Shown here: positions 1 to 64,000 of the stretch, in pieces
How the letters are laid out: the number at the start of each line of letters is the position of its first letter
How positions within the stretch are numbered: position 1 is the stretch's first letter
Origin: Scyliorhinus canicula
Lineage: Eukaryota
DNA length: 64,000 nt
Direction of reading: 5' to 3'
NCBI RefSeq assembly: GCF_902713615.1
Contig: NC_052154.1
Coordinates: 31,610,322 to 31,674,321, forward strand
The notes under the pieces: model-generated
Databases searched by the model: none
Told to the model about the DNA's origin: nothing
The model's input: the letters and a program-made list of their open reading frames with translations, nothing else
Made by a program: the position numbers and the translations under genes

Positions 1-161
1 GCAAACGGCTGGGGCGGTCGGGCCAGACCGTCCATATACGCCACGCCCCCAGTTTAGGGGTGGCCTGTTCCGCTCGGCATGAATAAAAGCTGGTGTCCGG
101 AAGGGGAGTTGGGTGCGTGAGGGCTGATTCTCAGACTGTGTTTATAGAAAACGGTGTGGCA
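1..161 (+). promoter_or_regulatory. APRT GC-rich proximal promoter / 5' UTR
   Basis: CpG-rich; GC boxes GGGGCGG (11) and CCACGCCCC (41) and an ETS-like CCGGAAG (about 97) just upstream of the ATG, as expected of a housekeeping promoter. Confidence 0.6.
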
Positions 162-259
162 ATGTGTTCCGAGTCGCAATCGCTGGAAGAGAAGCTACAA
201 CTGGTGCGCAACAGCATCAAGTGTTATCCTGACTTCCCCATCCAGGGCATCCTGTTCCG
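162..259 (+). CDS. APRT: APRT exon 1 (coding part)
   Basis: ATG at 162; encodes ...[12 protein letters not shown]; donor CG|gtgagt at 260. Confidence 0.93.
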
Positions 260-3200
260 GTGAGTTTCCCCTGTCTTCTCCCCATCACTCCTTTCTAACG
301 ATACATGTGGCCTGGCAGTCGGACTCTTTGAGGAACTGCAAAAATAACCTCTGCTGAGGGGGCTTTAAGTACTTTTGGGTCTGCATTGATCAGCTCCTGC
401 AAGCATGGGCGCTCGGTCCAGCATTGATCAGCTCCTGCAGCATGGGCACTCGGTCCAGCATTGATCAGCTCCTGCAGCATGAGCATTTGGTTCAGCATTG
501 ATCAGCTCCTGCAGCATGGGCACTCGGTCCAGCATTGATCAGCTCCTGCAAGCATGGGCGCTCGGTCCAGCATTGATCAGCTCCTGCAGCATGGGCATTT
601 GGTCCAGCATTGATCAGCTCCTGCAGCATGGGCACTCTGTCCAGCATTGATCAGCTCCTGCAGCATGGGCACTCGGTCCAGCATTGATCAGCTCCTGCAG
701 CATGGGCACTCGGTCCAGCATTGATCAGCTCCTGCAGCATGGGCATTTGGTCCAGCATTGATTAGCTCCTGCAGCATGGGCACTCGGTCCAGCATTGATC
801 AGCTCCTGCCGCATGGGCATTTGGTCCAGCATTGATCAGCTCCTGCAGCATGGGCATTTGGTCCAGCATTGATCAGCTCCTGCAGCATGGGCACTCGGTC
901 CAGCATTGATCAGCTCCTGCAGCATGGGCACTCTGTCCAGCATTGATCAGCTCCTGCAGCATGGGCACTCTGTCCAGCATTGATCAGCTCCTGCAGCATG
1001 GGCACTCTGTCCAGCATTGATCAGCTCCTGCAGCATGGGCACTCGGTCCAGCATTGATCAGCTCCTGCAGCATGGGCACTCGGTCCAGCATTGATCAGCT
1101 CCTGCAGCATGGGCACTCTGTCCAGCATTGATCAGCTCCTGCTGCATGGGCACTCGGTCCAGCATTGATCAGCTCCTGCAGCATGGGCACTTGGTCCAGC
1201 ATTGATCAGCTCCTGCAGCATGGGCACTCGGTCCAGCATTGATCAGCTCCTGCAGCATGGGCACTCGGTCCAGCATTGATCAGCTCCTGCAGCATGGGCA
1301 CTCGGTCCAGCATTGATCAGCTCCTGCAGCATGGGCATTTGGTCCAGCATTGATCAGCTCCTGCAGCATGGGCACTCGGTCCAGCATTGATCAGCTCCTG
1401 CAGCATAGGCACTCTGTCCAGCATTGATCAGCTCCTGCAGCATGGGCACTCGGTCCAGCATTGATCAGCTCCTGCAGCATGGGCACTCGGTCCAGCATTG
1501 ATCAGCTCCTGCAGCATGGGCACTCGGTCCAGCATTGATCAGCTCCTGCAGCATGGGCACTCGGTCCAGCATTGATCAGCTCCTGCAGCATGGGCACTCG
1601 GTCCAGCATTGATCAGCTCCTGCAGCATGGGCACTCTGTCCAGCATTGATCAGCTCCTGCAGCATGGGCACTCGGTCCAGCATTGATCAGCTCCTGCAGC
1701 ATGGGCATTTGGTCCAGCATTGATCAGCTCCTGCAGCATGGGCACTCGGTCCAGCATTGATCAGCTCCTGCAGCATGGGCACTCGGTCCAGCATTGATCA
1801 GCTCCTGCAGCATGGGCACTCGGTCCAGCATTGATCAGCTCCTGCAGCATGGGCACTCGGTCCAGCATTGATCAGCTCCTGCAGCATGGGCACTCGGTCC
1901 AGCATTGATCAGCTCCTGCAGCATGGGCACTCGGTCCAGCATTGATCAGCTCCTGCAGCATGGGCACTCGGTCCAGCATTGATCAGCTCCTGCAGCATGG
2001 GCACTCGGTCCAGCATTGATCAGCTCCTGCAGCATGGGCACTCGGTCCAGCATTGATCAGCTCCTGCAGCATGGGCACTCGGTCCAGCATTGATCAGCTC
2101 CTGCAGCATGGGCATTTGGTCCAGCATTGATCAGCTCCTGCAGCATGGGCATTTGGTCCAGCATTGATCAGCTCCTGCAGCATGGGCACTCGGTCAAGTA
2201 ATGTGGGGGGGATCTGTTGTGCAAAAACTTGGAAGTGTAATTTCCTAACTCCTGATTACACCATTGTGGAAACGATCAACTCTAGAGGACAGGTTAATAG
2301 GAAAACAAGACTGACTTCCTTCCAAATGTACCTCTTATCTCTGCCCAGTCTCAGTGTATCTGAGACTGAGAAATGTGAAGTCAGTAAATTGGCCAGCTGC
2401 AGTGCAGGGTTTTGCAAAGTGGGTGTGGTGAAGATGTTTCCACTTTCTCGGGAGATCTAAACAAAAGCTACAGTCATGACAGTCACAAATCAATCCAATA
2501 GGGAATTCAAGGACAACTTCATTACCTGAGTTTAAAAATAAAATTGCTGGTCTGAAATATACAAAACAGGTTTGGAGCAACTGGAGAGAGAAACTGGATT
2601 AATGTTTAAGTTTGATGACCCTTTGTCAAGAATCCAATATGTCATATGCAATGTTCACTTTTTTGTTGTAGCTAAGGTCATTTAAATAGTAGTGCACTGC
2701 AGGAGATTCGTTTTAGACTGTCAATCTGCACCAGGGTTTGTGCCATCCAATCCTGTTTCCTGCAATTTTTCTCCTTCCCAGTACTTACATTTCTTTTTCT
2801 TTTGAAGACTACAATTGAACATGTAGCTACTGTCCCAACAGGCAATGCATTCCAAATCCAAACAAAAATGTTTTTCCCAATGCTGTGTTTGGTCCTTTGG
2901 TCAACCACCTCCAATCTATAACCTCTTTCATTGACTCTTCTGATGTCGCTGGTTTGTTTGGCAGTGATTTTGAAATTAAGTGTCATTGACCCTTCTGCTG
3001 TTGTAGGACCCTTCAGCCCTGGGACCATTCTTGTAAATCTCACCTGCACTGTCTCCGAAGCCTTCAGAGTTTCTGCCAGAATGGGGCACCGTTCTCTGTC
3101 TGAGATCAAACCAGTCTTGTGTTTATATATACATTTAGCATGATAATGTCCTAACTTCTGTACTCTGTATTTGTAAATCCCATGTGCTTCATTAACTGTT

Positions 3201-6200
3201 TTTTGTTAATCTAATCTTCCACCTGCAAATACACAAGCACCCTTGGGTCTTTCGTTTCTTGTACCAACTAGCTTTCATTCTTCCGACTAAAATATATAAC
3301 CTTGTACTTTTGTGTTGATTTAATCTTTTTCATCATTCCATGAGTCCGTTTGCTGTATTGATAACTATTGCCAACGTCCTCCCCATTTACTACGCTTCCA
3401 AGTTTTGTGTTATCAACACATTTCAAAATTTTACCGTGTGCCTCTCAAGCCCATGTCATTAGTGTATAATAAAAATAATAGTGGTCCTAGAACTGAACCC
3501 TGGGTAACTCCATTGTGTACCTCCCTCCTGAGCACAAAAGTAATTCATCACAGTTTTTTATACACTGAGCCAATGTGTTGCCCTATTAATCTCCTGGGTT
3601 TTCATTCTGCTAATAAGCCTGATTTGTAATACTAGAACAATACAGCACAGGAACAGGCCCTTCGGCCCTCCCAAGCCTGCGCAGTATCCTATTAAACAAG
3701 TCATCTATATATGCAACGTCACTGCCTTCATCCACCCCCTGTTAGTTCATCAAAAAAACAGAATCAAATTAGTTGAACACAATTTACTCATCAATTCCAT
3801 GCTGTATTTCCTCTAGGGGATTCGCTGGTAATGTCACTGGACTAGTAATCAGAGGCTCAGACTAATGCTGTGGGAACATGCGTTCCAATCCATTTGGCAA
3901 CTGGGTGGTATTTGTGATACCACATTCAACTAATAAAATTTGTAACTGGAAGCTGAGTAATCTGTCACTGATTTGTCACTAAACCCATCTTTCAGGGAAG
4001 GGGAAGTATGTGCTCCTGTCATGAGGCAGCGTTGCCACATCACTTAGTCATAGAGATTTACAGCATGAAAACAGGCCCTTTGGCCCAATTTGTCCATGCT
4101 ACATATCACTAAAGCTAAAAAAAAGGGTACATTGCAAACCATGCACCTCTACCAACAATCCATCATTAAATCTGCACGGGTGAATCCAAATTAATACCCA
4201 CCCCCTCAATACAGTTAACAACTAACTGATGGACAATAACACTTGGGACTGTCATAATATTCACCAGTATATCATGGTGCAGACACACACACTGATGGAT
4301 ATACAGTAGGACCAATCAACATGCATAACACCGCAACCAATCACCAGTTAGAGCACACTCACTATAAAGACAGAGGGCATCAGTTTTCCCGCTCATTCGG
4401 GATGCAGCCTCTCAGAAGGACAGAGCTTACAGCTTACAGCACAGATCCTCACCATGTGCTGGCTGAGTGATTAGACTGGTTAGGATAGGCACAGGTCTTT
4501 AGTTTAATCTAACATTGTGTTAACCCACAGTCAAAGTATGTTCAAAAGTTTGTAGTTTAATAAAATAGTGTTGTACTATTTTAAGTGTCGGTGGCCTGTA
4601 TGTGTTCCACGGATCCAGAGCACCCAACACATCAGGGACACTTCGCAGTTTGTAGTCACATTATGTAACAAGCATTTAGACATTTTAGAAATCCACTCTA
4701 ATGTAAAGATGTAGCTTTAAATATCTGGCTTTGGAAGTCAAAGTCACAGTCTACGTTCAGTGTTTTGCCGCTGTGTTCAATTTCAAAATAATTTTAGATG
4801 GGGTTGGTGAGTATTTCACCATTTTATCTCAGATACTGCAGTCTTCATTTTACTCTGGTCCCCTTGCAAGCTCCTTACTAAAATATTTTGTTTTTTGTTT
4901 TTGTTTATCCATCACCGCTGTCTGGAAGATACAAACGCTCCACAGTATCCAGACAACATGATTACACACAAGAGATCCCTATAATCTAACTATCTCAATT
5001 AACTAGTTCTTTCAGTGCACTGGCAGGTTGACTGCTGGGTGGGAATTGCCATGTTATGCCATCTTAATTTGGTCTATCCTTCGGTAGCTCAGCTGGTACA
5101 GCAGAGGACTGTAGATGATTAAAGCTGACATCCTTGGGTCACTGGTTCAGTTCTGGCTTGAAAGAATCCATCGGACCTTCATGTCTCTGGCTGGTGCCTC
5201 ATCCAATCTTTTTTTTAAAAAAAAAGAAAGTGCTCAGTTAATGGCAGAACAGACTCTGAGCTAATTGACCAGCTCCTGTTCCTACGTCCTGTGTTAAAAT
5301 GACAAGCATCAGGAACCGAGTGCAGATTGTGTTCTGAAGCTGTTTTAACAGCATACCCTTAAGTGGAATTCAATTGCCCTTAGTTTCTGTCAGATTAGAG
5401 ATTTATAAAAATACTTTGGAGATTGTCTTGTCGCCGTACAGAAGTTTCAAAGAACTAAAATCAAACCTAGTTGAAACAGTGTAATAAAACCATTGAAAGT
5501 ACTCCACTTTTATCTGGATTCTGTTCTTTTTTTCCCAACAAAGTAGCAGGGTGGACTCGTCTGCAGATTTTGCCAATAAATGTTGATCTTTGAATCATGG
5601 TACGGGACTGCTTGGGTTGCATGACTGTTGACTGTTGCATACAATCTACTAACTAGTTTCAAAGTGGCATTGATAGAAATTTGAAAGGAAGGCGACAGAT
5701 GGAGATGGAATGAATGAAGTGGTGTGGGCTGGAGATGAAGATGATGGTGATTGGGCAAAATAGGGTTAACTAAACTAAATCAGTTGAGTAGATGGCAGTT
5801 GCTATGTGAGAGGAGTAGAACCACGAAATGTTACAGCATGGTAAAGTGGTCAGTAAAATGTTACAGCATGGTAAAGTGGTCAGTAACTGTGCAGATTCTT
5901 TGACACTTCAATTTTAAAAAAAATTTGGCGTACCCAATTAATTTTTTCTAATTAAGGGACAATTTAGCATGGACAAATCACCTGCCTTGCACATCTTTCG
6001 ATTGTGGGGGCAAAACCCACGCAAACATGGGGAGAATGTGCAAACTCCACACGACAGTGATCCAGGGCCGGGATTGAACCTGAGACCTCGGTGCCGTGAA
6101 GCTGCAGTGCCACCCACCGTGCTCCCCATAATACTTCACTTTTTAAAAACCCTTTTTTCTTTTAAATGTTTCCAGCTTAATCCAACTTGCCTTCTGCTTC

Positions 6201-9200
6201 CACTTCTGGGGCTGGATTCTCTGACCTCCACCCCCGCCGGGTCGGAGAATCGCCGGGGGAGCGCGTGAATCCCACCCTGCCGTCTCCTGAAGCCTCCGGC
6301 ACCAGAGATTGGGCGGGAATTGCGCAGTGCCTGTCGACAGGCACCCCCCGGCGATTCTCCGGCCCGCGATGGGCCGAAGTCCTGCTGCTGTAATGCTGGT
6401 CCCGCCGGCGTGAATCAAAGCGCCTCCCTTACCGGCGGCAGGCTCCGGGGTCCTCGGCGGGGGGGGGGGGGGGGGGGCAATCTGGCCCCGGGGGGTGACC
6501 CCACGGTGGCCTGGCCCGCGATCGGGGTCCACCGATGTGCGGGCGGACCTGTGCCGTGGGGGCACTCTTCCTTCCACGTTGGCCATAGCCTTCACAATGG
6601 CGGACGCGGAAGTGACCCCCTCCCCTGCGCATGCGCGGGGATGACATCCGTAGCCACTGATGCTTCGGCGCATGCGCGTACTTCCGCTGGCCGGCGAAGT
6701 CCTTTCGGCCCCGGCTGGCGTGGCGCCAAAGGCCTTTCCCGCCGGTCGGCAGGGCGCCAACCACTCCGGCGCGGGCCTAGCCCCCTCAAGGTTGGGGCTT
6801 GGCCCCTAAAGGTGCGGAGAAATCCGCACCTTTGGGGCGGCCTGACGCCAGAGTAGTTCACGCCACTCCATCCCGCCGGGACCCCCCGCCCCGCTGGGTA
6901 GGGGAGAATCCAACCCCTGTTTCTGATCAGGTATTCAATTTGCATATTCTTTTTTTAAACTTCTAATCTCACCCTTCGTTCTTTTGTTGAAAGATTTATG
7001 CACTCTAATTACTGACTTAATTGACCACCACTATGGCCAGCTTCTTTAATTGTTTTTAATTTGTTTATTACCCTCGTGGAAGACGAGCTTCTAGTAATTC
7101 TGTGGATTGGGAGTGTAGACATGGCACTTACTGAGCAAGGTACAGATAAACCTGGTGTGTTTGTACATGAGCCTGGTGCAGGTTTCATGATTAACTTTTC
7201 CCTGACCTTTTTAAAAGATACAAATTTATTGATTCAAATTTGGTAATTTTATACAGTGGCACAATTTAATAATGACAAAAAATCACACCCTCAGAGTTGC
7301 GAGCCCAATAAATGTTATAACCACGGTGCTACTTTACCCAAGAGTCTTTCAGTCCTTGGGCGCGGTTCTCTGAAAAAATGTCTATTTTCATTTTTCTTTT
7401 TCAGGGGAGTTTCCCACAGGCTCTGCTGGTGAGTTCCCCACCACTAGCCAATGGCACGTAGTCACTTTTTTGGGCCCTCGGGAGTTGCTCACCAGTTTAG
7501 CCCACGCTTAAAAAAAATTTTACGCATGGGAGAGCTGAACTCTTAAATCGGGCTGCCATTTTGAAAGTGTGCCCCGATCTCTAAGTGAGCTTCTGGGTCT
7601 CCCCACAAACATGGGCACTTCCCCAGGTGTGGAACACCCTGCTATGGGGTCCCTGTGCCCCCCCCCCCAAGCTCCCTGACAGCACCCCATCGCTTCCAGG
7701 ACCCCTAACCATAACCCCCCACCCCAACCCAGAGCCCCTACTTCCCTGCTCTGCATACCCCACCTCTTCGACCCTTGGCTGTCAACTGGGCAACCGTACC
7801 CTGTTACCCAGGCAGTGCCCCTGCCAGCTTGGCAGTGCCACCTGGGCACCTTGCCAGTGCCACCTGGGCAATGCCAATGTGCCCACATTCCAGGAGGCAA
7901 TCCTGACTACCCAAGGGTCTCTGATTGTCTGGGAGACCCCCCAGGTGCTGTTCTACGTTCTTGTGGACCAGCACTGATTGGCACCTGGCTGCAGCCTCCC
8001 TGGGGAGGCCAGAGAATTGTGGGAGGCTAGAGTATCTTCGGTAAGTAGGTTTAAGACCAATGTCCGCGAGCGCCATTTGGTCCTGCCCCTTGGGTGAATC
8101 CCGCAAGATGCGGAGGCTGCCGGCTCTCCCAGGATTCTCCAGCCATGTTGTGCTCTCGTTCGAGCGCAACGCGGCCAGAGAATTGTGCCCATTTTATAAC
8201 TAAAGACTTTAGGATTGGTATTATCTTGGTTATGCTCTTCTGTCTCTTTTCTGTAAGTGAGAGAGAAAACGGTGTCTCAATGTTAACACCTTTGGGATGT
8301 TTACATCCCTTCCATAAATTGGAATCCAATATGAATCCCATAGTTCCAGGCAATAGCTAGTTTGGTGATTTTTTCTTTTTGGTCAGTTGATGGAATAAAT
8401 GTGCTTTAAGGTGTAGATAAAATAATTAAAAAATTAAGTTTCTCTCCGATTGCTCGTATTCAGCAACTTTAATGTTGTGTGGAAAATAGAAGAACAGTAG
8501 CTGCCTGCTGTCAGTAATTTGTAAGTGTTGGTTTTCCTTTAACCCATTATGATATTACATTACTCCTGAGATTTAAAGTTACTGAAATGTCTCCAAAGCT
8601 GCCAATTCCTCTAACCACTCCTAGGGACACATAAATTGCCAGTGTTTCTACATGTAAATACATTTTATATAATAACTTTGCACTCTCTCTTTTTTTCAGA
8701 GACATCTTCCCTCTTTTGTATCACCCCAAAGCCTTCAGTGCAGTTATTGACCTCTTTGAAGATCATTTGAGAAATACATTTCCCCAGATTGATTTAATTG
8801 TCGGTAAGTCTCTCAGGGAGTTGCATTAAATTGTCCTTTAAATTGGAACTTTTTTAGAGGCAGAGGAATTTGGGAGATCCTTCCAAGAGTAAAGCACAAA
8901 GATGACTGTCTTCTCATACCAGCTCTATGCCTATCTCGTAGTCTGGGTAATGAGTGTCATTAGACTCTTTAATAGGCAGTGCTGAGACCGGTTAATCCAC
9001 TGGCCTAGTGGATGAAACCACCAGTGAGGTAATGGAGCCTTATAGAACATAGAACTGTACAGGCCCTTTGGCCCACGATGTTGTGCCGAATTAGTCTGAA
9101 ACTAAGATCAAATCAACCTACTCCCAATCATTCTAGTGCACTCCATATGCCTATCCAATAACCGCTTGAAAGTTCCTAAAGTGTCCAACTCCACTACCAT

Positions 9201-12200
9201 AGCTGGGAGTGCGTTCCACGCTCCAACCAGTCTCTGAGTAAAGAACCTACCTCTGACATCCCTCCTATATCTTCCACCATGAACCTTATAGTTATGCCCC
9301 CGTGTGACAGTTATATCCACCTGAGAAAACAGTCGCTGAATGTCCACTCTATCTATCCCTCTCATCATCATATACACCTCAATTAAGTCACCTCTCATCC
9401 TCCTTCGCTCCAATGAGAAAAGCCCTATCTCCCTCAACCTTTCCTCATAAGACCTACCCTCCAATCCAGACAGCATCCTGGTAAATCTCCTTTGCACCCT
9501 TTCCAATGCTTCCACATCCTTCCTATAATGAGGTGACCAGAACTACACACAATACTCCAAATGTGGTTGAACCAAGGTCTTGTACAGTTGCAGCATAACC
9601 TCACAGCTCTTAAACTCAATCCCCCGGTTAATAAATGCTAACACACTATAGGCCTTCTTCACGGCTCTATCCACTTGGGTGGCAACCTTCAGAGATCTGT
9701 GGACATGAACTCCGAGATCTCTCTGCTCCTCCACATTCTTCAGAACCCTGCTGTTAACCCTGTAATTCGCATTCAAATTTGTCCTACCAAAATGAATAAC
9801 CTCACACTTGTCAGGGTTAAACTCCACCTGCCACTTTTCAGCCTATCTCTGCATCCTATCAATGTCTCTTTGCAGCCGACAACAGCCCTCCATATTATCC
9901 ACTACTCCACCAATTTTGGTGTAATAAGCAAATTTACTAACCCAACCTTCAACTCCATCCTCATTGATAAAAATCACAAATAGCAGAGGACCCGGCACTG
10001 ATCCCTGTGGTACACTGCTGGTGACTGGGCTCCAGGGTGAAAATTTACCATCTACCACCACCCTCTGCATTCTATGTGATAGCCAGTTACTGATCCAATC
10101 AGCCAAATCTCCCTCTATGCCAAGCCTCCTTACTTTCTGCATGAGCCGCCATGGGGCACCTTATCAAACGCCTTACTAAGATCCATGTATACAACATCAA
10201 CTGCTCTACCTTCATTTATGTACTTAGTTACTTCCTCATAGAATACAGTCAAACTTGTGAGGCAAGACTTACCCCTCACAAATCCGTGCTGACTTTCCTG
10301 GATTAAGCTATATCTTTCCAAATGATTATAAATCCTATCCCTCAGGACCCTTTCCAATAATTTACCTATGACCGAAGTGAGACTAACCAGCCTATAATTC
10401 CCAGGGTTATACCTATTCCCTTTCTTGAACAAGGGGACATTTGCCTCTCTCCAGTCTTCTGGCACTATTCCCAAAGACAGTGAGGACATAAAGATCAAAG
10501 CCAAAGGCTCTGCAATCTCATCCCTCGCCTCCCAAAGAATCTTAGGATATATCCCATTAGGTCCAGAGGACATATCTATCCTCTGGCTTCTCAATTTCTA
10601 ACACATTCCTTCCGTATATCTACCTCCTCCAGCCTACCAGCCTGTATCGTACTATCCTCCTCAACAACATGGCTCCTCTCCTTTGTGAACACTGAAGAAA
10701 AGTATTCATTTAGGGCTTCTCCTATATCTTCAGACTCCATAAACACATTCCCACTACTGTCCTTGACCGGCCCTAACTTCACCTTGGTCATTCTTTTGTT
10801 CCTCACCTAAGTGTAAAAAGCCTTGGGGTTTTCCTTGATCCTACCTGCCAAGGACTTCTCATGCCCCCTCCTAGCTCTCCTAAGCCTTTTCTTGAGCTCC
10901 TTCCTAGCTATCTTGTACCCCTCAAGTGCCCTAACTGAATGTTTTCTCATCCTTACATAAGCCCCCTTCTTCCTCTTGACAAGACATTCAACCTCTTTTG
11001 TAAACCATGGTTCCCTCACTCGAGCATTTCCTCCCTGCCTGACGGGGACATACATATCAAGGACATGCAGTATTTGCTCCTTTGAACAAGCTCCACCTCT
11101 CAATTGTGCCTATCCCTGACAGTTCCTGTTTCCATCTTATGCTCCCCAATTCTTGCCTAAAGGCATTGTAATTAGGTGACCGCTCCTTTCCTATTTCTAA
11201 CTTCAGCCCACAATACCTCAGTAGACAGATCCTCCTCAAACTGCCTTTCTGCAGTCATTATACTATCCTTGATTAACAATGCTACTCCTCCACCTCCTTT
11301 ACCACCTCCCCTAATCTTACTGAAACATCTAAATCCCGGAACCTCCAACAACCATTCCTGCCACTGTTCTATCCATGTCTCCGTAATGGCCACAACATCG
11401 TAGTCCCAGGTACCAATCCATGCTTCAAGCTCATCAACCTTATTCCTGATGCTCCTCGCATTGAAATATACACACTTCAAACCACCTTCATGCCTGCAGG
11501 TCCACTCTTGTGACCTTGGTACCTTCCTCAGTCCTGCAGTACCCTCGGTACCTTCCTCAGTACTGCACTAGCCTTGCTAGCTGTGAAGCTATTTCCCAAC
11601 TGTAGTGCCCTCGGGTAAGGAGTGGGAGAGAGGAAGAAGTAGAAAAGCTAAATAAAATCTGTTTATTTATACTGGTGTACACTTGGGGAAAGACAAAACA
11701 AGTGGATAGTAAACATGACAAGAAAATCTTGGATTTGGTACCCAATGTAAGAGCAGTAATGGTAGCACAGTGGGTAGCATTGTTGCCTCACAGCTCCAGG
11801 GTCCCAGGTTCGATTCCTGGTTTGGGTCACTCTGTGCGGCGTCTGCATGTTCTCCCCATGTCTGTGTGGGTTTCCTCCCACAGTTCCCAAAAGACGTGCT
11901 GTTAGGAATTTGGATATTCTCCGTGTGCCCGTATAGGCACCGGAATGTGGCGACTAGGGGAATTTCACACTAAATTTATTGCGGTATATGCCTACTTGTG
12001 ATGATCAAGATTATTTATTAATAGACAAGAGCTGAAGCTTAGTTCCCCACCTATATTTCCAAATTGCCTCCTACCTTCAATGAATTATGTAGGAATGTTG
12101 TTTGAAGTCCTTTATCGTTTGTAAAATATTACATGCGAGGGGCAGCATGGTGGCGCAGTGGGTTAGCCCTGCAGCCTCACGGCACCGAGGTCCCAGGTTC

Positions 12201-13569
12201 AATCCCGGCTCTGGGTCACTGTCTTTGTGGAATTTGCACTCTCCCTGTGTTTGCGTGGGTTTTGACCCACAACCCAAAGATGTGCAGGCTCGGTGGATTG
12301 ACTAAATTGCCCCTTAATTGGGGGGAAAAATGAATCATAGAATTTACAGTGCAGAAGGAGGCCAATCGGCCCATCGAGTCTGCACCGGCTCTTGGAAAGA
12401 GCACCCTATCCAAGCCCACACCTCCACCCCATCCCCATAACCCAGTAACCCCACCCAACACTAAGGGCAATTTTGGACACTAAGGGCAATTTAGCATGGC
12501 CAATCCACCTAACCTGCACATCTTTGGACTGTGGGAGGAAACTGGAGCACCCAGAGGAAACCCACGCACACACGGGAAGAACGTGCAGACTCCACACAGA
12601 CAGTGACCCAAGCCGGGAATTGAACCTGGGACCCTGGAGCTATGAAACAATTGTGCTAATCACTATACTACCGTGCTACCCTTGGGTAGTCTAAATCGGG
12701 TAATCTAAATTTATAATAAATAAATAAAGCTGCTAAATGCCATGGTACAGTAACTTTCTTCTTAATTTCACAGGGTTAGATGCCCGTGGATTCCTCTTTG
12801 GCCCAGTTCTGGCACAAAAATTTGGAATTGGTTTTGTGCCAGTTCGAAAGAAAGGAAAGCTGCCAGGGCCAACCTTGTCTGTCAGCTATAGTTTGGAATA
12901 CGGACAGGTAATCCCTCCTATAATAATCCTGGTTTTTTAAAAAGTGAAATATTGCAATCTTAGTGTCAATGTCGCCATTCTTCTGAGAAAGCTTATTTTC
13001 TCTCGTAGGCCGAAGTCGAGATGCAACGTGATGTTGTTCAAGCAAATCAGAAAGTTATTGTTATTGATGATTTACTTGCAACTGGAGGTACGTGATCCAG
13101 CTTTGTGTTTTCCATTTCCACAGTAATATGGGCCCAGAAATTTGCTGGAATGGGGCATCTAAGCACTAGGTTGCATTCTTTGCAAGGCTAATGGCAGCAT
13201 GATGCACATTTCCCTCCAACCACCTTGCCAAATTCTGGGCCATTATATTTACCAAGTACTGTGGAAAAACCACACTTTATTATCATAGGAATACTGTACA
13301 TGCTTGAGATTTAAAACTGCATTTCAAAGCAAGGTATGAAAGTTAGCAAAAAATTCTTGATTTTGTGCAAATTTTATAGATGTTTATTTTCAAAATGTAA
13401 TCCTGTGTTATTTGTCTTTGATACAGGTACTCTAGCAGCCGCCTGTGAATTGCTGAACAAAGTGGGAGCTGATATTCTTGAGTGTCTGATAATAATTGAA
13501 ATGACAGCGCTAAATGGCATAAAGAAACTGGGTTCTGTGTCTGTCCACTCACTTCTACAGTACAACTAA
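162..13569 (+). CDS. APRT: Adenine phosphoribosyltransferase, complete gene: join(162..259,8700..8803,12774..12907,13009..13087,13427..13569), 558 nt, 185 aa
   Basis: All introns are GT..AG and phases join into one frame. Translation [39 protein letters not shown]...[13 protein letters not shown]...RKKGKLPG...YSLEYGQ/AEVEMQ...[21 protein letters not shown]...SLLQYN matches vertebrate APRT, including the PRPP-binding motif and five-exon layout. Confidence 0.97.
381..2195. repeat. 37-bp minisatellite, about 49 tandem copies (CAGCATTGATCAGCTCCTGCAGCATGGGCACTCGGTC), APRT intron 1
   Basis: Directly visible head-to-tail repeat with no spacers; variation mostly at CACTCGGTC/CATTTGGTC/CACTCTGTC. Confidence 0.98.
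4250..4634 (+). mobile_element. Solo LTR (385 bp) with 5-bp TSD GGGAC
   Basis: Starts TG, ends CA; GGGAC at 4245..4249 and 4635..4639; two CCAAT boxes, TATAAA near 4363 and AATAAA at 4559. Confidence 0.85.
5078..5165 (+). pseudogene. Intron-containing tRNA-Tyr(GTA), probably a pseudogene
   Basis: CCTTCGGTAGCTCAGCTGGTACAGCAGAGGACTGTAG + 15-nt intron (5115..5129) + ATCCTTGGGTCACTGGTTCAGTTCTGGCTTGAAAGA is collinear with vertebrate tRNA-Tyr (73+15 nt); anticodon at 5111..5113; about 9 substitutions versus the recalled consensus, including in the B box. Confidence 0.88.
6208..6916. mobile_element. CpG-rich MITE-like element with terminal inverted repeats (TIRs)
   Basis: GGGGCTGGATTCTC ... GAGAATCCAACCCC; internal GCGCATGCGC palindromes; related copies elsewhere in the window. 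Confidence 0.75.
7358..8190. mobile_element. Older MITE-like element of the same TIR class
   Basis: GGGCGCGGTTCTC ... GAGAATTGTGCCC imperfect TIRs around a GC-rich body. Confidence 0.6.
8700..8803 (+). CDS. APRT: APRT exon 2
   Basis: Acceptor ctctctctttttttcag; [34 protein letters not shown]; donor gtaagt. Confidence 0.95.
9042..11575 (-). mobile_element. CR1-clade LINE, decayed ORF2 (endonuclease + RT) in APRT intron 2
   Basis: Minus-strand fragments [82 protein letters not shown]; (TTCTA)n-type 3' tail at 9042; frameshifts and deletions. Confidence 0.93.
12139..12681. mobile_element. Tail-to-tail pair of tRNA-derived SINEs (+ 12139..12330, - 12333..12681)
   Basis: A box TGGCGCAGTGG and B box GGTTCAATCCC followed by the shared GGGTCACTGTC..GTGGAGT core, in opposite orientations. 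Confidence 0.85.
12774..12907 (+). CDS. APRT: APRT exon 3
   Basis: Acceptor tttcacag; [45 protein letters not shown]; donor gtaatc. Confidence 0.97.
13009..13087 (+). CDS. APRT: APRT exon 4
   Basis: Acceptor ttttctctcgtag; [26 protein letters not shown]; donor gtacgt. Confidence 0.97.
13427..13569 (+). CDS. APRT: APRT exon 5 (last coding exon)
   Basis: Acceptor tttgatacag; [47 protein letters not shown] then TAA. Confidence 0.96.
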
Positions 13570-16049
13570 GCAATTGTATCTTGCTGAATTGAGATTGCCT
13601 TGCTGTATTTCACATTTCCTTCAATAATTGCTATGCAGGTTTACAATTCTTTTCTGTTTTCAATATGTGGCCATTTTATCATTTGATGAAAGCAGCAAGA
13701 ACAAAAACTGCCATGCAGTTATTTCCTGTTTCGTTTTCGTGTTTGATTAGTAGCAGAATTGTAACTATTAACTGAGAATTAAAAATTAGTTAATGGATGT
13801 TCTCACTGAAAATTAAATTACATAGCTTTTAAAAGCTTCTAATTTTATCCAGTTTAAAACCAGATTTTAAATGCACATGAAACAATTGGATACTAAAGTT
13901 CTGGGTAATTCTTCGGAATTCATTTGAGAAGACAACTAGTTTGCAGTTTTATACAGTTCACTTCACTTTCTCCAGAGGCAATGATTCTTGAGTGGCAGTT
14001 CTATGGTGCTTGTTACCCTTTGGTATCTGACCCAAGTGACTGTTGATTCACGTGGCCCACAGCAGCGCATGGGAGAAGATCATTTGGGGGGGGGGGGGGG
14101 GTCTTTCAATTACTGTCGTGGATGATTTTTAAATGCCCTCTGAAACCCTGGAGTGCTAAGGCTAGTTGTTGTACCTCGTACCTCCTGTTCTGGCTAAGAA
14201 CTGAGAGCACAGATTGGTGTGTGAGCTTGAAACTTTCTTGGTCTATGTGGTTCTGTTACTCCCTCAAACTATGCAGTTATTGGGGAAACCCCACAAGCCA
14301 TTTTAAATTCCCCAAGCCACCGGTGTCAGAAGCACCCATTTCCGATGCTATCTGTTTTGATTGAGTTAAACTGACTGCCAGAATAGAATAAGCCTATTAT
14401 TGATCCATTAGGATGGTTTCAGATATATACCTGAACCATGATTGCAGGCCTCCATTGTAGAGAGGTCTTGGTGCCCACAATATGTTGTGTGATTCAAATT
14501 TTGATAATGTGTATGTGGGCTCCTATCTTTGTCACAAGTATAGTTTGACAAAAATAAACAAATAGAAATATATCGAAAGTAATACAGATTTTCAGTAGTT
14601 TGATAATGCACACATTGCAGAAGGATAGAGACAATTGTGTAGATTTTACAAAAGGCGTGCCTGCCTTTCCTGTCACTGAGGTACGGGCCTCGGTTGAATT
14701 TGACTGATGAACTCAAGCTGCAAGCATCAGTTTGTTATCTTGAAGCATTAGCCAGTTTCAGGCCACAGCATTGTTGGCAGGCTTGGGGCATTGGCAAGTC
14801 TCAACAGCACGGTAGCATAGTGGTTAGCACAATTGCTTCACAGGTCCAGGGCCCCAGGTTCGATTCCCAGCTTGGGTCACTGTCTGTGCGGAGTCTGCAC
14901 GTTCTCCCCGTGTGTGTGTGTGGGTTTCCTCCGGATGTTCCGGTTTCCTCCCACAGTCCAAAGTGTTGGGTGGGGTTACTGGGTTATGGGGATAGGGAGG
15001 AGATGTAGGCCTGGGCAGGGTGCTCTTTCCAGGAGCCGGTGCAGACTGTATGGGCTGAATGGCCTCCTTCTGTACTGTTAATTCTATGATTCGTCTGAAA
15101 TCGGCCCACAATGTTTCTGTGAATCCAGCTGTAGCATTTCTTCCAACCCTGCAAAAATACAACAATTGGAAGAAAATGTAAATATATTTGTGGATGTAAG
15201 CTCTGTCATACTAATGCAATTTTCTGTGGTAATGAAAGTGACTGCACATAGTGGTGATTGTCCACTAAGAGAGTCACCTGGCTTGGGGGACCAAATCACC
15301 TCAGTGGGTGGAGTCCCATCTGAAGCAGAAGACATGAAGGGACTGGGGCAGCCAGGGAGCTGCAGGCCTCTGCACGGTTTAAAAAAAAATGTTGTGTTTC
15401 TCATGGAGTCTGTAAATGTGCATCGTTACATTTGGTGACGAGGTTAGGGTGGATTATGATGACACAGCCTCTGCTTCGACCCCTGTGAGCATCCTGTTTT
15501 ACGTGAAGTTTTTATATTTAAAAAAAAACTCACCTGGCTGCCTCTCTTTGGGCGAATAGACAGATGTTGACATATTGCCAGACCCCGAGGGCCGGACACG
15601 GAGCGGACCTGGAATAGCTGATTCTGTCAGAAGTTGAGAAATGTATGATTTGGGGAGGGGGCGGGGGGGGGGGAGGAGAGAGGAGAAAATAACTCTCCAG
15701 CAAGAGCTGTGACTTAAGTTTGGCAGCAAAGTTTTGTGAGAAGTCCCCAACTTGCTGAAAAGTTTTATAAACTTTTGCCAGATCTTGCAGTGAAGTTAAG
15801 AAACAAAATGGGCACAGGCTCTCCAAACGTTAGGAGAAAACAAAACAGCAGAGATCACATTACATGAATAAAAAGAGATGACGTTTTAAAAGGTCAATTA
15901 AAGTTCAAAGGATGAGCAGTTAGGTGTGTGCCAAGATTTCAAAAGCATAGGAAAAACACAAGGTGCTGACAGCTCATTGGGGAATAAAAAAAGACCTGAA
16001 GCATTTAAAGAGGTAGTGCATTTAAAATGATAATATATTTAATATGTAC

Positions 16050-16863
16050 AGCAACACAAGAAAGAACAAATGGTTCTGGAGAAGAAAATTGGAGAAGACA
16101 CAAGATCGAGGGCAACTCTGCAAAAAGTTTCATAAGGACCGAAGACCTTCAGGGAAGAGGCAACATAAGACTCCAGAAGGAGGTAAACAAGAGAATTGCA
16201 GAATGGAAACGAGTCAACACTTCATTCGAAACAGACCTGACCAACAGCGAAGAAAAAAGGGGTGAGCTGAAGTTAAGACAAGTTGAAATGGATGTTCCAC
16301 TTGTGAAATGTGTATATATACAGTAAGAACATACAGAAGAAATACAGAAATTAAAGACTTCAAATGAAACTAGGAACTATTGAACATAAGAGGAATCAGC
16401 AAAAATAATTAATGCTTGAGAGAAGATATTAAAACAATAGGATTAAATAACTGGCAACACACTGGGGGGGGGGGGGGGGGGGGGGGTGGCAAGGAAGTTG
16501 CAAACAATTACAAAATGAAATGAAGCAGAAGGAGAACTTAATGAAATAATGGAGAATAAGTTGAACTCCACGATAAAACATCTAGAAGATCAAAACTGCA
16601 AAGAATTGAATCGTAAGAATAGAAGAAGGGAAGCTTAACAACGGGGAATTAACTGAAGAGGTAGAAACATTGCAATTGACAGCAGAATCAGCAACTCAGA
16701 CAGAAAGAAACTGAGGTTGCGTGTCAGAACAAGATTACTGAAATGGTCACGCGAATGGAAAAGCACAAGAACCAACATGACAAAATGGTTGATGATATTT
16801 ATGCTGCGTTGAAATGCTGGAAAGAGAAGAAACTATCAAATGACTTGAGCACCAGAAACTGAA
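16050..16863 (+). pseudogene. SYCP1: Processed pseudogene fragment of synaptonemal complex protein 1 (coiled-coil region)
   Basis: Frame-hopping translation gives KQKENLMK-MENKLN..., ELTEEVETLQLTAE..., KETEVACQNKITEMVTRMEKHKNQHDKMVDD, matching recalled mammalian SYCP1 LEEVEK...KEIDKRCQHKIAEMVALMEKHKHQYDKIIEE. Many stops and frameshifts, no introns. Left boundary approximate. Confidence 0.8.
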
Positions 16864-17975
16864 TACCACGACCATTCCTTCGCACGTGACAGACCGACAG
16901 TGTGAATGAACTGTCAATATGTAAGACAATATTGGGATCATATGTACCTCCTTACGTTATAATGCAAGGTGCTTGACAGAGCAAGGTTCAAAGTGGGACT
17001 GGAGAGTGAGGTATGTGTCACGAAGGCGGAGAACAGTCGAGGACAGAACTCGGTAAGCAGCAAGTAGCATAGCTTGAGTGGTGCCACTCCGTGGCAATCC
17101 AGGAGTCTCTCCTACTCTTACGGCTACATCTCTCATCCCTCAGGGTGCAGTGAAGATTTATCAGAATTTACTAAATTGAAATCCCTCATCCCATGTGGAA
17201 GCTGGAGAAGTTGGGACTGTTTTTCGTAGTCGAGAGAAGGTTAAGTAGAGGGTGTAGTTGATGGTGCAAATCAGGAGAAATAATTTTTGTTGGCATGCTG
17301 TCTCGTGATCAGGGGAAATCGGTAAAATGTCTAACAGAATGTTCTTTAAAAAGCATCTCTTGACCTAGAATGGGCCATCTGAAACGGTGATGAAAGCCAA
17401 TTCACCAGTAACTTTGAAAGGGGAATTGAATGTATATACTGGAAAATAGATTTTCTGGGCTGTAGAAAATAGGACGAATTCCAAAGCTCTTTAAAAGAAT
17501 TGGCAGATGTGATGGATTGAATGGCTGCCTGCAGTGCTGTTGGCAAAAGACTGGAGAACATGAGGATGCCGATTAAAGGTGAATGGTAAAAAAATCAACA
17601 GTGATACGAGGAAAGGCATGTTGCACAGTGGAGGGCAAGGAGCTGCAATGCACTGCCTGAGAGCATGGTGGGGGAAAATTCAATTGTAACTTTTAAAGGG
17701 AATTGGATAAGCACCTGAAGACAAAACAACTGCAGTGCTACAAGGAAAAGCTGCTGGAGTCTATAACTAGCTGAACTCGTGCAACCACAGACTTACTGAC
17801 CGCCTCCTGTGCTGGAACCATTCCGTGAATACATCAAAGGAAATTCTTGAGAAACAAAAGCCCCAGTTTTAACCTAAAATCTGTCCAACGGAATGGTCAA
17901 TTAATTAATCAGGTTATCAGACTACTGGACAGGCTGGGTTATCACTAAACCTTCGAACCATCTTTTTAAGTATCC

Positions 17976-18460
17976 TGTTATGGGCCTGGGTTCAGAAAAC
18001 CACAAAGTGTATCATGGAGTTCACCTGACCCACAACTTTTACTAGATTGTGGTATGGGGAGCACACGGCCCACTCTACAGGTGTGGTACAGCAGAAATGG
18101 AAAAGTATTTTTTAAAGCAAAACAATGTTTATTCTATGAAATCAAGTTAACCTTTTTAAAACATAGTGAACATCTTAGCAACCATTAATTCCAACCCCCA
18201 AAGACCACAACACTAAGTAATCCTTTAAGCTTTCCTTTTAACATCCATAAGACGTAAAAAAAAAAAACCTTTAACAGAAGTACCTCAGGTTTAACTTCAC
18301 TACCGAGAACAGTTACCACATTGAAATCAGCAATTGGACATTTTTAAGCTTTCACACACATCCTGCTGTGATTGCAGCTTCTCCAAAACTAAAATGAAAC
18401 CAAACCCACCCTGCAGCAAAAAGCCTAAAGCGAAAGTAAAAAGCTGACATACAGCCTAGC
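17976..18460 (-). mobile_element. Probable truncated LTR
   Basis: Begins TGTTA with an abrupt composition change; AATAAA on the minus strand near 18130; second terminus and TSD not found. Confidence 0.45.
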
Positions 18461-19024
18461 TGAAATTAGTGAGTGCCTGGCACATCATTTTCTGTAAACA
18501 TGGAATAATGCTGAGTCTGCAGAGAAAGTAGACAACCTTGCCAGAGAAAACAATCTGAAGCTTAGAAGGAAGAAGTACCAAAACAAAAGCCTGAACTTCA
18601 GAGAGACATTGACTGTACATAGGGAAAATTCTGAATATTCAATTCACCTGACAGCATGTCTTTCGGGACTTGTGGGAGGAAACCGGAGCAAACCCACAGA
18701 CACACGGAGAACGTACGGGTTCCACAGTGACCCAAGGCGGGAATCGAACCTGGGACCCAGGAGCTGTGAAGCAACAGTGCTAACCACTGTGCTACCGTAC
18801 TGCTCCTGGCCTGTGTTTCTAGCAGACACAACCAATACATCCCATATCTCTGCTTGCATAGCTTTAACTGGCATCTCTACTTTAAAATCACTTGCCAATT
18901 TAATTAGCTTGTCGTTTCAAAGCCCTTGTAAATAAATTGATGGCAAGACCTCCACCTGAAGAAAAGCTTTAGCATCTTCCACAGCCCATCCAGTTATGGT
19001 ATTACAAACCTGGCGCCTCTTTAA

Positions 19025-19912
19025 TGTATACCATACCCCAAATCACTGACTACCATTCCCAAGATACTAGACGAGCCCCCAAACTGTCACAACACCCTGG
19101 CCTAGCACGCATCAAATCTAGCCCGAGCTGGAGGTGCATCACAAGTGAAATTAGATTTTATTTTAAGAGGTCCTTGCTTCAGCCCAATAAACTAATTAGC
19201 TCAGTCTTGAACTTCAAAACACAAGTAACCTTTTAGTAAGTGCAGTATTATAATTAAACAGACAGAAAATGTAACTATTACCCCCTTTCCCCAAGTCCTT
19301 TCCTAACTCACCCCAGTCTACACCTACACCCAGGAAAGGGTGGTGGAAAGAGAAAGAAAATAATAAAAATGACAGGATAAGGATCTTTGATGAATCAGGA
19401 TGACTTCAGTTAGCCAATGTCTTTCCGAAGTTCAGGCTTTCATTCTTCTCTGGCAAGGTTGTCTACTTTCTCTGCAGACTCAGGATTATTTCAGGTTTAC
19501 AGCAATGAATGTGGAAGGCACTCCCTGCTATTCCGAACAATAGAGCAATTCTTTCACTTCAGTAAAGAGAGAATTCCTTTCATTTTCCAAGGTCTAAACA
19601 CTTCTGCCCAGCTCTCTCAGAAAGCATCACGCAGGAACCAATTATTGACTGTCAGGCAGAATATTGTGCCATGGGCAACCCACTGGTTGCCTGCTAACCA
19701 ATCGAACAGACTCCCTCCGAAGCTGGTTCCCAAGGTGCCGAAAAGTCTGGCGGCTTCTCTCCAAAATACAAAACCTAGTAACTCGGGTGTCCTGGCAAGC
19801 AGGCCGTTTCAACTTTGAACCTTCTGCTTAAAAGCATTATGGGTCCACAGACCAAAATAATTAAGAATAAAAGAAACGGGAAGAAAGGAACTAAACAGGA
19901 AGGGCTTTTACA
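19025..19912. mobile_element. Possible old solo LTR
   Basis: TGTA...TTTACA termini; part of it recurs inverted at 18470..18610; no clean TSD. Confidence 0.4.
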
Positions 19913-21350
19913 TAGTGCAGTTCACTTTACTTTGATGCGTAATTATTGTTTAACAAACCGCAGCAATCTGTCCTGCAAACTGGTACATCATTCAGGAACT
20001 CATGGAGGTGCTCAAATCCAATTCCTGGATCATCTGAACGAAGTCAGTAGCCACAGGACATACATGGTCAGGAGAGGGATAGTGCAACAAGATAAATATC
20101 AGACAATCTCAGCACGTCTGACAGCATCTGTGGAGAGATAAGGGAGCCAACATCGAGTCTGGGCGACTCTCGTCAAAGCTACTTTTTTTTTTTACATCCA
20201 CCTGGACAATTTGACAGTTCCACTGCCACACTCCTTCAGTAAGGCACTGGAATATCAGCCTAGATAATGCTTTCATCTTTTAAGTAGCACTTAAACCCGT
20301 TGCTTTGTGACTCAGGTGACAGCAAGACAACCTGAATGGAAACGATGTCAACTGCAAGACAATTTTTTTTTTTTTTTTTGCATGTTCAGACAAAATGTTA
20401 GGTTTAACAAATAAAACTTGAGCAATGCCAAAAATATTTTGTTCACGTTCCATTAATTTCCCCCTCCTGTCCTCCCGTAGGACTGACAACTTTCTAGCAT
20501 TCTATCATCCCTGGCAGCTTGCTGCCTCATTGGAATGGCAGCAATTCAAATGTGAGATTTTCCAGCAAACTCCACAGCCCATTAGACATCACAGCAAAGC
20601 ATTTAATTGATAGACACGCAACTGAGAGCAGGAGCATTGTTTTGTGTCCCTAACCCAGTAGTGCCTTATAATCCCTACAGTAGAGGTCATCATTTGGCCC
20701 AGCGAGTCTGCACAAACCCTTTGAAAGAACACTCCATCAAGCCCACATAACAACCCCCCCCCAATCCCAATAAACCCCTCAAACTTAGCCTACACATATT
20801 TGAGCACTTATGGACAATTGATCATGACCAATCCATCTAAACTGCACATATTTGGACTGTGGGTGGAAACCCACACAGACACAGGAAGAATGTGCAAACT
20901 CCATCCATACAGTTACCAAGGCCAGAATTGAACCCGGGTCCCTGGCACCGCAAGGCATCAGTGCTAACCACGTGTGCTGCCAATATGAACAAAGCTGTGC
21001 TCAGATACTCACAGCCTGACCTGTTTAACAAAGACTTATGAAAGACACACTGGATAATGGATTTGTAAGATCTGTTGAAAAGAGCCTCAAGAAAATTTGT
21101 AGAAGCGATGCGGTGTTGTAGAATAAAATCAGTGCAGTCTATAAACAACATATTAAAATAGAGAATAAACTTTACAGAGGGTGGTGAAAACAAAAGCTGC
21201 TTGCACAGCAAGCTGTCTTGTTTGCAAGAACATATATTTTAAATTTTAAACCTATTTACAACCAAATAATCCCAAATCAGCGATGCACAAAATAAAAGTC
21301 AGCAAGCAAAGAAGTTACTTCAAGCAAAATGGTGCAACATTTAATCAAAA

Positions 21351-21356
21351 TTTATT
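21351..21356 (-). terminator. Candidate CDT1 polyadenylation signal AATAAA
   Basis: AATAAA about 480 nt after the stop, with an adjacent ATTAAA and T/GT-rich sequence downstream on the minus strand. Another AATAAA lies at 21819..21824. Confidence 0.5.
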
Positions 21357-21834
21357 AATTTAAAAGCCTCCCTCCACACACAAACCCAACACTTGATTTT
21401 CAGTTTAACATTAATCAACAGCATACTGCAGATCCTCATTGCACACAAACAGTTCATAATCCAACTTTATAACCCTGCTACCTATTTTGGGAACAAAGCA
21501 GAAAGAAACTCCTGCTCCAGGAACACAATTCAACAGCATTACTCAAAAGCAAGTCTTATTCTTTGAATCTTCAGTACAGCACTCAATTAGTTTCCCTCCC
21601 TTATTTTTAAAACTAGCATCTGACAATTCCAATACAGTATCAAGATTGGAATCTTCAGTGGAGAAACCCAAGGATTGGACTCAAGTTTCTTCCAAATACA
21701 ACGCATCATTGCCAAGCAAACTGTCCAGACAATTCGCACTGGGAAACAAAACACATTTCTCCTACATACTTCACATTTTTATATTTGACTTTCCAAAGCT
21801 CAGTACAGAACCTAGTCCTTTATTTAAAAAAAAA

Positions 21835-21998
21835 TTACACTTTTTCCTCCTCTTTTATTTTTTCCGCAATTTTCTCAGCAACCACATTCAGCTCAGTGCT
21901 CCTATTCAGCTTCAGGTACACGTCTTTTCTGATTTGATGGACAGTCAGCCAGTCTGGAACGATGTCAGCTAGTAACCGTAAATGTTTCTCCATTTCGT
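21835..21998 (-). CDS. CDT1: CDT1 exon 10 (last coding exon)
   Basis: [54 protein letters not shown] then TAA. Confidence 0.96.
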
Positions 21999-36900: not shown

Positions 36901-39900
36901 AGATGCGGCCTGCAGCATACATTTAAGTAAACCCAGGAATAGGAAAGAAACTCCCAGATGCTCATTGAGATTCGCCAATTAAAGTGTGCAGCTTTGAGCT
37001 CTATTAATTACTATTCACAAGCGTATTCCTCTGCAGCCAGAATGATGGTGCACTGCTTATATAGACGGAGCACAGTAAGAAGTCTTACAACACCAGGTTA
37101 AAGTCCAACAGGTTTGTTTCAAACACAAGCTTTCGGAGTGCAGCTCCTTCCTCAGGTGAATGGAGAGGAATGTAGCAGAAACATTTATATAGACAAAGTC
37201 AGAGATGCTGGACAATGCTTGTAATGCGAGAATTTGCAGGTAATCAAATCATTACAGATCCAGGGAGAGGGATAATCACAGGTTAAAGAGGTGTGAATTG
37301 TCTCAACCCAGAACAGTTGGTAGGATTTAATGCGACATGAATCCAAGATTCTGGTTGAGGCCGCACTCATGCGTGCGGAACTTAGCTACAAGTTTTTGCT
37401 CAGCAATTCGGCGTTGTCACGTGTCCTGAAGACCGCCTTGGAGAACGCTTACCCGGAGATCAGAGGCTGAATGCCCTTGACTGCTGAAGTGTTCCCCGAT
37501 TGGAAGGGAACATTCCTGCCTGGTGATTGTCGCACGATGCCCGTTCATTCGTTGTCGCAGTGTCTGCATGGACTCGCCAATGTACCACGCTTCGGGGCAT
37601 CCTTTCCTGCAGCGTAAGAGGTAGACTACATTGGTCGAGTCGCACCAGTATGTGCCGCGTACCTGGTGGGTGGTGTTACCACGTGTAATGGTGGTATCCA
37701 AGTCGATAATCTGGCATGTCTTGCAGAGATTGCCCTGGCAGGGTTGTGTGGTATCGTGGTCGCTGTTCTGAAGGCTGGGTAATTTGCTGCAAACAATGGT
37801 TTGTTTGAGGTTGCGCGGTTGTTTGAAGGCCAGCAGTGGGGGTGTGGGGATGACCTTGGCAAGATGTTCATCTTCATTGATGACGTGTTGAAGGCTGCGA
37901 AGATGATGTCGTAGTTTCTCTGCCCCAGGAAAGTACTGGACGACGAAGGGTACTCTGTCAGTGGTGTCCCGTGTGTGTCTTCTGAGGAGGTCGGTGCGGT
38001 TTTTTGCTGTGGCGCGTTGGAACTGTCGATCGATGAGTCGAGCGCCATATCCCATTCGTACGAGAGCATCTTTCAGTATCTGTAGGTGTCTGTTATGCTC
38101 CTCCTCGTCTGAGCAGATCCTGTGTATACAGAGGGCTTGTCCATAGGGATGGCTTCTTTAATGTGTTTCGGGTGAAAGCTGGAGAAGTGAAGCAGCGTGA
38201 GATTGTCTGTGGGCCTGCGGTAAAGCGAAGTGCTAAGGTGCAGAAGAGGAGTTAAGACAGATTTTCTAACTGGCGATAGGTCGACATAGAACAGGCAGGA
38301 CAATGGAGTTAGGGTAGGGCAACGGAGTTAAGGTCAGGATGAGGTCAGCCATGATCAAATAGTGGAGCAGACCCGATGGGCCAAATGGCCTAATTCTGCT
38401 TCTACATCTTATGAACTAATGAACATGGACTGCCGTGGCTCAAGGCAACAGCTCCCCACTGTGTTCTCAAGGGCAATTAGGGACGGGCCTGTAATGCTGG
38501 CCTAGCCAGCAAGACCCAAATTCCATGACAGAATTCCTCTTGCAAATGTGCAGACTTATTTCCAGGTTAATGTGAAGGTGATCTTCAAATTTTCCTGTCA
38601 CTGCAACACTAATATCTAAAATGCCCTGTAAAAACTGTATCAGCACAGCTCCCACTTTCACATCCAAATCCAATTCTAACTCCAAATGTTCCTAGAACCT
38701 CAGCACCAAAAACCCTTTTCTCCCATATTCTTTTTTTAAAATTTGGAGTACCCAATTCATTTTTTTCAATTAAGGGGCAGATTAGCATGGCCAAACCACC
38801 TACATTGTACATCTTTGTGGGGGCAAAACCCACGCAAACACGGGGAGAATGTGTAAACTCCACACGGACAGTGACCCAGAGCCGGGATCGAACCTGGGAC
38901 CCCAGCACCGTGAGACAGCAGTGCAAACCACTGTGCCACCATGCTGCACTCTCTTCCATATTCTGTTGTAATTACCTAGCTGTGGACTTGTTGCAGCCGA
39001 GGTTCTATCTCAGGTTGTGCTTCTTCACAAAGTTGATAATATAAAAGTGTGCTTTAGAATATAACTTAGAAGTTACAACAGTAGAAAATAGGATATGTGC
39101 AATTAAAAGCTTGGCATCTATATACATTTAAAAAATGTTGGGCCCATGTTGAATGAAGAGATTACTAACTAGAAAGGCAAGATCATAAACAGCAAGTGCA
39201 GAAACTTAAACATGACTTTTTGGTGGAGACATGACATCTGCAAATATTTCAGAAAGGGTAGTTCAAAGAGTTGTTTTTGCTTCTGTGAGTTAGAGTTAAA
39301 TTAGTTTGGAAGCATTCACTGAGCCCTGAAAAGTTATAAAATCATGTCTTTCATCAGATCAGAGGGTAAATTGAGGGATAATTAACCAAAAGACATGTTT
39401 GAGGACATTCTGTTGTAGGCTACGTCACCATGGAATTATGTGGGTTGAGGGAGGGTTGGGGCTTAAGCTCGAGTTTGAAATTTTAAACTGGAAGCTTGCC
39501 CAGTTTCAAGCTAGTGGAACAATCTACAATAGAACATTACAGCGCAGTACAGGCCCTTCGGCCCTCGATGTTGCACCGACCTGTGAAACCGATCTGAAGC
39601 TCATCTACACTATTCCCTTATCATCCATATGTTTATCCAATGACCATTTAAATGCCCTTAATGTTGGCGAGTCCACTACTGTTACAGGCAGGGCATTCCA
39701 AGCCCATACTACTGAGTAAAGAAGGGTTCTCACAAGAGTCTTATGGCAAAGGAAAGCAATCAGCAGAATTGAGTACCGAGAAGGATACCAAACAATTGTA
39801 AAGTGTTACCTCAGCAAATAGCTGGAACATTGGGGAGAATAAGTTTATAGAGCTTGTTGCACTGAAGTCTTTTACATAGTGAAGTATTTTTGTTCAAAAT

Positions 39901-41319
39901 TCTGTGGTGTAATTCTATTGGGTAAAACAAGGTGTTTGAATTTCTCTTTAAATATCAATGGTTTCGAACCAGGGCTAAAAACAATCTCAGGTTGTTCTTC
40001 TTCACGATGTTGGTTCTTTAGAGCAAACTACTAAAATCTTTCAAAAGATTCTGCATAGAAAGCATGTTCATGCCTAACAAAAAAAATTCCATAAACAAGA
40101 AGCTAACAGGCATAATGGTCCACCCCTGATATGAAATATCAGCCCACCATTGTTTCATTGGCAGCTGCATCTATGTTGACATCCAGAGGACAAATCACCT
40201 TTATAATCATTGCCGGCAAAGCATGAATTGTATTTGAGAAACTCTTTCTGCATCCTCCTCAAATCTATTTGGAAAAAACTCCCAACTTCTTTCTCAAGGC
40301 ATATCCTGCAAACTTGCCTACTTCAAAAAGTACATGCAACAGCCAGGGGCCAGTTTAGCCAAGTTGGCAGAGCAGCTGGTTTAGGATGCAGAACCAGGCC
40401 AGTCCAATTCCCATACCAGCTGAGATGACCCACGAAGCCCCCATGTATTCTCAACCTTGTCCCTGGCCTGTGGTGATCTTCAGGTTAAATCACCACCAGT
40501 CAGCTCTGCCTCACAAAAGGGAAAAACAGCCTATCGGTCATCTGGGACTGTGGCGGATTTACTTTGTAACACAGGCTATTCGGCCCACCATGTCTGTACC
40601 AACTCTACAAGGATTCAAGAACTCAGTTAATCCCACTCCAACCTTCTCCCTACATTGTTTTCTGTGTAGATAATTTCCCCAATTTCATTTGGAAAGGGGA
40701 GGAAATTAAGCCGTTTACAGTCAAGTCCAACAAGCAGGGGGAGAGGGAGATGCTAGATGGATGAAACTCACCCCCCCTCCCTCCCTCTGTTTAGCGGTCA
40801 TAAATATTTCAGATGCCTCACCGTGGGCTCGGATCCCCCCGTGATCTGCAGCGGGGTCTGTGGCTTCACTTTGGTCTTTTCTGCAGGTGGAGTCTCTGCT
40901 GCCTCCGGCTGCAACAACAGACATCTCCGGGCAGAGGGCACCCGGTCCGCCCGCTGCGACCCAGCTCGCGGCTCACCGGCGTCGGGCGACTGGGGGCGGC
41001 CGCGCTTCCTCCCGCTGCTGCCGGGCGGAGAGCCGAGCGCAGGGCGGCGACTCCCAGGCCGCAGGCCAGCCCCGCCGAAAGCGCCTTGGGGCGGGGTGGC
41101 CAGGTCATTCGGGCGGGAGAGCCGCTCACCGCCCCCCTCAGGACTGGGGGTCGGGGACTCCCGGCTTCCAGCAGGCCTGTCCGAACCTTTTCTGGGCGAT
41201 AGCCTGGCAGCAATGACACCGCCACCCGGGGCTTCCACCTTCTGACGTTTGAGAGATCGCGGGCCCCGCGCCACATGTTTGGTCTGCGGGAAGAAGTCTG
41301 TGAGCCTGGGCTGGGCCAT
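21835..41319 (-). CDS. CDT1: DNA replication licensing factor Cdt1, complete gene: complement(join(21835..21998,25000..25201,27186..27326,27503..27691,29597..29700,33082..33227,34362..34556,34677..34903,35161..35247,40822..41319)), about 650 aa
   Basis: N-terminal PIP degron QPRLTDFF; geminin-binding region [41 protein letters not shown]; [12 protein letters not shown]; [19 protein letters not shown]; C-terminal winged helix [25 protein letters not shown]. All GT..AG with consistent phases. Confidence 0.96.
23440..24540 (+). mobile_element. Old CR1 3' fragment interrupted by a SINE (about 24001..24215)
   Basis: CR1 RT C-terminal sequence (GTTCAGAGAAGGTTTACTAGACT); the SINE is flanked by AAGATCCT. 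Confidence 0.7.
25000..25201 (-). CDS. CDT1: CDT1 exon 9
   Basis: [15 protein letters not shown]...[21 protein letters not shown]...SYRSGMVL; donor gtaatt. Confidence 0.96.
25387..26590 (-). mobile_element. CR1 LINE 3' fragment in CDT1 intron 8
   Basis: [31 protein letters not shown] and VPQGSVQG-like RT motifs. Confidence 0.85.
27186..27326 (-). CDS. CDT1: CDT1 exon 8
   Basis: [14 protein letters not shown]...[11 protein letters not shown]; donor gtaagc. Confidence 0.95.
27503..27691 (-). CDS. CDT1: CDT1 exon 7
   Basis: [32 protein letters not shown]...ARSMMTPK. Confidence 0.95.
29597..29700 (-). CDS. CDT1: CDT1 exon 6
   Basis: [34 protein letters not shown]; donor gtgagt. Confidence 0.93.
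30448..33018 (+). mobile_element. Internally deleted L1/Tx1-clade LINE (ORF1 + partial APE endonuclease + 3' end) with 12-bp TSD
   Basis: ORF1 motifs [26 protein letters not shown]; endonuclease motifs [38 protein letters not shown]; no RT; AATAAA plus A-rich tail; AAGTAGGACAGC at 30436..30447 and 33019..33030. Confidence 0.9.
30747..31145 (+). repeat. 19 perfect copies of a 21-bp unit CCAAGAGGCGAAACTGGAAGC inside L1 ORF1
   Basis: 399 bp = 19 x 21, directly visible. Confidence 0.97.
33082..33227 (-). CDS. CDT1: CDT1 exon 5
   Basis: [48 protein letters not shown]; donor gtaagt. Confidence 0.96.
33569..33993. mobile_element. Tail-to-tail SINE pair in CDT1 intron 4 (+ about 33569..33780, - about 33810..33993)
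   Basis: Same tRNA-SINE head and core in opposite orientations, separated by (TTA)n and poly-T. Confidence 0.82.
34362..34556 (-). CDS. CDT1: CDT1 exon 4
   Basis: [64 protein letters not shown]; donor gtgagt. Confidence 0.96.
34677..34903 (-). CDS. CDT1: CDT1 exon 3
   Basis: tttctttcag|[22 protein letters not shown]...SSAEE; donor gtgagg; phase fits the next exon. Confidence 0.88.
35161..35247 (-). CDS. CDT1: CDT1 exon 2 (putative, 87 nt, phase 0/0)
   Basis: catttag|[29 protein letters not shown]|gtacga; open and symmetric, and brings the count to 10 exons as in human; no recognisable homology. Confidence 0.6.
37069..38230 (-). mobile_element. Penelope-like element, 3' part with GIY-YIG endonuclease
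   Basis: ORF 37417..38055: [62 protein letters not shown]. Confidence 0.92.
37124..37158 (-). ncRNA. Minimal type I hammerhead ribozyme motif in the Penelope terminal repeat
   Basis: Minus strand reads CAC-CUGAGGA-A-GGAG cugca CUCC-GAAA-GC-UU-GUG: core boxes, stem II, stem I and palindromic AAGCUU in place of stem III. Confidence 0.75.
40822..41319 (-). CDS. CDT1: CDT1 exon 1
   Basis: [14 protein letters not shown]...TPSP...RKRGRP...ARRCLLL...EPT; donor ACG|gtgagg. Confidence 0.9.
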
Positions 41320-41340
41320 GGCCCCGGTGCGCGGGCAGAG

Positions 41341-41482
41341 CCCGGGATTCCCTCTGCCGCGGGCTGGACCGGGGATTCCCTCTGCCGCGGGCTGGACCGG
41401 GGATTCCCTCTGCCGCGGGCTGGACCGGGGATTCCCTCAGTGCCGCGAGCTGAGCCCGGGATTCCCTCAGTGCCGCGAGCTG
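41341..41482. repeat. GC-rich tandem repeat (3 x 28 bp + 2 x about 30 bp) just upstream of the CDT1 ATG
   Basis: Unit CCGGGGATTCCCTCTGCCGCGGGCTGGA; GATTC recurs at 41346, 41374, 41402, 41430 and 41460. Confidence 0.92.
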
Positions 41483-41541
41483 AACGTTCCAACCCGGTCT
41501 CTGTTACTTTGTCTCTGCCGGGATTACCCCAACTCCAAACC

Positions 41542-41662
41542 TTGGCGCCAAAATAACACGTGACCCTCCCCCGCCGGATGTCTCATTTCACTTCCGTCTG
41601 TCCCATCCCCTTTAATAAACCTGACCCCGCCCCTCTCGACACAAATTGGATCCTGTCCAATC
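41542..41662 (-). promoter_or_regulatory. CDT1 proximal promoter motifs
   Basis: E2F site TTGGCGCCAAAA 41542..41553, E-box CACGTG 41557..41562, ETS-like ACTTCCG 41590, GC box CCCCGCCCC near 41624, CCAAT/ATTGG near 41646..41661. CDT1 is a known E2F target. Confidence 0.7.
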
Positions 41663-41804
41663 CAACCCAACCCAAAGACATCCAAGAGCTCTTTCTAATC
41701 CCACCTTCCTGAATCCAGTCTGTAAACTCTGAGTTTACAGCATTTAAGGTGCAGATTTAAAAGATGAGGAGATGTTGGTATTGGACTGGGGTGAGCACAG
41801 TCAG

Positions 41805-41921
41805 AAGTCTTACAACACCAGGTTAAAGTCCAACAGGTTTGTTTCAAATCACTACAAGTGCTCCGAAAGCTAGTGATTTGAAACAAACCTGTTAAGACTT
41901 TAACCTGGTGTTGTAAGACTT
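41805..41921. repeat. Inverted repeat (about 50-bp arms, 16-nt loop) made of Penelope terminal sequence
   Basis: AAGTCTTACAACACCAGGTTAAAGTC..TCAAATCACTA / TAGTGATTTGA..GACTTTAACCTGGTGTTGTAAGACTT; same sequence as at about 37080 and 52280. Confidence 0.88.
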
Positions 41922-41929
41922 ATTACTTT

Positions 41930-42400
41930 TAAAAAGAGTTTAGGTTCTCTGCCTCCACCACCAATTCGGGCAGCGAATTCCAGACACCCACTACCCTCTG
42001 TATAAAAAGGTTGCTCCACACCGTCTGAATTTATCTGGATTCTATGTCCCCTAGTTATAGAATTCTCCGCCAAGGGAAACTATTTTCTCCTGTCCACTCT
42101 ATCTCTTCCCCTCATCATTTTGTACACCTCAATTAAGTCACCCCTCAGCCTTCTTTGTTCTAAGGAAAATAAGCCCAACCTATCCAATCTCTCCTTGTGG
42201 CTACACTTTTCAAGCCCTGGCAACATTCTTGTAAACCTCCTCTGCACTCTCTCCAGAGCAATTACATCCTTCCTGTAATGTGGTGACCAGAATTGCCCAC
42301 AGTGCTCCAGTTGTGGCCTCACCAGTGTTGTATACAATTCCAACATTATATCCTTACTTTTATATTCTGTACCTCTGCCAAATGCATGACCTCACACTTC
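41930..42400 (-). mobile_element. CR1 3' fragment
   Basis: [44 protein letters not shown]. Confidence 0.85.
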
Positions 42401-44471
42401 TGTAAATGTGATCTTTATTCAAATTCCTATTCTGGAGTCACCCTCCCCCAGCATCCCTTGTGCATTTTCAGGGTGTTCTGTTTTATTTCAGTGCTTTAAT
42501 TTTATCTCCTGAAAGATTTAACTGGTTTCTCTTTGATTTTGCAGTTTTGTCGATCTGTTTCTATTACTTTTAAAACATGTTTTGTTTAAATCCTAATTGC
42601 CATTGGATACAAACTGCCAATGTTCTCTAATATCTTTTTCCAATTCCAATATGCAGACTGAGTGGTCATGTGATGCTGTGGTTCCTTCAGAGGTCACATG
42701 TCTGGAGCGGGGGAGTTCTACCCAGAGCACAGGCGGAGTGGAAGCAGATGAGAGCTGCTCAGAGTGCTTAATAAACAATTGTTGTACTAAGTCCTTGGTT
42801 GCCAGTCATTGGAACCCAGCACTTCTACATGGTGCCAGGTGTTGGTAGTGTGGCACAAGGTCTTCGCCACGTGACCTGCTTGTGTTTGACGCAAACATTG
42901 CAGACAACTCTGAAAAGTTTGAAAAAGAGTTACGCATCTACTATGGTTTATCAGACAAATCTAAAAAGGTACAAGCTTGCACGTTACTAAATCTAGCGGG
43001 CTCGAGGCTGTCGGGAAGTTTGAATCTTTTGTCTTTCAAATGGAGGAGGCGAAGGGGGACCCCTAGATACTGTTACATAGATACATAGAAGACAGGAGCA
43101 GTAGGAGGTCTTTAGGCCCTTTGAGCCTGCTCCGCCATTTATCACGATCATGGCTGATCATCCAACTCAATAACCTAATCCTGCTTTTTCCGGCAAATCC
43201 TGCATTTGCCCCAAGTGCTATATCTAGCCGCCTCTTGAGTATGTTAAATGTTTGAGAGCATTTGCTTGCCAGTGAAGAACATAATACTCAACAGGCTCAC
43301 GTTTAACACTATAAACCAAATATTTGACAAATTGATACAGTCCAAAACTGCAACTTTAAGAATCTTAGCAAAATAATGTGCGTTTGGCACCCTTACCCTG
43401 AGTTAATCAGGGATTGCATAGTCTGTGGGGTCCACAGCAATGTTGTCTGCAAGCAACAGCTTTGTGAGAAATATTTAACATTGCAATCTGCATGCTAAAC
43501 TGTCCAGAAAAAAGCAGCAATGAGATCTGGTGGGGAAAACATTTTCTGCGATACGGGAAATGCTCTGCCCCAAATTCAGTTGCCCTCATCCTGAGAATAG
43601 CATGTTGGGATTCGTAAACACTGCATTAAATATGGGAAATGGAATCATTTTACAAAATGCTGCAGATCTAAACCACAGGAGCCTTCGTATGCCACCAACT
43701 ACATTGCAGCTGCTTATTCCACCAAGGGTTGGAGCATGAGCAAGATAAACTAAGTGAAGCTCAATCAGAGCAACCAACCCACTAAGCCTTCAACAACACT
43801 TGTGAGTCGGTCAACACCATTACAGAGAAGGGTGAGATCTTCGCTACCCTGAAGATTGTTTGCAGCAACGCAAAACTAAAAGTAACAAGGCATTGTCCAG
43901 GTAAATGCTGCAGGGACTAGATCCACATGCAGCACCAGATCCTAACACCCTGAAGGACCTTGTGGGCAATGGTGGACAAACCATCCGCACGGAAGGTGTG
44001 GCCACTCTCCATTACAAACAGGACAGCTTCCTGTTTCATCAGGTCGACCAGAACATGAGGCCACTGTTGGGACTTCGGGGTAGCATCACACTGGGGTTCA
44101 TCCACCTTGGTTAGGTGAACATGCTCTGCAACACCTGGCCCCAGAAATGAGAACGTACAAAGGTCTCTTCAACCGTGACATCATAGGTAAGCTACCAGTT
44201 GCATACCACATGAAGCTAGATGACTCGGTACCACCAACAGTCTGCGTTCTGAGAAGAGTACTCTTTGCTATGAAGCAGAAAGGAGTTAATGAGCTGCATT
44301 GACATTTAGTGCCATAATTCCCACAGACAAAGCCGCAGAATGGGTTTCAGATACGGTGGCTGCATAAAGAAAAACAGGATGGTCAGGATTTGCATTTACC
44401 CAGTCCACGGTTCTTAAATCTTAAACAAAGCGCTTCTCAGACCTCGTCATCCTATAAAGACAGTTGAACAG

Positions 44472-46380
44472 TTGGATTGGATTTGTTTATTGTTACATGT
44501 ACCGAGGTACAGTGAAAAGTGTTTTTCTGTGACCAGCTCAACAGATCATTAAGTACATGGGAAGAAAAGGGAATAAAAGAAAATACATAATAGGACAGCA
44601 CAAGGTATACAATGTAACTACATAAAGCACCGGCATCGGATGAAGCATACAGGGTGTAGTGTTACTGAGGTCAGTCCATAAGAGGGTCATTTAGAAGGTC
44701 TGGTCGTGTGTGTACAGGGAGTAGAGTAGGGGGCTAAGTACGCAGCCTTGCAGGGCCCCGGTATTGAGGACTATTGTGGAGGAGGTGTTGTTGTTCATTC
44801 TTACTGATTGTGGTCTGTTGGTCAGAAAATCGAGGATCCAGTTGCAGAGTGGAGAGCCAAGTCCCAGGTTTTGGAGCTTTGATATGAGCTTGGCTGGGAT
44901 TCTGGTGACAGCTCAAATGCCCAATGCAAAGAATTTCAGCATCCTGAATATTGGGAAATTGGGAAATGTGGGTTCTGGCAAATCCCGATGAAGAAACCTC
45001 TAAACTCACTACATTTATGTTTCCAAGGTAGATACTGTTTTCTCCGCATGCTTGTGGAATCTCCACTGGCAGCGAGGTCTTCCATTGGTGCAAGGAGCAA
45101 CTCGTTGGATTTAGATTTGGATTTATTGTCACGTGTACCGAGGTACAGTGAAACGTATTTTGCAGACATCCAGTAGATTATTCCATACATGAAAATCATA
45201 GAACATACGATAAATACACAATGTAAATGTATAGACATCAGGTGAAGCATATCATGTTTTGCACCATGCCACGAAGATCTCTATCTCCCTCCTGTACTCT
45301 GACTCATCGTTGTTTGTCACCTGACCCACTACGATCGTGTCGTCAGCAAACTTGCAGATAGAGTTGGAGCTGAATTGTGCCACACAGTCATGGGTGTATA
45401 AGGAGTATCATCTGGAGCTAAGTACACAGCCTTGTGGGGCCCCAGCATTGAGGATTATTGTGGAGGAGGTGTTGTTGTTTATCCTTACTGATTGTGGTCT
45501 ATGGGTCAGGACATCGAGGATCCAGTTGCAGAGGGTAGAGCAAAGTCCTAGGTTTGGAGGTTGGATATGAGCTTGGCTGGGATTATGGCATTGAAGGTGG
45601 AGCTGTAGTCAATAAATAGGAGTCTGATGCTCCAGGAATGAGTGTAGGGGCAGGGAGATGGCATCTGCTGTGGACCGAATGTGGAGGTATGCAAATTGCA
45701 GTGGATCGAGGCATTCTGGGAGTATGGAGTTGATGTTTCTCATGACCAACCTCTCGAAGCACTTCATAATGACAGATGTCAAGGCTACCGGATGGTAGTT
45801 GCTGAGGCACATTGCCTTGTTCCTCTTTGGCACTGGTATGATGGTCTTCTTGAAGCAGGTAGGGACCTCGGAAGGGAGTAGGGAGAGGTTGAAGATGTCT
45901 GCGAACACACCAGCCAGTTGGTCCATGCAGGATCTGAGTGCATGAGCTGGGACAGCGTCGGGACCCGTTGCATTCCATGGGTTCATTTTCAAGAAGGCCG
46001 ATCTGACTTCTGAGGCTGTGATGGTGGATATGGGTGTGTCCGAGGCTGCTGGGGCAGTTGACAACGGTTTGCTGGCTTCCTGCTCGAAACGAGCATAGAA
46101 TACATTGAGTTCATCGGGGAGGGGTGCGCTGTTGCCGGAGATTCCACTCATCTTTGTCTTGTAGCCAGTTATGTTGTTTAAGCCTTGCCATAACCGATGA
46201 GGGTCCGTGTCGTTAGTCTGTGACTTTAGTTTAGTCTCGTATTGTCTCTTGGTGCCCCTGATGGCTTTGCGGAGGTCATACCTAGATTTCTTGGATAGGT
46301 CAGGGTCACTTGTTTTGAACGCCTTAGATCTGGACTTCAGTAGGGAGTGGATCTCCCGGTTAAACCATGGCTTCCGCTTG
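44472..46380 (-). mobile_element. Rex1/Babar-type LINE fragments (about 44472..44905 and 45105..46380) inserted in the Gypsy RT
   Basis: KPWFNREIHSLLK..ATGPD..LAGVFADIFNLSL..IIPVPK..PVALTSVIMKCFERLV..LDPLQFAY..RSTADAI; microsatellite-like 3' tails. Confidence 0.85.
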
Positions 46381-47358
46381 TGGTACACAGGCCAACCCTG
46401 CAAAATCATCATCAATGACATTCTGTTTTGGGGTCATACTATGCAGGAACATGCTGCTCTCGTTCTTGACAGAAACGGGATCATACAGCTAAAACCTAAA
46501 CCTGCTACATGCACTTTCAGCATCAACCAAGTTTCCTTACGGCTGATAGTGTGAAACCAGATCCAAACAAGACGCCGGCTGTATGACAGATGGCCATTCC
46601 TATGCAGTGCTTCCTTGGTGTGATGAATTATCTTTCCAAGTTCATTGCTCGTTATAATGAGGTCACTGGACCTCTTCATCAGCTCCTGCATCAGGACATC
46701 GAATGGTGTTGGCACAAGCCAACACACTGAAACAGGCATGCTCAGCCCCGCTGGTGCTGCAGTACTTTGATGTTCGAGCACCCGTACTCCTATCAAGAGA
46801 CACCTTCCAGTACAGACTTGGCATAGTCTGCATCCAGAATGGCAGACCAGTAGTTTTTGCATCAAAGGCCCTCACTGACACTGAAACTAGTTATGCCCAG
46901 CTCGAGAAAAACTCCTCACTCTAGTTTTTGCCTGTTAGAAATTCCATGACTTAATCTCTGGCCATCCTGTAACTGTTGAAACTGAACATCAGCCACCTCT
47001 TAAAAAGCTCCTTCACACTGCGTCTGCATGGCTGCAACACATGATGCTAAAGCTGAAACACCACAATCTCAGTGTCCTCTTCAAATATGGTAAGGAGCTC
47101 TGTCTGGTTACCCTTTCCCAGAGCCTTCCTACCCACTACAGACCAGGCAGATTGTTATCATGGCTCCTGTTAGAAGCCCTTCAGACTCTGGCTGAATATC
47201 GTCAATCAGCTGCTTCATCTCAGTTGTTTCAGCATCTTCCTTTTCTTCAGACAAGAATGCTCTGCTTTTAAAATATTATTATTATTTTTTTCCCCAACCT
47301 GCTGGGAATGAAAACTGTCTTAATCTATAGTCTTAAAAACACAAGGATTGCCAGATCA

Positions 47359-48020
47359 GGGGCGGGATTCTCTAAGCCCGGGGCCAGGCCAGAGAATCCC
47401 CACGACCGGCGCGAATCGCGCTATGCTGCCCCGACACTGGCACGCCATTGGCGCCGGTGTGGTTGGCACGGTGCTGGTCGGGGGCTGCTCTACGCGGTTG
47501 GCCCACCGATTCTTGGCCTGGGATGGGCCAAGTGGCCGTCGTAAAAACTCAGAGAGTCCCGCCGGCGCCATCTACACCTGCTCTCGGGTGGCGGAAACTC
47601 GGCGTGGAAGGGTCGGGGACGGCCTATGGGGGGGAGGGTGTCCACCCTGGGGGGGCCTCCGATGTGGCCTGGCCCGTGATCGGGGCCCACCGATCGGCGG
47701 GCAGCCTCTCTGGCTGGGGGCCTCCTTTCTTGCACGCTGGCCCCTGTAGTCCTGCGCCATGTTGCACAGGGCCGGCGTGTTGAAGGAAGCCAGTGCGCAT
47801 GTGCACGTTGGTGCCAGTGCCACTGCGCATGCGCGGATCCCGCAGAGCCCAGTTTGCGCCGGGATCAGCAGCTGGAGCAGCGTGAACCGCTCCAGTGCCG
47901 TGCTGGCCCCCTATAGGGGCCAGAATTTCTGATCCTGAGGCCGTGTTGACGCCGTCGAGAAACGCAACGGTGTTTCAAACGGCGTCAACACTTAGTCTCA
48001 GGATCACAGAATCCCGCCCC
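47359..48020. mobile_element. CpG-rich MITE
   Basis: Perfect 13-bp TIR GGGGCGGGATTCT / AGAATCCCGCCCC; TGCGCATGCGC core. Confidence 0.8.
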
Positions 48021-49564
48021 CGACTTCACTTCCAAAAGCCTTTTCTCCAAAATCCTGTCTCTCTCCACAGCTTATCAAAATGTCTCTCTGCCTTCCTTGG
48101 TTCCACCCAGTAATAATCTCATCTCCCCAAGCTAAAAAAAAAACAAATTCTCCCTGCAGACTGCAAAAGCACATGAACTCCCCAGGGACCTCCCCAGTCA
48201 AAGCACAGCTCATTAGCCTAGACTGAAAAATACATTTCTTTGTCAATTTCATCTGCTGGCTGCTAAAATCATTCTGGCTCTGCAAACAGAATTCTTTTTA
48301 AACAAACACATTCTAACCCCAGGCTTTTAACCCTTAAATTGCCCACTACAATTATAATCCAATTTTCCGAACCATCACAGGCACCACAGCTTAACCTGCT
48401 GGGAAAGGAAACTGTCTTTATTTGTAGTCTTAAAAACACAAGGATTGCCAGATCAGTTGCGGGATTCTCTCAGCCCGGGGCCGGGCCGGAGAATCCCCGT
48501 GACTGGCGCGAATCGCGCCACGCTGCCCCGGCGCTGGCACGCGATTCTCCGCAGAGCAGAGAAGCAACCAAATACAGGGCAAATGAGTCACTTTACTGGC
48601 CCTTCACGTCCACTGAAATGGAAAGGGAGGCATCCAGATGTGCACCATGCAACACACTCAAGCAGCAGCAGTGCACCCACATGGGGTTCCAGATCGCCAA
48701 TGGTCATTCACTGCAGCTGATATTTTCAAATGGAAATGTAAACAGAATTTGGTCCAAGTTGACTTGTATTTTGGGTGATTTGAACTCGACTACTTGCCAG
48801 CCATAAAGAGTGACAAACTCAAGGGACACTGCCACACATTTCATCCCTCTGATGATAATGACAAACAACGCTTGCCAGTTCACCTCCAGTGAGTTTTGGA
48901 TCTTTGAACACTCATGGGTCTTTGAGCAGATCACGAGCAGCCTCCACAGTCCCAGCGACCTGGCAGAACAGGCAGTATGCTTAGTCAAGCACCTACTAGA
49001 GACATGTGTCCGAGATCACATCCATTACTCATTGCACTTCTCAGCCTGCAAAACATGTCAGGTGAGGGTCTGCCCTCACCAGCACAGTGATTGTTCTCCT
49101 GGTGCACCAGCACTACAATCCTCAGTGCCAAGGTCCTCTTGCAACCCAATATCGAAACCAGTATGCGTGGTGCCGATTTAAGAGGGTAAAGATACTATGA
49201 TCAAAATGCCCACAGACTCTGCCCTTTAACACCTGGTCAGCTGGTCAGGGTTCAGACCACACATGGCCATGACAAATTGGCGATGGTACACAGCTATGCT
49301 CTGCAGCAACACCGTTATGTGGTAGCCTCGGACAGTGCCCACTACATACGAAACCGGTGTCACCTGAGGCATCGGAACCAAAACCAGAAAACGCCACAGT
49401 ACCCCGGCCTTCCAGCCTACAATACAGGCCTCCTGAGGTGCAGGCTCTTCCAGAGGCCGATGAAGCAAGCCCTAAATTACTGGGCACGCCCAACCCGAGA
49501 GCACCTCCAACACAGCGAACTGGCATAATCACATGCTCAGGATATGTGACCAAATCAGATACAA

Positions 49565-50232
49565 GGGGCGCGATTCTCCACCCCCCCATGCCGGGTGGGG
49601 GAATAGCGGGAGGGCCTCCCGACATTTTTCATGCCCGCCCGCTATTCTCCCCCCCCCCCCCCATGCCACGAATCGCCGCTCGCCGTTTTTTACGGCGAGC
49701 GGCGATTCTCCGAGGCCGATGGGCTGAGCGGCCGGGCCTTCACGCCCATTTCAGCACGGCAGCAAACACACCTGCTCGCTGCCGTCGTGAAACGGGCACC
49801 AGATGCCCGTTTGAGGCATCTGGGGGCCCGATTGGCACGGCAGTACCACGGCCGTGCCAAGGGGGGCATAGGCCCGCGATCGGTGCCCACAGCAACGGAC
49901 GCACTCTTTTCCCTCCGCCGCCCCACAAGATCAAGCTGCCACGTCTTGCCGGGCGGCCGAGGAGAAAGACGGCAACTGCGCATGCGCGGGTTGGCGTTGT
50001 CCAACCTGCGCATGCGCGACGGACGTCATTGGCCGCGTCAGCCGGCGTGACGCTTGACGTGCGGCCTTGACGACTGTCGCCAAGGCCGCGCCGCCATGAT
50101 GCACGGGGCCGCGCTCCTAGCCCCGCCCAGGGGGGAGAATCGGCCCCGGAAGTGGGCGTGAAGGCTGCCGTGGGTCACGGCCTGTCCCACGGCAGCCTTT
50201 ACGATTCTCCGCATTTGCGGAGAATCTCGCCC
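49565..50232. mobile_element. CpG-rich MITE
   Basis: GGGCGCGATTCTCC ... GGAGAATCTCGCCC; two TGCGCATGCGC; clearly related to 54088..54802. Confidence 0.8.
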
Positions 50233-50287
50233 AAGGTTCCAGGACTATGTAGCGAACTGGTCTACAACTGGCCTTCACATTTTTAAG

Positions 50288-50910
50288 GTGAAGAATGCAT
50301 TCGGCATGCTAGGTTTTATTGGTCAGAATATTGAATACAGGAGTTGGGACGTCTTGTTGAAGTTGTACAAAACATTGGTAAAGCAACACATGGAATACTG
50401 TGTTCAGTTCTGGTCACCCTATTATAGGAAAGATATTGTTAAACTAGAAAGAGTTCAGAAGAGATTTACGGGGATGCTACCGGGACTTGATGGTCTGAGT
50501 TATGAGGAGAGGCTGGATTGGCTGGGACTTTTTCCCTGGAGTATAGGAAACTTAGGGGTGATATTATAGAGGTCTATAAAATAATGAGGAGCATCGATAA
50601 GGTAGATAGTCAACATCTTTTACAAAGGTAGAGGAATCTAGAACATAGGTTTAAGGTGAGAGGAGAGCGATACAAGAGACCAGAGGGGAAACTTCTTCAC
50701 AGAGAGCGTGGTGAGCATGTGGAACGAGCTGCCAGAGGCAGTGGTAGAGGCGGGTACAATGTTGTCCTTTAAAAAGCAGTTCGACAGCTACATGGGCAGG
50801 GGGCAGGGTGGGTATAGAGGGATATGGGACTAGCTCAGTGATAGAAACTGGGCTGCATGGACCAGCTGGGCCCATGGGCCTGTTTCCATGCTGCAAGCAT
50901 CTGTGACTGT
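50288..50910 (+). mobile_element. CR1 3' fragment
   Basis: IEYRSWDVLLKLYKTLVKQHMEYCVQFWSPYYRKDIVKLERVQKRFT. Confidence 0.88.
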
Positions 50911-50962
50911 AAGCCACAAAACCTGGGTGGGGGGAGGGGGGGGAGGGGGGGGGGGGGGGGGT

Positions 50963-51615
50963 TTAAAAACAAATGACTGCGGATGCTGGAATCTGAAACA
51001 AAAACAGGAAATACTGGACAATCTCAGCAGAGCTGACAGCACCTGTGCAGAGCGATGGTGCTAACGTTTCGACTCTGGATGTCTCCTTGTCAAAGCTAGA
51101 GAAAACTGGAAATGGGGTCAGATTTATACTGTAGTGGGGTGGGGGTGGCGGCGCGGTTGAGCTGGATAGGGGGTCAGTGATAGGCGGAGATAGGCAAAGA
51201 TGTTGAGGACAGAAGACAAAAGGAATGTAAATGGATATGATTAAGACTAAGAAGGGTGCTGATAGTGGCACATAAAGGGATTAGAATGTGTTAATAGCAT
51301 AACAAAGGTGAGCAGTGTGTAAAGGGCAACGAGGATCAAGTGGAGTGAGGGGAAGGGGGAACAATGGTGAGGGAAAAAGAGATCAATGGAAGAAATGAAA
51401 ATAAAAATAAATTGATAGAAATAAAAATGGGGTAAAGATGGTGGAGAGAGTTCACAGTCTGAAGTTGAACTCATGTGCCTAATCGGAAGATGAGGTGCTG
51501 TTCCTCCAGTTTGCGCTGGGCTTCACTGGAACATTGCAGCAGGCCAAGGATGGACATGTGGGCACGAGAGCAGGAAGGGGAGTTGAAATGGCAAGCAACA
51601 GGGAGATCTGGGTTC
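50963..51615 (-). mobile_element. Penelope-like 3' fragment of a second family
   Basis: LPVACHFNSPS..HMSILGLLQCSSEAQRKLEEQHLIFRLGT (GIY-YIG C-terminus), then a 3' UTR with a degenerate hammerhead-like motif at about 51060..51096. Confidence 0.75.
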
Positions 51616-52276
51616 TGCCTGGGGCGGGGTGGGTGGGGGGCAGAGAGAGAGAAGGTGTCATGCAATCTGCTATGCATCAGCTGTAGCAGCCTAACCTGTG
51701 TTTTGCTCAACGTGAATAGCTATGTGTTATTAGCTTGTTCAATTTGTATGTTATAAAGTGGTTTGCACACAGATGCTGTTCACGTACACTGTTACATCTC
51801 AGTGCCGCCGATTGCCCAACTTAATGGGGAAGATCTAGACAGAGTGATCACATGATGCCATGATGACACGGCTACTTAAGGTGTCACGTGTCGGGAATGT
51901 GGGAGTTCGCCCTGGAGCACGGGCAGAATGGAAGCATGTAAGAGCTACTCTGAGTTGTTTTAAGTCCTTGGTCACCAGTTATTGGAACCCAGCCCTTCTG
52001 CACGATCTTTGCCAGCTCTCCTGGGAGCTCAGAGGGTAAGTGGCGCTGGGTTTCACAGACTGGAAGGGTTTGATTTCACGTCAGCACCTCACCAATTCCT
52101 CAGTTGGACTGCAGAGAAAACATTTAATGCCCTCTTCCTTGCTCCAAGTAGGGAGGTTCAATTAGTCAAGGCTCCTACTCTGATCTGCATCCAGCCACCT
52201 GTGTGGAAAAGGCTGTATTTTTGACACTGCGACAGCAGAGGGCACTAATGCGCAGTTGCAGTGCCTTCAATGATAT

Positions 52277-52880
52277 AGTAAGAAGTCTTACACCACCAGG
52301 TTAAAGTCCAAAAGGTTTGTTTCAAACATTAGCTTTCGGAGCACTGCTCCTTCCTCAGGTGAATGGAGAGATATGTTCCAAAAACATATATATAGACAAA
52401 TTCAAAGATGCAAGACAATGCTTAGAATGCGAACATTAGCAGGTAATTAAATCTTTACAGATCCAGAGATAGTGATAACCCAGGTTAAAGAGGTGTGAAT
52501 TGCCTCAAGACAGGACAGTTGGTAGGATTTCACAAGCCCAGGCCAGATGGTGGGGAGTGAATGTAATGCGACATGAATCCCAGGTGCCGTTTGAGGCCAC
52601 ACTCATTTGTGTGGAACTTGGCTATAAGTTTCTGCTCGGCGATTCTGCGTTGCCGCGTGTCCTGAAGGCTGCCTTGGAGAACGCTTACCCGGAGATCAGA
52701 GGCTGAATGCCCTTGACTGCTGAAGTGTTCCCCGACTGGAAGGGAACATTCCTGCCTGGTGATTGTCACGCGATGTCCATTCATTCGTTGTCGCAGTGTC
52801 TGCATGGTCTCGCCAATGTACCACGCTTCGGGACATCATTTCCTGCAGCATATGAAGTAGACAACGTTGGCCGAGTCGCA
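52277..52880 (-). mobile_element. Penelope-like 3' fragment (same family as 37069..38230)
   Basis: [41 protein letters not shown]; shares the terminal sequence. Confidence 0.9.
52327..52361 (-). ncRNA. Second minimal hammerhead ribozyme motif
   Basis: Minus strand reads CAC-CUGAGGA-A-GGAGC agu GCUCC-GAAA-GC-UA-AUG; core intact, one mismatch in stem I. Confidence 0.65.
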
Positions 52881-53713
52881 GAGAGAGGAGCGGTCTGGCT
52901 GCATAGCCATTCCACAGCACTCTGAGGTTCGACGGAAGAAAGCATATCTTTATAGTCTGAAATAACAGTTTGAAGTAAACAGCCATGTTTACATTAAATG
53001 GACTTTGGAAAATACGTAAGATGAAATACGTGGTATGTACGTTCTTGCCCTTGGCTAAAAACAACTCAAGTCCGCATTTTGTTATCTTTCGGAGGACAAT
53101 GTGTTGTCATAATAAGGCCGAGACCAAAATGCTAAGCAGTATTTTGTTTATGTTACCTGCCCTACTTATTTTCGTTCAAAAGCAGTGTTAACCTATAGTC
53201 AAGCATTTCCCAGCATGCTTCTAAGTGGGTAACTCATTAATTTCCCTACCACAGCCAACTAGAAGGACAAGGGCAGCAAATGCTTGGAAACACCACCACC
53301 TGCAAGTACCCCTCTAAACTACACGCCATACTGACTTGGAACTATATCACTATTCCTTCACTGTTCAAAATCCTGGAACTCCCTCATGGATTACCTACAC
53401 CCCATAGATTGGGGCAGTTCAACAAAGCGACTCACCATCACCTTCTCAAGGGCAATTAGAGAAGTTGTGAGTTTTGATGGGTGTCTGGATAATGTCTCTC
53501 CCTTCACACTCCCCTGAGTGTGATTTGTTGGTTTCTCACCTTGGAATGTGACCTTACATTTTTTAACAGTTTGCTCTGTCTCAGTTCAAGCTGCAAAAGT
53601 TCCAGTCAGTTGAAAGTTGAAAAATCAACAACTATTCCTTCTTAATAAACTCGCTAAGTTAATTTGAATTCTCAATTGCCTAGTTTAAATTTTAATCAAA
53701 TATTAAAATTTAC

Positions 53714-53938
53714 GGGCAGCACGGTGGCCTAGTGGTTAGCACAACCGCCTCACGGCGCTGAGGTCCCAGGTTCGATCCCGGCTCTGGGTCACTGTCCGTG
53801 TGGAGTTTGCACATTCTCCCCGTGTCTGCGTGGGTTTCGCCCCCACAACCCAAAAATGTGCAGAGTAGGTGGATTGGCCACACCTAATTGCCCCTTAATT
53901 GGAAGAAATAATTGGGTAATCTAAATTAAAAAAAATAT
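53714..53938 (+). mobile_element. Young tRNA-derived SINE with 14-bp TSD
   Basis: Intact A and B boxes, CpGs retained; ATATTAAAATTTAC at 53700..53713 and 53939..53952. Confidence 0.9.
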
Positions 53939-54087
53939 ATATTAAAATTTACAAAGGAGTGTTATCAAATCCACACAAGGAGATATTAGGGTTAAAAGCT
54001 TGGTCGGAGAGGTAGGTTTTATGGAGCATCCTAATTGAAGCAAAGGTGGAGCGATGGAGAGTTTTAGGGAGGAAATTCCAGAGTTTA

Positions 54088-54802
54088 GGGGCGCGATTCT
54101 CCACTCCCCACGCCGGGTGGGAGAATTGCGGGAGGGCCGGGTGACTTATTTCACGCCCCCCTGGCGATTCTCCCACCCCCCCGCTGGGAAGAATCACCGC
54201 TTGCCGTTTTTCACGGCGACCGGCGATTCTCCAGCCCGGATGGGCCGAGCGGCCTGCCGTTCGCGACCAGTTTACGACGGCGGCAACTACACATGGTCGC
54301 TGCCGTCATGAACATGGGCGCCAAAGGCCCGTTTGAAGCTTGTGGGGGGCGGATAGGGGAGTGAGTACCATGGCCGTGCTCGGGAGGGGAAGGCCCGCTA
54401 TCGGTGCCCACTGATCGTCGGGCCGGCGTCTAATAACGACGCATTCTTTCCCCTCCGCCGCCCCGTAAGATCATGCCGCGACGTCTTGCGGGGCAGTGGA
54501 GGGGAAGACGGCGCGGGTTTGAGCCGTCAGCCGTCGTGATGTCAGCCGCGCATGCGCGGGTTGGAGCCGGCCAATCTGCGCCTGCGTGGCTGACGTCACT
54601 TAGGCGCACCGGCTGCATCATTCTCGGTGCACTGCCTTGACGCAAGCGTCAAGGCCCGGCTGCCGAGAATAACGGAGCGCCGCTCCTAGCCCCCCAGGTG
54701 GGGGTGAATACCGTGAGAGGAGCGGCCTCCGAGGCCGTCGTGAAACTTGGCCGAGTTCATGACGGCCTTCCCGATTTTTCCCGGGAGCGGAGAATGCCTC
54801 CC
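54088..54802. mobile_element. CpG-rich MITE with TA TSD
   Basis: TA|GGGGCGCGATTCTCC ... GGAGAATGCCTCCC|TA. Confidence 0.8.
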
Positions 54803-56759
54803 TAGGGCTTTGGCAGCTGAAGACATGATCACTAACACTGAAGCAATTAAAATGACAGAATTCCACGAGTGCAGAAACCCTGAAGATGTACAGGGCAGAG
54901 GAGATTGAAATGATAGGGGAGTGCCAAAGACTTGCAGGAATTCAAAAACAGAGACGAGAATTTAAAATTCAGGGTATTGAAATGAAATTAAAATTGCTTA
55001 TTGTCATGAGTAGGCTTCAATTAAGTTACTGTGAAAAGCCCCTAGTCGCCACATTCCGGCGCCTGTTCGGGGAGGGTGGTACGGGAATTGAACCGTGCTG
55101 CTGGTCTGCTTTAAAAGCCAGCGATTTAGCCCAGTGTGCTAAACCAGCCCCTGGTTATTGCTTAACCTGGAGCTAGTGTGGGTGGTGAGCAGAGGGCTGA
55201 TGGGTCAAAGAGATTTGGTGTGAGCTGGAACAGGGCCAGCAGAGTTTTGGATAGGCTCAAGTTTACAGAGGGTAGAGTGTGGGACAGCAGCTTGACGTGC
55301 TTTGGAATAGTCAAGTCGAAGGGTAACAAGGGCACGGATGAGTGTTTCAGCAAAAAATGAGCAGAGACTCTAGTGGAGTCAGGTGATGTTACGGAGGTGG
55401 TATTAGATGGTCTTAATGATGGTGCAAATATGTGGTTGGAAGCTCACGTTGAGGTCAAAATACGATACGAAAGCTGTGAACAGGGATCGGATGGTGGCAC
55501 AGTGGTTAGCACTGCTACCTCACAGCGCCAGGGACCCGTGTTCAATTCCGAACTTCGGTGACTGTCTGTGTGGAGTTTGCATTTTTTCTCCCTGCGTCTG
55601 CGTGGGTTTCCTTTGGTTTCCTCCCTCAGTCCAAAGAAGGGAACGTTGGGTGGATTGGATATTCTAAATTTCCCCTTAGTGTCCAAATGGTTAGGAAGGC
55701 TAACAGGGGAGTGGGCCTAGGTTAGGGTGCTCTTTCAGAGGGTTGGTGCAGATTGGATGGATCGAATGGCCTCCTTCTGCACTGTAGGGATTCTATGATT
55801 TTATGAACAGTTCCAGTCTCAAGACAGTTGTCGGGTAGAGGGATGATATAGTGGCTAAGCAATGGAGTTTGCCCTGGGATCAATGACAATGGCTTTGATA
55901 TTCCTCATATTTAAATGGAGGAAATGTTTGCTCATCCAGTATTGGATGTTGGACAAGCAGTCTGACGATTTAGACCATGGAGGGGTCAGGAGAGATATTG
56001 GGGAAATAAAACCGAATGTTGTTTGTACATATGAAAATTAATGCTGTGATTGTCAATGTTGTTGCCAAGGGGCAGAATGTATTTGAGAAACAGAAGGAGA
56101 AAGGGACAGCTCCTTAAGATACACTAGAGAAGGAAGAGATGCCTTTACAAGTAATTCTCTGGCTACGACTAAAAGATGAGAGTGGAACCAGATAACAGTC
56201 CCGCCCGACCAAATGATGGTGGAGAGGCATTGGAGGAATGTGGCGCTAATGACCGAGAAAGGCGAGGGGAAAAGTTTACCTTTGTCACAGTCACACAGGA
56301 TGTATTTTGTATCTTTGATAGAAGTTTCAGTACTGTGGCAGGGGCTGGTCCTGATTGGAGGGGTTTAAAGTTCTGGGAAAGGTGGGAACCTTCAAGAATG
56401 ATGGTGAGGTATGGGAGATTGGCGATGGTGTGGTCATTTGGAACGATGGAGCTCGTATCAGCTAACGGTGAAGCAAGGAAGTTGCCTGTCTGCAGTTTGG
56501 TAGGCAAAGGGTTAGGGAGCACAAGGCGAATCTCATGATCAAGGGAAATACACCTCAGCGTCACTGGGAGTGGGAGTACTGTGAGTTGATGCTTGGGATT
56601 GGGACCCCTAATCGGTATGTGGTATGTAGAGTGTCATGTGGTACTGTCAATGGACGAGTAGTCCAGAGAGCCACGGTAATATGCCCTGGTAATATATAGG
56701 GATCCAGGTTCGAATTACACCATGGCAGATGGTGAAATCTGAATTAAAAGTCTAATGTG

Positions 56760-57255
56760 GGTGGCACGGTAGCACAGTGGGTAACACTGGGGCTGGTTTA
56801 GGGGCTGGTTTAGCTCACCAGGCTAAATCGCTGGCTTTTAAAGCAGACCAAGCAGGCCAGCAGCACGGTTCAATTCCCGTACCAGCCTCCCCGGACAGGC
56901 GCCGGAATGTGGCGACTAGGGGCTTTTTCACAGTAACTTCATTGAAGCCTACTCGTGACAATAAGCGATTTTCATTTAATTTTTTCATTTTCAACACTGT
57001 TCTTCACAGCGCCAGGGTCCCAGGTTCGATTCTCGGCTTGGGTCGCTGTCTGTGCGGAGTCTGCACATTCTCCCAGTGGCTGTGTGGGTTTCCTCCCACA
57101 AGTCCCGAAAGACGTGCTGATAGGTAAATTGGATATTCTGAATTCTCCCTCCATGTACCCAAACAGGCGGTGGAATGTGCTGACTAGGGGCTTTTCACAG
57201 TAACTTCATTTCTATGTTAATGTCAGCCTACTTGTGACAATAAATATTATTATTA
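56760..57255 (+). mobile_element. SINE nested inside another SINE
   Basis: GGGGCTGGTTTAG..-headed SINE (about 56789..56992) splits a host SINE head; AACACTG on both sides. Confidence 0.7.
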
Positions 57256-59229
57256 TGATGACCATGAAACCATTGTTAATTGTTGTAAAAATCCATTAAT
57301 GTCCTTGAGGGAAGGAAATTTGCCATCCTTACCTGGTCTGCTCTACATGTGACTCTAGATCCACAGCAATGTGGTTGCCAATGTGGTTGAAAGCCACTCT
57401 GTTCAAGGGCAATTAGGGATGTACAGTAAATGCTGGCCCAGCCAGCGATGCCTATATCCCAAGAATGAACAAAAATAAATGTTCTGGGGACACGAGTGAG
57501 CGATGGTGACCATGAAGTTATCCTCGACCTTGATTATTATATTTAAAAAAAAATATGGTTCGCCAATGTCCTTTAGGGAAGGAAATCTGTCCTTACCTGG
57601 TCTGGCCTACATCTGACCCCAGATTCATAGCAATGTGCCTTTTGAGGTGCGGCACAGTAGCTTAATGGTTAGCACTGTTGCTTCACAGCGAAGGATCTCA
57701 GGTTCGATTCCAGGCTTAGGTATCTGTCTGTATGGAGTCTGCACATTCTCCCTGTGTCTGTGTGGGTTTCCTCCAGATGCTCCGGTTTCCTCCCACAAGT
57801 CCCGAAAGACGTGCTTGTTAGGTAAATTGGACATTCTGAATTCTCCCTCAGTGTACCCAAACAGGCGCCGGAGTGTGGTGACTAGGAGATTGCCACAGTA
57901 ACTTCATTGCAGTGTTAATGTAAGCCTACTTGTGACACCAATAAAGATTATTATGATTATTATTGAAATGGCTGAGCAAGCCACTCAGTTGAAGGTCAAA
58001 TAGAAATTGGCAAAGAATGCTGGCATTACCCATATCCCAACAAAGAATAAAGAACTTTGCTCGTTGGATATTGGAAAAAGATTGAGGTAATAGCTTTATT
58101 TCAAAACCCAAAGTGCAGCCTTCCTATTTTCCTAAAGCTATTTGCATATTACTTTCGGATTCGCTACATATATACAATGATCAAAGTCGGACCTCAAGCC
58201 AAATCTTGAGTGCACAGCCAGAAAAGTTCTGTCTCTGTTAACATCACTGAAGCCAGTTTAAAAACCAACTAAAGTGTGCTTGTTTGCCTGAACTGAAAGG
58301 GTCTGTAAATTTTCAGAAATGACTGGTATTCCATATTCTCTTGTGGGTAGACTTTGCGTCTGGCTGTTTTGGAGCATTTTCAGACCAGGTAGTGCTTTCC
58401 TCAGTGACTGTGGAGCATCCCTAAAAAATTTTAAAGTTATGTCACCATGTCCGATCCCTCACTTCTTTCGATAAACACAGTTTGGGGATGAATATGAATC
58501 TGCCCTATTATGTATTTTCTTTTATTTCCCTTTCTTCCCATGTACTTAATGATCTGTTGAGCTGCTCGCAGAAAAATACTTTTCACTGTACCTCGGTACA
58601 CGTGACAATAAACAAAATCCAAAATGTCCAGTAACTGAATGACCTAGGGATGGGTGGGTTGGGGGGGGGGGGGGTTCTGAGTAGCTTCCTACTCCACCTT
58701 TGCAGTAAAATTAACATTTAAAGATCAAGGGGGGGGGGGGGGGGGTTGTATAGAGTTTACCCGTATAGGGGGTCAGTTTCGCCATAAATTTGCTTTTGTC
58801 TTTGGATCTGGTGATATTAATTTTTTTTAACGTTTATGATGAATTTTCAACAAATCTTAACTCTTGCTTCTCTCTGCAGATGCTGCCTGACCTGCTGAAC
58901 ATTTCCAGCATTTGCTTTATATTTGAGAGCGTTGGAATAGCTGAGTCTTGAGATCAAACGGGCCTGAAAGCCTCACTATGCGGGTCTGTGCATACTGTGG
59001 AACTTCACCCCCAGCATCTGCAAGGGGGGGAATTAGGGGAATTGTCACCGGTTCCGTAAATTTAACGGGGCCTTTTCTGCGATCTGCAGTTTGAGAAAAC
59101 CATGCCATTCCTTCAGTAGGTGGCGGTATCATTCTAAAGCGGGAGCCCACTCTTCACATCTGTCAGGGTTCCTCTGTCAAGGGAGCAATGAATGAGAGAG
59201 ACAGCTGCCAAGTCTTAAAACATTGACGT

Positions 59230-60000
59230 AAATCCCGCTAACCCACACTCTGTGGCGCCGGGAAGAGAAGAGTTGCAAATTCCGGTAACACCGTCAATCC
59301 CGACCGAATGCATCCCGAGGCATTGGGAACAGGAATATCGAACAGTACATCTGAGTGAGTGGTGTTGGTCGGGGTTTTATTTGGCAACTTGAGCTCGTTC
59401 GGGGGAGGGAAATAAAGAAGCAAAACAGAAGCCAGGAAGACGGTCTGAATGAAGCAGCGTGTGGTGAACCCAGGCGAGTGACAGCAGGGGCTGCCCGCCA
59501 CCAGCACCTCAGGCAGAGGAGGCGGGAAGGTGTCTCTGCGGCCACTTCACAAACCGGCTCGGGGACAGGAGAATCAGGCCACCCTGAAGCCAAGCACAAC
59601 AACAATGAAAAATAGTTGTCTTGTTCAATTCCTCCTCCTCCACGATGGAAGAAGAACTGACAAAGTGGGAGTGTCTATTGACTGCTAACTGTTCTGAATG
59701 AGAGACTTGGGTGGTGGAATTTGAGCGCTGGGAGCCAGCAGTCGGTGTAAGCTGCCGGTTAGAGTTCTCCCTCCCTCCTCTCTCCCCTTGCACCGCAGGC
59801 ATGTGTAGCCGCTGCTGAGGTGGGGGGAATACGAGCCGCTGTACAAAGTTGCTTTGCGGGGAGGATGGCTTCGGGCGCGGCTCCCTGACTTCACCAAGCA
59901 TTGGACCGACTGAATTGGATTGGATTGCGGGGAAAGGCGGTCGCTTTCCCCGCGGGAGCCGCTCGCCAGTTGGGGCTGGAAGTGGAGCTCGGCTCGTGGG
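59230..60000 (+). promoter_or_regulatory. CpG-rich PIEZO1 promoter / 5' UTR region
   Basis: Repeat-free, CpG-retaining stretch directly upstream of the PIEZO1 ATG. Confidence 0.55.
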
Positions 60001-60064
60001 ATGGAAGTGCAGGTGTTGTCCGGCTTCTTCTACTGGCTTCTGTTACCCCTCTGCCTGCTGGCTG
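60001..60064 (+). CDS. PIEZO1: PIEZO1 first coding exon; the gene continues beyond the window
   Basis: gggATGG Kozak context; MEVQVLSGFFYWLLLPLCLLA then G|gtgagt, matching recalled human MEPHVLGAVLYWLLLPCALLA; head-to-head with CDT1 as in human. Confidence 0.92.
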
Positions 60065-60900
60065 GTGAGTGCCGTTCGGGGGACATGGGGCGGGCGTCAA
60101 TCCGGTGAATATCATCGGTTTTTCTTGTTTAAAGTTGGACAGTACAGGGCTGTGCATGTGAGGCAACTCGCCTCCTCCCCCCGCCAAAATTCACTCAACA
60201 ATTTCTCAGCTCATCACCATAGAATATTATTGGCAGCGTGCATGGTATAAACCTTTTTTAAAAAGATATTTTGTTTTGTTGTTGCCTGGAGAGGATCGAG
60301 CCAGATTAACGAGCGCGTTTTACCGAGTTAAACATCCCATGGTCGCAGAATGCCCACCCCAATTCCAAACTTCCCTGGGGGTACTGATTAAGTCGCAGGA
60401 TACAACTGCCAGAAGAAAGTCTTAAGTTTTTTTCGAACACATCTCATTTCAATGACTAGACTCCAACTTTGCAACTGAAATCATTCCACCTACTAACGTG
60501 TGAGGTAATCCAATCATTTCAGTCGGCATTTGTGGGTTTATTTTGCATTGAGGTCATTCAGAGACCTACTGCTCTGATATCAGATGACACACCACTGCTC
60601 CTGATGGTCTCTGAAGTTACCTAGACCTTTGGAATCCCCCCCCCCCCCCCCCCCCCCCGCATCCCGCACCCCGCACCCCCTGACTCGCTTTTCTCCTTTG
60701 AAGACACTGCTTAAAACCCACCTCTTTGGCCAAACTTGTGATGATCTGATCTAACGTCCCTTTTTGTGGCCCGACAGTGTCATATTTTGTTTTATCACAC
60801 TCCAATGAAGTTTATTTGAGATGTTTTATTACATTAAAGGCTCCACATAAATGATCATTGTTGTTTTAAGGTGAAGGGAGGTTCATGCAGAGCTTATCTG

Positions 60901-61260
60901 GGGCAGCAGGGCAGCATGGTGGTTAGCATAAATGCTTCACAGCTCCAGGGTCCCAGGTTCGATTCCCGGCTGGGTCACTGTCTGTGTGGAGTCTGCACGT
61001 CCTCCCCCTGTGTGCGTGGGTTTCCTCCGGGTGCTCCGGTTTCCTCCCACAGTCCAAAGATGTGCGGGTTAGGTGGATTGGCCATGCTAAATTGCCCGTA
61101 GTGTCCTAAAAAAAAAGTAAGGTTAAGGGGGGGGGGGGTGTTGTTGGGTTACGGGTATAGGGTGGATACATGGGTTTGAGTAGGGTGATCATGGCTCGGC
61201 ACAACATTGAGGGCTGAAGGGCCTGTTCTGTGCTGTACTGTTCTATGTTCTATGTTCTAT
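60901..61260 (+). mobile_element. tRNA-derived SINE with (TTCTATG)n tail; one of many copies (also about 5915..6127, 11752..12020, 14805..15090, 18625..18803, 20665..20981, 22114..22437, 38730..38947, 55490..55800, 57648..57960)
   Basis: GGGCAGCA..GGTTAGCA..CCCAGGTTCGATTCCCGGC..GGGTCACTGTCTGTGTGGAGT head and core. Confidence 0.88.
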
Positions 61261-64000
61261 TATCATAGACTTGTGTTGAATGACTTGTTTCTATGTTGCA
61301 AAAGTCCATGCAAAGATATGGACATGAAACAGAGTATAATGACAATCATTGGCTGGAGAGGCATTGATAAAGTACGCATGGCATTGAGCTTAATCAAAGT
61401 TCCACTGCTCCTAAACCTACAGGTATGAAATAAATGACAAAACAGCCTGCTTGATCAGCACCCCATAATTCACTACCTTAAACAATCACTCCCTCCACTA
61501 TTGGTGCAGAGTGGCTGCTATAAGATGCACTCGAGCCAAGGCTTTTTTAACAGCACCTTCCAAACCCACTTCGAAGAGTAGGACACCAGGCTCAAGTTCC
61601 TCTCCAATTGCCACACACCCTCCTGACTTGGGACTATTTTGTATTCCTTCACTGTTGTTGGGTCAAAATGCAGGTGTACCTACACTGTATGGACTGCAGT
61701 GGCCAAGAAGGCAGTTCACCAGAACCACTTTAAAGGCAGTTAAGTATGGGCAATAAACGCTGGTATTGTCAACAATGCTCACATTCCATGAACACATTTA
61801 AAAAAAAAAAATGAAATCTCTGTGCTGTACATGATAGAAAGTCATCAGCAGTTGTTCTGTGGTCCTTCATTATACTGCCAGTTTTGGTACTGGCACTGTT
61901 TGGCAACTGTACTTGAATAGGAAAGTCTCCTACATGCTCTTGGCCTGGCCATTGCAGACCCATTGTTGTTTCTCTTTGGGTAATATTGTGTCAAATAGTA
62001 TTGTCATATATGATCAAAGTATGAACTCCTTGTCGGTCAGGTAATGCAGACTGGTGAACAGTACAGAAGCGTTATGATCTTCTAAGTCAGGGCGTTAGCG
62101 TGTCATGGTACACATATCATAAATGTTTTGACGGCAGGGTGCGGGGGGGGGGGGAGGGGGGGACTTTCTGTTAAAATCTTATTTAAAATAATGAAATTGT
62201 TACTTTTCACCCTTTTTCTTTTGTTCCAATTTTCCTCTTTTTTCAATACTTGAATTTGCATGTCTGAGCTGGAATGGGTTAGTAAACCTCATGTTCATGT
62301 GAGAAAGCTGAATTAATATGCACATTTGTTGCTGAATCATCCCTGGGTTCATGATTATATCTCAACAATGGTAATTCAGCTCCCTAATATTTGGCCTCAT
62401 GAGTTGCTTTAAGCCATTAGTTCCAATGACACCACCAGCCTTCCCCATTTAAAAAGGAATAAAAAAAATGAATAGAGCAACTTAATAAAATGCTAATTAT
62501 GGGTTTTGTAACTGTGTTTTGAAGGGCCTTTGTGCTGAATTTTCCAGGCTGTCTTCATAAGACTATGTAAATGAACAAAAGTGATGGTTCTATTATATGT
62601 AAAATATATCAAATGCATTTTACTATTGAGCAGCACCGGAAGTGTGTACGCAACAGCTTTACTTTTATAGCACATCCTCAGGAAATGAATGCTAATTTTG
62701 CACCCGATTGATATGTTTAGATCACCCTTGGCTGAATTGTCTCAGTTGAGTAGTATGTGAGCAGACATGACAAACCTTTTAAGTATTGGGGCTGGTATAA
62801 CTCCTTTTCAATGTATTAAAGCAATGCAAAATCATTCTTATGTCATTTTTGACATTCTTTACACTTATTTGCTTGTGAAATTTTGCAATAAAGCTAACCA
62901 CGACCCACATATTATGGAACCAACATTTGTTAGTACATTATTTTTTTTTTAAAGTAAGGATGTTAGTATTGGGCAATGAAACTCTGATCCATTTTTGGCA
63001 TTTGGTGTCAGCTTCCAGGGCATTAAGGTTGGGTGTAATACTTCCCAGTTGTGAAAAGCACACATTTCAAACCCTAGGAATGCCTGTTAACCATAAGCAC
63101 ATTCCTCACCTCAAGTGCATTAAGATAACTCTTATCTAATGTCAACCACATTTTGTGCCTACTACATAGGATTTCATATTTACTGGTTCTTCTGTGAACC
63201 AGTGTCATTAGAAAGGAAGCTGACATTGGTTAACTTGTTTTGCTCAACAGCCTTTGGTGCTTTGCCCAGTTGGCCTTTCATCATGTGAATGTTGGAAAGT
63301 TATGAGTAAGAGAGAGCACAATTGTGTCTGATCCCATTCTTGTATAACGTTTGCACATCAAATTCCCAGTTTGATTCGTGGATTCTTGACGGGAAGTAGG
63401 GTTCCAAGCTCCTTTTCTAATTCTGCAACACTGGACCAGCATTTAAAGCCCATCCCTAATTGCCCTTGCCCTTAAGTGCTTTTAAGAGGCCACCACATTG
63501 CTGTTGGTCTGGAGATGACAGATTTCTTTCCCTAAAGTGCGTTAGTGAACCAGATGGGTTTTAAAGAAATATTATTGAATTCCAATTTCATTATCTGCCA
63601 TGGTAGGATGCGAACCCAGGTCCTCAAAACATTAGCCGGGGTCTCTTCATTGCTCATTCAGTCACAATACCACTACACCATCATCTCCCCTGTTTATCTA
63701 CTCCTGGCTTGACCAAGAGGAACTGAGTCAACACAGCCTAAAGATTGAATCTAGGACTGGACCTCCCTCATTAATATGGTCCAGTGTTACATCATTTGTT
63801 TACTGTCTCATTGCGGCAACCATTGGAGCAATTTCAGAAGTGCACCATGAACAAGATAAAACAGTCGAGTAATTTTGCTGGTGGGTCTCCTGTTGCACAA
63901 TTTAAACCTGCGCCAATGGAGAGATTCACTGATGAAATTCATAGCAGAACTTCATTGTGGTTTACTATGCTTTGGGCCCTATTCTATTACTTCTCCATTG

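What the first reader, a model, noticed from the sequence alone, without database searches (positions are those of the whole stretch)
16050..16863. Hidden SYCP1 (meiotic synaptonemal complex) retrocopy between APRT and CDT1
Seen: a purine-rich, intron-free stretch whose broken frames read KQKENLMK-MENKLN, LTEEVETLQ and CQNKITEMVTRMEKHKNQHDKMVDD (from 16722). The ORF track misses the diagnostic part. Known: CQHKIAEMVALMEKHKHQYDK is the most conserved C-terminal coiled-coil block of SYCP1, and this region spans many small exons in the parent gene. Inference: a processed copy of a meiocyte-specific mRNA, so evidence of LINE-mediated retroposition in the meiotic germ line. It has since gained stops, an internal deletion and a poly-G run at about 16464..16486.
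Basis: partly seen in the sequence, partly recalled or inferred. Interest (0 to 1): 0.7.

Follow-up and report, generated by a model that had tools for sequence, protein, structure and literature searches.

The report
Dead intronless SYCP1 fragment, multi-copy
Between the genes APRT and CDT1 lies a dead, intron-free scrap copied from the RNA of the meiosis gene SYCP1; it looks like one of many similar scraps in this shark genome, so it is ordinary debris with a mildly unusual history.

Summary
Window 16338-16862 (+) is homologous and collinear to the SYCP1 central and C-terminal coiled coil (skate SYCP1 residues 354-590). Support: tblastn E 4e-24, profile E 7e-23, PDB 6f63/4yto and Pfam SCP-1 hits, and a frameshift-aware score of 287 against 39±6 for shuffles.

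It runs without introns across at least five intron positions shared by the skate and turkey SYCP1 genes, so it was copied from spliced RNA. It is dead: six frameshifts, four stops, two internal deletions (15 and about 46-49 codons) and a 23-base G run.

- SYCP1 homology starts at 16338, not 16050.
- No poly(A) tail, target-site duplication or mRNA 3' end is present, so LINE mediation is not shown.
- It is probably not a lone retrocopy. In a DNA run with single-copy depth 3-5, parts of the stretch reach about 310, and 43-44 contigs carry parent-like letters.

This scan had already noted four other SYCP1-like fragments elsewhere in this genome, one followed up as "dozens of copies".

Expression looks like weak read-through only. 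It is a new member of a known kind, of low to moderate interest.

The parts
16338..16862 (+). SYCP1-derived, intronless, decayed cDNA fragment. It is collinear with skate SYCP1 (P0016) residues 354-590, equal to catshark P0001 up to residue 713.
   Evidence: Frameshift-aware alignment, 95 of 168 aligned residues identical to skate, score 287. tblastn and HMM hits. PDB and Pfam hits for 16713-16859.
16373..16378 (+). Ancestral exon junction 366/367 crossed without an intron.
   Evidence: Junction mapped from the skate gene L001 and the turkey gene L002.
16402..16408 (+). Site of the first internal deletion: about 15 codons, skate residues 377-391. Its 3' edge lies next to junction 390.
   Evidence: Alignment.
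16464..16486 (+). Run of 23 G in place of about six purine-rich codons (parent GEKEEN), just upstream of junction 417/418 (16496-16501).
   Evidence: Similar G runs occur elsewhere in the window.
16606..16620 (+). Site of the second internal deletion, about 46-49 codons (skate residues about 458-506). It removes most of exon 459-480 and the first half of exon 480-523. A frameshift lies here.
16661..16663 (+). Ancestral exon junction at residue 523 crossed inside an in-frame match.
16767..16769 (+). Ancestral exon junction at residue 559 crossed inside the strongest in-frame block (16692-16853).
16863..16891 (+). Possible short continuation of the unit past junction 590/591. No protein-level similarity is recognisable here.
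   Evidence: An 839-base contig in run X1, 83% identical, aligns to 16647-16891. A unique DNA contig resumes at 16896.
16150..16337 (+). Purine-rich stretch upstream of the SYCP1 part. It appears to belong to the same repeated unit, and its origin is unknown.
   Evidence: DNA run X8 depth is 65 at 16000-16199 and 309 at 16200-16399, against 4.6 at 15800-15999. A diverged X8 contig aligns from 16190. No SYCP1, Pfam or PDB match.
13315..13569 (+). Context: last coding exon and stop of APRT. RNA contigs put the 3' UTR end near 14069 or 14833.
   Evidence: APRT motifs. RNA contigs.
21838..22005 (-). Context: last recognised coding exon of CDT1, which is convergent with APRT.
   Evidence: Pfam CDT1_C and CDT1 hits for 21838-22005, 24980-25201 and 27479-27742 on the - strand.

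Best explanation
Window 16338-16862 (perhaps to 16891) is a non-functional, intron-free copy of an internal part of a shark SYCP1 messenger RNA. It covers the central to C-terminal coiled coil, about 237 codons of roughly 1000. The copy was reverse-transcribed and inserted into the intergenic DNA between the convergent genes APRT and CDT1, or it was carried there as part of a larger unit. It then decayed neutrally through frameshifts, stops, two deletions and a G-run expansion. It is most likely one member of a dispersed repeated unit of about 0.7 kb (about 16150-16891 here) that contains this SYCP1 piece and is present in tens to about a hundred copies in the genome. It makes no protein. At most it is carried passively in weak read-through transcripts. 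Shown: homology, absence of introns, decay and excess DNA depth. Inferred: how the unit was amplified and when.
For: Homology: (z about 41). Processed origin: the skate gene L001 has introns at residues 366/367, 390, 417/418, about 459, 480, 523, 559 and 590/591, and the turkey gene L002 has the same positions. Catshark isoform X3 skips exactly 367-417. The window runs through 366/367, 417/418, about 459, 523 and 559 with no inserted DNA. Shark origin: 62-67% identity to shark SYCP1 against 54-57% to batoid SYCP1, and 5 of 6 diagnostic sites are shark-like. Decay: six frameshifts and stops at 16417, 16438, 16444 and 16860. Multi-copy: DNA run X8 has depth 3-5 on the flanks but 309 at 16200-16399 and 316 at 16600-16799. 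In that run 43-44 contigs carry A at 16365, 16664 and 16673. These letters restore the parental lysines (M>K, E>K, Q>K), the pattern expected if this copy has drifted from a parent-like family. Four other SYCP1-like fragments were noted elsewhere in this genome (leads, not tested here). Silence: oligo-dT raw reads give depth 0-0.9 across 15200-17600, against 11 on the APRT 3' UTR. Contigs in the probable RNA runs lie at 7-11, against 411 on that UTR.
Against: I could not read any other copy, so the unit's ends, its consensus and its carrier are unknown. Summed contig depth is a poor copy-number measure, and at 80% likeness purine-rich, A-rich contigs might add spurious depth. All the listed majority differences are changes to A. 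No other copy lies in this 64-kb window. No terminal repeats, target-site duplication or poly(A) mark it as a mobile unit.
Confidence: 0.7

Rival explanations
1. It is a lone, classical LINE-mediated processed pseudogene of SYCP1. One meiotic-germline retroposition event happened at this locus, and later deletions removed the 5' and 3' parts.
For: The stretch is intronless across at least five junctions. SYCP1 retrocopies are known in mouse and amphioxus (PMC5803294). An L1 is present in the same window (note s1-243688). No second copy lies in the window.
Against: There is no poly(A) and no target-site duplication, and the fragment is internal and lacks the mRNA 3' end that L1 priming would give. 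DNA depth is 60-80 times the flank depth, with 43-44 variant contigs. Other SYCP1-like fragments were noted in the same genome.
Confidence: 0.2
2. It is a fragment made by reverse transcription of a circular or otherwise aberrantly spliced SYCP1 RNA, with template switching. This is what a follow-up agent of this scan proposed for a mosaic SMC1B/SYCP1/RABGAP1 insertion elsewhere in the genome.
For: It is an internal fragment with no poly(A). The 3' end of homology (residue about 590) and one edge of each deletion lie within about 2 codons of exon junctions. CircRNA-derived pseudogenes are a described class (PMC4897178). Note s1-207378 gave the lead.
Against: No back-splice order is present: the flanks 15600-16337 and 16857-17600 match no part of SYCP1 in any arrangement. 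No second gene is recognisable in the flanks. The edge-junction coincidence is 3 of 6 edges, p about 0.09, and alignment edges are ambiguous by a few codons.
Confidence: 0.08
3. It is a DNA-level duplicate of SYCP1 exons, or it is a chance or compositional match to some other coiled-coil protein.
For: Purine-rich coiled-coil coding sequence gives weak spurious matches: the upstream tblastn tails are of this kind.
Against: All significant hits are SYCP1. The reversed-profile control scores 49 against 287. Junctions 523 and 559 lie inside uninterrupted in-frame matches, whereas in the skate these exons are 1.4-2 kb apart.
Confidence: 0.02

Closest known systems
Mouse Sycp1-ps1, a processed pseudogene of Sycp1 (Sage et al. 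1997, as described in PMC5803294)
   Same: It is an intronless copy of the meiotic gene SYCP1 at an unrelated locus. [quoted passage not shown]
   Different: The shark copy is a short internal fragment of about 525 bases with no poly(A). It appears to belong to a many-copy family, whereas the paper describes only two retrocopies in mouse. It is also in a cartilaginous fish.
Amphioxus SYCP1 retrogene (PMC5803294)
   Same: It is an SYCP1 copy made from spliced RNA, which shows that SYCP1 RNA is prone to retroposition in chordates.
   Different: The amphioxus copy is intact, expressed and has replaced the parent gene. This one is dead and fragmentary, and multi-exon SYCP1 genes are annotated in the sharks examined.
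CircRNA-derived pseudogenes (Dong et al. 2016, PMC4897178)
   Same: Both are internal exon-only fragments without a poly(A) tail.
   Different: The defining back-splice exon order was looked for here and not found.
Gene fragments carried and amplified by transposable elements or as part of dispersed repeats (general knowledge)
   Same: A host-gene piece present in many diverged copies, joined to unrelated sequence (16150-16337).
   Different: No carrier element, terminal repeat or coding capacity could be identified. The captured piece is spliced cDNA, which points to an RNA intermediate.

Membership tests
Processed pseudogene / retrocopy | Significant homology to a multi-exon parent gene | tested here: met
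   SYCP1: tblastn E 4e-24, HMM 66.5 bits, PDB and Pfam hits.
Processed pseudogene / retrocopy | Parental introns precisely absent | tested here: met
   Junctions 366/367, 417/418, about 459, 523 and 559 of the skate and turkey genes are crossed with no inserted DNA. The same species' parent gene could not be read.
Processed pseudogene / retrocopy | 3' poly(A) tract | tested here: not met
   No A run follows 16862-16900. The nearest runs are 7 A near 17580 and 12 A near 18260, inside other repeats.
Processed pseudogene / retrocopy | Target-site duplications flanking the insert | tested here: inconclusive
   Only chance-level short repeats were found: GACCGA at 16137 and 16892, and AATATGTA at 16041 and 16917. 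The insert ends are not known precisely.
Processed pseudogene / retrocopy | Includes the mRNA 3' end, with truncation on the 5' side (L1 priming) | tested here: not met
   Homology stops at residue about 590 of 830-1024. No SYCP1 similarity lies downstream to 22 kb.
Processed pseudogene / retrocopy | Disabling mutations and no selective constraint | tested here: met
   Six frameshifts, four stops, two deletions and a G run.
Dispersed repeat family / element-borne gene fragment | Many diverged copies in the genome | tested here: met
   DNA run X8 reaches about 310 against 3-5 on the flanks, with 43-44 contigs carrying variant letters. This is an indirect measure. It is consistent with the notes.
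Dispersed repeat family / element-borne gene fragment | Copies share sequence beyond the gene piece and have defined termini | tested here: inconclusive
   A diverged DNA contig aligns from 16190, which is 148 bases upstream of the SYCP1 part. No terminal repeats were found. The other copies could not be read.
CircRNA-derived pseudogene | Back-splice junction, with a downstream exon joined to an upstream exon | tested here: not met
   The flanks show no SYCP1 similarity in any order.
Functional SYCP1 paralogue or retrogene | Open reading frame and own transcription | tested here: not met
   The longest SYCP1-frame ORF is 39 codons. Oligo-dT reads give depth 0-0.9.

The most novel reading that the evidence does not exclude
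A spliced internal piece of the meiotic gene SYCP1, fused to unrelated sequence, has been amplified to about a hundred copies in a shark genome by an RNA-mediated route that leaves no poly(A). One such route would be repeated reverse transcription of a stable or circular germline SYCP1 RNA with template switching; another would be capture by a non-L1 retroelement. The genome would then hold a fossil record of an unusual germline reverse-transcription pathway.
Probability: 0.25. Interest if true: 0.6.

Novelty: new member of a known kind. Interest (0 to 1): 0.3.

Why it matters
By itself this is a dead gene scrap in intergenic DNA with no expected effect on APRT, CDT1 or meiosis. It matters in two modest ways. 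First, it corrects annotation: SYCP1-like hits in this genome are mostly debris and should not be counted as paralogues or as independent retrogenes. Second, if many similar copies are confirmed, the family would show how a germline-expressed RNA fragment can be multiplied in a cartilaginous fish. Retrocopy formation is little studied in that group, and the L1 hallmarks are missing here.

Tried and rejected
- **SYCP1 upstream of 16338:** frameshift-aware profile alignment of 15600-16337 against residues 1-356 and 357-830 scored no better than shuffles. The weak collinear tblastn tails back to about 16144-16207 are compositional.
- **SYCP1 downstream:** profile search of 16800-22000 and alignment of 16857-17600 found nothing.
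- **Identity of the flanks:** Pfam, PDB and Rfam gave nothing. The ESM Atlas returned only low-recognition PrP8 look-alikes, which I treat as noise.
- **Mobile-element hallmarks:** direct, inverted and tandem repeat searches found only chance-level matches.
- **Other copies as small predicted proteins:** the word-index search with the 49-residue piece found no candidate.
- **The shark parent gene:** both catshark SYCP1 genes span about 740-750 kb, so no DNA was returned. Isoforms X2 and X4 are not on record.
- **Exon-precise deletions (splice isoform of the source RNA):** 3 of 6 edges lie near junctions, p about 0.09, which is not significant.
- **Findings search by sequence:** blank.

Full report
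**What is there.** The + strand between about 15700 and 16900 is purine-rich: AT and GC skews are 0.2-0.4, and 16338-16862 is 69% purine.

**The match is to SYCP1 and is far beyond chance.**
- The 49-residue piece 16713-16859 hits only SYCP1 among solved structures (6f63 and 4yto, E 5.5e-7). The alignment lands on the human block RCQHKIAEMVALMEKHKHQYDK.
- The same piece passes Pfam SCP-1 at profile positions 697-734 of 787.
- In the 1.84-billion-protein library its best hit is P0001 (E 5e-10), which is SYCP1 isoform X4 of Scyliorhinus canicula.
- tblastn of that protein against the whole 64-kb window finds only this place (E 4e-24).

**Extent and anatomy.** I aligned six chondrichthyan SYCP1 proteins, built a position-specific profile from them, and ran a frameshift-aware alignment against it.
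- The window is collinear with skate SYCP1 (P0016) residues 354-588 over 16338-16856. Of 168 aligned residues, 95 are identical.
- The score is 287, against 39.3±6.0 for triplet shuffles and 49 for the reversed profile.
- Lesions: six frameshifts (16358, 16390, 16466, 16546, 16619, 16695); stops at 16417, 16438, 16444 and 16860; a deletion of residues 377-391; a deletion of residues about 458-506; and the G run in place of about six codons.
- Upstream of 16338 and downstream of 16862 there is no SYCP1 similarity, collinear or permuted.

**The source was spliced RNA.**
- The Leucoraja erinacea SYCP1 gene (L001, 61 kb) has small exons with boundaries at residues 366/367, 390, 417/418, about 459, 480, 523, 559, 590/591 and 615.
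- The turkey gene (L002) has the same boundaries once mapped through a protein alignment. These intron positions therefore predate the split of cartilaginous and bony vertebrates.
- Catshark isoform X3 lacks exactly residues 367-417, which shows two of these boundaries in a shark.
- The window runs straight through 366/367 (16373-16378), 417/418 (16496-16501), about 459 (near 16609), 523 (16661) and 559 (16767). The last two lie inside uninterrupted in-frame matches.
- In the skate these exons are 1.4-5 kb apart.

**Lineage.** The copy is 62-67% identical to shark SYCP1 and 54-57% identical to batoid SYCP1. It takes the shark state at 5 of 6 diagnostic sites. At the DNA level it is about 80% identical to the skate coding sequence over 170 bases. 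It is an old, neutrally decaying copy of a shark-lineage SYCP1.

**What does not fit a classical retrocopy.**
- The piece is internal: about 237 of roughly 1000 codons, with no mRNA 3' end.
- No poly(A) tract follows it, and no convincing target-site duplication or terminal repeat flanks it.
- Its 3' end and one edge of each deletion lie within about two codons of exon junctions. That is 3 of 6 edges, with p about 0.09, so I draw no conclusion from it.

**Copy number.** I laid contigs of a DNA run (X8) on 13600-19599 at 80% likeness.
- Unique flanks have summed depth 3-5; for example, 15800-15999 is at 4.6.
- Depth is 65 at 16000-16199, 309 at 16200-16399, 48 at 16400-16599, 316 at 16600-16799 and 49 at 16800-16999.
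- At 16365, 16664 and 16673, 43-44 contigs carry A where the window has T, G and C. Each of these letters restores the parental lysine (M>K, E>K, Q>K). That is the pattern expected if this copy has drifted from a parent-like family.
- A diverged contig aligns from 16190, upstream of the SYCP1 part. Unique contigs stop at 16139 and resume at 16896. The repeated unit here is therefore about 16150-16891.
- An 839-base contig in run X1 is 83% identical over 16647-16891 and then continues into unlike sequence. It could be another family member or the parent mRNA.
- Caveats: summed contig depth is a rough measure, all the listed majority changes are to A, and I could not read any other copy.

The scan's own notes list four other SYCP1-like fragments on other pieces of this genome. 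One was followed up as "one of dozens of similar copies of a repeated unit". Another was read as a mosaic of several genes' circular RNAs. I treat these as leads that agree with the depth result. For this locus I tested the mosaic and back-splice idea and found no support for it.

**Context and expression.**
- APRT lies on the + strand, with exons at 12737-12937 and 13009-13092 and its last exon ending at the stop at 13569.
- CDT1 lies on the - strand, with exons at 21838-22005, 24980-25201 and 27479-27742 (Pfam).
- The genes are convergent and the fragment sits in the 8-kb gap, 2.8 kb beyond the APRT stop.
- In the probable RNA run X1, depth is 411 on the APRT 3' UTR (to 14069), 40 out to 14833, and 7-11 across 15054-18027, fragment included. 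In X6 it is 245 out to 14833 and about 3-6 beyond.
- In oligo-dT raw reads (X22), depth over 15200-17600 is 0-0.9, against 11 on the UTR.
- Many small probable RNA runs hold this exact copy's words.
- The simplest reading is weak read-through or background, not a gene.

**Comparison with what is known.** SYCP1 retrocopies are documented: mouse Sycp1-ps1 and Sycp1-ps2, and the amphioxus replacement retrogene (PMC5803294). CircRNA-derived pseudogenes are a described class (PMC4897178).

**Verdict.** This is a new member of a known kind, a dead SYCP1 cDNA fragment. The mildly unusual feature is that it seems to belong to an amplified unit lacking L1 hallmarks. The scan has already met this family on other DNA of the same genome. 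Interest is low to moderate.

Noticed in passing
window 14805-15100 and 18620-18810 (also 11750-11920, 12130-12690, 22105-22435, 55490-55800, 56995-57160, 57645-57850, 60900-61080): Copies of a very abundant SINE-like element. They are 70-87% identical to each other within the window, and summed DNA depth reaches the millions. Contigs join the 14870 and 18740 copies on opposite strands, as expected for inverted copies.
   Followed up: partly
window 15652-15676, 16464-16486, 31955-31989, 50936-50962, 60636-60661: Long G (or C) mononucleotide runs recur in the window. Reads seem to be cut at 16454-16498, so run lengths in the assembly may be unreliable.
   Followed up: no
Scyliorhinus canicula and S. 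torazame SYCP1 (P0131, P0018): The annotated SYCP1 genes of both catsharks span about 740-750 kb, against 61 kb in the skate and 21 kb in the turkey. Catshark isoforms X2 and X3 carry a tandem 35-residue duplication. These may be giant introns, or the gene models may chain across dispersed SYCP1-like copies.
   Followed up: no
window 13570-14833: RNA contigs indicate two APRT 3' UTR ends: a major one near 14069 and a minor extension to about 14833 at roughly a tenth of the depth.
   Followed up: no
window 17800-18600: High-copy repeat of unknown class (DNA depth 9,000-500,000) directly downstream of the unique stretch 16896-17800. A 12-A run near 18260 may be its tail.
   Followed up: no
run X32 (organism B): One run of a second species holds about 6% of the exact words of 16338-16891. 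This hints that a related species carries this copy or the family.
   Followed up: no
window 16318-16349: A small tandem duplication (11-12 base unit, 2.7 copies) sits exactly at the 5' edge of the SYCP1 homology.
   Followed up: no
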